Virus record (IMG/VR): IMGVR_UViG_2648501258_000001
Span: 1 to 64,000 of that record
Length of the DNA stretch: 64,000 nt
Reading direction: 5' to 3' (one strand)
From: a virus
Lineage: Duplodnaviria > Caudoviricetes
Shown here in pieces: positions 1 through 64,000 of this stretch; positions within the stretch are counted from its first letter, which is position 1, and each line of letters starts with the position of its first letter. The notes under the pieces were generated by a model, which saw only the letters and a list, made by a program, of their open reading frames with translations, had not been told where the DNA came from and did not search any database. The translations under genes were made by a program, and so were the position numbers.

Positions 1-381
1 AAAGCTGAAATCTACTTGCCGTGGGACGGATATGAAAAGCATACGCGGGACATGTGCTTTGGTTGTAATATCTTGCCTGACTTGGACAATCCGACGCTCT
101 ATAAGGATGCCCTGGTCATTGCAGAGCAGACACACCCTAATTGGGCTGCTTGTAAGCGTGGGGCTCGTTCCATGCACGCAAGGAACGTTTATCAGGTGCT
201 TGGGCAAGACTTGAAGACTCCTAGCAAGATGTTGATCGCTTGGACTCCGCTCACACGAGCTGGAGAACCCAAGGGCGGCACAGCTACGGCTATTCGTCTA
301 GCAGAGAGCTACAATATCCCTTGCTTCAATCTGAACAAACCTGTAGACTTTGCTCGTGTTCAACAATTCTTGGAGAAATAA
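1..381 (+). CDS. SLOG/DprA-like (Rossmann-fold) protein, 5'-truncated by the window
   Basis: YLPWxG, HPNW, ARNxxQVLG and GGTATAIxLA..IPxFNL motifs; frame is open from base 1. Confidence 0.7.
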   Translation, partial: KAEIYLPWDGYEKHTRDMCFGCNILPDLDNPTLYKDALVIAEQTHPNWAACKRGARSMHARNVYQVLGQDLKTPSKMLIAWTPLTRAGEPKGGTATAIRLAESYNIPCFNLNKPVDFARVQQFLEK

Positions 382-543
382 ATGATAAAGCTGATACGAT
401 TCTTGTTTACAGGCTCATGGCACGAGCATACCTGGAAAGTCATACAGTGTGGTACTTTAGGTACGAACGGGCGCGTATCAGGCTACCGTCATATTCTCCA
501 GTGCGAAGGCTGTGGCAATATCAAGCACAAGGACTCCATCTGA
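382..543 (+). CDS. small hypothetical protein (53 aa, CxxC)
   Basis: ATG after GGAG; abuts both neighbouring genes. Confidence 0.55.
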   Translation: MIKLIRFLFTGSWHEHTWKVIQCGTLGTNGRVSGYRHILQCEGCGNIKHKDSI

Positions 544-935
544 TGAGTATTTCCCGGAACGACTGGTTTGCAAGGGATTTTGTTAAGCTCCGTGATAAGT
601 GGATAACTACCCACGGGTATCAGGCCCTATGTGAAGACGCAGGACGAGCTGGCGTGGACGGCATCGAGTTTCCAGAGGTAGTGGAGCCTAAATATCGTTG
701 CACAAGGTGTCAGGCCCCTATGGTCGCCCGGTCTGGTCCTTTCGGGGAATTTCTAGCGTGCCCTAAAGCTACAAAGATTGACAGACACCCAACACAAAAG
801 ATGCCGAAGGACTATCACACCATAGCAACTCAGCGTATTGAGCGATTCCACCCAGACTACTATCAAGAACCGCTGAGCATCCGTATGCACCGTGAAAGTG
901 CAGTCATCCAAGATGAGACAGGGGAGTGGAGCTAA
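543..935 (+). CDS. protein with topoisomerase-type C4 zinc ribbon
   Basis: CTRCQAPMVARSGPFGEFLAC; start re-assigned to ATG 543. Confidence 0.65.
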   Translation: MSISRNDWFARDFVKLRDKWITTHGYQALCEDAGRAGVDGIEFPEVVEPKYRCTRCQAPMVARSGPFGEFLACPKATKIDRHPTQKMPKDYHTIATQRIERFHPDYYQEPLSIRMHRESAVIQDETGEWS

Positions 936-1117
936 TGGACATTGCAAAATGTAAAGGTACAGATTGTGCTAGACGGCAGTCGTGTATCCGGTTTACAATG
1001 CCTGAGCGTGCGAAGTACCAGAATTGGATTTTCATGCCGGTAGCTATTAAAGACACAGCAACGTGTAGATTCTATTGGGAGGTGGAGAGTGAGTTATGTA
1101 AAACCAGTGACACGTGA
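935..1117 (+). CDS. small Cys-rich hypothetical protein
   Basis: MDIAKCKGTDC..SCIRF pattern; RBS GGAG. Confidence 0.55.
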   Translation: MDIAKCKGTDCARRQSCIRFTMPERAKYQNWIFMPVAIKDTATCRFYWEVESELCKTSDT

Positions 1118-1295
1118 ACAAGTGCAAGCACTCCGAGACCAGACAGGCGAGGGGATGATGGCGTGCAGGCGTGATCTGCAACGTAAGGCCATGCTCGATG
1201 CTATCGAAGAGTGCAGATTTGAGGCTGGACCCGAGTACAATAGGGCTATGCATACCGTGCTAGACGTGTTACAATATCTTGTGGAACGCACTTAG
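1089..1295 (+). CDS. EF-Ts N-terminal (UBA-like) domain protein
   Basis: VTREQVQALRDQTGEGMMACRRDL resembles EF-Ts ITAxxVKELRERTGAGMMDCKKAL. Confidence 0.65.
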   Translation: MSYVKPVTREQVQALRDQTGEGMMACRRDLQRKAMLDAIEECRFEAGPEYNRAMHTVLDVLQYLVERT

Positions 1296-1319
1296 TGTTC
1301 CCTGATTAGGAGAAATAAA

Positions 1320-1646
1320 ATGGCTACAAGAGTTCTAGTGGCAATGTACGCTTGGGTTGTAAAATCTGTAGGCGGTTCCCAAGTAGATGACTGGTGGATT
1401 AACGTCTCCCAGGGCGGTCTAGTGGAGGCAGATGCTGTATTGGCTGCTCTCAACGTAGGAGCTACTCCGGGCAACAACCACGTTGTATCCCAGTACCACT
1501 GCTACTTCGAAGATGGCGGACATGCCCGTTACCGTATTCGCTATGATATCAACAACGCTTGGAATTGGTATGGTCCAATGCAGCCTGATAAGGCTCCTGT
1601 CCCACTTCTGCCAAAACCTGAGTGGGAAGTGCAGGAAGGGATTTAA
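1320..1646 (+). CDS. hypothetical protein
   Basis: ORF with AGGAG RBS. Confidence 0.65.
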   Translation: MATRVLVAMYAWVVKSVGGSQVDDWWINVSQGGLVEADAVLAALNVGATPGNNHVVSQYHCYFEDGGHARYRIRYDINNAWNWYGPMQPDKAPVPLLPKPEWEVQEGI

Positions 1647-2140
1647 TGCTCTCTCCCGAGGAACTACGTGAGCTAGATTCACGCCTCGGGGAGAACGCAG
1701 ATAAAATTATACGGAAGGTGACTCGATCACTCTATTCGTTTAAGGAATCTAAGGCGGGCCGCAAGCCCGCCTTTTTTCATAACTGCGTTTCGCCTGAGAT
1801 GACGGAAGTATTATACAGCGATGAAGATAAATGGCCGTTGTGGGTTGACGATATCGTATCTGGCGTGTCAAGATTGGACTGGTATGGCGAGAGGGAGAAA
1901 CAAGTACCTCTCGGTAAGAAGAAAATAGTCCAATGTTTTGCTTTACTTGAGCTGGTGAATGCTAGTACAATCTCTCACTTACTCAAGGTAGAGAAGAGAC
2001 AAGCAACTAGGTACTACAAGGCATGTGAGATATTGCACCAGAAATTGATTGACGGGTATTGTGATTATCGTATACACTCCTTGCATTATCCAGAAGTCTT
2101 CATCTACCCTCAAACAGATTTAAAGGAGGAAACACAATGA
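1646..2140 (+). CDS. hypothetical protein, possible C-terminal helix-turn-helix
   Basis: TAATG overlap with upstream gene; NASTISHLLKVEKRQATRY is HTH-like. Confidence 0.55.
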   Translation: MLSPEELRELDSRLGENADKIIRKVTRSLYSFKESKAGRKPAFFHNCVSPEMTEVLYSDEDKWPLWVDDIVSGVSRLDWYGEREKQVPLGKKKIVQCFALLELVNASTISHLLKVEKRQATRYYKACEILHQKLIDGYCDYRIHSLHYPEVFIYPQTDLKEETQ

Positions 2141-2331
2141 GTTTCACAGTAAAACTTGCAATTACTTTCTGGGTACTTGGACTGGGGATTCTATTCTTTT
2201 GTTCTGTTCTAGGACTAGTGGGGATCAGTGCTATGGCGTCCGTGGCGCCAGTAGGTATCGCAATTATGTTCGCTGGCGCTATACTGGGCACTGTTGCTCT
2301 TCTCATGGCGCTATGGAAAGAAACCCTGTAA
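2137..2331 (+). CDS. small two-TM membrane protein
   Basis: two hydrophobic segments; GGAGG RBS. Confidence 0.65.
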   Translation: MSFTVKLAITFWVLGLGILFFCSVLGLVGISAMASVAPVGIAIMFAGAILGTVALLMALWKETL

Positions 2332-2380
2332 CGCAATTTTTCTGGGCCAGTAGGCCCATAACATCCAAAGGAGAGTAATT

Positions 2381-2908
2381 ATGTTTAAAGTAGGCGATAA
2401 GGTAGTATTGATTGAGCAGTACGGTAATAATCAAGCCGGGGATGCGGGCGTTGTACTGGGAGTACGCCCGGCCTGGGGTTCGCCAGTGACTCAGATGGTT
2501 TCGGTAAAATTTGACGATGGGCGGCGGAATACCATGTTTAACACCCGGCTTGTACGTGTGAGCGAACCACTGTCCTTCCCAAAACCATCTTGGATGCCCC
2601 TTTCCTTTACACAAGGTCAGGGTCCAATGCGAGCTGTTGTCAACACTGTTGATCGAATCTTCCCTCGCCGGTCATATGACACCATCCTCAAGAGCCTCAT
2701 GGAAGAAGTGGGTGAGCTGGCAACTGAGATTGCAATCGAACAGGGCACCAAGGATCGCGTACCATCGGCAGACGGCATCAAAGGTGAAGCTGTAGACGTA
2801 TTTGTGGTTGCAATGGATATGCTGCGTCAAGCTTGGGGCGATGACCTGTTCAGTGCTGAATTCGATGCCAAAGTGGCTGAAAAGCTGGCTAAATGGGAGG
2901 GCAAGTAA
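2381..2908 (+). CDS. SH3/KOW-like N-domain fused to MazG-like NTP pyrophosphohydrolase
   Basis: FKVGDKV...VKFDDG N-terminus; LMEEVGELA...EAVDV MazG motif. Confidence 0.7.
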   Translation: MFKVGDKVVLIEQYGNNQAGDAGVVLGVRPAWGSPVTQMVSVKFDDGRRNTMFNTRLVRVSEPLSFPKPSWMPLSFTQGQGPMRAVVNTVDRIFPRRSYDTILKSLMEEVGELATEIAIEQGTKDRVPSADGIKGEAVDVFVVAMDMLRQAWGDDLFSAEFDAKVAEKLAKWEGK

Positions 2909-3330
2909 TGACTGAGACATTCTACCGCGTGGTTCTGATCCTTCTGTTCGGTGCTATGCTCTTCTGGGGCGGGAGCCTTCGCAACGATGTTGACAAGTAT
3001 GTTGTAAGCAATCCACGCCCCATGTTGATGGTTGACGCCTACGAATACTACAACGAGTCTGGCAAGCCCGGTTGGGCGGGTGTGTTCCGTGATAAGGAGT
3101 TCAACACTCGAATTGAGAATTCAATCGAGCCTCGTACATACCGAGAGTTTATAGCCACCAATAAGCCAATGGATATGGTGGTGTACAAGAGCCTGGAGCA
3201 AGTGAAAGACCCTAAGACACCAAGTGGTGCAATCTTCTGGTCTAGCGTGCTGATGATCCTTGGTAGTATTGGCGTGCTGTGGAACGTAGTCGCAGTTGTC
3301 TTCTTTCGTGATCCTTGGAGGTTTTCCTAA
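2908..3330 (+). CDS. membrane protein (N- and C-terminal TM helices)
   Basis: hydrophobic termini; TAATG overlap. Confidence 0.65.
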   Translation: MTETFYRVVLILLFGAMLFWGGSLRNDVDKYVVSNPRPMLMVDAYEYYNESGKPGWAGVFRDKEFNTRIENSIEPRTYREFIATNKPMDMVVYKSLEQVKDPKTPSGAIFWSSVLMILGSIGVLWNVVAVVFFRDPWRFS

Positions 3331-3797
3331 TGTCCTATCTTAATAAAGACGCACCACTGACGTTTTGGGAAGGCTTTATAGCACTCTGGATGGCTATCAG
3401 CTTTGTAGCTATACTTGGCCTTATTCCTGCACTAGGGATGGCCTTCAAGGACAACCCAAACAGTGTGAAACACTCCGTGGATGCTACGTTGATCGAAGCT
3501 CACGCATTCTCGAAGAGTACAGGCAAGTATTCCAGTGAGATGGCATGGCAAGGGCGATTTCAGTTGCCAGATGGTCGCACAATTGATCAACAGATTGACG
3601 GATTCTTCTACAAGAACTTCATCAATGGCGGGGAGAAGCCAATCAAGAGTTGGGTATCTGTGAGCGGTCAGCAATTGGGCAAACCAGACCCTGCTTGGGT
3701 ATGCTGGATGTTGAAATGCTTGATAACTGGTCTCTTCGGGATGATTTCCCTTCTGATTTCCCTTCTGTTTAGCCTAATGCTCCCAGAACGGCGATAA
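3330..3797 (+). CDS. membrane protein, same topology as the preceding gene
   Basis: hydrophobic termini; TAATG overlap. Confidence 0.65.
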   Translation: MSYLNKDAPLTFWEGFIALWMAISFVAILGLIPALGMAFKDNPNSVKHSVDATLIEAHAFSKSTGKYSSEMAWQGRFQLPDGRTIDQQIDGFFYKNFINGGEKPIKSWVSVSGQQLGKPDPAWVCWMLKCLITGLFGMISLLISLLFSLMLPERR

Positions 3798-3826
3798 TTG
3801 CACATGTGAAAGTGCTGTGGTAGAAT
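3798..3826 (+). promoter_or_regulatory. sigma70-type promoter
   Basis: TTGCAC-17-TAGAAT with extended -10 TG. Confidence 0.55.
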
Positions 3827-3875
3827 AATCTAAGGGGAGCATATCGCTCCCCTTTTTCAATGGAGAAAATATATA

Positions 3876-4223
3876 ATGGCAATTCCTGAAAACAACTGTG
3901 ACACTATTGGACAATGCTTCCCTAGTCCTGACATGGGTCGGTACGGCCAAGTGATCAACCTATATGTAGAGGCCGAGAGCCTGTCTATTGCGGAGCGAGT
4001 GGCATACGCCTCCCTTGTACTACAGCTCCCACCACCAGAGCAGCACGGTGTACGCACACGTGTGTGGAAATTCTGGTATCCAGATGCTCCGTATCCGGGG
4101 TTGACAGTGGGTATGCGGGATGTTACAGTGTCGGCATCAAACGAGATACTCATCCCTTACGATGACTTCGTAATGGCTAACGTCCCTTGGGATAAATTGG
4201 GAGGAACAGATGACTGCTGTTAA
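3876..4223 (+). CDS. hypothetical protein
   Basis: ORF with GGAG RBS. Confidence 0.6.
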   Translation: MAIPENNCDTIGQCFPSPDMGRYGQVINLYVEAESLSIAERVAYASLVLQLPPPEQHGVRTRVWKFWYPDAPYPGLTVGMRDVTVSASNEILIPYDDFVMANVPWDKLGGTDDCC

Positions 4224-4500
4224 AACATGTGTGACATGTGCGTTTAAAAGTGGTACACAATGTACTCGCCAGTGGATGGACAAACCTGGGGAGCAGGTGG
4301 ATAGAGTGACAGGACATATCACCCGCCAGTCAGGTCAGTTCTACTCTTGCGATACACAAAGACGATACACTATCAATTCTTGTGGTCCTCGGGGAGTCTG
4401 GTGGACTAATAAAGAGGCATACAAACCAAAGAAGGAGAGTAAGAATGGAAACAACATCTTCAAACGCATCGCACTCTCCGTCCTCGGCCTCTTTGACTGA
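4210..4500 (+). CDS. Cys-rich hypothetical protein
   Basis: CxxC..C and CGPxGxWW; GGAGG RBS. Confidence 0.6.
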   Translation: MTAVKTCVTCAFKSGTQCTRQWMDKPGEQVDRVTGHITRQSGQFYSCDTQRRYTINSCGPRGVWWTNKEAYKPKKESKNGNNIFKRIALSVLGLFD

Positions 4501-4684
4501 TATGTGCCCTGAGTGTTATGCTTCTCAGAAGGATATCGTATATTGGAAAACTCTTCCAATTAACCCTGAGCTTGCAGCACTCAGAGATGCATACATCTCA
4601 CCACCAAAGAAGTGTTATCCGTCTCTAATCGCAGCCCTGGCTGCATGGAATATCACTGTAACAGAAGAAGGAGAGTGGCTATGA
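4445..4684 (+). CDS. hypothetical protein
   Basis: ATG after AGGAG; ATGA overlap with next gene. Confidence 0.45.
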   Translation: METTSSNASHSPSSASLTDMCPECYASQKDIVYWKTLPINPELAALRDAYISPPKKCYPSLIAALAAWNITVTEEGEWL

Positions 4685-5097
4685 GTATTTGGAACTGGTT
4701 TAAAGATTCGAAGACTAAACCAAAGACTAAACCGAAGGAGCGCACTGTTGCAGACAGGGAAGCAGATATGATAGGAGAGCCTGTCAAGACATTCCTCCAG
4801 TCTTTGAAAGACAACCCCAAGCGTTATCAGTTGCAGCGTGTGCAAAAACTGTCAAGTAAGAAGTACCCAGGTTTCACAGGCTACCATTGGATGAAAGGCG
4901 CTGGGTACTGGGAGCTTACAGATAAGAAGACTGGCACCACCTTCGGAGCTTATGTCCACGAAGAGGGTGGGTACTCTAATCCAATGAGATGCACCAAACA
5001 TCTCTATCTCTACGAGGGAGAAGAGGAAGCCATATATGAATATTACAAGGGTGTTATTAGAGCAGCCTTTGCTGCACGTGGAGGGGCTATATGCTAA
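4681..5097 (+). CDS. hypothetical protein
   Basis: ATG 4681 after AGGAG. Confidence 0.6.
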   Translation: MSIWNWFKDSKTKPKTKPKERTVADREADMIGEPVKTFLQSLKDNPKRYQLQRVQKLSSKKYPGFTGYHWMKGAGYWELTDKKTGTTFGAYVHEEGGYSNPMRCTKHLYLYEGEEEAIYEYYKGVIRAAFAARGGAIC

Positions 5098-5264
5098 CTA
5101 CAAATTCAACAGATGAGGAAATCATCAACTATTGCACAGAACGCTTCAATCTCATCCGAGAGACTATTGTCGTAGAGCGGGACGACGATTGGGGTTTCTA
5201 CATCACAGGGCGCTCGGTTGGTAGCATAGAATACCTAACTGTAACTTCTTCCACTGTAAGATGA
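5091..5264 (+). CDS. small hypothetical protein (57 aa)
   Basis: GGAGG RBS; ATGA overlap with next gene. Confidence 0.5.
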   Translation: MLTTNSTDEEIINYCTERFNLIRETIVVERDDDWGFYITGRSVGSIEYLTVTSSTVR

Positions 5265-5446
5265 GCAAATACAAAGAACTACAAGCTCAACAAAAAGCTC
5301 TGGCAGCACGCCTAAAGGGTGCTATCCTCTATCAGCACAAATATCGTGGAATGGTGTACCAGCTTGTGGACGGGACATTCTTATCTCAGGCAGAGTACAA
5401 GGTGCTTCGTCGCCAGTGCATGTTCTATATGTTGTTTGCAATATAA
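5261..5446 (+). CDS. small hypothetical protein
   Basis: last ORF before the terminator. Confidence 0.5.
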   Translation: MSKYKELQAQQKALAARLKGAILYQHKYRGMVYQLVDGTFLSQAEYKVLRRQCMFYMLFAI

Positions 5447-5464
5447 TCCCCCGCCGAAATTTCA

Positions 5465-5494
5465 AATAGCCTCCTTCATTGGAGGCTTTCTTTT
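5465..5494 (+). terminator. intrinsic terminator ending the + strand block
   Basis: AGCCTCC-TTCATT-GGAGGCT followed by TTCTTTT. Confidence 0.8.
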
Positions 5495-5611
5495 GCCCGC
5501 TGAAAAATAATGGGGGGGCCTCCCTCTGATTCCCAAACTGGATATTTTTCCGAGGTACTTAACAGAACACAAGGGGGCCTATGGCTGGCCGCCGTAAATT
5601 ATAAATAACCT

Positions 5612-5627
5612 TGGCATGGAACATGCA
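5612..5627 (+). promoter_or_regulatory. sigma54 (-24/-12) motif
   Basis: TGGCATGGAACATGCA = GG-N10-GC. Confidence 0.55.
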
Positions 5628-5640
5628 TAATTAATACCTA

Positions 5641-5656
5641 TGTTCCACGTGGAACG
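5641..5656. promoter_or_regulatory. parS-like palindrome (host ParB site)
   Basis: TGTTCCACGTGGAACG, 15/16 match to TGTTCCACGTGGAACA. Confidence 0.75.
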
Positions 5657-5873
5657 CACACCCCGCCCCGACAACCCTTTGAGCCAATGAATACAGGGGA
5701 AAACAGTATACAAGTTTCGGTATATACAACTACTTGTATTTGTGTCGCATAATATAAAGAGGATCGACCGACTAGGGGATTCTCGCACCGTTGGATAGTT
5801 ATTACACTGTGGGCATAGCTAACCCTGTGAGCGTAGGACAATGACAGAAAGAATATTATTCAATGCCCTGCAT

Positions 5874-5909
5874 TGGTATGCTATGTGCATATGTGCAAGG
5901 ATAGTGCCA
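5874..5909. promoter_or_regulatory. head-to-head pair of sigma54 motifs
   Basis: + TGGTATGCTATGTGCA (5874-5889) and - TGGCACTATCCTTGCA (5909-5894, perfect consensus). Confidence 0.7.
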
Positions 5910-6371
5910 TACGATAGCGAGTGTATATATGCATGTACCATTGGGTAGGGTAGTGGGTGATAGGGGTGGACTATGTAGGGCTTCGCCCTGATAGAAAAGC
6001 TTTTCTTGACATTTGAGTGTAAAATGTGATCGCTTCGCTTAAACATCAGGGTCTGCTAGTAGAAAGAAACCGCCATAGCACGTTTTGAGGGGTTATTATT
6101 GATAGGCCAGCCTATCGGTGGGATTAACTCTAGGCCAGGGCCTACGGGGCTTACAGGGCCTTACAAGGGTATTATCTTGACCTTCGGTCACATAGTGCTA
6201 ACCCATACCTTCGGTATGTTTTCAAACCTTTTGAGAAAGTTTAACTATATATTATTTTATATGTAAAACCATATTGGAAGGTATTACGCTCTAGCCTTCG
6301 GCTAACGGTGCAAAGCTCTATTGTGCATAGTTCCTATGCTAGAAAACTAGCAGACGTTCCGTCTAGGCATG

Positions 6372-6393
6372 AAAAAGCCCGCTCAAGGCGGGC
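6372..6393 (-). terminator. intrinsic terminator ending the early (- strand) island
   Basis: GCCCGC-CTTGA-GCGGGC followed by TTTTT on the - strand. Confidence 0.85.
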
Positions 6394-6395
6394 AT

Positions 6396-6411
6396 TGTTT
6401 CACGTGCAATA
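6396..6411. promoter_or_regulatory. second, degenerate parS-like site
   Basis: TGTTTCACGTGCAATA, 14/16 match to TGTTTCACGTGAAACA. Confidence 0.5.
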
Positions 6412-6413
6412 TG

Positions 6414-6668
6414 CTACGGTATATCGTCGTTTTCGATAGTCTGGCCTTCGATATCAATCGAAACAATCTCAAAAACCGTTTCACCGATTTGATATTTATC
6501 GAGCCAATTGGTCAAGCCTTTTTCATCCTGCCATACGGCTTGATATTGGGCATTGTGTTGGCTTGTATTCACCATGCCGTCAAGCTTGTCTGTAGCTGTA
6601 TCAATGACGTAATCGTTACAAGCTGACATTGTGCAAACTACAGCTACAGTTGCAAATAGAACGCCCAT
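6414..6668 (-). CDS. early hypothetical protein (YebW/DUF1482-like N-terminus)
   Basis: LFATVAVVC....C.DYVID pattern. Confidence 0.55.
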   Translation of the reverse strand: MGVLFATVAVVCTMSACNDYVIDTATDKLDGMVNTSQHNAQYQAVWQDEKGLTNWLDKYQIGETVFEIVSIDIEGQTIENDDIP

Positions 6669-6753
6669 GGTTAGACCCCTTTGCTAAGGTTAATGAGACC
6701 AATCAGGATGCAAGCCCCAAGAGCTATCATCACCATATCGAGAATCAAATCCA

Positions 6754-6972
6754 TTATGCTTTACCCTGTTTATTGTTCAATTGTTTGACGGCGTCGTCAA
6801 TTTCAACTTGAGTGTCGCCAGTGCGAATGATTTTCATCTTGCAGGCTTTACCATAACCTTCTTGCAAGTCATCCTTTTCATCCTCAACAACTTCCCTATC
6901 GTAGTCGCCAAAGTGGATGCACCACTCGGTATCATCTTTGATCAGGAGGGTAAAGTAGGATTTGGTTTTCAT
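6754..6972 (-). CDS. early acidic hypothetical protein
   Basis: W.IHFGDYDREVV..E; directly behind a promoter. Confidence 0.7.
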   Translation of the reverse strand: MKTKSYFTLLIKDDTEWCIHFGDYDREVVEDEKDDLQEGYGKACKMKIIRTGDTQVEIDDAVKQLNNKQGKA

Positions 6973-7002
6973 TGTCCGGGCCTTTCTAGTTGGTGTGGGA
7001 GC

Positions 7003-7031
7003 ATTCTACCTAGAGAATGCCCCTTGTGCAA
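7003..7031 (-). promoter_or_regulatory. sigma70 early promoter
   Basis: TTGCAC-17-TAGAAT. Confidence 0.65.
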
Positions 7032-7034
7032 GCC

Positions 7035-7394
7035 TTATTTGTAGTTAGTGTTTGGCTTTTCTACCCGTACACTGCCGTTTTCAAGGTAGGCCACCACACG
7101 CAAGCTATGCTTTTTGAAATTCTTTACATAGTACATTACTGCGTCTGCCGCTGTTTCTACTTTGCTGCTACCTTCTTTAACTGGGATTTCTTTACCGTTT
7201 TCTTCGTCAATTACGTGACCTTCGACACTGTACCACTCAACTGGGGATGTTTCGCATTCTGCTTTGTACTCTTTATGGGCACTACGCAAGGCAATGGCAA
7301 ACAACACTTTGTAAGGCGCTGGCTTGATGCCATTTGCGGCGATACGAGCCATTTTAGCTTTAGTTGCTTTGTGTGCTTGGGCCATTACGTTCAT
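7035..7394 (-). CDS. early hypothetical protein
   Basis: ORF behind promoter; AAAGGT RBS. Confidence 0.7.
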   Translation of the reverse strand: MNVMAQAHKATKAKMARIAANGIKPAPYKVLFAIALRSAHKEYKAECETSPVEWYSVEGHVIDEENGKEIPVKEGSSKVETAADAVMYYVKNFKKHSLRVVAYLENGSVRVEKPNTNYK

Positions 7395-7447
7395 TGCTAG
7401 CTACCTTTAGCTGTTTGGGTTGGCTTGATTGCCTTCCCTTGACGCCC

Positions 7448-7475
7448 ATTCTACGCTTTTGAGGATAGGCGTCAA
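7448..7475 (-). promoter_or_regulatory. sigma70 early promoter
   Basis: TTGACG-16-TAGAAT with A-rich UP element. Confidence 0.8.
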
Positions 7476-7484
7476 GCTTTTATT

Positions 7485-7754
7485 TTAAGTATTTTTGAGC
7501 CACTTAACAATTTCTTTTACCTTTGGACCGTGGGCCTCAGTCCAACTGTACTCTAGCTGACTACCATCTGCATAACCATATTGTGATTTAACTGCACGAC
7601 CTTTATCATTACGCTTTTCATTGAAAAGGCTCCCACCTTGAAAGCGTACAATACTACCATCGTGGCGATTTGCTTGACCTGCATACAGGCTGTATGCAGC
7701 GAATGTTTCAGCGGTAAGGGTTGCGACTACTTTAGCAGCGATGGTATTAGTCAT
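7485..7754 (-). CDS. early hypothetical protein
   Basis: ORF following a long structured leader. Confidence 0.7.
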   Translation of the reverse strand: MTNTIAAKVVATLTAETFAAYSLYAGQANRHDGSIVRFQGGSLFNEKRNDKGRAVKSQYGYADGSQLEYSWTEAHGPKVKEIVKWLKNT

Positions 7755-7782
7755 GGTTGTGGCCTTATGTGTGGATTGGTTT

Positions 7783-7898
7783 GGTAGGCGCTGTATCCGC
7801 TTTTATGCCTACCTTCGCGGAATCCTTTGACGGGGATTAGTTCGAATGCTTCTGCATCCCTATCAAGGCTTTTTAAGAGCTAACCTTGCTTCCTCTTG
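7783..7898 (-). ncRNA. structured 5' leader or small RNA ending in an H-type pseudoknot
   Basis: UCCGC/GCGGA and GGUAGGC/GCCUACC interleaved, plus upstream hairpins. Confidence 0.45.
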
Positions 7899-7904
7899 AG
7901 ACCA

Positions 7905-7942
7905 ATTGTACGCCAATGGTTATGGCCGTCAACAACTATTTT
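7905..7942 (-). promoter_or_regulatory. sigma70 early promoter with AAAATAGTTG UP element
   Basis: TTGACG-16-TACAAT. Confidence 0.8.
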
Positions 7943-8183
7943 CGTATAGCGTATCGGATTATTAAAACCCAAAAGCATAAGGCCATAATACCTAAAACCG
8001 GATGATCAATTCCAAACATCACATAGTCTCACATTTTTCAAGGTTGTGTCAATACTTATTTGTATGGCCCTGTAAGCCCCTGTAGTGCGTTTTAAGAGGC
8101 TTTAGCCTCAAGGCATACATGGGCCTAGGGTGGGGCTGGCAAACGTCGTGCTTGATTTGTCAACCCCTATCCACACATTATTC

Positions 8184-8633
8184 TTATAAAGATTGCTTGA
8201 CAGTGGGAGCTTCTTTCTTGGCTGGCTTGTCAGCTAATACACTATCAATCTTTTCCTCAAGCAAGCTGATAGCCTTGCCGCCGATACGTTTACCCGTTTC
8301 ACTGGTAACAGCTTGGTAAGTGATGCCGCCGCCAACAATGATGGCTAGATCCTTTTGAGTGGGGATCAGGTAGCTAAGACAGCCTAAGACAATGCCGACA
8401 ATCATAAACCATTTACAGACGCCACGGACGGCCAAGGCTGTGGTGCTATTGAATGTGTCAGACCACTTTACCGCTGGCTTACCGCAATAGCTGGGGCTTT
8501 CTGTACACAAGGCGCTAATGATAGCCACAAGTGCCGTTACAACCAAACCGCCCCAGAATGCAGCCCAACCAAGGGCCAGCAATGCAGCGAATTGTTCAAT
8601 TATAACGAACATGTACAAAACCAGAAATTCCAT
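8184..8633 (-). CDS. early membrane protein
   Basis: hydrophobic segments and LIPTQKD motif; GAGG RBS. Confidence 0.7.
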   Translation of the reverse strand: MEFLVLYMFVIIEQFAALLALGWAAFWGGLVVTALVAIISALCTESPSYCGKPAVKWSDTFNSTTALAVRGVCKWFMIVGIVLGCLSYLIPTQKDLAIIVGGGITYQAVTSETGKRIGGKAISLLEEKIDSVLADKPAKKEAPTVKQSL

Positions 8634-8667
8634 GATATATCCTCTTTTATGTATTAGGGTAGGTGGA

Positions 8668-9270
8668 TTAGTCTTTCAATGCCCGGACTAGACGCCCGTC
8701 TTTGTCCCTTACAACTGGAATCTTTGCAGCCCGTAGTGCATAGCTATCACACAAATTGCTATCAGTCTGTAAACACTCAAGCAACACACGCTCATATATA
8801 GCATTATCAAATACCGTTTCTTCTGGCTCGCAAGCTGTCAGTGTAGTGGCGATAAGCCCCAAGCCGAACAACTTACCAAGCGTGCCAGCAATACGAGCTT
8901 TGTAGCCTACCAGCTTTTCACCCTTGTACATTTTCGTATGTTCCATTTTGTAACTGTCTTGACAAAGTATCGCTTTCATTGCAGCCAAGTGGCGCTGTCG
9001 CACAGCTTCGACATTAGAGCGAACCAATGCAGCCTTGACAATATCAGTGACTACAGTCTGGCCCCAGTCAGCGCCACCATAAGCGATAAACCCACCATTT
9101 GCAGCGCCTTTGTAGTCGATCCGCAAGATATTATGCCCTTTGCGATTCTGTACATAAACGCGGTTGGCGTGACCGCCACGCAAGTGGCCTTTACCCATTG
9201 CTGCATCTTTCAATGCAGCACGTACCTTAGCAATCATGGTTGGGTGTGTCAAGCTAGTGATGGTGATCAT
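8668..9270 (-). CDS. early hypothetical protein, possibly a fusion of two modules
   Basis: 200-aa ORF with internal lipoprotein-like LTAC. Confidence 0.6.
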   Translation of the reverse strand: MITITSLTHPTMIAKVRAALKDAAMGKGHLRGGHANRVYVQNRKGHNILRIDYKGAANGGFIAYGGADWGQTVVTDIVKAALVRSNVEAVRQRHLAAMKAILCQDSYKMEHTKMYKGEKLVGYKARIAGTLGKLFGLGLIATTLTACEPEETVFDNAIYERVLLECLQTDSNLCDSYALRAAKIPVVRDKDGRLVRALKD

Positions 9271-9315
9271 GATAAAGCTTCCTTTGTGTGTGCAGGCTAT
9301 CGCCTGTCTGTAGGC

Positions 9316-9344
9316 ATCTTAACAATACCGCTCAAGCTATGCAA
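9316..9344 (-). promoter_or_regulatory. sigma70 early promoter
   Basis: TTGCAT-17-TAAGAT. Confidence 0.6.
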
Positions 9345-9362
9345 GCGGTATTAGTAAAAAAT

Positions 9363-9575
9363 CTACATGTGAAATTCTGAGTTATCAAGCCATTCAATGG
9401 CTGCCCTCAATGCACTGCCATATTCACAGCTTGCCACACTGGCGCCTACATATTCCTTTCCACTATAGAAGCTAACCACAAAGCCGTTATCAGCCTCATA
9501 TATTCTAGCCTTGGCGTCGCCACCTTTATCGTCAGTGGCGAGCCTTTGGAATTCTGCTACACACTTAGTAGACAT
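9363..9575 (-). CDS. early hypothetical protein
   Basis: TAATG coupling. Confidence 0.6.
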   Translation of the reverse strand: MSTKCVAEFQRLATDDKGGDAKARIYEADNGFVVSFYSGKEYVGASVASCEYGSALRAAIEWLDNSEFHM

Positions 9576-9793
9576 TACGCCACCTTTTCAAGTTTGATAT
9601 TAGCCACTAGATAGCTATTGCCCCCGTAGGTTGGGTTTTCAGCCTTATAGGCCAAGTGAACCCCAAGCCCTGTACCCTCAAGCAAGCAATAGAGTTTATT
9701 GTCTACTTGAGTTTGAGCGCCTTTGTAGGTTTTATAACCTTTTGGATTGCCTTGTTTACGGCCTAGTGCATCGTAAATGAAATAGCGTTCCAT
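9575..9793 (-). CDS. early hypothetical protein
   Basis: YFIYD...GNPKGYKTYKGA motif. Confidence 0.7.
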   Translation of the reverse strand: MERYFIYDALGRKQGNPKGYKTYKGAQTQVDNKLYCLLEGTGLGVHLAYKAENPTYGGNSYLVANIKLEKVA

Positions 9794-9825
9794 GATTCTT
9801 TACCCTGTATCGTTTGTGTGTGGCT

Positions 9826-9853
9826 ATTCTATCAAAGTGAATAGCCATTGCAA
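9826..9853 (-). promoter_or_regulatory. sigma70 early promoter
   Basis: TTGCAA-16-TAGAAT. Confidence 0.65.
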
Positions 9854-9861
9854 GGATTATT

Positions 9862-10299
9862 TTAGTGGTTATCGAATACGTGGTAGCTTGTACCGTTTAG
9901 AGTTACTTCCTCTTCATTACCATCATAATGGTTGAAGTGGTGGCCGTAACCGTCTGCACTGGCATAAGCTTCTGCCATACTTTCGGCGTAACCTTCGCTA
10001 ACAATGGCTTGCCCCAGTGCATCATATGCATCGCCCTTCTGGGCCGCTTCGATCAGCGCCATGGGCCAGCCTGTCACTTCTGCAATGAAAGAGGCATTAA
10101 AGCAGCCAAGAACGTGTGTATCACTCGACAACTCAGACGCCAGCACAGCGTCAATTCCACTTGCCTTAATGAAACGTACATTATCAACTTCAAAATCATC
10201 ACAACCTTCTACCAGATTTTCAACCACTTCCCGCCAGTCTGGAGTCGAAAACAAATCATTGCAAAATTCAACGGTAGTTTTGATTTGGGAGAATTTCAT
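9862..10299 (-). CDS. acidic early protein, candidate antirestriction / DNA-mimic
   Basis: Asp/Glu-rich; ADGYGHHFNHYDGNEEE motif; function is inference. Confidence 0.55.
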   Translation of the reverse strand: MKFSQIKTTVEFCNDLFSTPDWREVVENLVEGCDDFEVDNVRFIKASGIDAVLASELSSDTHVLGCFNASFIAEVTGWPMALIEAAQKGDAYDALGQAIVSEGYAESMAEAYASADGYGHHFNHYDGNEEEVTLNGTSYHVFDNH

Positions 10300-10349
10300 A
10301 GTAGCATTCCTTTCGGGGTTGGGAGGCTTGTTCGCCTCTTGTGTGACCA

Positions 10350-10377
10350 ATTCTACAGGGTTGGGTTATGGTGTCAA
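10350..10377 (-). promoter_or_regulatory. sigma70 early promoter
   Basis: TTGACA-16-TAGAAT. Confidence 0.85.
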
Positions 10378-10713
10378 TACCCTATAACAACTATTTCCAG
10401 CTTTTGTTTGCCACTCACTAGGATACCAATGCACTCCCCAAACGGTTAAGAGTGCCTGCAATTGTCTGGTAGTGCGATAGTTGCGCATGCTGGGGCATGT
10501 TTCCTTATAGTATATTTCCCCACTAGGCAAGACAATCAACCCGCTATAGCCTCGCCTGTGCGCGTCTGATTTGAATGCTACAATCCTATGCCGCCCTACG
10601 TGGTCCCTGTACAACCTTATGCATGGGCCTTGTGGGAATGTAAGCGACCTAACAGGCCGCTCTAATCCGGTCATAGCACACTGATTAAGCGCGTTATAGA
10701 CTGATTTATCCAA
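10366..10713 (-). CDS. early hypothetical protein (start uncertain)
   Basis: fills the gap after the Gp88-like gene. Confidence 0.45.
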   Translation of the reverse strand: MDKSVYNALNQCAMTGLERPVRSLTFPQGPCIRLYRDHVGRHRIVAFKSDAHRRGYSGLIVLPSGEIYYKETCPSMRNYRTTRQLQALLTVWGVHWYPSEWQTKAGNSCYRVLTP

Positions 10714-10718
10714 GGCTA

Positions 10719-11414
10719 TTAACCCCGTGCAATCAATTCGACAGTCTTTGCGGCTGTACCGTGGGCGCGAAAACCAATGATATAATCCCGGTCTACCACT
10801 TGACACAAACCACAAGACATGCAATTCACTTTGTCTGTATTTTCGGCGGGACAAATTACCACCTTGTTGCCCGCTGGAGTGTAGGACACTTTTTCTGCAT
10901 CACGTGGCATAAGCACGACTACAGGGGCAATGTTCAAAGCTTTGAGCTTGTCAGCGTGTGTAATATCATTGCCGCTAAGGTTGATTGTGAAACCAAATCG
11001 CATAGCCTCACTGACACTCGTTTGATTGCTCATACGTACAGCATGATCTTTATGCAACACGTCGTAATGTGTGTATGTAAAGCCACGTTTACCCTTGTTT
11101 GCCTTCGCAAGCTCTACCAATTTCAGGCCGTCGATAACATCGTTTATGCCATTCAAATCACCGGCTTGATTGTGACGCCATAAGCTACCACGGGACAACG
11201 CTTTAACTTGGCGAATGAACTGGGGCCATTCTACAGCGTCCTTAGCTTTACCGTTGTCTACATTCCGCCATGCCATACCAGTTGGGCCGTACTTTGCATA
11301 ACAGCCTTTCAACTTGATAGGGCAAGCATCTGGGCATGTCGAACTATTGCTAGTCGATACAGGCATTGGGCCAGTTTTACGATTGCCAGATACAGCTTTT
11401 AGAACATAGTACAT
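10719..11414 (-). CDS. Gp88-like / radical-SAM-like Cys-cluster protein
   Basis: NxKTG, TCPxxCP..GCYA, RHNxAGD, C-terminal CPA..CxxCGLC..IGFxAHG. Confidence 0.65.
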   Translation of the reverse strand: MYYVLKAVSGNRKTGPMPVSTSNSSTCPDACPIKLKGCYAKYGPTGMAWRNVDNGKAKDAVEWPQFIRQVKALSRGSLWRHNQAGDLNGINDVIDGLKLVELAKANKGKRGFTYTHYDVLHKDHAVRMSNQTSVSEAMRFGFTINLSGNDITHADKLKALNIAPVVVLMPRDAEKVSYTPAGNKVVICPAENTDKVNCMSCGLCQVVDRDYIIGFRAHGTAAKTVELIARG

Positions 11415-11465
11415 AGTAGCGCTTCCTGTGGTTTGCTGTGGTGGCCCGCTGGCCTTGTGTGACGT

Positions 11466-11493
11466 ATTCTATAGCATTGGTTGGGTGTGTCAA
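11466..11493 (-). promoter_or_regulatory. sigma70 early promoter
   Basis: TTGACA-16-TAGAAT. Confidence 0.85.
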
Positions 11494-11882
11494 CTCTTAT
11501 TCTTGCAATATAACCAGAAAAGAACAATCAAGAATAGAAGCCAGCGAAACGCTTTGTCATTGCAATATTCCCTCATCCTGTAGCGTATCAGTCGCCACTT
11601 AGGAGGATCGGGAGCGAAAGGCATAGCGTCATAGTCTTTTTCCCCTTCGGCTTCTGGCTTGCTTCCTAGGGCCTTGAGCTTGACAGCGTGAATCTTTTCT
11701 CGTTGCACTCTAAGGTAGGTGCTATATTCCTCTATTTCCTCTTGTGGGATTTGACCGGCCTTGATAGCACGTTTAAATTCAGCCTCAAGCGCTTCTATTG
11801 CGTCTACCTTTTCTTCAATAGGTGCAATTCGATAACGCAAGGGCTTAACAGGCTTGACAACGTTAACCCTTAAAGCGGCCAT
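11490..11882 (-). CDS. early protein with C-terminal TM helix
   Basis: TAATG coupling; hydrophobic C-terminus. Confidence 0.6.
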   Translation of the reverse strand: MAALRVNVVKPVKPLRYRIAPIEEKVDAIEALEAEFKRAIKAGQIPQEEIEEYSTYLRVQREKIHAVKLKALGSKPEAEGEKDYDAMPFAPDPPKWRLIRYRMREYCNDKAFRWLLFLIVLFWLYCKNKS

Positions 11883-12004
11883 TATATAGCCACGTACCAC
11901 ACGCCATCTTGCTTGTAAAGCTTGCAAGGCGTACCACGGGAAACGTGCATATTAGCCACGTCACAAGCAAAACCAACGTTAGGAAAACCAAATACCTGTT
12001 TCAT
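11882..12004 (-). CDS. small early protein (40 aa)
   Basis: GAGG RBS; behind promoter. Confidence 0.55.
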   Translation of the reverse strand: MKQVFGFPNVGFACDVANMHVSRGTPCKLYKQDGVWYVAI

Positions 12005-12035
12005 TTTGTAGCCTCTAGTTCGTTTCGATATGAGG

Positions 12036-12064
12036 ATTGTATAGACGCAAAAATGCCCCGTCAA
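12036..12064 (-). promoter_or_regulatory. sigma70 promoter overlapping a terminator-like hairpin (12049-12094)
   Basis: TTGACG-17-TACAAT; ATGCCCCG..CGGGGCAT stem. Confidence 0.7.
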
Positions 12065-12092
12065 GCGTTTATTTTGCTTGCGGGGCATTCTT

Positions 12093-12386
12093 TTACAGTC
12101 GGCCAGTTAGGGCCTTGATTCGCTCGCCATGCTCACCGTCGATACATGCGGTAAAATCTGGCAATCCTTCGGGCCACTCTTTCAACCCTAGCGCCGCTTG
12201 GACGTCAACAAATAGGCTGTAATTACTACCACGAGCTAACGAACCGCTACCATTCCCGAGAAGAATATAGAGCCTTGCCATCTCCTCAAAACTAAGCCCG
12301 ATAAGATCGAAGGTTTCAGGCGTTGCCGCCGATACCACTACAGTTTCAGTAACAACCGGTTTTGCATCATGCTTGACTACTTGCAT
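12093..12386 (-). CDS. early hypothetical protein
   Basis: GGAG RBS. Confidence 0.65.
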   Translation of the reverse strand: MQVVKHDAKPVVTETVVVSAATPETFDLIGLSFEEMARLYILLGNGSGSLARGSNYSLFVDVQAALGLKEWPEGLPDFTACIDGEHGERIKALTGRL

Positions 12387-12544
12387 TATTCATCACTCCC
12401 CATTGCAGGTGCTACAGGTTGAAATTCGAAGCCACGGCGCCCGTTAGGCGATTGACGTTTGTTCACACTAGCCCGACGCTGGTCACGTTTGGCTTGTTCG
12501 TATTCACGAGCTGTAGCAAAATCCGCTGCTTTCACTTGTTTCAT

Positions 12545-13153
12545 TTATAGATCCTTTATCGAGTGGATTAATGTTTCATGGACTATAGCAGACACTAGCT
12601 TAGACCGTTTTACTTCTAAGCTATGTATTATGTCTTGTGAAGCATACTGCTCTAGCCTGTACCTGTCAAGCAATTTTGTTAATTGTTCCGACTTTTCTAT
12701 TAGCCAAGCCTTGTGAGCTAGCCATTCAGAATTATAGCGGCCTAGTGCCTTTACTTTACCGCTTAGAGTGATTTGAGGGTAAAACTTAGACCCACTCATG
12801 CAAACGCCTAGTGCTAGGCCATTAGAGGCCGTCGAATTATCGAAGGTATTGTTTAGATAGGTAGGGATAAATGCACAAGTGGCAGGGCTGTACAAACTAC
12901 CATCCCCTAGAAAATCCTTATCTAGCTGCCAACCTTCTACGCGGTTTAGCTGACTCCATTCTAAGAAACTGGAGAAAGTCAACCACGATTGACAAACTTT
13001 GACGTTTGCATATGCAGGCTGTCTTCCTGAATAGCAACGCGTGACCATATCCCGCCACAACCTGTAGTGCGGGCATGTGTACTGTTTACCTTCTAAATTC
13101 CATGTAACTTTTACGGGACTATCGTTTACTCCCGCCCCGCAAACTAAACGCAT
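12545..13153 (-). CDS. HNH-type homing endonuclease with AP2-like C-domain
   Basis: GVND..YxxWxxMxxRC..WLTFSxF..LDKD..YSPxTCxF..LGV. Confidence 0.8.
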   Translation of the reverse strand: MRLVCGAGVNDSPVKVTWNLEGKQYTCPHYRLWRDMVTRCYSGRQPAYANVKVCQSWLTFSSFLEWSQLNRVEGWQLDKDFLGDGSLYSPATCAFIPTYLNNTFDNSTASNGLALGVCMSGSKFYPQITLSGKVKALGRYNSEWLAHKAWLIEKSEQLTKLLDRYRLEQYASQDIIHSLEVKRSKLVSAIVHETLIHSIKDL

Positions 13154-13186
13154 TGTAAAATCCCTTATGTTATAGGCTTGATTGCC

Positions 13187-13273
13187 TGCAATGTAGACTG
13201 GTAGGGTTTACCTACATTCCCGACCTACTTTGTAACCAGCCGGACGCTTATTTAGAGGACAGTCTACATTACA
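13187..13273 (-). ncRNA. structured RNA element A (14-bp closing stem, multi-branch interior)
   Basis: UGUAAUGUAGACUG...CAGUCUACAUUGCA; the one mismatch is a U-G wobble only on the - strand. Confidence 0.55.
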
Positions 13274-13292
13274 AACTAACTAGAGTAAACCC

Positions 13293-13598
13293 TTAATCGT
13301 TGAAATTGTAAGTGATACCGGCCACGGTGCAAGCCTTGAGATTTTCCAGTTTGAGCGAGCGGAAAGAACGCTTAGGATCTTTCTTGTAAGCCTCAAGGTC
13401 ACACAAGACGTAGTTTTCGACTGGGGCATTGCTAACCCCCTTATCGTTCTTGTCCCCGCTTGCCAGCGCCTTTTCAATCCACTTCTTGGCTTGCATGGTG
13501 CGAAGTGTACCATCCGCTTTAACGAATGTCACGTGAAACATTTGGCCCTTGGCAGAGTCGAGAATTTCACGCTTTTTGTTGATTGATACAGTAGCCAT
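13293..13598 (-). CDS. WYL-like / SH3 beta-barrel (DUF2693-type) protein
   Basis: VTFVKADGTLRTM...DLE...FRSLKLENL. Confidence 0.7.
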   Translation of the reverse strand: MATVSINKKREILDSAKGQMFHVTFVKADGTLRTMQAKKWIEKALASGDKNDKGVSNAPVENYVLCDLEAYKKDPKRSFRSLKLENLKACTVAGITYNFND

Positions 13599-13648
13599 TT
13601 TGTAACCCTCTTTCGTTTGGTGTGCCCGTTGTGGGCGGTATGGAAGCA

Positions 13649-13677
13649 ATCTTACTGGCTTAGCTTGTCAGTGTCAA
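13649..13677 (-). promoter_or_regulatory. sigma70 early promoter
   Basis: TTGACA-17-TAAGAT. Confidence 0.75.
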
Positions 13678-13694
13678 CAAGCTAAACGATAAAT

Positions 13695-13841
13695 TTACTC
13701 ACATTCGTCCGGCAGGATGGTGATAGGAAAATCATATTCATCCTCTAGCATCTGGTAAACGTCAAGCTTTTGTGTACCCTTGACAAACCAAACTTTATCG
13801 ACGTGGCTGTGAACACCCTTGCGATAGACTTTCCAGAACAT
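13695..13841 (-). CDS. first gene of the early island (48 aa)
   Basis: MFWKVYRKG...; AAAGGT RBS; behind promoter. Confidence 0.6.
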   Translation of the reverse strand: MFWKVYRKGVHSHVDKVWFVKGTQKLDVYQMLEDEYDFPITILPDECE

Positions 13842-13891
13842 GGCTGCTTACCTTTCTACTAAAGGGAAGTTGTTTCCCTTTCTTGTTGCCC

Positions 13892-13929
13892 ATTCTACAG
13901 ACCTACAAACATACGTCAACAACTATTTT
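13892..13929 (-). promoter_or_regulatory. sigma70 early promoter with AAAATAGTTG UP element
   Basis: TTGACG-16-TAGAAT. Confidence 0.85.
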
Positions 13930-14006
13930 CATCTATTTTCTAGCAGCTACACATAAGGAAACGGGAGCGCGTGCGAATAGCATGGGAAAATATTTCTGTC
14001 AAGGGC

Positions 14007-14034
14007 TTGTTTTGCTTGTGGGCTTCTGTATAAT
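14007..14034 (+). promoter_or_regulatory. outward-facing sigma70 promoter with no downstream gene
   Basis: TTGTTT-16-TATAAT. Confidence 0.6.
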
Positions 14035-14109
14035 CATAGCTAGCAGGAACGCAAGCCTACGGGCCGGACACTGGAGTATAAGACGGGGAGGGTGGGCGTT
14101 ATTCTAAGT

Positions 14110-14143
14110 TGGCACGGCAATTGCTAGAGCAAAGATCATGCCT
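14110..14143. promoter_or_regulatory. head-to-head pair of sigma54 motifs
   Basis: + TGGCACGGCAATTGCT (perfect) and - AGGCATGATCTTTGCT. Confidence 0.75.
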
Positions 14144-14153
14144 AAATTAGTTT

Positions 14154-14191
14154 AAAATAGTTGTTGACACTGCCAACCAGAAGCGTACAAT
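14154..14191 (+). promoter_or_regulatory. outward-facing sigma70 promoter with UP element and no downstream gene
   Basis: AAAATAGTTG-TTGACA-16-TACAAT. Confidence 0.8.
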
Positions 14192-14286
14192 GACCACAGT
14201 TTCAAGCTTCCTACCGAGTTAGGAGGTGCCCACTTGTCCCAAGCGCAGCCAAGCGAGGCCAACTCCTGCCCGAGTGTTTTACATTC

Positions 14287-14302
14287 TGGCACGGGGCTTG
14301 CT
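14287..14302 (+). promoter_or_regulatory. sigma54 motif (perfect consensus)
   Basis: TGGCACGGGGCTTGCT. Confidence 0.75.
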
Positions 14303-14444
14303 AAGCTCATTCCGTGACTAAATACTCATGTTCAGTCACAAATAGATAGCATCCTATCTGATCCCAATTCTCCCTCCGATCCAATAGATAGCTCCCTACC
14401 GATGCAAATCCACATATGATGCCCATAATGTACAACCACGTGTG

Positions 14445-14580
14445 TATATTTTCAAAATTGTACAGGGCTGTAAAAAAAATCGCCCGGTTCCCAAATTTCT
14501 GTAAAAATCTGTCGTTACCTAAATTTCTATCGAGTCCCGAATTTCCACGAGACTCCTTGAGGCTGTAAAAATCTACCGAT
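14445..14580. repeat. A-tract repeat block, possible genome terminus / packaging signal
   Basis: CTGTAAAAA x3 and AATTTC x3 in non-coding DNA. Confidence 0.45.
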
Positions 14581-14583
14581 TCC

Positions 14584-15123
14584 TCAGTCTTCAACACTCC
14601 ATGTCCCCGCATGCGACTCTGCATCGAGCAGCTTGAACCTGCCTATCTCCCAACTCTTTCTTACTGCCACAGCGTCAAGCAGGCAGCGGTACATGCCCAA
14701 ACTCTTGTACTTCTTTCCTTCGGTATAATAGCTTTGGAACTTCCCTTTCGCCTCTCTCCAGCATACACCTTGCGGTAATATCCTGTTAGCTACAGCGGCA
14801 CGCCTATTGACCATCTGGACTCGATCAGATACCCACCTGCAATTCTCTTTGGAATATCCTAGCATGTCAAATCTTCTGTCCAAACTTTTACCCGCGTGAA
14901 AGTAATCTGGCAAATAAGGGTCGCCATTAAATAAGTCGGGATGTGTATCTACCATATCCCGCAGGAAATTCACGAATCCTATTTCTTTTGGCGGCATCCA
15001 CTCATCGCACACAGTAATACCTCTGCCGCCATAGTTCACCCAAGATTTGTGATGTGGTTTAGTGCAACGTGCAATCATAGCGTTCCACACTGGATACATC
15101 CGATGCCTCGATAATCTAGTCAT
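14584..15123 (-). CDS. HNH homing endonuclease with AP2-like domain
   Basis: YGGRGITVCDEW, SLDR..GYSKENCRW. Confidence 0.8.
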   Translation of the reverse strand: MTRLSRHRMYPVWNAMIARCTKPHHKSWVNYGGRGITVCDEWMPPKEIGFVNFLRDMVDTHPDLFNGDPYLPDYFHAGKSLDRRFDMLGYSKENCRWVSDRVQMVNRRAAVANRILPQGVCWREAKGKFQSYYTEGKKYKSLGMYRCLLDAVAVRKSWEIGRFKLLDAESHAGTWSVED

Positions 15124-15172
15124 TGTATTCCCCTTGGTCAAAACGAAAGTATACTTTAAATCGGAGGCAAAG

Positions 15173-15198
15173 AAAAGCCCCAGCACAAGGTTGGGGCT
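15173..15198 (-). terminator. intrinsic terminator
   Basis: AGCCCCA..TGGGGCT followed by TTTC. Confidence 0.7.
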
Positions 15199-15202
15199 AA
15201 AT

Positions 15203-15451
15203 TCATACAGCTTCTTTTCTATTGACAATCTCTTGAATGGTTGTGATACGAGTGTCAATCCATCGACGACGATAAAGATTGAAACACTTCACACGTTCTT
15301 CCTCTAACGACTTGATTTCCAACTTCAAATCTCGGATCGACTTTGCATACAAGAGCGCCAACTCTTTCTCGGTTAGCATGTCCGTTGCCTCTGTGAAGAG
15401 AACATCATTGTCCTCTTGAGTATTGTACACCTCTTGCATGCTCCTTGTCAA
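15203..15451 (-). CDS. hypothetical protein (start uncertain)
   Basis: ORF track. Confidence 0.45.
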   Translation of the reverse strand: MTRSMQEVYNTQEDNDVLFTEATDMLTEKELALLYAKSIRDLKLEIKSLEEERVKCFNLYRRRWIDTRITTIQEIVNRKEAV

Positions 15452-15460
15452 GCTACTTAA

Positions 15461-15646
15461 CTACTTGTTCTCTAAATAGTTTTTCAGTTGCTGGAGGACA
15501 GTGAATTCCTCGCTACGAATAACCCCCTCACAGCCTCGCGGCCTATAGTGGTACATCCTGCCTTCCTTGTAGATACGTCCAATCTCTGTACGCTTCCACT
15601 TGACCTTGATGTAATCGCCCGTTGGGATGGTCTGATAATTAATCAT
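15461..15646 (-). CDS. small hypothetical protein
   Basis: ATG after GGAGG. Confidence 0.6.
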   Translation of the reverse strand: MINYQTIPTGDYIKVKWKRTEIGRIYKEGRMYHYRPRGCEGVIRSEEFTVLQQLKNYLENK

Positions 15647-16757
15647 ATTTAGCCTCCTGATAGACAGTTGCGGTAAAGTGTGCTTGCGTAGCATCCTTAG
15701 CAGGTTCTCGACTAGAAGAATAATGCGTCTGGTCCTGCTTCTCAAATTTCTTAACTACTCGGTCAGGGCAATCACGGCGGCCAGGGGCATAATAGTAGCT
15801 GGTACGTTTGAGCATTGCATCTAGGTCTTTGAATTCTTCTGGCGACTCTCCCGGACGTCGAGAAGTAATCTTCACTGTCGCATTCTCAAAGGTCACAGCG
15901 AGTACAGGCTCGCTATATTCCCATTTAACCTGACCGCCATGGTGGGTTCCACGGTTGTATGACTCTTCTTGCACAGTGGATGCGAACAAGCCTACCCACT
16001 GAGTATCGCGGATCACTTCCTTACCATCGTCACGGTAATTTACAGCCTTGTAGTGTGTATAGTACGTGTAACCGCCCCGACTGCGATCCACTACACGATC
16101 AAACAACATGCGGTGCTGTGTCCACTCTAGCTTCACCATACCCACAAACTGACGCTCAGAGCCCTCAGAGCCATGCTGGTGAAGCTTGACGTAATCCCCA
16201 GGCTTCAAATCTTTCAGTCTAAGAGACTCATCTACCTTCTCAATCTCCTTGACCACTTGCTTGTACTCAGGAGCGTTGATTGGAAGCAGAATATGGCAAC
16301 CTTCCCGCCCCCATACACACTCATCCATAATCTCGCCATTGATGATAGTGCAGGATTGGATCAGGGTAGACAAGTTACCCGTTGGAATCTCTACAGTAAA
16401 GCCACGAGGATCGTGCAAACGGAACACCTTATTCTCTGTGGTCCAACGTGTGGCATCCTGTCCTACCTTAAAGCCCTTCATTGGCACGTTATCGTAGATA
16501 GCTGCATCACCCGCGTTCTCAGCCTCAAGTAGCTCTGTGATGTACTGTCCTTTATCGTCTTTGGTAAGATCACCATTAGCGTCTCTCACATACGAATAAC
16601 GAGCTGGTACATCTGCCCAGTTCTGTCCCGTGGTCATCATCTTGGTGGTGGCAGAGTCTGGAGTCCCATCACGCTTCACATTGTACGCACACATGTAAGC
16701 CAGACCACCACGACCTACAGCCTTAACAGCCCAAATCTTATCTGCAATATTGATCAT
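15639..16757 (-). CDS. conserved phage hypothetical protein (372 aa)
   Basis: DPRGFTVEI..NL motif; behind promoter 16788-16815 (TTGACT-16-TAGAAT). Confidence 0.75.
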   Translation of the reverse strand: MINIADKIWAVKAVGRGGLAYMCAYNVKRDGTPDSATTKMMTTGQNWADVPARYSYVRDANGDLTKDDKGQYITELLEAENAGDAAIYDNVPMKGFKVGQDATRWTTENKVFRLHDPRGFTVEIPTGNLSTLIQSCTIINGEIMDECVWGREGCHILLPINAPEYKQVVKEIEKVDESLRLKDLKPGDYVKLHQHGSEGSERQFVGMVKLEWTQHRMLFDRVVDRSRGGYTYYTHYKAVNYRDDGKEVIRDTQWVGLFASTVQEESYNRGTHHGGQVKWEYSEPVLAVTFENATVKITSRRPGESPEEFKDLDAMLKRTSYYYAPGRRDCPDRVVKKFEKQDQTHYSSSREPAKDATQAHFTATVYQEAKYD

Positions 16758-16831
16758 CTATTTTCTCCAAGGTTAGTTGATGTGCTTATTCTACGCTTAT
16801 CAGAAGAGCAGTCAAGGTTTATTTTAGATAT

Positions 16832-16858
16832 GAAAAAGCCCCGCATTAGCGGGGCTTC
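16832..16858 (-). terminator. intrinsic terminator
   Basis: AAGCCCCGC-TAAT-GCGGGGCTT followed by TTT. Confidence 0.8.
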
Positions 16859-16868
16859 CTTCTTGAGC

Positions 16869-17945
16869 TTAGGCTACAACAGTGTAGTTTTTCAGCTCAG
16901 TGTTACGAATCCACCAGCCGTAACCATCTTCGGATTCCAGCTTCCATTCCGAAGTATCACCACGATCACGTTGGATGATCTTGTATTGCTTACCCGGCTT
17001 ATGTTCCTCGGTATCCTCTGGAGTTACAGCCAGGAGTGTAACACCTACGGACAGCTTACCTTCATCATGTGCAACTTGAGCAGACTTCTCCACAAACTTC
17101 AAACCATGTTTAGCTACTCGCTCCAACAGGGCTGCAAGTTCTTCTTGTGCCTTGTCCACTACCGCTTGCTTTGTAGCAACACGCTGAGTAGCTGCTTCCA
17201 GTTCTAGGGTTGCAGTAGTGATAGCAATCTTGGCTGTCTCCATCTCGGCACGCAGTGCTGCCAATTCAGTATCCAAGACGTCTACAGCAGGGGCGCTAAC
17301 AACTGCAAACGTCCAGTCTGCATAGTTACGAGTCAAACGACCGCCAGGAGTCTTAACGGCTGGACGACTATAGCCCTCGTGTTGGACTACATCGTACACT
17401 TCACCGACTTTCATGCCCCAGTGTTCATGATGACCATCGCCCTTGCTGGTGAGTTCTACTTTCATACCAACTTTCATATCTTCAATTTTAATGTCGGTTT
17501 TAACGCTTGGGCGATCCGCAGGGAGACGGTAAGCTACAATGGTAGCATTGCCAGAGCCGGTGAAAGTCCAGGTTGTTGCACTGTAGCTGTTTTCAGGCTT
17601 GTTCACAGATTGTTTCGCTTCGCCGGTGCCAGCTTTAAGGCCAAGGATCAGCGTACCATCGTTGTACAGCACGTCTACGATAGTGCCACGAGGAACAGGT
17701 ACAATGCCACGGGTATTTTCACGGTTACTGATGAAGCCTTGTTCATCTTTTGCGGAGGTTGGAACCACTACAACTGAGTTTCGACGCCCATAATCACTGC
17801 TACCATCATCAAATCGAACCGCTACACGTACATCCCCAAGCTCTGTTACAACACCTTCTTTACCGTAATTGTGGGAGTAGAATGCACCGCCAGGGACATT
17901 TTTAACTCGTACACGAGAACCGACAGCCAGAGTAGATTGAGTCAT
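16869..17945 (-). CDS. multi-domain SH3/KOW-like repeat protein with coiled coil
   Basis: several xxVGxxV repeats; behind promoter 17994-18022. Confidence 0.7.
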   Translation of the reverse strand: MTQSTLAVGSRVRVKNVPGGAFYSHNYGKEGVVTELGDVRVAVRFDDGSSDYGRRNSVVVVPTSAKDEQGFISNRENTRGIVPVPRGTIVDVLYNDGTLILGLKAGTGEAKQSVNKPENSYSATTWTFTGSGNATIVAYRLPADRPSVKTDIKIEDMKVGMKVELTSKGDGHHEHWGMKVGEVYDVVQHEGYSRPAVKTPGGRLTRNYADWTFAVVSAPAVDVLDTELAALRAEMETAKIAITTATLELEAATQRVATKQAVVDKAQEELAALLERVAKHGLKFVEKSAQVAHDEGKLSVGVTLLAVTPEDTEEHKPGKQYKIIQRDRGDTSEWKLESEDGYGWWIRNTELKNYTVVA

Positions 17946-18025
17946 TTTTGAATCTCCTTTGTTTGTTTATGTTTGCCTTTCGGCTGTGAGACCATTCTGG
18001 CCTAATATGGTTTAGCTGTCAACAA

Positions 18026-18469
18026 CTATTTCAAGTAAGAGAACTTTTCTCGGTATAGCGTGATCAGACCGCTTGCAGTGGTTTCAATCTTAGACATGCA
18101 CGTGCCCAGCATGAAGCCTTTAGGACACACCACGTCAGTCATGTCCACCAGAACAGTCGCTTTGTTCTTTGTGCCAACGTAGGTGACGAAGGTCTCCATC
18201 TTGATGGACATATCCTTTTGCATCAGGGAAGTATCGCCTTCTGCTGCCCACTGAGAAGCTACAACAGGGTACACCGCTGCAATTGGGTAGGTGCCCAATT
18301 CATACTTATCAGGACCAACCTGTCCGGTCATCCGCACATCAGCATGTTCAGCTGTTACAGTGCCGACATTCACTGCACCAGAGCTGCCGTGGATCACTAC
18401 ATCTTGATTGATGCAGCCCGCCAGTAGGACAGCAGCTAGAGTCGCTCCAAGAGCCTTGAAGAGCTTCAT
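18026..18469 (-). CDS. lipoprotein
   Basis: signal peptide with LLAGC lipobox. Confidence 0.7.
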   Translation of the reverse strand: MKLFKALGATLAAVLLAGCINQDVVIHGSSGAVNVGTVTAEHADVRMTGQVGPDKYELGTYPIAAVYPVVASQWAAEGDTSLMQKDMSIKMETFVTYVGTKNKATVLVDMTDVVCPKGFMLGTCMSKIETTASGLITLYREKFSYLK

Positions 18470-18849
18470 ACGTCCAACTCACGCAAGAGCGTAGCTACCA
18501 ACACTTGACGCTTGCCGTTTAGGCGTGCCTTGTTGGCAATCTCTGCTGCGATCTGAGCTTCTAGTGATTCGATGGCTCCCTTGCTCTGTTTGATTTCAGC
18601 GTTGATTTCACGGATTTTCTGTTCAGTTGGAACTTCTACCTCTACCGGAATAGCTGCAAAACTATTAGAGTGGCAGGAGAGTCCCGGTCCATAGTGCCGA
18701 ACGTCGCCGGATACGAGAACCTCTTCAATTGAATACCGGCCCCAACTGTTAATCGACCGTATAGTTACAATCTTGCCAGTGAACTGAGGATGAATGCCCC
18801 AACCACCTTCTACGATTCTAACTTTCTGGCCTTCCCAAAATTTACTCAT
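18466..18849 (-). CDS. SH3-like domain plus coiled-coil protein
   Basis: FWEGQKVRIV N-terminus. Confidence 0.65.
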   Translation of the reverse strand: MSKFWEGQKVRIVEGGWGIHPQFTGKIVTIRSINSWGRYSIEEVLVSGDVRHYGPGLSCHSNSFAAIPVEVEVPTEQKIREINAEIKQSKGAIESLEAQIAAEIANKARLNGKRQVLVATLLRELDV

Positions 18850-19046
18850 TTTTGAATCTCCTTTCTGATGTTTTGAATTTCACCCTGCAACTCTCGGAAT
18901 TGCTGGTGACTGATTGTGAAGTCAGCGAAGTAAGCTTCTGCTGCTCCAGTGGCCTTATTAAGACACACTTCCTTCCACCAGTCAAGCTCATTTTCCCGGA
19001 AGATAAGGTAAGAGCGGACAAACTTCATTTTCTGATCAGTTGTCAC
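18846..19046 (-). CDS. hypothetical protein
   Basis: overlap-coupled ORF. Confidence 0.55.
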   Translation of the reverse strand: MTTDQKMKFVRSYLIFRENELDWWKEVCLNKATGAAEAYFADFTISHQQFRELQGEIQNIRKEIQK

Positions 19047-19258
19047 AACTTGCCCCCAAGCTTTTCAAAGAGACGATGACCAGGGATCACGCCATCGGCA
19101 GCTAAGCGGCTGTTGATTCGAAATTGGATCAAATCGTTTGCATTCTGTTCGCCCATGCTGTTACGTACCTTATCTTGACAATCCCAATGGCACTTAAGCA
19201 GACCATTAAATACCTGACCGTCGATCATTGGAAGGTTGCATCCGGGACAATTGCTCAT
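19043..19258 (-). CDS. small Zn-finger-like hypothetical protein
   Basis: CPGC...HWDC. Confidence 0.55.
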   Translation of the reverse strand: MSNCPGCNLPMIDGQVFNGLLKCHWDCQDKVRNSMGEQNANDLIQFRINSRLAADGVIPGHRLFEKLGGKL

Positions 19259-19518
19259 TTATCTTTCACTCCTATCTGTAGGGTGTATTCCCCGTTACTG
19301 TCCTTCGAGAGTTCAAAATGCTCACCGTAGATGTACTCCACGGGAGTGTCATCGCCCTCATCCTTCCACTGCTGGTGGTCTACCTTAGCATCGAAGTCCA
19401 CCATGTTGCAAGTGCCTCCTTGCTGATAGTAACCTCCACCACCGAAATGCTCCAAGGTGGAGACTTTAGCACGTTGTGGCATCGTTTTCAACCACTCAAT
19501 GTATTCAGCGACTATCAC
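19255..19518 (-). CDS. hypothetical protein
   Basis: overlap-coupled ORF. Confidence 0.6.
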   Translation of the reverse strand: MIVAEYIEWLKTMPQRAKVSTLEHFGGGGYYQQGGTCNMVDFDAKVDHQQWKDEGDDTPVEYIYGEHFELSKDSNGEYTLQIGVKDK

Positions 19519-19886
19519 TTCGAGCCTCCTTCGATACGTTTAATTGTCTTCTGGAAGACCTTAACACCCATTTTCAGTCCAGCAACGCCCGCCTTCTCGA
19601 CCTGAGCCTTCAACTGATTAGCTGCATGGCTACAAGCTACCACGTTACCCTTCACATAGCCCTTCGAACAGTCGATACGATCAATTGTCAAATCAGAACC
19701 ACGAATTGGAAAGCTAGCGTGGCGGGCCTTAGTCAGCGGAAGGCCAGTGTAGTGACATTTCTTTGCACTTAGGATGTTCTTCATTGCTTGGAAGGTCATG
19801 TTGAACTCAATGCCACGTTCCCTTGCATTATCTGCCTTACGACGAAGTTTATCGGCTACATACAGATCGAAGGTTGCATCGGACAT
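19515..19886 (-). CDS. HNH-like endonuclease
   Basis: CHYTG...TIDRIDCSKGYVKGNVVAC. Confidence 0.7.
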   Translation of the reverse strand: MSDATFDLYVADKLRRKADNARERGIEFNMTFQAMKNILSAKKCHYTGLPLTKARHASFPIRGSDLTIDRIDCSKGYVKGNVVACSHAANQLKAQVEKAGVAGLKMGVKVFQKTIKRIEGGSK

Positions 19887-19931
19887 TTTATTTCTCCTGA
19901 GTAATTTAGGATGTAAACGTTAAGTGTTCCC

Positions 19932-19966
19932 TGCCATGTACACTGTCAGATGCAGTGTACATGACA
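19932..19966 (-). promoter_or_regulatory. leader hairpin (element C) behind promoter 19994-20022
   Basis: UGUCAUGUACACUG-7nt-CAGUGUACAUGGCA; covaries with the element A stem. Confidence 0.6.
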
Positions 19967-20046
19967 AGCTAGCTTAACTTCTCTTGTGTGGCTATTCTAT
20001 TGGGAGTTGACGTCCTTGTCAACAAGGATTTTCACACCTTACACCA

Positions 20047-21430
20047 TTATTTACGAGCTACCAGCTTATAGTTGTGAACGTCGCCACGGTGACGTTGATC
20101 ACCCTTATCGTCCCGAAAACGCAGAGCATCTTGATCTGCATAATCATTTGTTAGGGTGTACACGCCACCCCTGTGAATGTCGACGCCACTTGCCAGAGCC
20201 TCAACACAGTCGCCTTTCTTCCAAGAAGACACACGAGCTTTGCTCAAGTCTTCGGCACGACGTACCAGCTTGAAGCAGCCGTTCGACACACAGCGCATCA
20301 TTGGATCACCGTCGTTGTCGATTACAAGTGATAGCTTCATATCCCATTTTGCGTACCTTGTACTCTCGACCTACTGTCAGAGCTGCTGGACTAGCACCTT
20401 GAGTGCTGATACAGACAACAGTGTCGCCTGTATTCCAAGTACTCGATGGCTCTTCAACCTCTGGAGCCTTAACTAGCTTACCACCCTGTACAGTGTAGCC
20501 CGACAAAGCGATATAGGCCAACTTGCTTTGCTTGTCTGTGTTGAGTCGAGCAACATCACGCTGCAAGGTTTCAACTTGCTGGAGCTTACCGCGAACCTCT
20601 TCTTCCAGTTTTTGAACCGCTGCAAACACGGTCGTTGCTGGACTCACTTCTACAGTGACACCCGGAATTGCAACTTGAGTATCTACCTTCGCATATTCCG
20701 CGTCAGTGTAAGCGTGGAAGGAAGTATTGCTATCATGGTCATTGATAGCGTAGTACCAGATGCCATTCTCATCCTGCTTGTGCCACCTGTTAGCGTGGAT
20801 ACTGTTCATGCTGTAGTGTGTTGCACCCCGTGGTGCATGCGACCACAGAACACCCGCTACAGGGCCAGCAGGGGCCTTGGTGATGTTCTCAAGGGATACA
20901 TAGTGCGAGAAGCCGTGTTCGTCTTTAAAGCGAGGGATGCGTGTAGCGTCATCAATGCTCAAGAACACACGACCACGGAAGCCGTATGAATACTTGAATT
21001 GTTCTTTAACTACAACCTCATCACCGACCTTGAGTCCCATCGCTGCCGATGGTGTGACAGGAATGCGAGGTGCTACTACAGTCTCAGGCTCCACTGCGGT
21101 AGTGATTTCACTCAGGTCCAAATACTGTGTCTTACCGTCCTGCATAAAGGATGGAACGGAAGTCTTATCATCACGGAAGAGTACAGCAGTCTTGCCGACC
21201 TTGAAGCTGTGCTCACATTTAATGCCACGGCCGACGATAACAACATCACCGACCTTTAGGCCGCGACGCTCTGCTGGAGTTTGCAGGCGAAGATTGGTAG
21301 TTGGAATGGCCTCATAACCCCCACCAACAGGGATCACGCCCATCAGAGTATGACCTACATCTTGAATAGTGCCGAGGATAGTGGTGCCGGATTTGGTTGC
21401 AACTTTATCGCCACGTTTGAATTGAGTCAT
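20047..21430 (-). pseudogene. SH3-like repeat protein split into two ORFs (21430-20306 and 20340-20047) by an apparent 1-nt frameshift
   Basis: deleting one base at 20326-20327 gives YEAITVIDNDGD and completes the repeat. Confidence 0.5.
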
Positions 21431-21444
21431 TGTAATCTCCTTTC

Positions 21445-21672
21445 TTAATTGATTTGGATTGTAACGTTGATGCCAAGATTGTACGTCCATTTCAAGAGCT
21501 GGTCAAGCGAAAACTTCTCAACTCTTGCGTGAAACAGATTACTTATCCGAGGCTGTGTAGTCTCCAATAAGTAAGCCATATCCACCTGATTCATAGAATG
21601 CTTGACGGCATAACGCTTAATGGATTGTGCCAGTGAAAGCTTCTGTTCGTCAAGCCAATTCTCTGCAATCAT
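21445..21672 (-). CDS. XRE-family HTH regulator
   Basis: MNQVDMAYLLETTQPRISNL...KFSLDQL. Confidence 0.8.
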   Translation of the reverse strand: MIAENWLDEQKLSLAQSIKRYAVKHSMNQVDMAYLLETTQPRISNLFHARVEKFSLDQLLKWTYNLGINVTIQIN

Positions 21673-21890
21673 TTATGTACCTCGTACACGTGATTGTTCT
21701 TAACAGCGAACGGTGAGATATTGGCAGTGTGGTACACACCTGTCAATCCCAGGGCGAAGATGATTGCACCAAACCACTTACCTGCTCCACTCTTGTCGAA
21801 TAGGCCAAGCAGGATGAACCACGAGGCGCCAACACAGGTGAAGAACACACAAACTGCCAGGAGAAAGAACCAGCCAATGATAGCTAGCAT
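21669..21890 (-). CDS. small membrane protein
   Basis: two TM segments. Confidence 0.6.
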   Translation of the reverse strand: MLAIIGWFFLLAVCVFFTCVGASWFILLGLFDKSGAGKWFGAIIFALGLTGVYHTANISPFAVKNNHVYEVHK

Positions 21891-22160
21891 TTAGCCCACT
21901 AGTGCTTTCAGTGTAGCCAAGGCGGCTTCTACGTTGGCGATAGCCTCTTTGACATTAGAGGACACTGGTGCAACATCAGCTACCAATTCAACGTCATCCA
22001 GCTGACCATAGTCTTCTTCGCCGTCGAAGCTGCAAGTTACGTGGTGTTCATTGAAAGATACAACTACGCCCACTGCACGTTCAAACTCGCTGGAGAACAA
22101 ACCGCCACGGTGTGCAGTTACACGGACACGTTGACCAACTTTAAATTCAGAATATTTCAT
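21891..22160 (-). CDS. SH3-like domain protein
   Basis: FKVGQRVRV...FDGEEDYG. Confidence 0.7.
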   Translation of the reverse strand: MKYSEFKVGQRVRVTAHRGGLFSSEFERAVGVVVSFNEHHVTCSFDGEEDYGQLDDVELVADVAPVSSNVKEAIANVEAALATLKALVG

Positions 22161-22180
22161 TTTATTTCTCCTTTGAAAGA

Positions 22181-22405
22181 TTATAGGGTTTTCAGTTCTT
22201 CGATAGATAATTGCTGATCCAGTGCAACAATCAACGGAAAACTCCGAAGAAAGCCAATGCCAAGATCAGAACACAAGTCTACCAGCTCATCGACATTAAA
22301 GTCAACATCGAGTTGCTTATATTCATACCCGACGCCCTTGGCGTCGAGGATGTTCTTTGCCAGCGTACACGATGGGCAGTTGGTTTTACCGTAGATCGTG
22401 ATCAT
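22181..22405 (-). CDS. glutaredoxin
   Basis: IYGKTNCPSCTLAK...SFPLI. Confidence 0.9.
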   Translation of the reverse strand: MITIYGKTNCPSCTLAKNILDAKGVGYEYKQLDVDFNVDELVDLCSDLGIGFLRSFPLIVALDQQLSIEELKTL

Positions 22406-22914
22406 TAGTACAGCATCGCCCGAATCTCAGCAGTCAGCTTGTCAATCGCTTCAAGCTTCTCCTTGATGGTAGTTGCTTCTGGGACTGGCTCTTTGAACAG
22501 GCTCAGCTCTTCATGAGTGCCCCAATCACGGGAGTCATCTTCAAAGCGTACCAGCACTGGAAGCGAAGTTTTATCCACCAGCTCTACGGTGCCAGTTTTA
22601 CCTCGGCTGCTGCGTTCGAAACCATCAGATGCACGGCGAGTTACAGTAACCTTGTCGCCCACTTTGAATTTAGTACTCATTACTACTTCCTCCTGTTCTG
22701 TGATTTTCTGTAAATGTTTCAGGGCAAGAAATGCCCCCTCGGACTGGAACTTATCTGCTAGTCTGTACTCAGTGTTATCACCTTTAAAAAGAGGGCAGCT
22801 ACTGCCATCGTCCATATTAAGGGTAACGATTTGCCCCTCTTTAAACCCACAGTGGGCCTCCAATACCCGGAATTTATCCCCGACTTTATAACCCTTGTCT
22901 TGGCATACTGTCAT
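22405..22914 (-). CDS. two-domain SH3-like protein
   Basis: YKVGDKFRV and FKVGDKVTV repeats. Confidence 0.7.
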   Translation of the reverse strand: MTVCQDKGYKVGDKFRVLEAHCGFKEGQIVTLNMDDGSSCPLFKGDNTEYRLADKFQSEGAFLALKHLQKITEQEEVVMSTKFKVGDKVTVTRRASDGFERSSRGKTGTVELVDKTSLPVLVRFEDDSRDWGTHEELSLFKEPVPEATTIKEKLEAIDKLTAEIRAMLY

Positions 22915-22924
22915 AATCTATCTC

Positions 22925-23146
22925 CTATTGTTTAATTTTCTGGACATAACTCAAATCGAGATAAGCACCTCTAGCAGTGTAATCGTCTGCCAGTGTGTAA
23001 AGAGCGTTATCACCCTTGAACATTGGCATATCTGTCTCATCATCCCGGTTTAGTTCGATTACCTGACCAGCCGTGAATCCCTCCATAGTTTCCAGTACAG
23101 TAAACTTATCCCCAACTTTGTAGCCCATCTCTTCGCACGGTGTCAT
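22925..23146 (-). CDS. SH3-like protein, paralogue of the N-domain of the neighbouring gene
   Basis: GYKVGDKF.VLE...GQ...L..DD....P.FKGDN..Y.LAD. Confidence 0.7.
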   Translation of the reverse strand: MTPCEEMGYKVGDKFTVLETMEGFTAGQVIELNRDDETDMPMFKGDNALYTLADDYTARGAYLDLSYVQKIKQ

Positions 23147-23172
23147 TTTTTTTCTCCCTTGCTTATCTTATT

Positions 23173-23233
23173 AAAAAGCCCCATCTACCGGAGCAGTGGG
23201 GCTGATTCTATACAGCTTCTAGGTAGCTGTCAA
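23173..23233 (-). terminator. sigma70 promoter (23205-23233) followed by a terminator-like hairpin
   Basis: TTGACA-17-TAGAAT; AGCCCCA..TGGGGCT followed by TTTT. Confidence 0.6.
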
Positions 23234-23236
23234 CCC

Positions 23237-24967
23237 TTATTGGCAAAGCTCGCAAGATTCTACACGAGAGATTCGCCCACTGTTCCGCATCGAGTAGATG
23301 TAGTAGAGGCTGAGGATTCCCTCATCTTCAAAGCACATGCGGTGAATCTTCCCAATGTACCACTCTGGGTCATTGCTGGTGAAGTACAGGTTGATGCTCT
23401 GTGCTTGGTCGATGTAGCGCTGACGTTGCGAGCAGAGACGGATGTAGTCTTCCATTGGAATCTCGAAACCTGTCCGTAGGGCAGCTTTCTCTTCATCATC
23501 CAGCCAGTCTACAAACTGAACAGAGCCCTTATCCTTGTTCACCTCACGTACACAGGTATCAAAGTCTAGACCTTTCTCCTTGATCCACTTGAGCAACACC
23601 TTGTTGACGCGGAAAAACTCCCCGCCAGCTGACTGCTTAGTGAACACCATCGCAGTGTCCAAGCCAATGCCCTCAGAAGCTCCTGCCATCAACTCTGCAG
23701 TGCTTTTAGTGGGTGGCATCATCAGACGTGTGGCATTGCGAATACCAAGCCCCACACAGCCCTCTGGCTCGCCCAGAACAGTAGCCAACCATTCTGTGGC
23801 TAGTCTCGATTCACTATCCAGCCCCTTGAAAATCTGTGTATTCAGGAACATACATTCCATAGAGGATACAGAAATCTTCTCTTGTTGCATCAATGTGTGC
23901 CAGCCCAACACACCACTACCCAAAGCACGGAAGTCCTTAGTGAACTTACGGATACGGGACATAGCAATCTTATCCACACTGGACATAGCGTCCATAGCCT
24001 CAATGTACTCACTGATATTGCAATCAGACATTACTTGCCCAATAAATACCAGATGCTCAGGCCAGCTGCGATACAACTCCAGGTTATAGTTCAAGATCAC
24101 ACACGAGAATGTGTAATCTGTAGAACTTGGCAGGCAAGTCTCTTGACACAAGTTAGAAGCATTGACACGCAGCCCCAGGCGTTTAAAAGCTAAGGCAAGG
24201 TGGCGGTTCATTTTACTGATAAAAGTAAAGTAACCCTTACCACGTGGGAGCTTAACACCGAGAATCTTGCCAAACTTCTTAGCTGTCTCATCACATGTAG
24301 CCATCTTGGCAATGAATTCATCGTCAATCAGCCAACCCACGTTGTTGCTCTCGGTACGTTCATACAAGTGTGTAAGCACACTGTCAAAGTCACCATGCTG
24401 TGGTCGGATAGAGTAAGCTAGGCTCCCTCTTCGTGCCCCCTGTGTAACCTCTTCCATGACATTGATGAAGTCCCGGATAATAGGCATTACACCTAGCGAA
24501 CGGCCACCACGAGCAAGAACGTCACCCTCAGCAGGCCAATCATCTACCGAATAACTCGTACCATGACTGTGTTTAGTTAGAATAGCAGCCTCTGTGATAG
24601 CGTTGTAGCGGTCGAACAGGTTATTCCCTACGTTACCACCAGCACAGCTTACAGTAGTACCTCGGCCACGCAGACCACCATTAGCCAGAAGAGGCGTTGA
24701 TGGAGAGATAAAGCCGTCCCACATTGCGAAGAAGAAGACGTCTTCCCAGTCTCTTCCTTTTGTATATTCATTCGTATTCCACCATTCCGGGTAATTCTTT
24801 GGTGCATGTTGTGCCATAGCTCGTGCAACGCTCTGAAAGCGGTTGCGTACTGTTTCGCCCTTCCAAGAATAGCGCTCCATGAAGAGCTGGTATCCGCCCG
24901 TTGTGTACCAGTCCGGGCAGGAACCGGCAGCTTGAGCTGCCTTCCGTTGTGCTGAGTAGTCAATCAT
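23237..24967 (-). CDS. nrdA: ribonucleotide reductase class Ia alpha subunit
   Basis: SPSTP, VSC, SNLCQE, PPTKS, DQAQSIN, SLYY and C-terminal CxxC. Confidence 0.95.
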   Translation of the reverse strand: MIDYSAQRKAAQAAGSCPDWYTTGGYQLFMERYSWKGETVRNRFQSVARAMAQHAPKNYPEWWNTNEYTKGRDWEDVFFFAMWDGFISPSTPLLANGGLRGRGTTVSCAGGNVGNNLFDRYNAITEAAILTKHSHGTSYSVDDWPAEGDVLARGGRSLGVMPIIRDFINVMEEVTQGARRGSLAYSIRPQHGDFDSVLTHLYERTESNNVGWLIDDEFIAKMATCDETAKKFGKILGVKLPRGKGYFTFISKMNRHLALAFKRLGLRVNASNLCQETCLPSSTDYTFSCVILNYNLELYRSWPEHLVFIGQVMSDCNISEYIEAMDAMSSVDKIAMSRIRKFTKDFRALGSGVLGWHTLMQQEKISVSSMECMFLNTQIFKGLDSESRLATEWLATVLGEPEGCVGLGIRNATRLMMPPTKSTAELMAGASEGIGLDTAMVFTKQSAGGEFFRVNKVLLKWIKEKGLDFDTCVREVNKDKGSVQFVDWLDDEEKAALRTGFEIPMEDYIRLCSQRQRYIDQAQSINLYFTSNDPEWYIGKIHRMCFEDEGILSLYYIYSMRNSGRISRVESCELCQ

Positions 24968-26019
24968 TCTGCATCTCCCATTCTCCATCCATCAATAAAT
25001 CCTTGCTCACTCCAGCTCGACTCATATTCCATGCCCATCCCAGGAGTAAAGAAGTCAACCATTTTGTAAGACTCAGTGCCCAACTCAAACCACTCTGTAA
25101 TAGGAGAAGTTGCACCAGGGAATGGTTCATCTAGCCCCAGGCGAGTAGCGAAGATATTCAAACGAGTCTTTACATAATCTTTGAAACTCTCCTTGGTCAT
25201 ACCATTCAAAGTATCTTCAATGAATGCCATATCAATGATCATGCACTCATGTGCGTAAGCATATTGAATAGCCTTGTTGATGATCGCTACGCGATGCAAG
25301 TCTTCCCGTAGTGGACGTCCAAGCTCACGGTAGTGTTGGTTGATCACCTCAGCAGCAGCAAGCCCGTGCAAGTCTTCGTCGATAGCACTTTGGTTAGTTC
25401 CCCGTACAACGACAGGAATCTTATTGTAACCATTACTCTGGAAGCTTTTCAGAATAGCAAAGCTCGCAAACAGTAGTGCAGTCTCTGTCATAGAGAAGAC
25501 GATACAAGATAGAAGTTTGTCCTCACCAGACAGTACACCTTCCAACCACTCGACACGTGCAGCCAACTCGGGGTTAGCAGCATATGCACGGTAGTCTTCA
25601 TCCTTATCTAGGCCAAGTTGTACGTTTAGTTGGTTATAGAACCGAGCGTGTACTTGCAATTCAAAAGCAGCGAAGGCAGCAGCCATTGCTTTAACTTCTG
25701 GCCGAGGGAACAACTTAATAAACAGATTGCCCCAGAACTCTTCACCAACAATCAATTCATACTTAAGGAACAACTGGAGAACAAATTTTACAGCGTGAAG
25801 TTGAGCAGGTGTTAGTTCGTAGAGCAATTGCATACGATCCAATTCAACTTTCATTTCTGTGTTAGTCCAGAATTGTTTGTCAAACTGTACGTCTGCAAAT
25901 GCGAAGAATTGCGGATAGACAGTGGCATAACTGTCTGTGGTTGTCATAATTCGGGTCTTGGCGTTGAAATCGAAGGGTAGCCCCATTGCTACCCCTCCTG
26001 TGATTGTCTGCTCTGTCAT
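24964..26019 (-). CDS. nrdB: ribonucleotide reductase beta subunit
   Basis: FW..E, E..H..FY, LFASFA, DEDLH, DFF. Confidence 0.95.
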   Translation of the reverse strand: MTEQTITGGVAMGLPFDFNAKTRIMTTTDSYATVYPQFFAFADVQFDKQFWTNTEMKVELDRMQLLYELTPAQLHAVKFVLQLFLKYELIVGEEFWGNLFIKLFPRPEVKAMAAAFAAFELQVHARFYNQLNVQLGLDKDEDYRAYAANPELAARVEWLEGVLSGEDKLLSCIVFSMTETALLFASFAILKSFQSNGYNKIPVVVRGTNQSAIDEDLHGLAAAEVINQHYRELGRPLREDLHRVAIINKAIQYAYAHECMIIDMAFIEDTLNGMTKESFKDYVKTRLNIFATRLGLDEPFPGATSPITEWFELGTESYKMVDFFTPGMGMEYESSWSEQGFIDGWRMGDAE

Positions 26020-26363
26020 ACTGCGTGTGTTGCCTCAATAGATGCACAACCAGATGATCGCATCTTGCGTAGGTCGTGCCGTAGGTGGATATCTTGTACA
26101 GCTTCGATCTGTGCTTCCATGCTCGCCGCACCAGTTGCAAGCCAAGGCTTATCAAGTCTTTCAAAGCCTTCTACACGGATTCCAGTGTATAGAATTTTAT
26201 TGATTGTTCTGTGTGTGCAGTGAACTAGTTCATAACCTACCGAAGTGTCCATGCCATTTGTAAAGAGAATAGCGTCCAACACCTTAGTGTTTTGAGAATC
26301 GAACGCATCCTTGAAACCATCCACAAACATTAGATCGTGAAATGATAGATTGTAATGTGCCAT
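26016..26363 (-). CDS. hypothetical protein
   Basis: coupled ORF between thyX and nrdB. Confidence 0.7.
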   Translation of the reverse strand: MAHYNLSFHDLMFVDGFKDAFDSQNTKVLDAILFTNGMDTSVGYELVHCTHRTINKILYTGIRVEGFERLDKPWLATGAASMEAQIEAVQDIHLRHDLRKMRSSGCASIEATHAV

Positions 26364-27007
26364 TACTTGGTTCCTTGTGTCAGTGCAGCCCAGCTTACAG
26401 GAAACAGAGGTCGAATAACTGTATCAACAATCACTGCAACGTCTCTGACTTCCTTCTGTGCGTGAGACTCTGTACGTTTGTTATAGAAGTTTGCAAACGA
26501 CACTAAATTGCCAGTCCAAATCCAATTTACAATAGTACCTTGAGGTAAGATGAACCGCGCCTGTTCAGGACAAATACCTGCCTCGATCATTTCCATGTAA
26601 GTGTCTACGGCTTCACCGCAAAGGCTTCTGTAGATACCTTCAAACATTGCACTGTTCGGGTGTTCCCCGCCGCTACCTTGTTTGATACTTCCTTGTGGTT
26701 TTTCACGGAAGAAATCAGGAATGTAAATCTCTGGTCGAGTGCTAATGTAGCGTCTACTCTCTTCGTTCTCTACGAGGCCAATCTTGTGCTTGAAGCACTG
26801 TGTTCGGATTGGCACAGGAGCTGATACGCGAAGTTGAATAGCGGTGTGAGCGAAAGGAGTCCAGTGGTCATGTGTTGCGAGATAACGAATCAACCGTTCG
26901 TCTTGTTCTACGAACTCCGTAGACTCCTTTGCAAAGCTTACCCGTGCAGCATTAACAACTGCAAGGTCACTTCCCATGTAGTCAATCAGTTCTACTTTGA
27001 TAGTCAT
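26363..27007 (-). CDS. thyX: flavin-dependent thymidylate synthase
   Basis: VVNAARVSF, HWTPF, NEESRRY, EQARFILP, HAQKEV. Confidence 0.95.
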   Translation of the reverse strand: MTIKVELIDYMGSDLAVVNAARVSFAKESTEFVEQDERLIRYLATHDHWTPFAHTAIQLRVSAPVPIRTQCFKHKIGLVENEESRRYISTRPEIYIPDFFREKPQGSIKQGSGGEHPNSAMFEGIYRSLCGEAVDTYMEMIEAGICPEQARFILPQGTIVNWIWTGNLVSFANFYNKRTESHAQKEVRDVAVIVDTVIRPLFPVSWAALTQGTK

Positions 27008-27459
27008 TTCTTTCTCCCAAGTCTGGCAGAGTTGCAAGGCAAACATGCCATTGTGACGTTAGATGCAGAATGTGCCCCGCCATCATTCAACTCTACAATA
27101 TGTTCTAGTGTCCGTTTATCCGGGTCTGTGAAGCGCCCACACCAATAACAGCGCTCAGTAGCATACACTCCTTTTAAGAAGTTATCTGTCACTGTACCGT
27201 CCTTGGTTGCTACTATATTGGAGCGCCTTTTAAATTGATGCAGTCTGTGGTTGGCTCTCCACCGCTCTGAATGTCTCTCCCTGTACCGAGCTGTGGCCTC
27301 TCTCGCCCTCTCCTTGTTCCGGTATTTATCTGCAAAGCATGGTCTACAATACGCAGCTACTCCTTGAGTCCCGCGTTTTGCCTTTGTAAACTCAGAGAGA
27401 TTTTTGACTACTTTACAGTGCCTACATTCTTTTACATCCAAATGAAGCAATTGATCCAT
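27004..27459 (-). CDS. HNH endonuclease
   Basis: CYWCG..LEHIV...GGAH..SNVTMACLPCN. Confidence 0.85.
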   Translation of the reverse strand: MDQLLHLDVKECRHCKVVKNLSEFTKAKRGTQGVAAYCRPCFADKYRNKERAREATARYRERHSERWRANHRLHQFKRRSNIVATKDGTVTDNFLKGVYATERCYWCGRFTDPDKRTLEHIVELNDGGAHSASNVTMACLPCNSARLGRKK

Positions 27460-27597
27460 ACTAATTTCTCGATCATCAAGTTGTCGATGATGTACTCTTG
27501 TTTTACCCAGTTGAGGAATTTCATGTCGTTCTCCTATTCAGTTTAGTAGTGGGGTTAGATGGTTATTATCCCACCTTTCCCCTTTTGAGTCAACAGC

Positions 27598-28176
27598 TTA
27601 TACAGCTCTTTCTCGCAGCATCAACTCCAACTGAGCCAGCACACCGAACGCCTCATGAGCCTTATGCACCAGCTCCGATTCAGGATCAGTACACTCCAAC
27701 AGAGGCTTACCCTCTACAACGTGCATGGCGATCTGATCTGTGCGGTGTCGGCTTGCAGCAGCAGCTAGCTCCACTTGAGCATTTGGTAGATTTTGCCAGT
27801 CATGGTCCTTGTAGCCCTTGGCTGTTTGAGCCCAGGTCATCACCTTGGCGACCTCACGCAAGGCGAGAGGGAAGCCATCGTCAACTAGCTGCACTCGAAC
27901 CTTACCAACCTTACGCTGCTCCAGCACTGGACGGTAGGTTCCAAGCTCTTCCTCTTGTGAAGGAGTCTCTTCGCAGGGCTCAGGATCAGGAACAATTACA
28001 TAAGTACCGTCAGCCACGTAGGCATTAAACATATTTGCAGAGTATTCGGTGCTGCCAGACTCATCGTGGCCGTTGTCACCTTCTCTCCAACTGACGACAA
28101 ACACATCACCCCGCTCTTCTGCGGTGTAGAATTCATCCTTACCTAAGAATTTGTGTTTGAATCGGAAGACGCTCAT
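27598..28176 (-). CDS. dATP/dGTP diphosphohydrolase-like (DUF5664-type) domain protein
   Basis: ALREVAKVMTW..KGY..DW..AASRH..DPESxLxHxAH. Confidence 0.7.
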   Translation of the reverse strand: MSVFRFKHKFLGKDEFYTAEERGDVFVVSWREGDNGHDESGSTEYSANMFNAYVADGTYVIVPDPEPCEETPSQEEELGTYRPVLEQRKVGKVRVQLVDDGFPLALREVAKVMTWAQTAKGYKDHDWQNLPNAQVELAAAASRHRTDQIAMHVVEGKPLLECTDPESELVHKAHEAFGVLAQLELMLRERAV

Positions 28177-28376
28177 TCTACGCTCACCTCCACTTCGCTA
28201 ATGCCCAGTTCTTTCTTGAGGATAGTGGTAACTGCCATCATTGCCAGAGTGGCCTTGGTCAGTTGTCCATCGTCCTCGGTGTAATTATCCATAATGAAAG
28301 CCCAGATATCTCCGAAGATTTCTTTATCCAGTACATCTTCACCGCTATGAATTTCAGTGGTCTTTTCAGTGGTCAT
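28173..28376 (-). CDS. hypothetical protein
   Basis: GGAG RBS. Confidence 0.6.
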   Translation of the reverse strand: MTTEKTTEIHSGEDVLDKEIFGDIWAFIMDNYTEDDGQLTKATLAMMAVTTILKKELGISEVEVSVE

Positions 28377-28391
28377 TTTAAATCTCCTTTA

Positions 28392-28676
28392 TTAACAGAT
28401 TACGGTGCCTGGAGGCCATTTCAAATCAGGTTGCAACCACGAGGGACGCAAGAAGGGTTGTGGAGGCGTCCACTCCCTAGGCATGGGTTGTGTCAACACG
28501 CGATCAGCAGGGGCTGGTGGATACCCTGGAAAGGGTGCCGGACGATCCGGCGTCTCCTTCTTGAATACCAGTTTCAAATGGTCCTTTATGATTTCCCACT
28601 GTGTATGTGTGACCATAGCATTTGGGTTCATCTCAACGAACCCTTGCAGCCAATAGCAAAATTCTCTTTCAGTCAT
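28392..28676 (-). CDS. hypothetical protein
   Basis: FCYWLQGFVE...QW.IIKDHL motif. Confidence 0.7.
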   Translation of the reverse strand: MTEREFCYWLQGFVEMNPNAMVTHTQWEIIKDHLKLVFKKETPDRPAPFPGYPPAPADRVLTQPMPREWTPPQPFLRPSWLQPDLKWPPGTVIC

Positions 28677-28814
28677 CGTCCTCTTCCTCTTCATCGTCGG
28701 CATAATACGAGTACCCTACCCAATTGTCAACTCCTGTCGCCACAAGGTGGGCCAATTGCTTTGAGTCTTCAAGCAGGTCGAGGTATTCTTTATTTGTGAT
28801 TGTAATTACAGCAC

Positions 28815-29600
28815 TCATTGGTATTTCTCCTTCAAGTAACGTAGGGACACAGGCATTGGGATACCAAAGCCATCTTCTACTTCGTGCAAGATAGTCAGAC
28901 CACGGAAATGGTTGTTACCTTGGTGGCCCTTGTAGGCTTCGTCATGCTCATAGCACGCACCATTGATTATACCGATTTTGAATTTCCCGTCAAGCTGATT
29001 ATCACCAATAGCAATGTCTAGCACTTGCTTGTGACCTACGACAAAAGAGCTGCCCACAGCCTTGAGTTGCGAAGCTGCTGTGCCAGCACGAGGACGCCCG
29101 TTCATAGGGTTCATCAGGTAGTGGACGTAGTAGATTCCATCAATGCACACAGGCTTCAAGAACTCTCCAACTTCCCAGCCATATTGTTCGAGGTTCAACG
29201 TCTTTGTTCCAACAAAACCTTCCAGCTCTGGGTTGTCGTTAGCCATGCGGTCAAAGCGGGCCTCGTGGTTGCCAGGGCAGAACACCATACGCGGCTGATA
29301 CACTTTCTTACGGAATCGGCGCTGTTGTTCTTGCAGACGCAGCAGAGGTGCCATAAGCAGCCGCATACCTTCATTACCAGCCTCGATATCAGCTACCAAG
29401 CGACGACCTTCCATCACCCGCTTACCCTTGTCATAGCTAGATAGGGATTCAAAGTCGTAGTGGTCTCCGATGTGAATAACTACGTCAGGTCGCTTCTCCA
29501 CCATGTACTTGCCGACTCGTGTCATGTAGCTCAAGTCTACGCCGGGTTTACATTGTGTGTCAGCAATTACCATATGCGTTTTACCAAGATCGTAACTCAT
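28815..29600 (-). CDS. calcineurin-like metallophosphoesterase
   Basis: IADTQ, IGDHYD, GNHE, GH motifs. Confidence 0.85.
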   Translation of the reverse strand: MSYDLGKTHMVIADTQCKPGVDLSYMTRVGKYMVEKRPDVVIHIGDHYDFESLSSYDKGKRVMEGRRLVADIEAGNEGMRLLMAPLLRLQEQQRRFRKKVYQPRMVFCPGNHEARFDRMANDNPELEGFVGTKTLNLEQYGWEVGEFLKPVCIDGIYYVHYLMNPMNGRPRAGTAASQLKAVGSSFVVGHKQVLDIAIGDNQLDGKFKIGIINGACYEHDEAYKGHQGNNHFRGLTILHEVEDGFGIPMPVSLRYLKEKYQ

Positions 29601-29959
29601 TGCTTAACCTCCCTCAAGAATTTATTGATCTGGTAGATCAGTGTTGGATTTGTCATCTCAAATGTAGCCTCTTTTAACAGATGCATCGCTTGTTTCATAT
29701 CCTCGGATACTTCAACTTTAGCTTCAACAATCTCAAAGATATCTTGGTTGTCGAACATCCAAGCTTTTCGCCCAAGCGAATAACCAGCGGAGTCTAACTT
29801 GCTTGCATCTGGGGAATAATCGAACCGAGCCCGGTCTTCCCATCGAAGCCCAGAGGTCTTGAAAGAAGCCTTAGCGTGAGCCTCTTTCTCCCATACGCTC
29901 TTACCAGAACGCATCTTTACAATCTCACCAGTTGCTTTATGTCGAATTACATATGGCAT
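29597..29959 (-). CDS. hypothetical protein
   Basis: ATG after AGGAG; TAATG overlap. Confidence 0.6.
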   Translation of the reverse strand: MPYVIRHKATGEIVKMRSGKSVWEKEAHAKASFKTSGLRWEDRARFDYSPDASKLDSAGYSLGRKAWMFDNQDIFEIVEAKVEVSEDMKQAMHLLKEATFEMTNPTLIYQINKFLREVKQ

Positions 29960-30531
29960 TAAATCTTCTCCTTCAATATGTTGACAATCTGTTCTCTTCG
30001 ACCTTTGGCAGTCTTTGCCGGAAAGTCGCAGCCTTTCCCGTTTGACACTATCCATTCCCTCACAGCGGCTACTGGAAGTTTGCAAATGGCAATAGCTTCC
30101 TTCTCAATCAAGGCGTCAACTATGGACATTCCAGAGCGTTCAGCATACGTCTTAGCTTTGTGACATGGTTTGCAAATAAGGCCAAGGTCTTTATTAGACA
30201 CGCACACAATACCCTCTACAAACGACTGGAGGTCTTCCAGCTTCCGTAGCGAGTGTTCTCCTGTAATGTGGTCAACTTCCATATCTTTCAACGCGAAGTC
30301 TTTACTGCACTGGTAGCATGTTCCTCCCCAAACTTCGGGGAACCGTGTACGGTTCTTCGCCACAGGGTTGATAATACGTTTCCTGTTTGCTTTCAGAAAC
30401 TCCAGTTTGATTGGACTCTTGTTCCAGAGGGAGCGGCGAATGCCGCCCCTCACATAGGACAAGAAGGCTGACTCTGTTTTCCAGATATGCTTGTGTTCTT
30501 CCCAAGGGGCCTTCTTTGAAGATTCCTTCAT
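29959..30531 (-). CDS. HNH endonuclease (conserved replication-region type)
   Basis: CYQC..EVDH...LICKPCHKAKT. Confidence 0.8.
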   Translation of the reverse strand: MKESSKKAPWEEHKHIWKTESAFLSYVRGGIRRSLWNKSPIKLEFLKANRKRIINPVAKNRTRFPEVWGGTCYQCSKDFALKDMEVDHITGEHSLRKLEDLQSFVEGIVCVSNKDLGLICKPCHKAKTYAERSGMSIVDALIEKEAIAICKLPVAAVREWIVSNGKGCDFPAKTAKGRREQIVNILKEKI

Positions 30532-30689
30532 TCACCAAACTCCGCAATTAATGCTTCATCTGTTGTCATGCCTTGACCGTGCATCTCTTCCCAAATAAAT
30601 GGTCGCATGGTGATGGAATTGTAAGCCGCTTGCCCGTACTCGAAGAAAGCTTTATCCTCAAGCTCATCCATCCAATCGTCAATATTCAT
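30528..30689 (-). CDS. small acidic hypothetical protein
   Basis: ATG after AGGAG. Confidence 0.5.
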   Translation of the reverse strand: MNIDDWMDELEDKAFFEYGQAAYNSITMRPFIWEEMHGQGMTTDEALIAEFGE

Positions 30690-31206
30690 TGTTTGCGTAC
30701 TCCTTATGGTAAGTTGCTCGATAGGCTTCAATTGCAATCTTGGCAGACTCTACAGAGTAGAACCTTCCGACGCATTTCCGCTTTCCGTCCACGCTAACCA
30801 TAGCACGCCACTTTCCACTGCGTGTCTCGAAAGAGACGCCTCTTACACCCGAGGTGTTGTTTGTGGGAGTTCGCTGATTGTACGCATTCTGGACTACAGT
30901 TGCAAGCCTTAAATTAGATATTTTGTTGTTTGTTCCGTCGCCGTCTTCGTGGTCGATCAGAGAATCTGGTAATTCTCCGTAGTACAACAACCACGCAGCT
31001 CTGTGTGCTTTCAATACCTTTCCATCCAAGCCAAAGGTGACGTACCCTGCCCCGGTAACACTTCCAGCGATAGAGCCTTCCACTGCACGAGGACTCAACG
31101 TCTGTTTCCAAACGAGAGTCCCAGTTGCAGGGTTGTACGACAGAACCTCTTGCAGTCTAGATAATTCCAAGCTTGTACAGGAGACTTTCAACGTCAATAC
31201 GGTCAT
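30679..31206 (-). CDS. HNH homing endonuclease with AP2 domain
   Basis: AHRAAW..IDHEDGDGTNNKISNLR..NTSGVRGV. Confidence 0.9.
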   Translation of the reverse strand: MTVLTLKVSCTSLELSRLQEVLSYNPATGTLVWKQTLSPRAVEGSIAGSVTGAGYVTFGLDGKVLKAHRAAWLLYYGELPDSLIDHEDGDGTNNKISNLRLATVVQNAYNQRTPTNNTSGVRGVSFETRSGKWRAMVSVDGKRKCVGRFYSVESAKIAIEAYRATYHKEYANNEY

Positions 31207-32194
31207 CCTCCCATCTACGCATGAAAGCCGCATCGAAGTACATCTGCATGATCTGTAAAGCATTTTTTGTGTGAATTACACCATCATGTGCCATATAAGT
31301 CACCGGCTCAGGATACCACGCTAGGTATTGACCATAGACCAGGGCGAGAGCTTCCTTATCCGTCTTAGCATCTTTCAAGAGCTTGTAAGCAGCTTGCTCA
31401 CCATACTGCATCGCCTCTCCACGTTTATCAGCTGCGATCTTAGCTAGAGATGATCCGTGGTAGCAGTCTACAGCATCTCCGTAGAGGCTCTGGAAGTAGA
31501 GCCAGAGGCGACCCGTACCCTTGATACCCTTACCTTCCTGATGCAGCTCACCGAAGCCCTGAATGAGTATAGGCTGTGGCATCTTGGCAGGGTTCCAGAG
31601 GTAGCCAGAGCATTGGAGTGCATCCTTATCTTCTGTCACTTGGATGATACGCCCCTTGTCCTCTTTCCAGCCTTTATAAGCCCGGATACTGCCCATGTCA
31701 TCAACTTCCATTCCGTTGACAACGATTGCACCTAGCTCGTTAATCATGAATGCTCTTAGTTCCTTTAACTGGGTAGGGCGAACTGTATCGTCTCGCTTGC
31801 CCTTATAGCGCCCACCGAGTGTAGCGCTTCCAGCGTACTTGCCTACTGTCACAGTGTGTTCCATTGGCAGAGGAATCAAATCTCGGAAGTTATCCGTCCC
31901 GCCAATGTAAATCTCACCTTTAGTGACACCAGTGCGGTTGTGATAACCTTTGATCATTTCTCGGATCAGGGACTTACCATAGGAACTGTGTCGTGGTTCT
32001 GCTGTATCTACGATAGTGAATTGATCGTAGGTGAACTTGTTATCTGTAGCTGCAAGTTCTGCTTTAAGTTCAGTTCTGTTTCTAAACTCTTTTTGTGATC
32101 CTTCTGGATCAGTTGCGAGGATACTCTTTGTTTCGTTCGCTGCTGCTGCTTTATATGCAATGCTATCCGCATCGAAGATTAGTTCATCTGACAT
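31157..32194 (-). CDS. 5'-3' exodeoxyribonuclease (T7 gp6/FEN-like)
   Basis: DADSIAY, NFR, YKGxR, EVDD, DKD, GDxVD. Confidence 0.85.
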   Translation of the reverse strand: MSDELIFDADSIAYKAAAANETKSILATDPEGSQKEFRNRTELKAELAATDNKFTYDQFTIVDTAEPRHSSYGKSLIREMIKGYHNRTGVTKGEIYIGGTDNFRDLIPLPMEHTVTVGKYAGSATLGGRYKGKRDDTVRPTQLKELRAFMINELGAIVVNGMEVDDMGSIRAYKGWKEDKGRIIQVTEDKDALQCSGYLWNPAKMPQPILIQGFGELHQEGKGIKGTGRLWLYFQSLYGDAVDCYHGSSLAKIAADKRGEAMQYGEQAAYKLLKDAKTDKEALALVYGQYLAWYPEPVTYMAHDGVIHTKNALQIMQMYFDAAFMRRWEDDRIDVESLLYKLGII

Positions 32195-32208
32195 TTATTT
32201 CTCCTAAC

Positions 32209-32243
32209 GAAAAAGGGGAAACGCTGTTAAGCGCCTCCCCTTT
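32209..32243 (-). terminator. intrinsic terminator
   Basis: AAGGGGAGGCGC..GCGTTTCCCCTT followed by TTT. Confidence 0.7.
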
Positions 32244-32262
32244 GGGTTTGTTTCTTATGGAA

Positions 32263-32556
32263 TTAGAATTCCGGGTTGTCCTTCAAGAACTCCGCAGTTT
32301 GTGCAGCGTTCTCTGGGTTAGGAGTGTCATATCCTGACAGTTCCTTGTACTTCTCAAACAGCTCCATAGTCGCCTCTTCGGTTTCTTCGAAGGTGTTCTT
32401 AACGTGAAGCTTTGCAGCCTTGGCAATCAAGCCAATAGCCGAAGTGTCGTGGCCCAGGTCTTTCGCCTCTGCTTTAACTTCTTTCACGTCTTCTTTTAGG
32501 GCCATTGCATCCAGCTCCAGATTTACCAGACGGTCAAACAATTCTTTTTCAGTCAT
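32263..32556 (-). CDS. GapR/T4 DsbA-like dsDNA-binding protein
   Basis: RLVNLE....KEDVKEVKAEAKDLG.D. Confidence 0.6.
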   Translation of the reverse strand: MTEKELFDRLVNLELDAMALKEDVKEVKAEAKDLGHDTSAIGLIAKAAKLHVKNTFEETEEATMELFEKYKELSGYDTPNPENAAQTAEFLKDNPEF

Positions 32557-32570
32557 TTATTTCTCCCTTG

Positions 32571-32738
32571 TTAGTCTAAAATTACTTTAATGCAAGCGGC
32601 GAACAGCAGTCCCACTAGTACGATCAAAGGGATGATATAGAATGGCATAAGAACTAGCCACCAAGACCAAGTGATTGTACCGACCAGCTTCAATACGATG
32701 AAGATGATACCTAGAACGCTGAAAAGACCAAGCTTCAT
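32571..32738 (-). CDS. small membrane protein (55 aa)
   Basis: IFIVLKLVGTITWSWWLVLMP; AGGAG RBS. Confidence 0.7.
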   Translation of the reverse strand: MKLGLFSVLGIIFIVLKLVGTITWSWWLVLMPFYIIPLIVLVGLLFAACIKVILD

Positions 32739-32748
32739 TTGAATCTCC

Positions 32749-33141
32749 TTATGGGTTAAGTGCTTCGCCGTGTTCAGCGTGCCAAATAGAATGGCATCTG
32801 GAACATAGCCAGCGGACTTCTAATGGTTTAGAATAGTCATCGTGGTGGCCTTCTACTTGCAAGTCTGACATACACTCTTCGCACTTGTCAAGCTTAAATA
32901 TCTTCCCATCCCGAATAGCATTGTTAACCTTGTTATGGGCCTTATACTTATTCGGATTAGCTGCTCTGTATGCTCTTACAGTTTCAAGGGATTGCCTATT
33001 CCCTCGCTTGCGGTCGTACTCTTGAACAGCAGGGTTTGTACGTCTGCGTTCTCTCACGAGGGCACAACGACAAACCTTACATGTTGCATCCCTTGCATAG
33101 TAGTCGGCTCGGGGTTTTTCAACCCCGCACCTGCTGCACAC
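32749..33141 (-). CDS. HNH-like endonuclease
   Basis: CEEC..EGHHDDYSKPLEVRWLCSRCH. Confidence 0.75.
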   Translation of the reverse strand: MCSRCGVEKPRADYYARDATCKVCRCALVRERRRTNPAVQEYDRKRGNRQSLETVRAYRAANPNKYKAHNKVNNAIRDGKIFKLDKCEECMSDLQVEGHHDDYSKPLEVRWLCSRCHSIWHAEHGEALNP

Positions 33142-34127
33142 TAAAATGGCACATCCGAGTCATCGAAAGCTTCTGGGTCTGCGGCCTTCGGGGCGATGCC
33201 CGGAGCCTTCTCCTTAACTTCCTCTTTAGGAGCCTCTTGTTGAGGCGCCCCAGCTTCAAGCATCTTGCTCAGAGGCGAACCAGCGTAGTTGTTAGCACGC
33301 TTGATTGTGTTCTTCGCAGCTACACGAAGTTGCTTCACAGCATCTTCATCGTTAGCACTGTACAGGTTAACACCGTGGAGGATACCTTCTGGTACTTCTG
33401 GCACTGCAACGCCTTCTGGAACCATACCAGCCAGCTTGATGCTTTCGGTGAAGAAGCTACCACCAGTTTTACCCGGCTTCATGTACACTTGGAACTGGAA
33501 CTGTGCTACCTTGCCAAGCAACTCACCGATACGCTCTTTCTTGAACAGACCGTTCGAGTCGAGAATACCACAGGCATCTGCCAGCTTGTGAATACCGTTG
33601 TTCTTAGCGAAAGCCCACATAGGCTTATGGCCCTTCTCAGCGTGGTTGGTTTCACGGATGTTGTATGGACGACCAACAACCTTAACCTTTTCGCCAGGGA
33701 GAGTGAACTCACCGTTCAACAGCATACGCAGAGGAAGCGGATTCGAGTTACCGAAGAACTGACCCTTGTCCACTTGAACTTGAGGGAAGTCAACCATTAC
33801 TGCCAGTTGTTGCACAGGCTTCTGAGGGTAGCATTTCAGACGGCAGGCTTTACCCTTATCGTCGAAACCATCCTTGAAGTATGTAGCAGCGCGTGCAGCA
33901 GTTTCAGCCAGTTCGTCTTCTGCTGTACCGACGAATACGTGTTCAGCGTCGTCGAGATTCTGTTCACCGAGGTCGATCAGACCTGAGATGATACCGGGCA
34001 GAGAACGAGTCTTGCCACCACCAGCAGCTTCAACCACGTGGGCATTCAGCTTATCCCATTCTACCACTGGACGATTGCCGCCTTCGGTAGTAGTGGTAGT
34101 AGTTGTTACGAAAGTGAAACCAGTCAT
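33141..34127 (-). CDS. putative ssDNA-binding protein
   Basis: IDLGEQ motif; acidic DDSDVPF tail; located in the replication module. Confidence 0.6.
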   Translation of the reverse strand: MTGFTFVTTTTTTTEGGNRPVVEWDKLNAHVVEAAGGGKTRSLPGIISGLIDLGEQNLDDAEHVFVGTAEDELAETAARAATYFKDGFDDKGKACRLKCYPQKPVQQLAVMVDFPQVQVDKGQFFGNSNPLPLRMLLNGEFTLPGEKVKVVGRPYNIRETNHAEKGHKPMWAFAKNNGIHKLADACGILDSNGLFKKERIGELLGKVAQFQFQVYMKPGKTGGSFFTESIKLAGMVPEGVAVPEVPEGILHGVNLYSANDEDAVKQLRVAAKNTIKRANNYAGSPLSKMLEAGAPQQEAPKEEVKEKAPGIAPKAADPEAFDDSDVPF

Positions 34128-34199
34128 TGTAAATCTCCTATCTAAAGGCCCTTCTTGGGCTTAAATGCGGGACACGTGCCCCGCGTTGGTTCGGAATCC

Positions 34200-34571
34200 T
34201 TAACGGATTTCCTTGAGTGGGGCATACGCCATAATGATGATGCCCTCTTTCTTGCCGCCCATTGCTGCTTTAATTTCACGGGCGTATTCTCGATCCTGTG
34301 TGCTGAGCCAAATATCGCCAGACGCGTCCACAACAGAATACAAATATCGTACACGAGCAGAAGTTGCTTGCTCTGCTGGAGCTACCGATTGCAGCTCTTC
34401 GTAGTCATCAGTGGTTAGAAGTTGACTGTAGCCTCGCTCGCACTTGGCGTCAATACCAGCCACGCTGTGACCCTTGGATGGGGCGGTGGCTGTAACGACT
34501 TCACCTACACGGAAAGAATGGCCCCAGATGTTTGGGGATTTAATAACTCGTACTTGACGTGGAAACTTCAT
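34200..34571 (-). CDS. hypothetical protein with SH3-like N-domain
   Basis: QVRVIKS...FRVGEVV; AAGGAG RBS. Confidence 0.65.
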   Translation of the reverse strand: MKFPRQVRVIKSPNIWGHSFRVGEVVTATAPSKGHSVAGIDAKCERGYSQLLTTDDYEELQSVAPAEQATSARVRYLYSVVDASGDIWLSTQDREYAREIKAAMGGKKEGIIIMAYAPLKEIR

Positions 34572-34626
34572 ATTTACTCCTTTGTAGAAATGAGAAGGCA
34601 GCATTTCTGCTGCCTAGATGGGTAGT

Positions 34627-35046
34627 TTAAACGCTAGGCTTCTGGTTGTCAAGCCAGTGACCAAGTTGTTTACGAATCTTTTTGACGTCTTCTGTTCGCA
34701 GACGAACGATCTGACCATCACCAGTACTACCTTCGCTCGTGGTGAAGTAGACGTATTCTTCACTGGACGCAGTATCCACTTCCAGATTGTCACCTTCGGA
34801 GTCTTCGTAGTGCGTCTCTTCGCCAACTTTAGGTGCTTTCACCTTGACCAGTTTCAGATCATCCACAACATAAGCATTGAAGATTTCCTCGCCCGGCCAC
34901 TGGACTCGGATAGGAAAAGAAATTGAATCTCTGGTTGCGGTAATAGTACCCTCAACGTCTGCTGGGTTCATTGTTCGATGCTTACCGTAAAACTGGCTCG
35001 ACTTACGAATTTTAACCTTGTCGCCTACTTTGAATTGCTTAGCCAT
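34627..35046 (-). CDS. SH3-like domain protein
   Basis: FKVGDKVKIRK; start at ATG 35046 after GGAGG. Confidence 0.7.
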   Translation of the reverse strand: MAKQFKVGDKVKIRKSSQFYGKHRTMNPADVEGTITATRDSISFPIRVQWPGEEIFNAYVVDDLKLVKVKAPKVGEETHYEDSEGDNLEVDTASSEEYVYFTTSEGSTGDGQIVRLRTEDVKKIRKQLGHWLDNQKPSV

Positions 35047-35070
35047 TTTGTATCCTCCGTTATATGTTAA

Positions 35071-35219
35071 TGGGGGCGGGAGCAGGACTCGAACCTGCAC
35101 GCTTTCGCTGTCCGTTTGGGGCCACTTGTAACCTGCTAAGCTACTCCACACCTCGATATGGAAAGCCTCATACTCTTGCAGACCCTTAGAACTTTGTCTA
35201 CCGATTCCATCATCCCGTC
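35071..35219 (-). ncRNA. tRNA-like RNA (Leu-type body, encoded CCA) with a 73-nt structured insert replacing the anticodon loop
   Basis: GACGGGA/UCCCGCC-C-CCA acceptor, GGAAUCGGUAGAC D-arm, GC-GAAA-GC variable arm, GCAGG-UUCGAGU-CCUGC T-arm. Confidence 0.8.
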
Positions 35220-35230
35220 TTGTTGGGGCC

Positions 35231-35258
35231 ATTCTACATGATCCTGACCCCGTGTCAA
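35231..35258 (-). promoter_or_regulatory. sigma70 promoter of the tRNA-like RNA
   Basis: TTGACA-16-TAGAAT with GC-rich discriminator. Confidence 0.85.
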
Positions 35259-35270
35259 CAATTTATTTTA

Positions 35271-37883
35271 TTAGTGGCAGCCTGCCCACGATTTTTCAAC
35301 AATGTACCCTGCTGTCAGGTCGATTGGCACAATCTCTGTGCTGTAGAACTGACCAGCCAACGATACAGCCTTCACAGCCAGCACGCCAGCTTCGCAGTAG
35401 GCCACGTACACGCCGTCACCCTTAGAAGCCTTGCTAATGTCAGACCACACCTTGCCAGTGGAAGCCTCTTCTGCATCCTTGAATGCCTGAGCCTCTTCCT
35501 TGGTTGCGAACCGCTTGAACTCGAACAGGGAAGCCGAGGCTTCGAGCTGTGCTTCGTCGTGGTACGCGATCATTTGCTGGCAAAACTTCTTGTTCTTCCA
35601 GTCGTCAAGGAAGAAGTCCACCGACAACCCTGCTTCCTTCAACAGAACATCGTGAATCACCATCGCACGCTTGGCACAGATAACCCCACCAGATTGGAAC
35701 AAGCTGTTCAAGATCGCATGTGCAGAACGTGTTGGCACACGACGACCGTCAATCCCGACAATGTACTTCTTACCATTAGCTTCCCACTCCCGTTGCAGTG
35801 TCTCTTTCAGCATCTTGAGCGGGAAAGCAGCATCCCAGAAAGCCTCAAACACTTGGTTGCCTGTTGTCAAGTCAGAACCAATAGTCTTAGCTACCTTCGC
35901 AGCCTGGGCACCATAGGTACAGCCATACTTCACGTTCTTAGCCGGACTACGACCAAACTCTCGCCCGATAATAGCACTAATGCTCTTAGCCATCATCGTG
36001 TGTACATCGAACGGTTTATCCAGCATCAGAGACTTGCAATACGCCCGGTCTACAGCATCGTACTGATCGCAATAAGCGCTTTCAATCCGAGCTTCCAAGC
36101 TATCGAAGTCATAACCGATCTGGAAGTAGCCATCAGAGACTCCAAACAGCGCTCTCAGCTCTTTGCCGTACAAGCTTGTAACACGAGGCACGTTCGCTAC
36201 AGATCGGTGCTTAAATCGGCTTGTAGCGGCTCCACATGTATCTGCTGGGGTTGGGATTCGGCCATCCTCACGGACGTTCGAAATATAACCCTTCTCTGGC
36301 TCTTCGTCTGGATCATCCCAATCAATACCCCCACCCAGGATCGAGTTACGGCGGTGCTTAAATGTCAGATACTCTACCACGTCCTTCGCAAATGGAAAGC
36401 TCTCAGAGATACGTTCCAAGTCGGGACACATATCTTTGTCCTGCCCCTTCGTAAAGCTAGGGTTGCTCAGTACCTTTAGGCCACGGCCACCACGTTCCAA
36501 CATAGCTTCAACAAGATTACGATCTGCTGGACGACGGTTAGGCCATAGGTGGGCCAAGCGGTCATCACGGAATGCAGTGGTTAGCGTCTGTTCAACGTAA
36601 CGTTCAATCGCTTCCTTGAATTTCTCAGGAGTCAGTTTAACCTTCTTGCTATCAACAGAAAGGTCTTTCTCTTTGTATTCACTTGGGTTCCAACCCAGAG
36701 ACACAAGCCAGTTCTTGATATGCGTGGTGTCGTCAATCGTAGCATCCATCTCAGTGACCAGAGGCACACCAGCTTCTAGTGGCAGCGAATACACCTTGCC
36801 CAACATCTCAACTGTACGAGTTTCAGGGTCATACACACCATCGTGCTTGACAATGAATTTCTCCATGTGAGCGGAGATTTCACCGTTCTTCTTGAACTGC
36901 GTCACTGGTGGAGTGTAGTTCTTCATGAACACTTGAGTTGCTGGTCGCTTAGGTAGAAGTGGTTCCACCTTAACGCGGCGCTCTTCCATCATTTTATCCA
37001 GCTCATCCAGGGCCTTATGTGCAAGCTCTCGATTGAAGTGGAAGCCACGGTGTTCTTGCCGTGTGATGATTTCAGCGATGTTGTGTTCAAGCTTAATTGC
37101 ACTCACCCACTTCATCAGCTCAGCCCGATCATTCAGGTTAGGGCCAGCTGTCTTGTGGTCAATCTTGTTCTTGGTGCCGTCCATCAAACCGAAGAATACC
37201 TCAGTGTTGGACTTAACGTCGAAAATACAGTAATAGAGCATATCCGCAGCAAAGTCACGGAATCGAATACTAACGTGCATGTGTTTACGGAAGGCGATCT
37301 TCTCGCTCATCCCACCAGACGCCAGCTTCTCTAGGGAGTGACCACCATAGCGGTCTGGGTTCAAACACTTACTCAGTGGGAGTGTGTCCCAGATTGCCAG
37401 CTTATTCCCACCCCATGTATCGCTGGTAAACGTTGTTAGACCACGATCCCGTACTTCATGACCAATTGTAAAATTGATGCCATAGGCCAGCTTGATAGCC
37501 ATCAAGTCATAACTGATTTGGTTATGAGCCACAAGACGACGAAACTTAGTCTTGAGGATGAAGTCTTTCAGCTCAGACATTTGACGGTGGGTGTACTCCA
37601 GTACCTCATACTCCCGCAAGAAGTAGGTCTCACCGTTGATTTCCTCGCAGTATTCCCGACCATCGAAAATATACTTCGGGCCATTGTGGAACGCGATGAT
37701 TTCACCAGTGAAATGGTTTTCAAAAACCACACAATGCATTGCGAAGTTGCCTTTCAGGCGATACGGGCTTGCCGTGTAGTCGATGGTGCGTTCGTTCAAG
37801 AGGTCGTTAGCCTCAATGTCCCAGGTCCAGTCGTCTGGATGTGCAAACTTGTTTGGTGCAAATGGTGGTTTAATCAGATTCAT
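35271..37883 (-). CDS. DNA polymerase, family A, with 3'-5' exonuclease
   Basis: WDIE, AHN..YD, YC..DV exo motifs; DFDSLEAR (A), R..AK...YG (B), YHDE (C). Confidence 0.95.
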   Translation of the reverse strand: MNLIKPPFAPNKFAHPDDWTWDIEANDLLNERTIDYTASPYRLKGNFAMHCVVFENHFTGEIIAFHNGPKYIFDGREYCEEINGETYFLREYEVLEYTHRQMSELKDFILKTKFRRLVAHNQISYDLMAIKLAYGINFTIGHEVRDRGLTTFTSDTWGGNKLAIWDTLPLSKCLNPDRYGGHSLEKLASGGMSEKIAFRKHMHVSIRFRDFAADMLYYCIFDVKSNTEVFFGLMDGTKNKIDHKTAGPNLNDRAELMKWVSAIKLEHNIAEIITRQEHRGFHFNRELAHKALDELDKMMEERRVKVEPLLPKRPATQVFMKNYTPPVTQFKKNGEISAHMEKFIVKHDGVYDPETRTVEMLGKVYSLPLEAGVPLVTEMDATIDDTTHIKNWLVSLGWNPSEYKEKDLSVDSKKVKLTPEKFKEAIERYVEQTLTTAFRDDRLAHLWPNRRPADRNLVEAMLERGGRGLKVLSNPSFTKGQDKDMCPDLERISESFPFAKDVVEYLTFKHRRNSILGGGIDWDDPDEEPEKGYISNVREDGRIPTPADTCGAATSRFKHRSVANVPRVTSLYGKELRALFGVSDGYFQIGYDFDSLEARIESAYCDQYDAVDRAYCKSLMLDKPFDVHTMMAKSISAIIGREFGRSPAKNVKYGCTYGAQAAKVAKTIGSDLTTGNQVFEAFWDAAFPLKMLKETLQREWEANGKKYIVGIDGRRVPTRSAHAILNSLFQSGGVICAKRAMVIHDVLLKEAGLSVDFFLDDWKNKKFCQQMIAYHDEAQLEASASLFEFKRFATKEEAQAFKDAEEASTGKVWSDISKASKGDGVYVAYCEAGVLAVKAVSLAGQFYSTEIVPIDLTAGYIVEKSWAGCH

Positions 37884-37955
37884 TTCTCTCTCCTTTAATT
37901 TCGGTTGTCTCTAAACGACGAAAAGGAGCTTACTCGCGTAAGCCCCCGTTGTCAA

Positions 37956-39902
37956 TCAGTATTGTGATTCACCGCCGTAGTCTACCCAGCCACGCTCAGA
38001 TAGTCCACGACGCGTACCACGGTCGTCATCACTTTTAGCAGCTTGGCTGGCAGCATACTCAGCTGCTGCCGCTGGGTTTCTGTTGAGGTAGTCTTCCAAA
38101 TCATACAAGGTGTGCTCCTTGTTGTTGTAGAAGTATTCCCCAGCTTTAGGCCCTGTGTTTCCTGTCCAACGACACTTGGTCATCTTCATGAACGTGATGT
38201 TACGTTCAATCTCGCACTCAGCTTCCTTGTTACGGGTGAACAGAAGGTTGCACGCACCAGATTTGAAGATCGAAGAACTACCTTGGAAGTCTTCTTCAAA
38301 CAGATCAGCACCAGCAGAGTTCTGCTTTCCGCCCTGCCCACTCTTACGGACGTGGTTGATGTTGATGAATGTGACCTTGTGGCTCTTCACAAGCCCTTTC
38401 TGCCAACGCATGAAGACAGCCTGCTCTTCGTTGCTCATACCGTCCAGAATGTCCTGTAGAGGGTCGAGGATGATAACTTTACAATCACACGAGATGATCA
38501 GTTCCATCACCTTCTCTTTCAAGTCGTCCAGACCACCATCACGCTCATCCAGCAAGTGCCAACGGTGACTGCCATCAGGATTGTAGGTCAGCTCGTGAAC
38601 AGCCGCTTCAAACTCCGGCGTATTCATCAGGTCGATCTTGTATTGCATATCCTCGATAAGCTCAAGCTTCTGACCAATGTGACGTGAAGCCATCTTAATG
38701 CCGTACTCTGCACAATCAGATTCTAGCGATACAACCCCAACCTTATGTGGCGAATGGAAAATCCAGAAATACACCATCTCATCCACAATGGTTGACTTAC
38801 CTGTACCAGACGCAGAGCCAAGGTTGACAATTCTGCCGAGTGGAATACCACCCGCCATCATCTTCTGTACCTTGTGCATGAACGCAGGAAGAGGAATCTT
38901 TGGAACTACAGCAGCAGCTTTCATCAATCCCAACAGAGAGCCAGAACCGACGATGCCATTTGGGGTGTAAGGTTGTGATGCATAGAACTCGGTAATGAAC
39001 TGACCCTGCTTGTTTACAGCTGTGTCCTTATCCTTGTCCCAGATGTAGCTGTTGGGGTCTTTGAGGCTCATCTGCATGATGTATGCCTTACCCTTCGGAA
39101 GTGCCTTGGCGATCTTCTCAGCAGCCTCACGGCCAGCTTTGTCGTTATCCATACAGATGATAACTTTATCGAATCGGTTGAAGAACTCATACTGGCCTAC
39201 AATTTGCTTGTGGGCTCCACTCTCCCCGATGGTTGGTGACACTACGAATGTAGAATCGAAATCTTGACCTTTCTTGGCGTTCTCCCTTGCTCGAAAGTCT
39301 GACAACATTTGATAGGCTGATAGCTGGTCAACTTCCCCACCTACGATCAGAATATCTCGACTACGCTTTTTAAGGAATCGCCACTGTCCGAACAAATGAC
39401 AATCTTTACCAGTCTCTCCAATCCCTGCAAAATCTTTAGGGATCATACGCTTCTTGTAGCCCGTCAGCTCAAACCCCATATCGTTCTCAGCTTCTTGCGT
39501 TGCTGGATAGAGTTGTGCAGAGACCTTACCTGTGGCACCGTCAATCTCGTGACGTACTCCAAAGAAGGTTGTAGTCTCTTTACGGATACCTCGGAAGCCG
39601 AAACTATCATTTGTCGTTTGCTCCTTCAAGCGCTCATGAATCTCTGCGTTAAACAAGCTACCCACTAGTTCATACTCCTTTTCTACTACAACACCATTGT
39701 CTTCGAGCCATTCTTCTGATGGAATGGTAAAACCACCACAACCACCGAAACAGTGGGCTCCCTTGTGGCGTCCCTCGCGGTCTACACCATAGACCATTAA
39801 GTTATCGCCACTGTTATCCATGCCCTGTGAAACACACTTGGGACATGCGACCTTACCTTCGGTATACAAGTCAATACCGTACTTCTCAGCTACATCTGAC
39901 AC
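37956..39902 (-). CDS. primase-helicase (T7 gp4-like)
   Basis: Zn finger; TOPRIM GEVD and DNDKAG; Walker A SGTGKS; IILDP, HVRK, GSSSI. Confidence 0.95.
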   Translation of the reverse strand: MSDVAEKYGIDLYTEGKVACPKCVSQGMDNSGDNLMVYGVDREGRHKGAHCFGGCGGFTIPSEEWLEDNGVVVEKEYELVGSLFNAEIHERLKEQTTNDSFGFRGIRKETTTFFGVRHEIDGATGKVSAQLYPATQEAENDMGFELTGYKKRMIPKDFAGIGETGKDCHLFGQWRFLKKRSRDILIVGGEVDQLSAYQMLSDFRARENAKKGQDFDSTFVVSPTIGESGAHKQIVGQYEFFNRFDKVIICMDNDKAGREAAEKIAKALPKGKAYIMQMSLKDPNSYIWDKDKDTAVNKQGQFITEFYASQPYTPNGIVGSGSLLGLMKAAAVVPKIPLPAFMHKVQKMMAGGIPLGRIVNLGSASGTGKSTIVDEMVYFWIFHSPHKVGVVSLESDCAEYGIKMASRHIGQKLELIEDMQYKIDLMNTPEFEAAVHELTYNPDGSHRWHLLDERDGGLDDLKEKVMELIISCDCKVIILDPLQDILDGMSNEEQAVFMRWQKGLVKSHKVTFININHVRKSGQGGKQNSAGADLFEEDFQGSSSIFKSGACNLLFTRNKEAECEIERNITFMKMTKCRWTGNTGPKAGEYFYNNKEHTLYDLEDYLNRNPAAAAEYAASQAAKSDDDRGTRRGLSERGWVDYGGESQY

Positions 39903-39911
39903 GAGGTCTCC

Positions 39912-40169
39912 TTATGCTACCATTGGACCCGGACCATCACCTTCTGGTTCCGGCTCTTGTGTTTTCAGCTTATTCTCTGCCGCTTTCCGTGCGTACAGCC
40001 ATTTATATTCCAATCGCTCTTCTGGAGAAAGTGGATGGGAGAGTTGATAGTGATCGCCCTCATCGGACACACTGAAAGGGATGAGATGCTCACCCATAGC
40101 CGCCGTGACCAGACTAGAGAGATTCGGGTGCTTGAGAATGAGGATATGACCTCGCAAATCTTTAATCAT
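39912..40169 (-). CDS. hypothetical protein
   Basis: GGAGG RBS. Confidence 0.55.
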   Translation of the reverse strand: MIKDLRGHILILKHPNLSSLVTAAMGEHLIPFSVSDEGDHYQLSHPLSPEERLEYKWLYARKAAENKLKTQEPEPEGDGPGPMVA

Positions 40170-40345
40170 GCAACACCTCCCAGAATCTTAGTTGTTACGG
40201 AAAATCCAGCAGCACAGTAGTGTTGTCGGATACTCTCTCCTGCTACACGAGCAGCGTCCGTATCAACGAACTTAATCACGTCACTTGTCATGACGTATTC
40301 TCCACGACTCAGGTAGCGAAGTACAACCAACAATGCAACTTCCAT
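40166..40345 (-). CDS. small hypothetical protein (59 aa)
   Basis: AAGGAG RBS; ATGA overlap. Confidence 0.5.
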   Translation of the reverse strand: MEVALLVVLRYLSRGEYVMTSDVIKFVDTDAARVAGESIRQHYCAAGFSVTTKILGGVA

Positions 40346-40557
40346 TATTCTTCTCCTTATCCAAGTATTAGTTTAAAGAAGCACGCACAACATACGGCAA
40401 TGACGATACCTTTAAATATGAAGTTGAGCATGATTTGCATCTCATTCGAGTCCATCAATCATCCCTCTTGTGTTTGTGCTTTTTCTTGCGACGGTACTTT
40501 GTACGATCCGGTTCAATCTTCGGAACGTTCACGCGTCGATTAGGTGCAGCCAGGGGA

Positions 40558-40767
40558 TTACGAGCCAAGGACACGAATCCACTGCCAACCTTCGTTAAAT
40601 TCAACATCATACACATCCTTTTCGTGAAGATTTTCGATTGTCACACGCCACATCACTGGCCCAGTCGGGACAGCAGACACATCGTAGCCCAGGGGATCAG
40701 TCTTGTCAAACAATTTCTGGACGAACTCTTGCATCATGTTGTTTGCTACGCTTTGGGATGTACGCAT
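40558..40767 (-). CDS. hypothetical protein
   Basis: ORF track. Confidence 0.55.
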   Translation of the reverse strand: MRTSQSVANNMMQEFVQKLFDKTDPLGYDVSAVPTGPVMWRVTIENLHEKDVYDVEFNEGWQWIRVLGS

Positions 40768-40937
40768 CTCATCTCTCCAATAGATTCTGTGAGGTAGGAT
40801 TGTAGCTGTATGGCTTGCTCCATGTCAAGCATTATCGTTTCTTGACTGCCATGCACACCATCCACAGCAATGAATATACGATTGTCCAGTGTGTGGACGA
40901 CTTCAATGCGTCGGTCATCTTGAGTGTCGATAATCAT
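40746..40937 (-). CDS. hypothetical protein
   Basis: AAGGAG RBS. Confidence 0.6.
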   Translation of the reverse strand: MIIDTQDDRRIEVVHTLDNRIFIAVDGVHGSQETIMLDMEQAIQLQSYLTESIGEMRCVHPKA

Positions 40938-40963
40938 TAACGTCTCCTTTTCTTTTGGGTGTT

Positions 40964-40991
40964 AAAAAGCCCCGCTGCATAAGCACGGGGC
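40964..40991 (-). terminator. intrinsic terminator of the element B RNA
   Basis: GCCCCG..CGGGGC followed by TTTTT. Confidence 0.75.
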
Positions 40992-41000
40992 AATTCAATT

Positions 41001-41193
41001 CAGAGCAACATCGTAGACTGGCTCACTATGAGCGACTCCACTCTCCACGAGTGGCAAGCTAAGCCTCATTTGAATTTACTAGTCAGGAAGTTCGCGACCC
41101 TCCATTCGTTCAACTCAAACTACGCAATCCTTCACACCATCTAGATTGGTCGTTTACGGATTTCACTGCTCTACAGTCTACGATGTTGCTCTG
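41001..41193 (-). ncRNA. stand-alone structured RNA (element B) closed by a perfect 20-bp stem
   Basis: CAGAGCAACAUCGUAGACUG / CAGUCUACGAUGUUGCUCUG; four internal hairpin domains; own promoter and terminator. Confidence 0.75.
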
Positions 41194-41204
41194 TTTATCG
41201 GGCC

Positions 41205-41232
41205 ATTCTACACTAGAACAGCCCCTTGTCAA
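41205..41232 (-). promoter_or_regulatory. sigma70 promoter of element B
   Basis: TTGACA-16-TAGAAT. Confidence 0.85.
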
Positions 41233-41235
41233 GTA

Positions 41236-41466
41236 TTAAATCAAGACAAGTTTCATTGGTTGAGTGTGTACCATCAGATCACCATCGTAAATCTCAACAC
41301 GAGAGTCCGCATAGTTCAGGTGCAGTACATACCCATCGAATCGACTAAGGCCAGAGAAGACCTTGAAATCACAATTACAAAATTGCACGCCAACGTCGGT
41401 CTCATCCCAGCCCTCATAGCTATTCAAAACGAAACTTTCAATGCCCAGGACACGTACACGACTCAT
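41236..41466 (-). CDS. hypothetical protein
   Basis: TAATG coupling. Confidence 0.6.
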   Translation of the reverse strand: MSRVRVLGIESFVLNSYEGWDETDVGVQFCNCDFKVFSGLSRFDGYVLHLNYADSRVEIYDGDLMVHTQPMKLVLI

Positions 41467-41765
41467 TATTTCTCTCCCTTGGTAATTAAACGGTAAATTG
41501 TGTTGCGTGTCTCAATGAAGTGTTCGCCATCCACAGAGAACATCTGCTTGACTGCCGATGTACGGACCGGCTCACCATCAGCGAAGATACCACGGCTGTC
41601 GTTGTAAATGTAACCATGAGCTACAGTGTGTCCTGGAAACATCTCACTGTCAAGCGAGCGGAACACCATCTGAGCAACAAACTTGTCTGCTGGCAGTGCG
41701 TCCAGTGGCAGAATACGCCATTGGCTACCCTCCAACATCTCCTTCACATGGTTCTGTGGGTTCAC
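41466..41765 (-). CDS. hypothetical protein
   Basis: G.IYND.RG.F.DG..VRTS...IETRNTIYRL motif. Confidence 0.7.
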   Translation of the reverse strand: MNPQNHVKEMLEGSQWRILPLDALPADKFVAQMVFRSLDSEMFPGHTVAHGYIYNDSRGIFADGEPVRTSAVKQMFSVDGEHFIETRNTIYRLITKGEK

Positions 41766-42118
41766 TGTGCAGTCTCCAGGCCATCCAGACGGGCATTCAG
41801 CTCATCGGTGAAGTAGGTCTTACCGAACAGAAGAGTCTTTGGACGCTCTGGTACAGGACGCAGAGTTGCTACCAGCAATTGCTCAAAGTCAATGAAGACT
41901 TCCTTGCAATATTTATTCTCGGTACGGTATGGAGTCATATCGGCGCTGGGAGTCATCAGACCTGTGCTGTCTACGAAAGTGCAGAGGCCATAGGTCGGTT
42001 CAACCCGAGTACTACCGGCAAACCAAGTACAGCCATTCGAGAACAGCAGCTTTTGTACTGCAACGAGTTCTTCTTTGTTGGTCGCACGAATCTTAATGTT
42101 ACGGAATTGTTGAGTCAT
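41762..42118 (-). CDS. hypothetical protein
   Basis: VQKLLFSNGCTW; AAGGAG RBS. Confidence 0.7.
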   Translation of the reverse strand: MTQQFRNIKIRATNKEELVAVQKLLFSNGCTWFAGSTRVEPTYGLCTFVDSTGLMTPSADMTPYRTENKYCKEVFIDFEQLLVATLRPVPERPKTLLFGKTYFTDELNARLDGLETAQ

Positions 42119-42130
42119 TTTTGCTCTCCT

Positions 42131-42541
42131 TTATTGAATTGATCGTGGCCCGGTTTGAAACACTGGACCCTTATCTTTGTTCGGTGCATCGTTCAAGATT
42201 GCAAATGGGTTGTCGTCAATCCAGATGGAGACGTTGATCCCTTGTGCAGCCATGAACTCTTTCTTGGCTTGGAGGCTAGTGTAGAAGATTCTATAGCCCT
42301 TGTCAACAAGAAATTGCAAATCTTCTGGGTACGTTTCTGGTGTTCTCCATGTACAGATCACAACATGATACCCGATCTTCTCCAGAAGATCAAGCACTTT
42401 AACCCAGCCAGTTTCATTGTCGCTGATTGTCTCATCGAAATCAACAGCAACAACCTTCGGTTCCTGCATCAGAAACTCCGTTCTAGCCCATGGGTCACAT
42501 GAACGTACAGCGGGAGATACAATTTCCAGCTTATGTTCCAT
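42131..42541 (-). CDS. HAD-family phosphatase (PNK 3'-phosphatase-like)
   Basis: VAVDFDETI, TWR, K, WIDDNP. Confidence 0.8.
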   Translation of the reverse strand: MEHKLEIVSPAVRSCDPWARTEFLMQEPKVVAVDFDETISDNETGWVKVLDLLEKIGYHVVICTWRTPETYPEDLQFLVDKGYRIFYTSLQAKKEFMAAQGINVSIWIDDNPFAILNDAPNKDKGPVFQTGPRSIQ

Positions 42542-42552
42542 ACATCCTCCTG

Positions 42553-42750
42553 TTATTTAAATTGAAGCAGCTCTTGCTCCAGTTCTCGAATCTTACCATC
42601 ACCCTCCACTTTACGCAAGAAGCGAATAGCATATTGTGAATTGGTCTCTTGAATGCCTTGACCTCCAAGGAGAATTCCAAGCTCGACACGTAGACGCTCA
42701 ATATCAGAAGGCCGTAGAGTCTTCAAGGCTGTACGCAGAGAGGCATTCAT
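42553..42750 (-). CDS. hypothetical protein
   Basis: coupled ORF. Confidence 0.55.
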   Translation of the reverse strand: MNASLRTALKTLRPSDIERLRVELGILLGGQGIQETNSQYAIRFLRKVEGDGKIRELEQELLQFK

Positions 42751-42977
42751 TTCACCACCACAGCGTTAAAAAATGCATTAGTTGTCCTGTCGTAGTTGTA
42801 TCGAATACCTGACACGGTGCAATAGCTGGTAAGAATAACGCCATCTCGGTCGGTTCCAGTTGTAAACTCACCTCCAACTTTATAGCAAGCCGCCTTGGAA
42901 GCTTCAACTTCTTCCATACTGTAAGAGCAACCTACCAGAGCCAGGGATAAAACTGCGAGTGCAATCATCTTTTTCAT
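42747..42977 (-). CDS. small lipoprotein
   Basis: LALVGC lipobox. Confidence 0.7.
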   Translation of the reverse strand: MKKMIALAVLSLALVGCSYSMEEVEASKAACYKVGGEFTTGTDRDGVILTSYCTVSGIRYNYDRTTNAFFNAVVVK

Positions 42978-43094
42978 TGGAATCTCCCATTCTTATACTT
43001 CAAGATTTTGTGCATTCGCATACACTTGTATGTTTCGGTGTTAAGACTAGCATACCCTCCAGCCTTGTTGCAAGCTATTCTTACATCTTCTTGT

Positions 43095-43532
43095 TTATCC
43101 GTTGTACTTATCAGGATAAAATTGAACAGGATAAACCCTGTAAGCAGTTTGCACCATCCTGCGAGGCTTGTGGGAATGATCATATATGACTCCATCTATT
43201 ACGGCAAGAGCATGTCCACGAACAAACACCCAATATCTTCCGACAGGGTGAGCGGTGCAGAACTTCTCAAGTGAGATGCGCTTCTCTTTCGTGTAAGGAC
43301 CAGCTCGCATTATTGTCTTAGGGCATAGCCGCATTGCCATATCCCTTCCAGTTTTCGTAGGAACGCCCTTCCTGGGCTTACGCTTGAACTGTGTACGCAT
43401 ATGGTTATGAGCAGACTCATAGGAAGCAGCCCACACTGTAGCGAAGCTCACAACCATGCAGTCATTAGTCTCACGGTACTTCGCACGTATCTCCTTGTGT
43501 TGTTCCCAATTGTCTATCCAATCAGTGACCAT
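43095..43532 (-). CDS. hypothetical protein with a Cys/His papain-like signature
   Basis: NDCMVVS...GHALAVIDGVIYD. Confidence 0.55.
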   Translation of the reverse strand: MVTDWIDNWEQHKEIRAKYRETNDCMVVSFATVWAASYESAHNHMRTQFKRKPRKGVPTKTGRDMAMRLCPKTIMRAGPYTKEKRISLEKFCTAHPVGRYWVFVRGHALAVIDGVIYDHSHKPRRMVQTAYRVYPVQFYPDKYNG

Positions 43533-44091
43533 AGTTGCACCCAATGTCAAACTGCATCTCATCAATGGTGACACGCTCAGCGTATCTTTCTGCGATGTGT
43601 TGGCAGATTGTATCGGAGTATCCGGCAGAACGCAACTCTTCTGCGATAATTTGTGAACGATTGAACTTGAATGTTCTCCAAGCTGCGTGTGCAACCCCTA
43701 CATTGTCGAATGTCCCGAGGTAGGTCGAGTCTGCATACGCCTTGTATCTTGTTCCGCTCCTGTTCATGGAAACACCGAGAGGTAGCTCAGACTTGTCCTT
43801 CTTTCTATTATCCTGCATCCAACCGTTTACACAGCGTGGCAGGAAGCAGCAATTCTCGGGAGAGTAAACAGAACCTCCGAAAAGGTCTTTATCTAGCTCG
43901 TTTCCTTCCCACGCTTGACTCTCCATCCATGCCTTGAATGTACTGAATGTCAACCATTCTCTTGCAATTGGAGTACCAAGTCTCCTGTTTCTGTCCAGCA
44001 TTCCTTTCCACGTACTGTAGAAGGGACAGATGATCCGCTTACCATCGTGTGTCTTGTATGTTGCATCATTTATTCCAATTCCGTATAACAA
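43522..44091 (-). CDS. HNH homing endonuclease, paralogue of 12545-13153
   Basis: GIND..YSTWKGML..WLTFSTF..LDKD..YSPENCCF..LPLGV. Confidence 0.8.
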   Translation of the reverse strand: MLYGIGINDATYKTHDGKRIICPFYSTWKGMLDRNRRLGTPIAREWLTFSTFKAWMESQAWEGNELDKDLFGGSVYSPENCCFLPRCVNGWMQDNRKKDKSELPLGVSMNRSGTRYKAYADSTYLGTFDNVGVAHAAWRTFKFNRSQIIAEELRSAGYSDTICQHIAERYAERVTIDEMQFDIGCNYGH

Positions 44092-44119
44092 GGGCTTCTC
44101 CTATGCTGATAGATTCGTA

Positions 44120-44388
44120 GTGGAGGCAAACCTCTCCCAAGGCTCGCCATACAGACTATTGCCTGCCTTCGACGTGCCGTTGGGTTCACCTCCGTGCGTA
44201 CTCATGCTGATGAGTTCGTGAGCGGGCAGCATGTGCTGCAAGCGGCTGAGAGCCTTCCTACATATAGTAGTCGTCGCCAGACTGTTCTCTCATTCAACCT
44301 CAGTTGCCCCTCTGGCAATCCTCTTCATGGGGCGTGTATCATCGAGCCGGTGAGGGAGGGCGTTGCCCCGACATGTCTCTCTCAATGC
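44120..44388 (-). ncRNA. ~250-270-nt structured RNA candidate
   Basis: 5' and 3' ends pair in a long interrupted helix; several internal hairpins; promoter TTGACA-16-AACAAT at 44395-44422. Confidence 0.6.
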
Positions 44389-44394
44389 ATGCGT

Positions 44395-44455
44395 ATTGTT
44401 GCACAGAAAATTAATTTGTCAATGGGGTTGACATGGTTCATAGAATCAGTAGAAT
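44395..44455. promoter_or_regulatory. divergent back-to-back sigma70 promoters
   Basis: - TTGACA-16-AACAAT and + TTGACA-16-TAGAAT. Confidence 0.75.
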
Positions 44456-44491
44456 GGGCCACAACGGCTCAACTAGAAAAGGAGAAATACA

Positions 44492-44821
44492 ATGGCTTCT
44501 ACTCACGTCACATCTGGTCACAACACCTTGGAAATTACCGACTCGTTTGGTGACTCTGCCCAGTTTCAAATCGGTGCCACAGGCATCTATCTTGTGATTG
44601 GACACAAGCACGCCAACCCTGATCGTACCATTTCCATTGCTATCACCGAGGAATCTTCCATAGCGCTGCGAGATGCCCTTATTCGCTCCTTTCCATTGAC
44701 AGCCTCCAAGCCGTCTGTCAAGGTCGATACTGTGGGCGAGCTGTCCAGCTTCGAAGTGGTTGGCGGGAGCGTCGTAATCAACGCTAGTGCTAATTCCACT
44801 GTAATCATTAACAACAAATAA
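44492..44821 (+). CDS. hypothetical protein
   Basis: AAGGAG RBS. Confidence 0.7.
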   Translation: MASTHVTSGHNTLEITDSFGDSAQFQIGATGIYLVIGHKHANPDRTISIAITEESSIALRDALIRSFPLTASKPSVKVDTVGELSSFEVVGGSVVINASANSTVIINNK

Positions 44822-44832
44822 GGAGATTCAAA

Positions 44833-45231
44833 ATGACACATCAATACAAAGTAGGTGATCGCGTTAAACTGGTTACGAATGGTAGCTATCCCCACTACAA
44901 GCCAGGGATGGAAGGTACTGTAGTCGGCAAGTCCCGGCACGTAGGTGACGTAGTTGAGGTTGCTGTGGACGGGGATGCTAGATACCCAGAAGGCTTGAAC
45001 TTCTATCTCCGTGAAATCACTCCACTCGTAACGGACGAACTCTCAGACGTTGGAATTTTCTTCCTTATCCGTCAAAAGAAAGACGATCCTTCAAAAGTGA
45101 AGGTTTGCTGGGCAGAGTCAACCGTGTCCCGGATGTTCACTAGTCGGGAACGTGCAGAGATTGTTGCTAATCGTCAAAATTTAAACTACCCGGAGTGGAA
45201 CTACTTCGTTGTTGCAAAGGAGAGTGTATAA
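44833..45231 (+). CDS. SH3-like domain protein
   Basis: YKVGDRVKLV..GMEGTVV. Confidence 0.7.
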   Translation: MTHQYKVGDRVKLVTNGSYPHYKPGMEGTVVGKSRHVGDVVEVAVDGDARYPEGLNFYLREITPLVTDELSDVGIFFLIRQKKDDPSKVKVCWAESTVSRMFTSRERAEIVANRQNLNYPEWNYFVVAKESV

Positions 45232-46364
45232 TGGTTGAACATACTGAACGTAAACTGGCACGTATCGTCCTGATCGACTCCCTGCACCCAATCGAAGGTG
45301 CTGACCGTATCGAACTAGCAATGGTTGGTGGCTGGCAGGTTGTTGTGCAGAAAGGCTTGTATGTTCCCGGCAGTAAGGCTGTCTACTTCGAAGTAGATTC
45401 GTTGCTTCCATTGGATCGCCCATGCTTTGCGTCTCTGTCGGGTATCAGCTCGAAGCTGCAATTCGTCATCGACGGCCACCAGTATGCTCGCATAAAGACC
45501 ATGAAACTGCGTAAGCAGCTCTCTCAGGGCTTCTGTGTGCCTGCAAGCGAAGTGGTAGCCAGCCATTTGGATGTTGATACCGACATGACCAAAGCTCTCG
45601 GTGTGATCAAGTATGAGAGTGCTGGCGAGAAAGGTATGAATGGTACTCCTGGCATGAAGACTGGTTCTTCTGTGCTTGGCTTCCCGAAATTTATCCCGAA
45701 GACTGATCAAACTCGTTTGCAAAATATCCCTGTCCAGTTTGCACAGGCTCGGGACTCTGGTGAGCTGTTCGAGAAGACCTTCAAGCTTGATGGCTCTAGC
45801 CTCACTGCGTTCATTAAGGACGGCACCCTGGGAGTTGCATCTCGTAACGTTGGATTCCGGGTCAAGGATGAAATAATCCCACTGGTCACTGCCGTTAAGA
45901 GATTCTTGCAGGGTAAAGGCTGGAAGCGTGTAATCAAGGCAGATGATAATGCTTTCATTCAAATGGCAGAGAAGGCTGGCCTGCTGTCTGTACTGTCTCG
46001 GAAAGAAGTGGGGCTAGGTAATATTGCAATTCAAGGTGAAATGGTCGGCCCTTCCATTCAGAAAAACTTTGAAGGTGTTGCAGAGAACGAGTTCTACTGC
46101 TACGATATTTACTTGATTGATGAGCAGCGCTACATGCTCCCTAAAGAGCGTCAGGAATTCTGTAATAAGTATTACATCAGTCACGTTCCTCTGGCTTCTA
46201 ACCACGCTGTGACTCTGCCTGTGGATGTTGCATCTGCTATTGCTGACGCGGACGGTCCTAGCGGCCTGAAAGGTAAATACCGTGAAGGTTTTGTCTACAA
46301 GTCGATGACTCGTGACTTCTCGTTCAAGGTGATCAGTAACGCCTACTTGCTCAAGGAGGAATAA
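45231..46364 (+). CDS. RNA ligase (Rnl2/DRB0094 family) with N-terminal OB domain
   Basis: PIEGADRIE, PKTDQTR, KLDGSS (motif I), QGE, EGFVYK, SFKVISN. Confidence 0.9.
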   Translation: MVEHTERKLARIVLIDSLHPIEGADRIELAMVGGWQVVVQKGLYVPGSKAVYFEVDSLLPLDRPCFASLSGISSKLQFVIDGHQYARIKTMKLRKQLSQGFCVPASEVVASHLDVDTDMTKALGVIKYESAGEKGMNGTPGMKTGSSVLGFPKFIPKTDQTRLQNIPVQFAQARDSGELFEKTFKLDGSSLTAFIKDGTLGVASRNVGFRVKDEIIPLVTAVKRFLQGKGWKRVIKADDNAFIQMAEKAGLLSVLSRKEVGLGNIAIQGEMVGPSIQKNFEGVAENEFYCYDIYLIDEQRYMLPKERQEFCNKYYISHVPLASNHAVTLPVDVASAIADADGPSGLKGKYREGFVYKSMTRDFSFKVISNAYLLKEE

Positions 46365-46463
46365 ATGAGTAGTTTCTGTATGTTCAAGACATGCATACAC
46401 TGCGGGACAGTGCAATACTACCAAGGCATCTGCACTCGTTGCGGTAAACATTGTTTGCGATGA
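46365..46463 (+). CDS. 32-aa zinc-ribbon peptide
   Basis: CIHC...CTRC; GGAGG RBS. Confidence 0.45.
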   Translation: MSSFCMFKTCIHCGTVQYYQGICTRCGKHCLR

Positions 46464-46490
46464 ACTGATAGGCACAAAGAAGCCCAGCCG

Positions 46491-46814
46491 TCACCGACGC
46501 TGGGCTCTTAGTCTTTCTCGAAGATCATCCTGTTCTCTCTTAATCCTTTTCATATCATCATCCAACAAATCATATCGCTTATTCGCAACGAATTGGAGGG
46601 TGTTGATTTGCTCCTGCAAGTTGTTGACCTTCTGCTCATATTTCCTTTCAACAGATTCAATACGTCTATTGAAATCTTGCTTGGCTACTTCAAGTTCTAC
46701 TTGGCTTGTTTTATTATTGTAGGCGGGGAAAGCCAAGAGGCTAATGCAGACAAGGAGAGCAATAAGAAGAGCCCCGATAGCCGAAACCATCGACCAATCT
46801 TGTGTCCTTGTCAT
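46491..46814 (-). CDS. TM plus coiled-coil protein of the lysis region
   Basis: N-terminal TM helix and coiled coil. Confidence 0.65.
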   Translation of the reverse strand: MTRTQDWSMVSAIGALLIALLVCISLLAFPAYNNKTSQVELEVAKQDFNRRIESVERKYEQKVNNLQEQINTLQFVANKRYDLLDDDMKRIKREQDDLRERLRAQRR

Positions 46815-46826
46815 AGTATGTTCCCC

Positions 46827-47123
46827 TTATTTCTTACTTGAAGTGGACTCCAACCTATCCATTAGACGCTCAAGCCACTTGTTAGTAACTTGTTGTTCGT
46901 TCTTGAGAGATGTGATCTTAGAATCCATTGAAGATTCTAGTCTATTGATTGCGGAGTTTAGTTTATCTTCTGTTACTGTAGTAGCTTGTAGTGTATAGAT
47001 TCTATCGTCTAGTTTGCCAATCTGCGTCTGCTGGTATCCAACGACACCCACACAGATCATCAGTAGTGCTCCGGCAACATATCCTAGAACCGACTTGACC
47101 ATACTGGTTGTTTCGTCGCTCAT
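46827..47123 (-). CDS. TM plus coiled-coil protein of the lysis region (holin/antiholin candidate)
   Basis: single N-terminal TM helix. Confidence 0.6.
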   Translation of the reverse strand: MSDETTSMVKSVLGYVAGALLMICVGVVGYQQTQIGKLDDRIYTLQATTVTEDKLNSAINRLESSMDSKITSLKNEQQVTNKWLERLMDRLESTSSKK

Positions 47124-47626
47124 TTAAGAAGTTCCTGTTTTAGTACGTTAAGGAATTCACTAAAGTCTTCTACGGTCGTATTTGATCGTCCAAGATTAGC
47201 GAAAGTTGAAGTAATCACTACATTCTCCCTAACGTAGCCTCTACTGTTGTCGAGTCTGTCCAATGAGGGTTTGAGCGGGTGCCTGTCAGGGAGCCCATTA
47301 CTTTCATCCAGAGCAATACCTAGCCAATAACACTTCCCATTTTGAGATTCCCATATAGATTGTATATCTTCGACTGATATGGAGTGCTCTAGTTTTCGAG
47401 TATTTGCACTCGATTTAGAACCTCTTTGCAGTCGAACAGTCCAGTGGAGCCTGTTTCTAGAAGCTATTGCAGATTGGTTTGCTTTTGCTCGTCGTGTAGC
47501 TCTGTACTCACGCGCATAGATTTTATTGCAATCCTTGCATCGGTAGTCCAGACCATCTTCATTGGAAGCTCTTTTACCAAAATCCTCTTTGGGTTTAGTC
47601 AGTTTGCATTTTGAACAAGCTTTCAT
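47120..47626 (-). CDS. HNH-like endonuclease inserted in the lysis cassette
   Basis: CSKC..C..C; QNGKCYW..PSLDRLDNSRGYVRENVV. Confidence 0.8.
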   Translation of the reverse strand: MKACSKCKLTKPKEDFGKRASNEDGLDYRCKDCNKIYAREYRATRRAKANQSAIASRNRLHWTVRLQRGSKSSANTRKLEHSISVEDIQSIWESQNGKCYWLGIALDESNGLPDRHPLKPSLDRLDNSRGYVRENVVITSTFANLGRSNTTVEDFSEFLNVLKQELLK

Positions 47627-47913
47627 TTGTATAACTTCTTCTGCTCTTCAATCCAAGTCTTTATTGACTCGATTCGAGTGTTACAGCGGTATACTTCATA
47701 TGTGTTGACCACGTAACCGTGAGCCAATGCACGAACAGTGTCTTCCTTAACACGCTCTGGTATGCACACTTGCAGAAGATTATCTGGAGGTGCAATAAGG
47801 ATCGTCTTTGTTTCCACTACAGTATGCGTTGTCGAGCAAGCGCATAGTGTCAGGAGAAATACGGACGTCATCAGGGTATCTCTTAGGAGCCTCTGTAGGC
47901 TTCGTAGTGCCAT
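47623..47913 (-). CDS. o-spanin (Rz1-like lipoprotein)
   Basis: LCACS lipobox; overlaps the i-spanin in another frame. Confidence 0.75.
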   Translation of the reverse strand: MALRSLQRLLRDTLMTSVFLLTLCACSTTHTVVETKTILIAPPDNLLQVCIPERVKEDTVRALAHGYVVNTYEVYRCNTRIESIKTWIEEQKKLYK

Positions 47914-48223
47914 TTACTTCAATCTCCGGTAGGGTGATGTGGGGGATGGAGTTTAAAGCGTCCAGATCGCCTGTACGGGACTCGTTGAGGCTGTCTATAG
48001 CCTTCTGCGTGCCCTGTATCAAGGAAAGAGACGCTGCACAGCTTTCGCCTGCAACTCTCACAGCCTCTGCGTTGGCATTAGCCACACCTTGCAGCTGTGT
48101 AATACTACCTTCCGCTACAGCAACCTTCCCGATTAGATGGTATGTTGACCAACTCAGGGAGAGGGTTGCAATAAGAAGGACTGCAATAAGGTAATTCTTT
48201 ATTGAATCAAATATGTTAAGCAC
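47780..48223 (-). CDS. i-spanin (Rz-like)
   Basis: N-terminal TM helix, coiled coil, position in lysis cassette. Confidence 0.75.
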   Translation of the reverse strand: MLNIFDSIKNYLIAVLLIATLSLSWSTYHLIGKVAVAEGSITQLQGVANANAEAVRVAGESCAASLSLIQGTQKAIDSLNESRTGDLDALNSIPHITLPEIEVNGTTKPTEAPKRYPDDVRISPDTMRLLDNAYCSGNKDDPYCTSR

Positions 48224-48434
48224 TCTCTTCTACCTTCTCGGGTTCGTCATCCACAACATCCGCTGTCATGTAGTACGCTAGTCCAGCTCGAATACACGCA
48301 CATACTGTTGCGATAGCTGCATAGGAACCGGGTGGAAGAAGAGGTTGCCATAACATCATCAAAGGCTCTGCTGCAAGGAATATCGCAGCTAGTGTCCCTA
48401 GAGCGAATCTAGTTCTACTCATCTTCTTTGACAT
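48216..48434 (-). CDS. putative holin
   Basis: 72 aa, two TM helices, charged C-tail. Confidence 0.65.
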   Translation of the reverse strand: MSKKMSRTRFALGTLAAIFLAAEPLMMLWQPLLPPGSYAAIATVCACIRAGLAYYMTADVVDDEPEKVEESA

Positions 48435-48450
48435 GTCAACCTCCGTCGTT

Positions 48451-48981
48451 TTATTTAAAGCTTGCGTAAGCCGCAGCTAGTTTAGTATCGTGTAGGAACT
48501 CTCTGAATTCCGATTCAGTGCATTCTGATCTGCCCATGTTTGCAAAGGAAGATGAAAGCACAACGTTACCCTTGACATAACCTTTCGACGGGTCAATTCG
48601 ATCAAGGGATGGTTTACTTGGATGCCTGTTCGACAGTGTAGAACTATCGCCAAGCTTGATCCCAAGCCAGTAACACCTACCTTCTTGTATGTGCCACAAG
48701 TATTTAAGGTGTTCCGCTGTGATTGCGTGTTCAAGGTTGCGAGCCTTGGCACTGCTCTTAGAGCCATAGATCAAATTATCAGCCCAATGACGAGCTTTAT
48801 ATCTACCTCGACCACTGGCTCTCCGTGTATCAGCGTTCTTACCATAAGACTCTGCGTGCTTGACTTTGAAACAAGGCTTACAGTAATTTGCAAGCCCGTC
48901 CTTGGTTCTGGCATTCTTCCCAAAGTTTTCATGAGCCAAAGATTCGCAACACTTTGGGCATCGCTTATACAAAACTTGCAT
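48451..48981 (-). CDS. HNH-like endonuclease, paralogue of 47120-47626
   Basis: QEGRCYW..PSLDRIDPSKGYVKGNVV. Confidence 0.8.
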   Translation of the reverse strand: MQVLYKRCPKCCESLAHENFGKNARTKDGLANYCKPCFKVKHAESYGKNADTRRASGRGRYKARHWADNLIYGSKSSAKARNLEHAITAEHLKYLWHIQEGRCYWLGIKLGDSSTLSNRHPSKPSLDRIDPSKGYVKGNVVLSSSFANMGRSECTESEFREFLHDTKLAAAYASFK

Positions 48982-49522
48982 ATGCTTCAGCCAAACGGGA
49001 ATCGTAGTTGTTCTTAGCGTAGTCAGGCCCATTATACAGCCTAGCAAACTTAGCCCAGTCTTTTTGTTTGAGTGCTTGGTGCATTCCCGGATTGATCTTG
49101 ATAAACTTCACAAATGTGTCAAGTTGTCCAGCTTCACTTTTGTATTGAACATTAATGAAGTCTTGGACGCTTGTATATCCAAGAGCCTTCCAGTGAAATC
49201 CCATGATCTGGAACAATCCCCAAGAGGCGCTTTGAAGCGCACATTCTCTGTCTATTGCGACAGCAGTAGCTAGTCTCGCATGTTCTGCAACTCCACCCTT
49301 GTACCCCCCAGCCTTTGGATTACAAACTTCGTTAACTACAGGCTCCTTGCCTGTCTTAGCCTTCAACAGTTTATACATCCAATGACGTTCGAATAGGATT
49401 ACAGGCTCACCAGAAGCAAGAAAGCCGCTCCCGCGACTCTCCACTTTGGTAACTGCTTGAACACATGCAACTTCAACTCCCAGCTCGATGGCCGCAGCTT
49501 TGTAGTCCTCTAGTGTCAGCAT
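48965..49522 (-). CDS. endolysin, N-acetylmuramidase (DUF3380 family)
   Basis: VES.G.GF, ILFERH, SWGLFQIMGF, FARLYNGP.Y..N.YD. Confidence 0.9.
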   Translation of the reverse strand: MLTLEDYKAAAIELGVEVACVQAVTKVESRGSGFLASGEPVILFERHWMYKLLKAKTGKEPVVNEVCNPKAGGYKGGVAEHARLATAVAIDRECALQSASWGLFQIMGFHWKALGYTSVQDFINVQYKSEAGQLDTFVKFIKINPGMHQALKQKDWAKFARLYNGPDYAKNNYDSRLAEAYASFV

Positions 49523-49523
49523 G

Positions 49524-50996
49524 TTAAACTCCAATTGCCCACCAGCGGATAATCCCACCGATGTTAGTTGTATTACTTTCCCAGATTCTAGCTGTAAACC
49601 CACTGTTAGTCAGGTTAATGGCGTTGATTGAGCAAGCTTGCAGTCCGCCCTCTGTAGCTGTAACTGTGAACACCTGAGCAAAAGGAACCGCAAATGTGAC
49701 AGGGTAGTCAGTAACTACAGCAATATCGTTGTGACCTGTGTTGCCCCACTGGAGCAAGAGTCCATTTGGAAGTCTAGAGCTTCCGTTTGCTGAAAGTACC
49801 GCAGTGAAGTCTAAAGATGTTGCCCCATAGACGTTCATTGTCGCAGCTGACCCTAGTCCGAGGTTGTTACGAGCTGCTTGGCTGTTGGTTAGATCAGACA
49901 AGTTGCTAGTACGAGCTAGCCAAGTTGTACTCGGGTAGACTGCTGCATCTCCTAGCCCTAGGTTTGCTCTAGCGACTGCAATGTTTGCAATGCCTGCAAG
50001 GTTTGCAGATTTGAATAGAACATCCGCAGAAGGCGTAACAGCCATATCCGCAAGGCCAAGATTGGTTCTTGCAGCAGAAGGACTGGTCAGCTCTGAGAGA
50101 TTATTACCTGTTTGCAAGAATGACCCAACAGATTGTGTAGCAATCGAACCAAGTCCGAGGTTGTTGCGTGCGACAGCCGCGTTTGTAATCTCGGCAAGGT
50201 TGTTGGTAGCCCGCAGGAACGACGTTGATGCCTGGGTTGCAATATCCCCTAGGCCAAGGTTAGAACGTGCCGTAGCGACGTTACCAAGCCCTGCAAGGTT
50301 CCCAGACTTCTTCAAGTACACTGTGCTGGCTTTCAACGGGGTGATAGCCTTAGTGTCATTTGTTCCGGTTTCAGTCTCTCCTACTGTAGCCAGAGAGATT
50401 TGACCAACAGTAGATTCTGTGGCAGACAACAGTAGGCTGCTCAATTGCCCCAACGGCACAGCATGGTTTGCACCAACAGCAGTTCCAACGTTAAACTGTT
50501 GGCTAGCATTTCCGTTCAATGCGGCAAAACGAAGGTCACTCTCTGACTTACTGTACACTGACAAGTTTGTACGAGCAGCTACTGGGTTTGTGATTCCAGA
50601 TAGAGTTGCATAGTTATTCAAGTGAACTGTCAACTGGTTTTGAACAACAGCTACAGAGCCATAGACTTCGAATGCTCTAGCCCAGTAAGGAGAGTTAAGC
50701 GGGTTCACAGGGTTGAAGTTTGTGTTTGTTGCAACGCACTTATAGATTAAACCGTCAGACCCTTGAGTATAACTCAAGTTACCCTGGTACTCTGTCTCAT
50801 TGTCCCACTCTGGAATACCATGTTGGTTAATGTGTGCAATAAATGTATCTTGTCTGTTATCGAGCCAGTTCTGGTATTGGTAAGGTGGAAGTTCAACCAC
50901 CCAACCAATATTCAGCTTCTGTAGGCCCGGATCGACTTTAGTACCACCAGCAGCCCATAGTTGGTTAATGCCGGATGGTTTGACGATGTTAGCCAT
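49524..50996 (-). CDS. tail fibre protein with ~32-aa tandem repeats
   Basis: repeated NL..L.N...AR.NLGLG; C-terminal LPNGLLLQWG. Confidence 0.85.
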   Translation of the reverse strand: MANIVKPSGINQLWAAGGTKVDPGLQKLNIGWVVELPPYQYQNWLDNRQDTFIAHINQHGIPEWDNETEYQGNLSYTQGSDGLIYKCVATNTNFNPVNPLNSPYWARAFEVYGSVAVVQNQLTVHLNNYATLSGITNPVAARTNLSVYSKSESDLRFAALNGNASQQFNVGTAVGANHAVPLGQLSSLLLSATESTVGQISLATVGETETGTNDTKAITPLKASTVYLKKSGNLAGLGNVATARSNLGLGDIATQASTSFLRATNNLAEITNAAVARNNLGLGSIATQSVGSFLQTGNNLSELTSPSAARTNLGLADMAVTPSADVLFKSANLAGIANIAVARANLGLGDAAVYPSTTWLARTSNLSDLTNSQAARNNLGLGSAATMNVYGATSLDFTAVLSANGSSRLPNGLLLQWGNTGHNDIAVVTDYPVTFAVPFAQVFTVTATEGGLQACSINAINLTNSGFTARIWESNTTNIGGIIRWWAIGV

Positions 50997-51007
50997 GTTA
51001 TGTCCTC

Positions 51008-51388
51008 TTAGATTGTATCAGGAGCGATAGGACGGTGTTTATTGTCTGGGAACTTGGCATGGTCAGGCCATGCTCTCAGCGCCACACGATACTTACGCCA
51101 GTCACTTGGGAGTCCAACACCATCCCCATCCTCAGATTTCAATAGGGAGATATCAGCACGAGCGAGTTCAGTATTACGCCATTGTCTTTCTAGGTCTGGC
51201 AAGTCCGAGGCAGGAATAACAAAGTCTTTTAGGACAATCTTATTCCGCAGAACTGATAGCACTTTACCGTTATTTCTTGCTTCCAAAAGCTCTGCGTGAT
51301 ATTCATCAGACAGAGCAATCAGGTTCTTATCTTTAGGGTCTTCATCATACCAATCGAATCCCAGTGTTGTTTTGTTTAGAAAATTCAT
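51008..51388 (-). CDS. tail fibre assembly chaperone
   Basis: ERQWRN.EL..AD...WRKYRVALRAWP....FP...RP. Confidence 0.85.
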   Translation of the reverse strand: MNFLNKTTLGFDWYDEDPKDKNLIALSDEYHAELLEARNNGKVLSVLRNKIVLKDFVIPASDLPDLERQWRNTELARADISLLKSEDGDGVGLPSDWRKYRVALRAWPDHAKFPDNKHRPIAPDTI

Positions 51389-51397
51389 GATTTCTCC

Positions 51398-53806
51398 TTA
51401 GTAGCCAGTAGCAATAACGTAAGCCACACCATTACCAACGTAGTTACCACCGTGGACAGTGATGAACTTGGTGTTATCTACGATTCTCATGTTCAGACCA
51501 TAACTTGCAGCATCTCCCATTGCAGCCGCATCAATACAGCAAGATACACTTGTGCAAGCTGTTGGGAATGAGCGTGGGAAGAATTTGAAGTCTGACCCAG
51601 ACGCACTTGAAGTCACTTTCATCCATTGAATGATTGCCCCGCCAGGAAGCATGGCCCAACCATTAGCTGCTTGCGATTGTGGAACAGCTGCAATGTTAGC
51701 ATGTTGGATGTTTGTGATACTCGAACCGCTACCAATGAATCCACCTTGAGCTTGAATAGCAGAGTCGCAAAGGAATCCCTTGTTACCGTATACTCTAACC
51801 CATGTTGAGTCTGTCTGGTAAATACCACCACCGTAGGTGTTGTTAACCCACCCGCTCTGTCCAGTAGAACCGAACCAATTTCCAGTTACAAAACTACCTG
51901 TAGAGAGTACTGTTCTTGCAATCAAGTTAATAACGCCAGTACCGTCACCAGCGTTGGCGTAGTTCTCAACTTGGATACGAGTATCGTAATTGACTCCAGT
52001 GCTACCAGCACCTCGCATAGACCACATCCCCGGCCCTGAAATATTCTCTCCTGTAGAGAAGATAGACGGGATGGTTACGTTCGCTGTTCCATCAAAAGAA
52101 ACTCCATTGATTGTTCTAGCTGTTGCAAGTCTTGTAGCTGTCGGAGCCACAGCATTACCATCTGTTCTTACCCACGCAGTCCAGACGTTAGAAATGCAAC
52201 TACGCATGTAGCTACGCGCTGGGCCAGAGGGGTTATATTCGATAGCTGTTTGAGCTTTCCCGCCTGTAGATTTGTTCAAGTAGAACATCGTATTGATGAA
52301 CCAGTATCTTGAAGCGTCAGGGGTATTTGCATGGGTAAGCAGCGCCCAAGGAATTGTCAATCCATCAGGATCAGTCCCTTCTGTTGGACCACTAGTTACA
52401 TTAACTGTGGCAACATCTTGCTTCAAAGCAAGTTGAGCGTTGACCTGTGCAATAACTCCAGCAGTTACAATGTCTGTCAATTGTTGAACGTTACCAGTAT
52501 GGTACAGCTCTACCCATGGGGTTCCAGTAGCGTTACTCTTCAAGATCGAGCGGAAGAAGGCCCTGTTGTTACCAATTTCTTGTGCAAACTGTGCCATCCA
52601 TCCTGTGTTGTCTCCACCCCAATCTTGAGATGACATTTGCAGAGCAGCAGCAGGGGTGTTAGAACCTCCATTGAACGCATAAGCACCAGAAGCTCGTGCA
52701 GTGTTAGCATTAGTATCTAAGATTGACGGACCACCATATCCCAGGTCTCCAATCTTAGATACTCGACCGATAGTTGAATCTGTATTACCCGATGTCAGAG
52801 TGAAGCTTCTGCTGGTGTAGTTTTCAGCCCAGCCGCTCCAAACTCCAGCTACGATTGTACGAACATAGTATCGCTCAATTCCTGGACTCCCTGCAAAGTT
52901 ACCAACTGCGTATTGTGTTGCGTATCCTACTGCGTTTCCATGACTGATATGGTGAATTCTTGTCCAGCCCGGAGTAGGTCTTGCAGTCCAAGTTACAGAC
53001 GGCTCTACATCGTAGTATCCAGTTGGACGGAATGCAACGTCAGGGTCCGTGATAGAGATAGCGTTTCCGCCTAGCCCAAAGGCCCCCACCAAGAGAACAC
53101 GGTTTGCAGTAGCGTCTACCGCAGACCCTTGCACTGTGTAGTCTGCTGCGTTACCAAGTCCTAGCAGTGTTTTAACAGCCGCAGCGTTGCTTGTGGCGAT
53201 CAGGCTCCGACCGAATGCTGTAAGTGATGTTGTGCCTGCTGTGGTCGTACCAGTGAAGTATGGTAGAGCGTTTGTTGCAGCGACGATGCCAGATAGCGCC
53301 GTGAGGTTAACGTTAGCCTGCTGAGCATCTAGGAATCCACGTGCCTGCGATGCAGTGGTAGAGGCCAAGACTTGTTGTCCAAGCCCACCATAAGGCAAAT
53401 AGGCTGCAACACTGCTACCATTGAAGGCAGGAATGCTCATAGCCTGAACACCCAATCCTTTCACAGCTTCCAAGAATGGAGTAGAATCACTGAATGCTTT
53501 AATCCAGTTGGCTGGAGTTGTAGCTGGGTCTTTATTGACTCCAGTTAGAATGCACTTATAGACAATGTTGTTGCGTTGTACATAAGATTTGTTTGTCAGG
53601 TATTCAGTGAATTGATCCCACTCTGGAATACCCTTTTGTAGCATGTATGCAATGTTTGTATCTTGGCGGTTTTCAAACCAGTTCCACCATTGGCGAGGTA
53701 CAGCTTCGATAGCCCACCCTGCACGAACCTTAGCACTATCAGGAGCAACTACGTCACCCGCGACAGCCCAAATGTCCGTCATATCCTGCTTAATAATGTC
53801 AACCAT
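51398..53806 (-). CDS. tail fibre protein
   Basis: N-domain shared with 49524-50996; RTINGVSFDGTANV; LPGGAIIQW. Confidence 0.85.
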   Translation of the reverse strand: MVDIIKQDMTDIWAVAGDVVAPDSAKVRAGWAIEAVPRQWWNWFENRQDTNIAYMLQKGIPEWDQFTEYLTNKSYVQRNNIVYKCILTGVNKDPATTPANWIKAFSDSTPFLEAVKGLGVQAMSIPAFNGSSVAAYLPYGGLGQQVLASTTASQARGFLDAQQANVNLTALSGIVAATNALPYFTGTTTAGTTSLTAFGRSLIATSNAAAVKTLLGLGNAADYTVQGSAVDATANRVLLVGAFGLGGNAISITDPDVAFRPTGYYDVEPSVTWTARPTPGWTRIHHISHGNAVGYATQYAVGNFAGSPGIERYYVRTIVAGVWSGWAENYTSRSFTLTSGNTDSTIGRVSKIGDLGYGGPSILDTNANTARASGAYAFNGGSNTPAAALQMSSQDWGGDNTGWMAQFAQEIGNNRAFFRSILKSNATGTPWVELYHTGNVQQLTDIVTAGVIAQVNAQLALKQDVATVNVTSGPTEGTDPDGLTIPWALLTHANTPDASRYWFINTMFYLNKSTGGKAQTAIEYNPSGPARSYMRSCISNVWTAWVRTDGNAVAPTATRLATARTINGVSFDGTANVTIPSIFSTGENISGPGMWSMRGAGSTGVNYDTRIQVENYANAGDGTGVINLIARTVLSTGSFVTGNWFGSTGQSGWVNNTYGGGIYQTDSTWVRVYGNKGFLCDSAIQAQGGFIGSGSSITNIQHANIAAVPQSQAANGWAMLPGGAIIQWMKVTSSASGSDFKFFPRSFPTACTSVSCCIDAAAMGDAASYGLNMRIVDNTKFITVHGGNYVGNGVAYVIATGY

Positions 53807-53822
53807 TTGTAGTTCCTCTTGA

Positions 53823-54554
53823 TTATGTGATTAGGTTGGAAAGGATGCCGCCTGATGATGGATCATTCAGATCGCCAGTACCAACTCCACCGGGGAATCC
53901 CTCTGTCGCGAATACGCGGTTAGATTGGAATTCACTATATGTATATTCAACACCAACTGTCTTTGGAAGTAGTGTTCCTGCACCAGCAAGATCAAAGAGA
54001 AGACCACGTTCAACTGATGACAGGATTTTACCGATGCCGATACGCACAGAGGCGTGTCCAAGCTCGGTGATTGTTACTTGAGAGGCACCAAACAAGAATT
54101 TGTATGCTTCGATAATATCTTCTGGACGGGATAGTGTCCTGTTCTTAATGATCTTCGCTTTGAGAATCAGTCGGTATTCTTCGTCACTCGGTGGACGGGC
54201 TCTCTGTGTTGGAGCCCCAATAGAGTACCAGGGGGCTCCCACGGATGGGTCCGTTAACGATCCAAAGCTGCCTGCGTTGGATGCACCGTCAAACCCGAAG
54301 TATGTGAAAATCTCCGCAGATACTAGCCCACGAGGACGTCCAACAATAATACCGATAACGTCCAACTGTGCCCCAACTGCTGTATCAATTGAGCGTAGAG
54401 TCATTACATCTTCCATCACAACTTGTAAATCCAACTTGCCCTGGAGCATAAGTTGGAGGTACTTGTCCATGATAGGCTTACCTTTAAACTGGTCTGTAAT
54501 ACGCGCTCTAGCTACATCTAAGAACGGCTCAACTACGAACTCGTTGACGGCCAT
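53823..54554 (-). CDS. baseplate wedge protein (DUF2612-like)
   Basis: IDTAVGAQLDVIG.IVG; YRLILKAKI. Confidence 0.8.
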   Translation of the reverse strand: MAVNEFVVEPFLDVARARITDQFKGKPIMDKYLQLMLQGKLDLQVVMEDVMTLRSIDTAVGAQLDVIGIIVGRPRGLVSAEIFTYFGFDGASNAGSFGSLTDPSVGAPWYSIGAPTQRARPPSDEEYRLILKAKIIKNRTLSRPEDIIEAYKFLFGASQVTITELGHASVRIGIGKILSSVERGLLFDLAGAGTLLPKTVGVEYTYSEFQSNRVFATEGFPGGVGTGDLNDPSSGGILSNLIT

Positions 54555-54569
54555 GTGGTGTCTCCTATA

Positions 54570-56024
54570 TTATGATTGTGTCACAATAACATTTGCTGGG
54601 AGGAAGGTAGCAACTTGATCAAACCCAATGGTGATGTTTGTCATGCCAGTTGGAGATGGCGATGTGCCAATTGTCAAACTATTTACCATGTGCCCCGGTA
54701 CTGCGTTAATTGGAGTGTAGAAACGAGAGTAGATAACATCGTCTCCAATGAAGCATGTGCTGTCTCCGTAATCCACGACATTCTGTCTGATAGTTGCAGG
54801 AGCATCACCAGCTAGCTCGCCAGTACTTGAAATGTCAATTGTGATGTAGATTGGAACCTCTGTTGGCCGCTTGTACGAGATAGGGTGGACGAACCCTAGG
54901 CTGTCCACAATTTGCACAGTTGTGTCTCCAGTAGAGGAAATTCCTGTAGGCTTGTTTGTCCAGATAGCGTTTCCAATATCTGTAGGCAGCCCGCCCAATA
55001 CGATAGGCATGAAACTCTTCGGAGGCACACCTTGTAGGTTAACTACGTCCGTGTCGTTCTCATATACCTTAACGTCTGTAACGCCTGCAACGTTCGTTAG
55101 GGCATCAATTAGGGATTCGAGGATGTTGGCAGACTGTACAAACTTGCTGTTACGGAATCGTTCTCGAAGCTCAGTATCTGTCTCTTGCAATCTACCAGTC
55201 GTGGCAGCTACTGGGTTGATAATGCTATCCCAGCCTGCGATAGGAACAGAGATTGTGTCAATAGACATAACAGGCTGTTCGAATGGGCCTACGATATCAT
55301 CTTGGGCGATGCCCAGCTTGATGACCTTCTGGATAGCAAGATTCACAGATACTTCGAAAGTAACAATCTGGAAAGGATCAGTACGTGATACGAATAGTCT
55401 ACCATCTTGATAGTAAGTTGTAAAGGCCCCAGCGAATAAAGAATCAATTTCAGCCTTCAATTGTGCTAGGATACTTTGTCCTGTAGCTCCGGCGCCAGAA
55501 GTGACCTGTGCTTCTACGAAGTTAACACCATCTGATGAGTATTTAAACACGTACACTGTGCTAGGTTGGACGTTAACAACATCAATGCCAACGCCCGATG
55601 CGTTCTGTGGACTTAGGACTACAGGATTGAGGATAGAGAACACACGCTGTGTAGTCGAGCTGTAGGCTTTTCCAAGTGGAGAGCTGATGACTGTATTGAT
55701 AGTGCCTTCCAGTAGTACCTGCGCTCTTGTAGGCATCGCCACAAGACGATTAATGCCCGACAGGGCGATGATATTATCCAGAGCCACACCAACTGCTGTG
55801 TTAGGGTTGAAGCTGTTGTAGATTTGTTGCAGTGCTTCCCACAGAGATGCCTCTGATGGAGCCATGACCCCGATCATACGACCAAGGGCAGAGTTGTCAC
55901 TGACGTCTACAATGTCGCCAGCAGGTACAAGGTCAGCAAAGATATCTGCTGCACGAGTACGGCTGTCATTGAGAACGTCGTCAATTGTTTTGATTTCCAG
56001 TCCTGTGTATGAAAGGCCCGCCAT
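54570..56024 (-). CDS. baseplate J-like wedge protein
   Basis: G..LD, ETD.ELR.R, VYEN motifs. Confidence 0.85.
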   Translation of the reverse strand: MAGLSYTGLEIKTIDDVLNDSRTRAADIFADLVPAGDIVDVSDNSALGRMIGVMAPSEASLWEALQQIYNSFNPNTAVGVALDNIIALSGINRLVAMPTRAQVLLEGTINTVISSPLGKAYSSTTQRVFSILNPVVLSPQNASGVGIDVVNVQPSTVYVFKYSSDGVNFVEAQVTSGAGATGQSILAQLKAEIDSLFAGAFTTYYQDGRLFVSRTDPFQIVTFEVSVNLAIQKVIKLGIAQDDIVGPFEQPVMSIDTISVPIAGWDSIINPVAATTGRLQETDTELRERFRNSKFVQSANILESLIDALTNVAGVTDVKVYENDTDVVNLQGVPPKSFMPIVLGGLPTDIGNAIWTNKPTGISSTGDTTVQIVDSLGFVHPISYKRPTEVPIYITIDISSTGELAGDAPATIRQNVVDYGDSTCFIGDDVIYSRFYTPINAVPGHMVNSLTIGTSPSPTGMTNITIGFDQVATFLPANVIVTQS

Positions 56025-56025
56025 G

Positions 56026-56394
56026 TTAAACTCCTACTTCGATTGTAATTGGAAGCGATGCTGTGTTATCTGCAACTCTCACTTGGAAAGTCATACTGTA
56101 CCCACGACCGCTAGATGAAATGGTAGATTCGAATGTTAAGATTTCGATAACATCCGGGTCAGCAGAAATAATCCGTTGGAAGATCAGATCGACTGTTGCT
56201 TTACTTCGAATCTTACCGAAGATTTGTTGGAAGTATGGAACTCCGATTGTAGTATCAAGGAACCATTCCCCCAGGAATGTATAGAGTGTGACCTTTAAAC
56301 GTTGAACAACAATATCCGTCAGTAATTGAGTTACTGGGCATTTACCGTTGACGAACACAAGATCATTTGTGTCTGTATTTAGTAGCAAATCCAT
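56026..56394 (-). CDS. baseplate wedge / sheath initiator
   Basis: LGEWFLDTTIGVPY. Confidence 0.75.
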   Translation of the reverse strand: MDLLLNTDTNDLVFVNGKCPVTQLLTDIVVQRLKVTLYTFLGEWFLDTTIGVPYFQQIFGKIRSKATVDLIFQRIISADPDVIEILTFESTISSSGRGYSMTFQVRVADNTASLPITIEVGV

Positions 56395-56403
56395 CTTGTA
56401 TCC

Positions 56404-57165
56404 TTACCCAGCAACTGGGCCAGAAGTACCACTGCCCGGAGTAACTCCAGAGTGGACGTGAGTATCAAACAAGACGCCATTGAATCTAGCTTGTCCTGTG
56501 CCTGTATAGTTCCCAGTGTGGATCACATTGCCTGTCCAGTTGGTAGTAGATGCGTTCACATTTAGAACTGGAGTGTTGATTGTGTAGGACTCAGTGGCGT
56601 TCATCTCACCAGTCTTACAGTTCACAATCGTCTTACCTTCTGTGTTGATAATCAGATCGCCATTCTGCTTCAACTGGATCATAACTTCTGTCCCAGAAGC
56701 GATATTATGTGCGATAACCAGATCAGTCTTAGGGTTGTGGGGATATTTACGGATGCCTGGACGATTCACACTCTTCGAGAATGGAACCAACCCAGGAATG
56801 GCCACAGCATCTTGATCAGAGAACTTACGATAGTCGTTAGGGACTGTAGGTTGCCCGTTACCAATCTTGAAATTATCCATAGAGCGCTGGGAGAAGATAC
56901 ACATTACCGTGTCTCCTACGCTCACTGGGAAGCTCACAAGGCTATTGGCTGATCCAGGCAGAAGCACAGGAACCCCTAGAATCTGAGTATGCTCATCGCT
57001 GCTGCCATCTTTATATAAGGTGTTGATGCTCGGTTGCACATCAACTCGTTGTGAATCAAAGGAGCCAACTACGTTAGTCACAATGCATGGGAGGGCTGTG
57101 TAAACCTCTGCCATGTTGATTTGGAATTGTGTCTGAATGTAGTCGCTCAAGAGAGCTTCCATCAT
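56404..57165 (-). CDS. baseplate central spike (Gp138-like)
   Basis: VDVQP, GD.V..IF.QRS, C-terminal H.H. Confidence 0.85.
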   Translation of the reverse strand: MMEALLSDYIQTQFQINMAEVYTALPCIVTNVVGSFDSQRVDVQPSINTLYKDGSSDEHTQILGVPVLLPGSANSLVSFPVSVGDTVMCIFSQRSMDNFKIGNGQPTVPNDYRKFSDQDAVAIPGLVPFSKSVNRPGIRKYPHNPKTDLVIAHNIASGTEVMIQLKQNGDLIINTEGKTIVNCKTGEMNATESYTINTPVLNVNASTTNWTGNVIHTGNYTGTGQARFNGVLFDTHVHSGVTPGSGTSGPVAG

Positions 57166-58082
57166 AGTAAATCTTGTGCCTCCACTTCGGATGTGAAACA
57201 TTCTACATACCAATCATTACCACGGAAATCTCCAGAGAATCTTGTGGAATTGATACGGTAGTACCCGGTGATAAAGTCTGACTCTAGTCTGACAATACGC
57301 CCTGGAACACACTCTGTGTTCAACAGTGCCTTGAACTGGACACCTCGACGGCGCTTCTTGTCTCCCTTCATCTTGCGTCCCTGTTCAGTTGTATGGAAGG
57401 GACTATCAATCATCCCCGTTTGTTCGCTGATTACAGGAGCCAGTACTGTGTCTTTTGTGTACAGTCCGTTTTCGTCTGATACGTTAAGAACACCACCTGA
57501 TACTGAATACTCCATGTTATGAGCTTCGCAGAGCTTGCGTAGCATCTGTGCAGGAGAGCCATTAAGAGTCCATCCGAACACAATGGGGTTGTTCAGGTTA
57601 GTACCAACGTATGCACCACGAGCTACACTTGGCATCTGTTTACGAATTTCTTCAATAACAGATTCAACTGTGGAGCCAGGGGATACCAGACTCTTCAATT
57701 TCTCGTGATTAAGATCAGAGTAGCCTTCACCCATTCTCACCTGTGTGATGAACTCGGTTCCACGCTTAACTGTTTTAACTTCAACAACATTCCCCTCAGC
57801 AACTACTCTAGCACCATCATCCTCGTATCCGACAGAGAATGTGCATTGTAAGTATTCACCTTGAAGAAGCTCGATACTGGAACGAGACAGGTTGTAGATT
57901 TCGATTGTGGCTGAATTGCCGTTGGTACGTTTAGCGTCTGCTGTCTTTGAAATATCGAAAGTGATTTGAAGTCCTGTGTTTACGGCTCCATTAGCATCTG
58001 GAATACCGCCAGTAATTCGAATTCCGTTACCAGTCTTGTAGTCTCCAACAATCAAGTCGTACACTCTGTTTCGCTGTGTCAT
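57162..58082 (-). CDS. baseplate hub protein
   Basis: I.FDI.K..IYNLS; position in tail module. Confidence 0.75.
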   Translation of the reverse strand: MTQRNRVYDLIVGDYKTGNGIRITGGIPDANGAVNTGLQITFDISKTADAKRTNGNSATIEIYNLSRSSIELLQGEYLQCTFSVGYEDDGARVVAEGNVVEVKTVKRGTEFITQVRMGEGYSDLNHEKLKSLVSPGSTVESVIEEIRKQMPSVARGAYVGTNLNNPIVFGWTLNGSPAQMLRKLCEAHNMEYSVSGGVLNVSDENGLYTKDTVLAPVISEQTGMIDSPFHTTEQGRKMKGDKKRRRGVQFKALLNTECVPGRIVRLESDFITGYYRINSTRFSGDFRGNDWYVECFTSEVEAQDLL

Positions 58083-58427
58083 TTAAACCTCCGAGATATA
58101 GACGTAAAAGAGTTTAAAAAACTCCGGCACGACACTGGAGTTCTCTGTGATTTGTGAATCAATGGCAGAGTTAACTGGCATCAATAGGAAGTAGCCAGAG
58201 AGTCCCTGCTCTTCGATGTTATAGTCAACCAGCATGGGATACTGGGCTACCATTGCGACACCAAGGACAAGCGGAGTCTGATCTTCGCGTCTAATGTCCA
58301 TGTGCCACTGAGCAGCTCTGCCATTCCAGTAGAATGTAAATTGCCACGACACACCTTCCAGGGAAATACCGTAGCGATACTTCTCATCAGTGTACAGTGG
58401 CATTTCAACGTATACAGTATTGGTCAT
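58083..58427 (-). CDS. baseplate/virion structural protein
   Basis: F.FYWN.R...W.MDI; position in tail module. Confidence 0.7.
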   Translation of the reverse strand: MTNTVYVEMPLYTDEKYRYGISLEGVSWQFTFYWNGRAAQWHMDIRREDQTPLVLGVAMVAQYPMLVDYNIEEQGLSGYFLLMPVNSAIDSQITENSSVVPEFFKLFYVYISEV

Positions 58428-59218
58428 TGTGAAGCTCCTGCATCATCTGCAATTTTCGCAGCGCTGGACTTCTTAGCATTAGCCGTTGGTTGACTAGCTG
58501 CATCATCTCCAGGCTTAGTTTCTGTCTTTGTCGTAGTCCCAGTCTTACGTCCCTTGTTAGGAGTCGTTCTAATCTTAATCGCAACATTCTCTACGTCTGT
58601 GTAAGTTGCTTGCTCCATTTGAATACTAGGGAACAATCCTAGCCCGCTATCTGCATCTTCTGCGAAAGACAGAGAAGTCATGGAGATGTTGGACCAAGAG
58701 CGGGCAATTAGATTACCGTTATACTCTACGAGAGTGAAAGACTCTTTCTTCTCGTACATGTCGATTAGATCGAATCGTACAGCTTGAGCTGTCTTGACCT
58801 TAGTCTGTGCTGTTACAATTACAGTAGGGATAGTGCTGGCTGTAAACTGAGCTACAACCTCTGGTAAGAAGCTACGCCACTTAGCGCCTTCACTTACAAT
58901 CTTCACTGGCACCGTAGTCTCTGTGTCGTTTGTAAACTGCTTCCGCGACCCAGTTGGAAATGTCACTGTCTCTTGTTTCAGGCCAATCGTATCAAGAGTT
59001 GTACTGTAACTTCTATCTGGTCTACTATAATTGAAGTCTGCGTCTGACAAGATCGCCTTTAAACTAAACTTCTTGTTATCTGTTGTAGTGTGATCCGAGA
59101 TGTATGATCCACTAGACAACGGGTGCTTTGTGATTTGGGCGGTGTACGTTTCCTCGATATTCGTAATAGCATCGAAGTAAAGCACATCGCCGTTTGCACG
59201 GCGAATAGCGTAAGTCAT
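58424..59218 (-). CDS. Dit-like / tail tube initiator protein
   Basis: ITKHP..SG..ISDH; follows the tape measure gene. Confidence 0.7.
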   Translation of the reverse strand: MTYAIRRANGDVLYFDAITNIEETYTAQITKHPLSSGSYISDHTTTDNKKFSLKAILSDADFNYSRPDRSYSTTLDTIGLKQETVTFPTGSRKQFTNDTETTVPVKIVSEGAKWRSFLPEVVAQFTASTIPTVIVTAQTKVKTAQAVRFDLIDMYEKKESFTLVEYNGNLIARSWSNISMTSLSFAEDADSGLGLFPSIQMEQATYTDVENVAIKIRTTPNKGRKTGTTTKTETKPGDDAASQPTANAKKSSAAKIADDAGASQ

Positions 59219-61563
59219 TACTTAGACTCCTTGGTGTTAATCATTGCGTCTCGTAGAACATCTTTGAAAGCGTCCTTAACCATCCCAGGCATAAGAGCAA
59301 TATTGTCTGCTGTGATACTTCCACCGCCTCCACCGCCAATTGTAACTGGCATGTTGACTTCGATTGGTGGCAGCTTCATACCATCTGCTGTCATGAATGT
59401 CTGTTTAAGTTCTTCTAGTTTTTCAAGAAGCCCTGCACTATCGAAAGATTGTCTTTGAACGTCTGCTTGATTTGGAATAGATGCCATAGACTCTGCTGTA
59501 TACTTCTGAGTCAGTTGAGCATTAACCCAATCTGGTCCCATCACAGTAGCCAACATGTTACGTGCGTTAGCTTCGACAGTAGTACCAGAGTTGTTTGTCT
59601 GCTTAGCATACTGTCCAGCAGCAACGAAACGATCCACAGATGAGTTGAATAGCGCCATGAGAGCTGTCAGCTCTTTCATCGTTGCTACCAGCATTTCAGG
59701 GAAGCTAAGCCCATCAAGTCCACCTGCCAACTCTAGAGTCTGGTCAAGTGCAAACTTCATGTTATCCCCGAACGTCTTGGCCTGTGCTGCTAGCTCTGTT
59801 AGAGCTTGTGTTGCAGCGGGAGAAGAAGCCAACCAACGTCCAAACAGGCTGTCTCCACCTTCGGCGTATGTGATCAGATCATCTAGAGCTAGGACGATTA
59901 AACCAATAGCGGATGCAACACCTCCGAATGGAAGCATTACCAATCCAGCTGTTACACCAAGAGCGGCAAGCTGTCCACCAGTGAGCCCAAACAAAGCAGC
60001 AATCTGTGGTAGCATCCCGAGGACAGTACCACCAACATTAATGAAAGCATTAACTGGTTCAATCAGCAAGTTGAACGCTTCACCTAGAGCTTTAACTCCC
60101 GGCTCGGCATCCTTCATACCGTCAGCCATTGCCTTGAAGAACTTACCCATACCCTTGTCAAACCCAGCAGCAGAGAACACTCCAACTGCATCAGAGAATG
60201 CGTTATTCATACGAGCTTGTTGTGCAGCTGTAGACTCCATAGACTTCTCAAGCGCTCCACCTGATCTTGCACGTTCTGCAAGAATCTTAGCGAACTTCTC
60301 AAGTACGGCTGTAGATTTGACTGTGCCATTTTTCATGGCGTCCATCAACTTAGCTACACCTTTCTCATCTGTACCGAACCCAGCAGCTTCTGCCATTGCT
60401 GACATTGCTCCAGGCATACGTTCCGCCAACTGCCCTTTCAGTTCTTCGGACATTACTTGGCCCTTGTTCATCATCTGTTCGATAGCTCGCATAGAGCCCT
60501 TCATAGATTCAGAATCAAGTCCCATTGTACGTCCATACTCTGAAACACCTTGGAAGATGTTTTGAACAGACTCAGTGGACATTCCAGAAGTTTGTCCAGA
60601 AGCTAGCATCTTGTTGTAAGATGGCGCTACTTGGCGATAGTCCATACCAATTGTATTGGAAAGATTCTTAACCCAAGCACTCTGTTCTTGCCCTGCTGAC
60701 TCGCTTCCCATCACAGCTGTCATCGCAAGCTGTTGTGCCTGCATTTGCTGGTTGATCTTGTTGAGTTGGCTAAATGCAAAAGCTGCTCCTAGTCCCGGAA
60801 TAGCTCCACGCATGAAGCCCATACCAGCACCAGCGATACCGCCGCCTAGGGCACCCTCTCTGGTCGTTCTAGTACGTGACCCGCCACTACCCCCTGTGCT
60901 GCTCACTCGCGTGCGTACAGTGAACTCGTGCTGGCTAATAGCTGCTCTGATCTGGGCTCTGAGGGCGGCTTGGTCTACATGAAGTTTCAGCTTAGGGTCT
61001 TTTAGGTCGATGGTCATTGCACCGATCTTACCCTTAGCTGCCATCAAGCTCTTACGGACATTTGAAATGAACTTGGCTTGACTGATATCAGCATCAATCT
61101 TTAATTTGTATTTAGACTCAGTACCTGTTTTCCAAGTGCGGAGCTGTTTCTCTGCTTCTTTCAAACTGATAGTGACAGGAAGTTTTACTTGCATCTGTCC
61201 AAGCAGTGTGCGAATGAATCTCTTCTGAGCTACAAGATCAGCAACATCCACTTTGATATTATTCAAACGGATGGGAGTCTTATCTAGTCTATCGCAGATT
61301 TTCTTCGACACGACCATCAGAGCTTCTTCGCTAACGTTGAAGTTTCTGAAAGTGATCTTAGCGTTAGTAGCCTTTTCTAGTTGGGCACGGAGCGTTCTTG
61401 AGTCGAGGCTTACCTTGATGTTGAATTTCTTATTGGCTGCTGTTCCAAACTGTTGCAGCATTCCAGTGACTTTTTCTAGCCTTTTCTCAAAGGCTGCAAG
61501 AGGTCGAGCGTCTACGTTAAACTTCAACGTGCCCGTTAGTCTTGCAATTTCTTCTTGGATCAT
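59218..61563 (-). CDS. tape measure protein
   Basis: QMM.KGQV.SEEL..QLAER.PG motif; Ala/Gly-rich. Confidence 0.9.
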   Translation of the reverse strand: MIQEEIARLTGTLKFNVDARPLAAFEKRLEKVTGMLQQFGTAANKKFNIKVSLDSRTLRAQLEKATNAKITFRNFNVSEEALMVVSKKICDRLDKTPIRLNNIKVDVADLVAQKRFIRTLLGQMQVKLPVTISLKEAEKQLRTWKTGTESKYKLKIDADISQAKFISNVRKSLMAAKGKIGAMTIDLKDPKLKLHVDQAALRAQIRAAISQHEFTVRTRVSSTGGSGGSRTRTTREGALGGGIAGAGMGFMRGAIPGLGAAFAFSQLNKINQQMQAQQLAMTAVMGSESAGQEQSAWVKNLSNTIGMDYRQVAPSYNKMLASGQTSGMSTESVQNIFQGVSEYGRTMGLDSESMKGSMRAIEQMMNKGQVMSEELKGQLAERMPGAMSAMAEAAGFGTDEKGVAKLMDAMKNGTVKSTAVLEKFAKILAERARSGGALEKSMESTAAQQARMNNAFSDAVGVFSAAGFDKGMGKFFKAMADGMKDAEPGVKALGEAFNLLIEPVNAFINVGGTVLGMLPQIAALFGLTGGQLAALGVTAGLVMLPFGGVASAIGLIVLALDDLITYAEGGDSLFGRWLASSPAATQALTELAAQAKTFGDNMKFALDQTLELAGGLDGLSFPEMLVATMKELTALMALFNSSVDRFVAAGQYAKQTNNSGTTVEANARNMLATVMGPDWVNAQLTQKYTAESMASIPNQADVQRQSFDSAGLLEKLEELKQTFMTADGMKLPPIEVNMPVTIGGGGGGSITADNIALMPGMVKDAFKDVLRDAMINTKESK

Positions 61564-61581
61564 CTGATGAGCCTCGCTTGA

Positions 61582-61851
61582 TTATTTCTGTGCCGCTCTA
61601 TCCTGTTCTGCTTTGATGCGAGCTAGTTCATCAAACTCCATCTTAACTTCAAGGATTTCAAGCATGTTGTGTAGGTCTTCTACGTTGCAAACTGTATCAA
61701 GCTCTACATATGTAGCCATAGGATTATCCGCAGTTAGGACAAGGTAGATTTCCCAGTCTTGCCCGAACCGCTCCTGTAGCTTCTGTACGCGAGGGTGAAC
61801 AGCTTGGGGTTCCCCGCTACTTACACGGCGGAACCGAGTAGAGTAAAAACC
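61582..61851 (-). CDS. tail assembly chaperone -1 frameshift extension (lambda gpGT-like)
   Basis: -1 frame is open from G GTT TTT (61851-61845) to TAA at 61582. Confidence 0.65.
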   Translation of the reverse strand, partial: GFYSTRFRRVSSGEPQAVHPRVQKLQERFGQDWEIYLVLTADNPMATYVELDTVCNVEDLHNMLEILEVKMEFDELARIKAEQDRAAQK

Positions 61852-62183
61852 GAACCGAAGTTGAATTCGATTACCTCCCGAACCAACAGGAACAATTTGT
61901 CGTACTCACCAGCAAACTCCATGTCGAAGTTAATGCCAACAGAACCCTTAGAGCATGTAGATACTAGTTCAACAATCAACTGCTCAACGCCTTGGTCTAG
62001 GTTCTCGAACAGAGCATTCATTGCATTGCCGATCTTGTCTTGACCATCACCTTGCATTTGAACAAGGGCTGGACCAAGAATCTTCGTCAGTTGTTTTAGG
62101 ACACGTGTGCCACGCATGGCAGGGAAGTGTGTGATCAGGTATTCAGTACCCAAGATAGTAACTTGCTTTTGGCCGATTGCCAT
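61821..62183 (-). CDS. tail assembly chaperone
   Basis: lies between tube and tape measure genes; ends EFNFGSVF. Confidence 0.75.
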   Translation of the reverse strand: MAIGQKQVTILGTEYLITHFPAMRGTRVLKQLTKILGPALVQMQGDGQDKIGNAMNALFENLDQGVEQLIVELVSTCSKGSVGINFDMEFAGEYDKLFLLVREVIEFNFGSVFTLLGSAV

Positions 62184-62198
62184 AATTTGTTTCTCCTA

Positions 62199-62711
62199 TT
62201 AGAACGAGTTGATGAACTCCGACCCTTTCCCAGAGATGTAGTCAATAGCGCCATTAGCAGAATCGAACAGGTCAAATCCTTGTCTAGCGTTACCACCAAC
62301 ACCACCGTCAATAAAGTCGAGGCATTCGATTTCCCACTTATATGTTCCCAGTTCCCCGGACAATCCAATATCAGGATATGCACCAAGGAAGCACTCTGTA
62401 GATTGATAGAAGGTTGTACCACTCTTATCGTTCACAGAGAATTCAAGTCGTGCAGATTGATTACGTCTATCTTGCACTAGCGTTGAGGTAAAGATATCGT
62501 TTGTGATTGAAGTTTGTAGAACTTCTACAGTCACAGTTGCATAGAGGTCGGGGTTGAATACACGAGTGTGTTTCCCACGGATGCCACGGCGGACTGTGAA
62601 AGGGCGAGCGCCCTTCCATTGAAGAGTAACGGATACGATACCCGTAAGAATATAACCGCAAAGGATGAGTTTAACATCCGAAGGGCTGTACGTCAAGACG
62701 TCAGAAGCCAT
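62199..62711 (-). CDS. tail tube-like paralogue 3
   Basis: TYSPSDV...LQTS..N. Confidence 0.7.
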   Translation of the reverse strand: MASDVLTYSPSDVKLILCGYILTGIVSVTLQWKGARPFTVRRGIRGKHTRVFNPDLYATVTVEVLQTSITNDIFTSTLVQDRRNQSARLEFSVNDKSGTTFYQSTECFLGAYPDIGLSGELGTYKWEIECLDFIDGGVGGNARQGFDLFDSANGAIDYISGKGSEFINSF

Positions 62712-62721
62712 TTATTTCTCC

Positions 62722-63225
62722 TTAGAAAACGCCGAACTGTTTGAGAATCGGCAGGGTTGCACTACTGATCAACAGTGCGTCTTCGATCAGGCTTGTATCT
62801 TCGTTGCCACCGATTGCCAAGATCACGTCAGAGCATCCAAACACCCATGTACGTTCTCCCATATCAGTGCCAAATGTAATCTCTGGAATCTGCTCAATCC
62901 AAGCTGTTCCAGCGAGGAATGTAGTCTGTCCACGTCCATCTTTAATGAACAGAGGGAATTTACCCATCTTTGTAACTGTATCCACATTGTGGATCATGTG
63001 TAGGACGTTGTTGCTCGAAGATGATTGCATCAACGTCAGTTCAACTTTGTATCCTGCATCGTCAAAGTACATACGGGCTTGCTCACCATCCATAGCTCTT
63101 ACTTTGCTGAACGGTTTCAAGTCTTTTGTGATTCGAACGAAAGTTCCATCAATGTACCCAGATACAGAATGCATTCCTGCAATTGTTACTGTTACATCAG
63201 ATGGAGAGTATGTCGAGAGTCCCAT
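62722..63225 (-). CDS. tail tube-like paralogue 2
   Basis: TYSPSDV...LMQSS.SN..L. Confidence 0.7.
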   Translation of the reverse strand: MGLSTYSPSDVTVTIAGMHSVSGYIDGTFVRITKDLKPFSKVRAMDGEQARMYFDDAGYKVELTLMQSSSSNNVLHMIHNVDTVTKMGKFPLFIKDGRGQTTFLAGTAWIEQIPEITFGTDMGERTWVFGCSDVILAIGGNEDTSLIEDALLISSATLPILKQFGVF

Positions 63226-63249
63226 GTGATTTCTCCTACAGTAGAAATG

Positions 63250-63283
63250 AAAAAGGGGCCGCCATCGTTAGATGGAAGCCCCA
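63250..63283 (-). terminator. intrinsic terminator after the major tube gene
   Basis: GGGGC..CCATC/GATGG..GCCCC followed by TTTTT. Confidence 0.6.
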
Positions 63284-63289
63284 GCGATG

Positions 63290-63817
63290 TTATCCAACCC
63301 ACTTAGCGTCGATTGATCTACCCAGTACCGTAATAACGTCTTGGTCTTCTGGTGAGAGAACCGCGTTACCACCGATGTAGGTGTCAAGGTTGTGAGCGTG
63401 CAATACCCAGTCACGTGTCTGCATCGAGTTAGCGAATGCAGAGTTTGGAACTACTCCAACATAAGCATCATCACTAAAGAATCGGCTACGTCCAGAGGCG
63501 TCAGAGATTTGCAGAGCAAACAAACCAGAGCTGTTACGGCTAGCCGCGTCGTTTGCATACAGCAAAGACAGGATATCGTTAGAGGCAGAAGTTTGTTGCA
63601 AGCTCAGAGTGATTGTTGCACTCTTATTTGCGTTGTAAATTCGAGTAGATGTATTGTCTGCACCAGTGTACATGGTGAATGTTTCAGCAACACGTTCAAT
63701 GTTGACAATACTATCTTCGCTATATCCACTCACAATGTGAGCAATACCCGAAGAGCGTTGAGTGATAACGACGTTCACGTCATTTGGAGCGAACGTTGCT
63801 AGACGTTGAGTAGCCAT
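63290..63817 (-). CDS. tail tube protein (DUF3277-like)
   Basis: TFAP.DV, GAD, LQQTS.SN..L; directly after the sheath gene. Confidence 0.8.
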   Translation of the reverse strand: MATQRLATFAPNDVNVVITQRSSGIAHIVSGYSEDSIVNIERVAETFTMYTGADNTSTRIYNANKSATITLSLQQTSASNDILSLLYANDAASRNSSGLFALQISDASGRSRFFSDDAYVGVVPNSAFANSMQTRDWVLHAHNLDTYIGGNAVLSPEDQDVITVLGRSIDAKWVG

Positions 63818-63848
63818 TGATTATCTCCTAGTTGGGGATGTAACCGTA

Positions 63849-64000
63849 ATTAAACGGTTACAGTTCCACGAATTTTGACGAAGTGGATAGCGCCAGCCAG
63901 ACGAGCTTCGAATGTGATGCCTTCAAAGATACGTTGGGCACGCAGGTTAGCTGCTACAGACAATACATCTGGGACAGTAACAATTGGAGCTGGGCTCTCT
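63849..64000 (-). CDS. tail sheath protein, C-terminal end (truncated by the window)
   Basis: R.FEGITFEARLAGAIHFVKIRGTVTV. Confidence 0.85.

What the first reader, a model, noticed from the sequence alone, without database searches (positions are those of the whole stretch)
35071..35258. A natural 'tRNA scaffold': tRNA body carrying a 73-nt structured cargo instead of an anticodon loop
Seen: a strong promoter drives a 149-nt RNA with a Leu-type D-arm, variable arm, perfect T-arm and encoded CCA. The anticodon stem (GUUC/GGAC) is extended by 73 nt that can fold into nested helices (GGGUC/GGCCC, CUGC/GCAG, UCCAUAU-CGAG-GUGUGGA). The discriminator is C and there is an A2-C71 mismatch, which argues against LeuRS charging (it needs A73). 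The insert is far too short for a group I intron. Inference: the tRNA shell may provide RNase P processing and stability for a functional cargo such as a decoy for anticodon nucleases or toxins. Alternatively it is an intron removed by a nuclease plus the phage RNA ligase; a CAA-A-C just before the 3' stem could give a Leu-CAA loop.
Basis: partly seen in the sequence, partly recalled or inferred. Interest (0 to 1): 0.8.

Follow-up and report, generated by a model that had tools for sequence, protein, structure and literature searches.

The report
Anticodon-less tRNA-Leu look-alike phage RNA
A Pseudomonas-type phage carries a promoter-driven gene for an RNA that keeps the whole outer frame of a leucine tRNA but has 75 extra bases where the codon-reading loop should be, so it cannot decode; it is one more member of the little-studied 'tRNA-like stable RNAs' known from phage T5, and its job is still unknown.

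Summary
On the minus strand, 35219-35071, a consensus-like promoter (11 of 12) is followed by a 149-nt RNA. It has a 7-position acceptor stem (one A-C mismatch), a tRNA-Leu-type D arm, a small variable hairpin, a perfect T arm and an encoded C-CCA. ARAGORN and Rfam do not call it. A covariance model built from six relatives, without the window, scores it at 50 bits (E 8e-13).

Relatives occur in Pseudomonas phages tf and Pyxpy01/02 and in four metagenomic contig types. Acceptor and T stems covary strongly. Every member has an abnormal anticodon arm, with loops of 7 to 75 nt.

The element is missing from the two closest relatives, which keep the same promoter and the same downstream gene. It therefore looks like an inserted cassette.

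No single excision gives a normal anticodon arm, so the intron reading fails. The insert's fold is not better than chance, and no homologue of the insert was found, so 'cargo' is unproven.

The closest known thing is phage T5 RNA1, annotated 'tRNA-like stable RNA with unknown functions'. This scan has reported the same kind of RNA on other phage DNA before.

The parts
35231..35258 (-). Sigma-70-type promoter: TTGACA (35258-35253), 16-nt spacer, TAGAAT (35236-35231). The likely transcription start is about 35224-35223, which leaves a leader of only 4-5 nt.
   Evidence: 11 of 12 consensus positions. The same TTGACA-N16-TAGAATGGCC promoter occurs once more in the window, at 41232-41201. The promoter is conserved in relatives L018 and L026, which lack the RNA. 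The start site is inferred from spacing and not measured.
35071..35219 (-). The whole 149-nt tRNA-Leu-shaped RNA, from G1 to the encoded CCA.
   Evidence: R2, built without the window, scores it 50 bits, E 7.7e-13.
35213..35219 (-). Acceptor stem, 5' strand GACGGGA.
   Evidence: It pairs with 35081-35075 at 6 of 7 positions, with an A2-C71 mismatch. All 7 acceptor pairs show changes on both sides across the relatives.
35194..35210 (-). D arm of tRNA-Leu type (AUGGAAUCGGUAGACAA), with A14, A15, G18, G19 and A21.
   Evidence: Read directly from the sequence. Of 25 ARAGORN-called tRNA genes that carry this 19-mer, 22 are tRNA-Leu, 15 of them Leu(UAA).
35189..35192 (-). 5' strand (GUUC) of the 4-bp stem that stands where the anticodon stem should be.
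   Evidence: It pairs with GGAC at 35113-35110. The same 4-bp register pairs at 23 of 24 positions in six distinct relatives, by my reading of the sequences.
35114..35188 (-). 75-nt insert in place of a 7-nt anticodon loop. It has the closing helix GGGUC (35185-35181) / GGCCC (35123-35119) and a 13-bp hairpin with a CGAG loop (35168-35138).
   Evidence: The structure is predicted only: z = -1.09, and there are no relatives to test covariation.
35110..35113 (-). 3' strand (GGAC) of the 4-bp stem.
35099..35109 (-). Variable region AGCGAAAGCGU: a 2-bp hairpin with a GAAA loop, plus the U48 position just before the T stem.
   Evidence: Read directly from the sequence. The segment is identical in Pyxpy01.
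35082..35098 (-). T arm GCAGG-UUCGAGU-CCUGC.
   Evidence: 5 of 5 pairs in the window. Two of the five pairs covary across the relatives.
35071..35081 (-). Acceptor 3' strand UCCCGCC (35081-35075), discriminator C (35074) and encoded CCA (35073-35071).
34627..35058 (-). Downstream gene on the same transcript: RBS GGAGG (35058-35054), ATG at 35046, and a 139-aa ORF of unknown family.
   Evidence: no Pfam match. There is no terminator-like site between the RNA and the ORF; the first one follows the ORF at 34615-34596. Relatives L018 and L026 have the same gene right behind the same promoter, without the RNA.
35271..37883 (-). Upstream gene: family A DNA polymerase, 870 aa.
   Evidence: annotated as DNA polymerase in phages ventosus, UAVern and Bitten.

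Best explanation
This is a real, expressed-looking gene for a non-decoding tRNA mimic of the phage T5 RNA1 kind. A tRNA-Leu gene, most likely of the UAA type, lost its working anticodon arm but kept everything that makes a tRNA fold and mature.

Proposed course:
1. Host RNA polymerase starts at the early-type promoter a few bases upstream (inferred).
2. RNase P cuts at G1. An endonuclease plus 3' trimming free the encoded CCA end from the downstream mRNA (inferred from the intact acceptor/T helix, T loop, G18 G19 and CCA).
3. The result is a stable, L-shaped 149-nt RNA. With a 4-bp stem and a 75-nt loop it cannot read a codon (shown from the sequence). With C73 and an A2-C71 mismatch it is probably not charged by LeuRS (rule recalled, not tested).
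4. I think the shell itself is the active part. It would occupy a host factor that recognises the tRNA body, for instance a tRNA-targeting defence enzyme, while staying off the ribosome. The insert would be a lineage-specific add-on.

The element arrived as a small cassette inserted between an existing promoter and the ribosome-binding site of the next gene.

Odds: about 0.8 that it is a functional non-decoding tRNA-like RNA gene; about 0.4 that the shell rather than the insert is what acts. The confidence given for this explanation (0.4) is for the full statement, including the shell-as-mimic step.
For: Frame and membership:
- R2, built without the window, scores it 50 bits, E 7.7e-13.
- In 7 family sequences, 98.0% of 98 pair cells are paired, against 78.8% in shuffles and 37-50% when the partners are slid. 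Nine of 14 pairs change on both sides; 0 of 500 shuffles reach this.

Abnormal anticodon arm in every member:
- The same 4-bp register pairs at 23 of 24 positions in six distinct relatives, although their acceptor stems are entirely different. The odd arm is therefore old and maintained, not fresh decay.
- Loops range from 7 nt (L008, L011) through 22-29 nt (Pyxpy01, L126, tf) to 75 nt (window).
- Only 2 of 8 loci tested against Rfam just reach the tRNA cut-off: 29.9 and 31.2 bits against 29.

Cassette-like insertion:
- L018 (95% DNA polymerase identity) and L026 (91%) keep the promoter and the downstream gene but lack the RNA.
- Pyxpy01 against KIL1 shows the same pattern.
- The RNA sits in five different gene contexts, all in Pseudomonas-phage-like DNA.

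Precedent: T5 RNA1 has the same frame (acceptor 6 of 7, identical GGAAUUGGUAGAC, T arm 5 of 5, a large insert between) and is annotated as a stable RNA.

Conflict setting: the phage has its own 19 tRNAs and an RNA ligase gene.
Against: - There is no evidence that the RNA is made. No sequencing run could be listed, and no transcript data exist for any member.
- Only one copy of this insert is known, so nothing shows selection on it or on this particular copy.
- The acceptor stem has a mismatch at 2-71.
- The identical D arm among relatives is partly an artefact of how I found them: the search pattern was that D arm.
- The family is small: 7 distinct sequences. Among 174 pattern hits, 142 had no tRNA context.
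- No partner protein is identified, and no tRNA-Leu-specific defence enzyme of Pseudomonas is known to me.
- The discriminator varies (C, A, U) and 3' tails differ (one member has no CCA), so no single end chemistry is conserved.
- Members without cargo argue for the shell, but they do not exclude that larger inserts have acquired functions of their own.
Confidence: 0.4

Rival explanations
1. Natural tRNA scaffold. The tRNA shell only provides processing and stability. The 75-nt insert is the working part, for example an aptamer or decoy for a host or phage protein, or an antisense RNA.
For: The insert contains a long, nearly perfect 13-bp hairpin and a closing helix. Relatives carry different structured inserts of 22-29 nt at the same site. 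Earlier notes of this scan describe phage tRNA-Leu shells with interchangeable inserts (not checked by me beyond T5 RNA1).
Against: L008 and L011 have the same shell and 4-bp stem with only a 7-nt loop, so they carry no cargo. The insert's fold is not better than chance: z = -1.09, 23 of 200 shuffles. No homologue of the insert appeared in the phage records or in IMG/VR by an exact 21-mer. A DNA search of 51 genomes of one Pseudomonadaceae genus gave no significant match, best E 0.04 per genome.
Confidence: 0.2
2. Relic. This copy is a dead tRNA-Leu gene, disrupted by a 75-nt insertion and carried along because it arrived recently. It has no function of its own in this phage.
For: The copy is unique and absent from relatives with 91-95% DNA polymerase identity. 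It has the A2-C71 mismatch and C73. The insert has no detectable relatives. The insert weakly resembles the RNA's own variable/T-arm segment (87 of 1000 shuffles score as high), as a botched duplication might. L139 and L076 show that broken or partial tRNA-Leu copies do occur in phage-like contigs.
Against: All tertiary-contact positions and 21 of 22 checked stem pairs (acceptor, D, 4-bp, variable and T) are intact. The abnormal 4-bp arm is shared with relatives whose acceptor stems have fully diverged while staying paired; random decay would not give that. The element sits directly behind a strong promoter in a compact genome.
Confidence: 0.17
3. 5'-UTR processing element. The tRNA shape serves the downstream mRNA. 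RNase P and 3' cleavage remove the leader and set the mRNA's 5' end, stability or translation, as in tRNA punctuation.
For: In six of the seven family sequences the RNA sits between a consensus-like promoter and an RBS plus ATG 15-40 nt downstream; in tf and the tf-like L146 I saw the downstream RBS and ATG but no such promoter within the 60-70 nt shown upstream. No terminator lies between the RNA and the ORF in the window.
Against: The downstream genes are unrelated in the different phages. The closest relatives express the same gene from the same promoter and RBS without the element. Any small insert in a compact phage genome must land between a promoter and a gene.
Confidence: 0.08
4. Intron-bearing real tRNA. 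The insert is cut out, with the phage RNA ligase resealing the ends, and a decoding tRNA-Leu results.
For: The phage encodes an RNA ligase (PF09414, 76 bits). The insert lies in the anticodon-loop position, where tRNA introns are found.
Against: 0 of 8 possible 17-nt arms and 0 of 8 possible 15-nt arms left by a single excision have U33 and a purine at 37. The fifth stem pair would be U-C. At 75 nt the insert is far below group I intron size, and no intron family matched at E up to 10. Relatives have abnormal 7-nt loops with no insert at all. Discriminator C73. The phage already has tRNA-Leu(CAA) and tRNA-Leu(UAG).
Confidence: 0.03

Closest known systems
Phage T5 RNA1 (AY543070 30501-30644, misc_RNA 'tRNA-like stable RNA with unknown functions'); RNA2 is annotated the same way
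   Same: It shares the Leu-type frame: acceptor helix 6 of 7 paired, D arm with the identical GGAAUUGGUAGAC, GU before a 5-bp T stem, and a large non-tRNA segment between D arm and T arm instead of an anticodon arm. The family model matches it end to end at 33.9 bits. Its function is also unknown.
   Different: T5 RNA1 lies inside the tRNA gene cluster and has no encoded CCA. The window's RNA stands alone in a 5' UTR after the DNA polymerase gene, 40 kb from the phage's tRNA cluster, and encodes CCA. The inserts are unrelated. Sequence similarity is limited to the tRNA frame, and ordinary tRNAs such as T5 tRNA-His score nearly as high with the same model (31.2 bits). Common descent of the abnormal arm is therefore not shown.
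Class II bacterial and phage tRNA-Leu, especially tRNA-Leu(UAA)
   Same: Acceptor, D arm, A15/U48, variable hairpin and T arm are shared. The 19-nt D-arm word of the element occurs in 22 ARAGORN-called tRNA-Leu genes of metagenomic and viral contigs, 15 of them Leu(UAA). These genes score 57-66 bits with the family model.
   Different: The element has no 5-bp stem with a 7-nt loop and no U33. It has C73 instead of A73, and it is not detected by ARAGORN or Rfam.
Phage T4 stable RNAs C and D (rnaC, rnaD)
   Same: They are small stable RNAs transcribed from a phage tRNA region, with unknown biological roles. I read one passage of the review PMC3014915. That they are tRNA-like is my recollection.
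   Different: I did not fetch or compare them here. They lie in the tRNA cluster.
tmRNA, and bacterial YrlA/Y RNAs and other tRNA mimics
   Same: These are RNAs that keep part of a tRNA shape for a non-decoding job. For the 2026 preprint on skipping-rope, DUF2693-FD and salivarius-1 RNAs I read the abstract only.
   Different: ARAGORN's tmRNA mode finds nothing, pair 3-70 is C-G rather than G-U, and no Rfam family matches. YrlA has its ends on the anticodon side and works with Ro60; this phage has no TROVE gene.

Membership tests
Decoding tRNA (Rfam RF00005; class II tRNA-Leu) | Acceptor stem of 7 pairs, discriminator, CCA end | tested here: met
   6 of 7 positions paired (A2-C71 mismatch), C73, CCA encoded.
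Decoding tRNA (Rfam RF00005; class II tRNA-Leu) | D arm with G18 G19 and T arm with a UUCRANY-type loop (the elbow) | tested here: met
   D arm AUGGAAUCGGUAGACAA and T arm GCAGG-UUCGAGU-CCUGC. Which positions make tertiary contacts is recalled, not computed.
Decoding tRNA (Rfam RF00005; class II tRNA-Leu) | Anticodon arm: 5-bp stem and 7-nt loop with U33 and a purine at 37 | tested here: not met
   A 4-bp stem encloses 75 nt. 0 of 16 single-excision products restore the arm.
Decoding tRNA (Rfam RF00005; class II tRNA-Leu) | Recognised by tRNA detectors at their normal thresholds | tested here: not met
   ARAGORN finds 0 genes, also with introns allowed. Rfam finds 0 at gathering scores. At E up to 10 only tRNA-Sec at 17.2 bits, against a cut-off of 47.
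Decoding tRNA (Rfam RF00005; class II tRNA-Leu) | A73 discriminator, the main LeuRS identity element in E. coli (recalled) | tested here: not met
   C at 35074. Charging itself is not testable here.
T5 RNA1-type tRNA-like stable RNA | Leu-type acceptor/D/T frame with a non-tRNA segment replacing the anticodon arm | tested here: met
   for T5 RNA1; for the window.
T5 RNA1-type tRNA-like stable RNA | Accumulates as a stable processed RNA in infected cells | not testable with these tools
   No run could be listed; this is no evidence either way. For T5 I have only the GenBank wording 'stable RNA'.
Pseudomonas-phage shell subfamily (tf, Pyxpy01/02, L008, L011, L126, L146) | Shared frame scored by a model that excludes the candidate | tested here: met
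   R2: 50 bits, E 7.7e-13, full length; next best hit in 64 kb scores 15 bits.
Pseudomonas-phage shell subfamily (tf, Pyxpy01/02, L008, L011, L126, L146) | 4-bp stem directly after nucleotide 26, with A plus the variable hairpin directly after its 3' strand | tested here: met
   Window GUUC/GGAC, 4 of 4 paired. Relatives pair at 23 of 24 positions by my reading; no tool counted this.
tRNA with group I intron | Intron of about 200 nt or more with a group I core, and a canonical arm after splicing | tested here: not met
   75 nt; no Intron_gpI match at E up to 10; no canonical arm after excision.
tmRNA | Alanine-type acceptor (G3-U70), tag reading frame, detection by ARAGORN or Rfam | tested here: not met
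   Pair 3-70 is C-G. ARAGORN -m finds nothing and Rfam finds none. An 11-codon AUG...UAG frame inside the hairpin lacks a credible ribosome-binding site; I take it as chance.
YrlA / Y RNA | Ro60 (TROVE) partner, with the RNA ends on the anticodon side | tested here: not met
   No TROVE match in the 97.6-kb genome; the control rang in 2 of 14 genomes. The ends of this RNA are at the acceptor.

The most novel reading that the evidence does not exclude
A small family of tRNA-Leu shells moves as a cassette between unrelated Pseudomonas phages and lands just behind active promoters. It would work as an RNA anti-defence: an uncleavable tRNA look-alike that binds and blocks a host tRNA-targeting immune enzyme. 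The anticodon arm would be deliberately wrecked, or replaced by inserts, so that the mimic neither gets cut nor enters the ribosome.
Probability: 0.15. Interest if true: 0.85.

Novelty: new member of a known kind. Interest (0 to 1): 0.55.

Why it matters
Phage T5 (and, as I recall, T4) were shown decades ago to make stable tRNA-like RNAs. For T4's RNAs C and D a 2010 review still calls the biological roles unknown (one passage read).

This element, with its relatives in the culturable phages tf (host P. putida) and Pyxpy01/02, offers a simpler test bed:
- There is a single copy per genome.
- It lies outside the tRNA cluster and behind its own promoter.
- Natural 'empty-site' sister phages exist (KIL1-type phages, and contigs L018 and L026).

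The series from 7-nt to 75-nt loops on one shell asks directly whether the shell or the insert is what matters.

There is also a practical point. Such genes are invisible to ARAGORN and mostly to Rfam. The tf genome paper states that tf has no tRNA genes (passages read). Phage annotations therefore miss this class.

Tried and rejected
- tRNA detectors: ARAGORN default, with introns, and with lowered thresholds. The lowered thresholds gave only implausible models that do not use the 35219-35071 frame.
- Rfam at gathering scores and at E up to 10.
- tmRNA mode.
- Thermodynamics: the whole RNA has z = +0.37 and its minimum-energy fold is not the cloverleaf. The constrained cloverleaf gives -37.3 against -42.8 kcal/mol. 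I take this as uninformative, since such gaps are, as I recall, common for true tRNAs.
- Search for the insert elsewhere: blastn of the 225-nt intergenic stretch against 50,697 phage records gave nothing over the insert. An exact 21-mer of the hairpin gave 0 hits in IMG/VR. A DNA search of 51 genomes of the genus of a Pseudomonas abyssi record gave a best E of 0.04 per genome, which is chance level. That genus may not be the host's, so this says little.
- Expression: no RNA holder was listed, and no run of any kind was listed. This is not evidence either way.
- Origin of the insert by internal duplication: against the 5' half there is no similarity (928 of 1000 shuffles score as high). Against the 3' half there is a weak match to the variable/T segment (87 of 1000). 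Not significant.
- Target-site duplications: boundary-adjacent direct repeats of 7 nt (Pyxpy01; 60 of 2000 shuffles) and 6 nt (L011; 250 of 2000). There were none in the window, L008, tf, L146 or L126. This does not establish a mobility mechanism.
- Recent copy of the phage's own tRNA-Leu genes: rejected. They score 30 bits or less with the family model.
- Y-RNA reading: no TROVE gene. Phage CCA-adding enzyme: none.
- Literature: seven valid searches. The term sets were tRNA-like / Pseudomonas phage / anticodon; tRNA-like / bacteriophage / stable RNA / unknown function / anticodon; rnaC / rnaD / bacteriophage T4; phage tf; Pyxpy01; phage / tRNA mimic / noncoding RNA / anti-defense; and tRNA-like / phage-encoded / anticodon nuclease / decoy. 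They returned no paper describing this RNA or a function for T5 RNA1-type RNAs. This covers only the open-access library. Supplementary tables were closed, including Table S1 of the tf paper, which may list features near position 2.8 kb.
- The census is limited. Relatives were found with one exact 19-nt D-arm word, so shells with other D arms were not sampled. The collections could not be searched with the covariance models.
Full report
WHAT IS THERE

The feature lies on the minus strand between the stop codon of an 870-aa family A DNA polymerase gene (35271-37883) and the start of a 139-aa ORF (ATG at 35046). A sigma-70-type promoter, TTGACA-16 nt-TAGAAT at 35258-35231, matches 11 of 12 consensus positions.

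Five bases after the likely start site begins a 149-nt stretch, 35219-35071, that reads as a class II tRNA frame:
- acceptor GACGGGA/UCCCGCC, 6 of 7 positions paired, with an A2-C71 mismatch;
- U8 G9, then the D arm AUGGAAUCGGUAGACAA;
- a 4-bp stem GUUC/GGAC;
- A, then the hairpin GCGAAAGC, then GU;
- T arm GCAGG-UUCGAGU-CCUGC;
- discriminator C and an encoded CCA.

The 4-bp stem encloses 75 nt (35188-35114).

No terminator-like site separates the RNA from the ORF. The first one follows the ORF at 34615-34596, so the RNA would be the 5' part of that transcript.

IS IT MORE THAN CHANCE?

Standard tools miss it:
- ARAGORN finds no tRNA in the 64 kb, and none at default stringency with introns allowed.
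- Rfam has no match at gathering scores.
- At E up to 10 Rfam gives only a 17.2-bit partial tRNA-Sec match, against a cut-off of 47.

I therefore built a covariance model from six relatives without the window sequence (A5, R2). It matches 35219-35071 end to end at 50 bits, E 7.7e-13. The next best hit in the window scores 15 bits and lies in what looks like coding sequence. The tRNA frame is real.

The insert is a different matter. Folded alone it gives a closing helix and a 13-bp hairpin, but z is only -1.09 and 23 of 200 shuffles fold as well. The whole RNA has z = +0.37.

RELATIVES

A blastn search of the intergenic stretch against 50,697 phage records matched its 3' half (80.5% over 82 nt) to Pseudomonas phages Pyxpy01 and Pyxpy02, again just after the DNA polymerase gene.

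I then scanned for the 19-nt D-arm word. It gave 8 loci in IMG/VR, 106 in metagenomes and 60 in genomes. I examined all 174 occurrences:
- 22 are ARAGORN-called tRNA-Leu genes: 15 UAA, 5 UAG, 2 CAA.
- 3 are one repeated element that ARAGORN calls 'tRNA-Phe(aaa)' (L011 = L012 = L143).
- 7 have a T arm but no call. Four of these are family members: L008, L009 (which is phage tf), the tf-like L146, and L126. L074 is ambiguous. L076 has an unpaired acceptor. L139 is a 5' tRNA-Leu fragment in front of a complete tRNA-Leu(UAA).
- 142 have no tRNA context.
- None of the 60 genome hits is a member.

With the window this makes 7 distinct sequences. Because the search word was the D arm, its invariance among them is by construction.

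CONSERVATION

On the 7-sequence alignment, 98.0% of 98 pair cells in the acceptor, D and T stems are paired. Shuffles give 78.8%, and sliding the partners gives 37-50%. Nine of 14 pairs change on both sides, including all seven acceptor pairs. 0 of 500 shuffles reach the observed values.

All members share a 4-bp stem in the same register, directly after nucleotide 26. By my reading of the printed sequences it pairs at 23 of 24 positions in six distinct relatives.

The enclosed loop varies widely:
- 7 nt in L011 (UUAAAAC) and L008 (CUAAUAC);
- 22-24 nt in Pyxpy01 and L126;
- 29 nt in tf;
- 75 nt in the window.

The window's loop ends (UAA ... AAAC) resemble the 7-nt loops.

Only L011 (29.9 bits) and L074 (31.2 bits) just reach Rfam's tRNA cut-off of 29. 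Pyxpy01, L008, tf, L146, L126 and the window do not.

The abnormal arm is shared by members whose acceptor stems have completely diverged while staying paired. It is therefore old and maintained. That argues against simple decay for the family.

AN INSERTED CASSETTE

The two closest relatives by DNA polymerase, L018 (95%) and L026 (91%), keep the same promoter (TTGACA...TAGAATGGCCCC) and the same downstream gene (MAKQ...). Between them they have only 22-27 nt where the window has the RNA. A model search of L026's whole genome and of phage ventosus finds only ordinary tRNAs.

Pyxpy01 shows the same pattern against KIL1-type phages: the promoter is conserved and the RNA is absent.

In phage ventosus an endonuclease VII gene sits at this junction instead.

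The members lie in five gene contexts:
- after the DNA polymerase gene (window, Pyxpy01);
- after a ribonucleotide reductase beta gene (L126);
- before a band-7 lipoprotein gene (L008);
- in the early region of tf;
- in a contig like phage SYP (L011).

In each context the nearest matches are Pseudomonas phages.

Short direct repeats flank the element in Pyxpy01 (7 nt) and L011 (6 nt) but not in the other five sequences. I do not claim a mobility mechanism.

WHAT IT IS NOT

Not an intron-bearing tRNA:
- None of 16 possible single excisions leaves an arm with U33 and a purine at position 37.
- 75 nt is far below group I intron size, and no intron family matches.
- The cargo-free relatives are abnormal too.
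- The phage already has tRNA-Leu(CAA) and tRNA-Leu(UAG) among 19 tRNAs at 75.1-79.4 kb of its 97.6-kb genome.

Not a tmRNA (pair 3-70 is C-G).

Not a Y RNA: there is no TROVE gene, and the RNA's ends are at the acceptor.

Not a fresh copy of the phage's own tRNA-Leu genes, which score 30 bits or less with the family model.

CLOSEST KNOWN

A note from earlier in this scan pointed me to phage T5, and I checked it. The T5 record annotates RNA1 (30501-30644) and RNA2 as 'tRNA-like stable RNA with unknown functions'.

RNA1 has the same frame:
- acceptor 6 of 7 paired;
- the identical GGAAUUGGUAGAC in the D arm;
- GU before a 5-bp T stem;
- a long foreign segment in between.

The family model aligns to it end to end at 33.9 bits. 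That score is no higher than for some ordinary T5 tRNAs. I therefore claim the same build, not proven common descent.

A 2010 review states that the roles of T4's small RNAs C and D are unknown (one passage read).

The tf genome paper says tf has no tRNA genes (passages read), so the tf member is unannotated.

HOW IT MOST LIKELY WORKS

Shown:
- a promoter;
- an intact tRNA frame with every stem needed for the L shape;
- an encoded CCA;
- an arm that cannot decode;
- family-level selection on the frame;
- sporadic, cassette-like occurrence.

Inferred:
- transcription by host polymerase early in infection;
- 5' maturation by RNase P and 3' release from the mRNA;
- a stable, uncharged RNA (C73; the A73 rule for LeuRS is recalled).

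Two members have no insert at all. I therefore think the shell is the active part: a tRNA mimic that occupies some host factor recognising the tRNA body, while being kept off the ribosome. The insert would be a lineage-specific addition. Three things fit a conflict function but do not prove it: the sporadic, host-genus-linked spread; the phage's own tRNA set; and its RNA ligase gene (45195-46364).

My odds are:
- about 0.8 that this is a functional non-decoding tRNA-like RNA gene;
- about 0.4 for shell-as-mimic;
- 0.2 for insert-as-cargo;
- 0.17 for a relic;
- 0.08 for a 5'-UTR processing role;
- 0.03 for an intron.

NOVELTY AND VERDICT

The kind is known (T5 RNA1) but unexplained and uncatalogued. 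This scan has reported anticodon-less tRNA-Leu shells on other phage DNA several times.

What is new here:
- a small Pseudomonas-phage group of such RNAs;
- a stand-alone position behind a borrowed promoter, with clear empty sites in sister phages;
- a graded series of loop sizes on one shell;
- members in culturable phages.

Nothing shows yet that any member is transcribed.

Noticed in passing
own genome G000 78383-78460 and 78920-78996 (minus strand; outside the window): The phage's two ARAGORN-called tRNA-Leu genes (anticodons UAG and CAA) are only 78 and 77 nt long with a 5-nt variable loop. That is a class I build, unusual for leucine tRNAs. The related phage behind L026 has ordinary long-armed tRNA-Leu(UAG) and tRNA-Leu(CAA).
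   Followed up: partly
own genome G000 76662-76808 (minus strand; outside the window): A weak family-model hit (11.5 bits) lies between tRNA-Asn and tRNA-Ile. Its 3' two-thirds reads like a tRNA with a CAU anticodon loop, a good T arm and ACCA, but with an odd D region. ARAGORN does not call it.
   Followed up: partly
window 41201-41232 (minus strand): The only other copy in the window of the promoter type TTGACA-N16-TAGAATGGCC (0 expected by chance). Another first-reader note flags a gene-less structured stretch just downstream of it.
   Followed up: no
window 45195-46364 (plus strand): A 389-aa protein with an RNA ligase domain (PF09414, 76 bits) and a PHA02142 OB-fold domain (83 bits). The phage therefore has RNA-sealing capacity.
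   Followed up: partly
L005 2452-2561 (Pyxpy01) and L011 340-446: Direct repeats abut both ends of the tRNA-like element: 7 nt in Pyxpy01 and 6 nt in L011. In L011, and probably in tf, the apparent CCA lies three bases further out than normal and is part of such flanking sequence.
   Followed up: partly
L001 2130-2585 (phage ventosus): In ventosus the junction just after the DNA polymerase gene holds an annotated recombination endonuclease VII gene. The window and Pyxpy01 hold the tRNA-like RNA there, and other relatives hold nothing. This junction seems to collect insertions.
   Followed up: no
L139 about 2680-2830 (metagenome contig): The 5' acceptor strand and D arm of a tRNA-Leu are followed directly by a complete tRNA-Leu(UAA). 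This is an example of partial tRNA duplication in phage-like DNA.
   Followed up: no
L074 1617-1704 (gut metagenome contig): A Leu-type frame whose anticodon stem is made almost entirely of G-U pairs and whose loop has G where U33 should be. ARAGORN does not call it, and it scores 31.2 bits against the Rfam cut-off of 29. It may be a further non-decoding shell outside Pseudomonas phages.
   Followed up: partly
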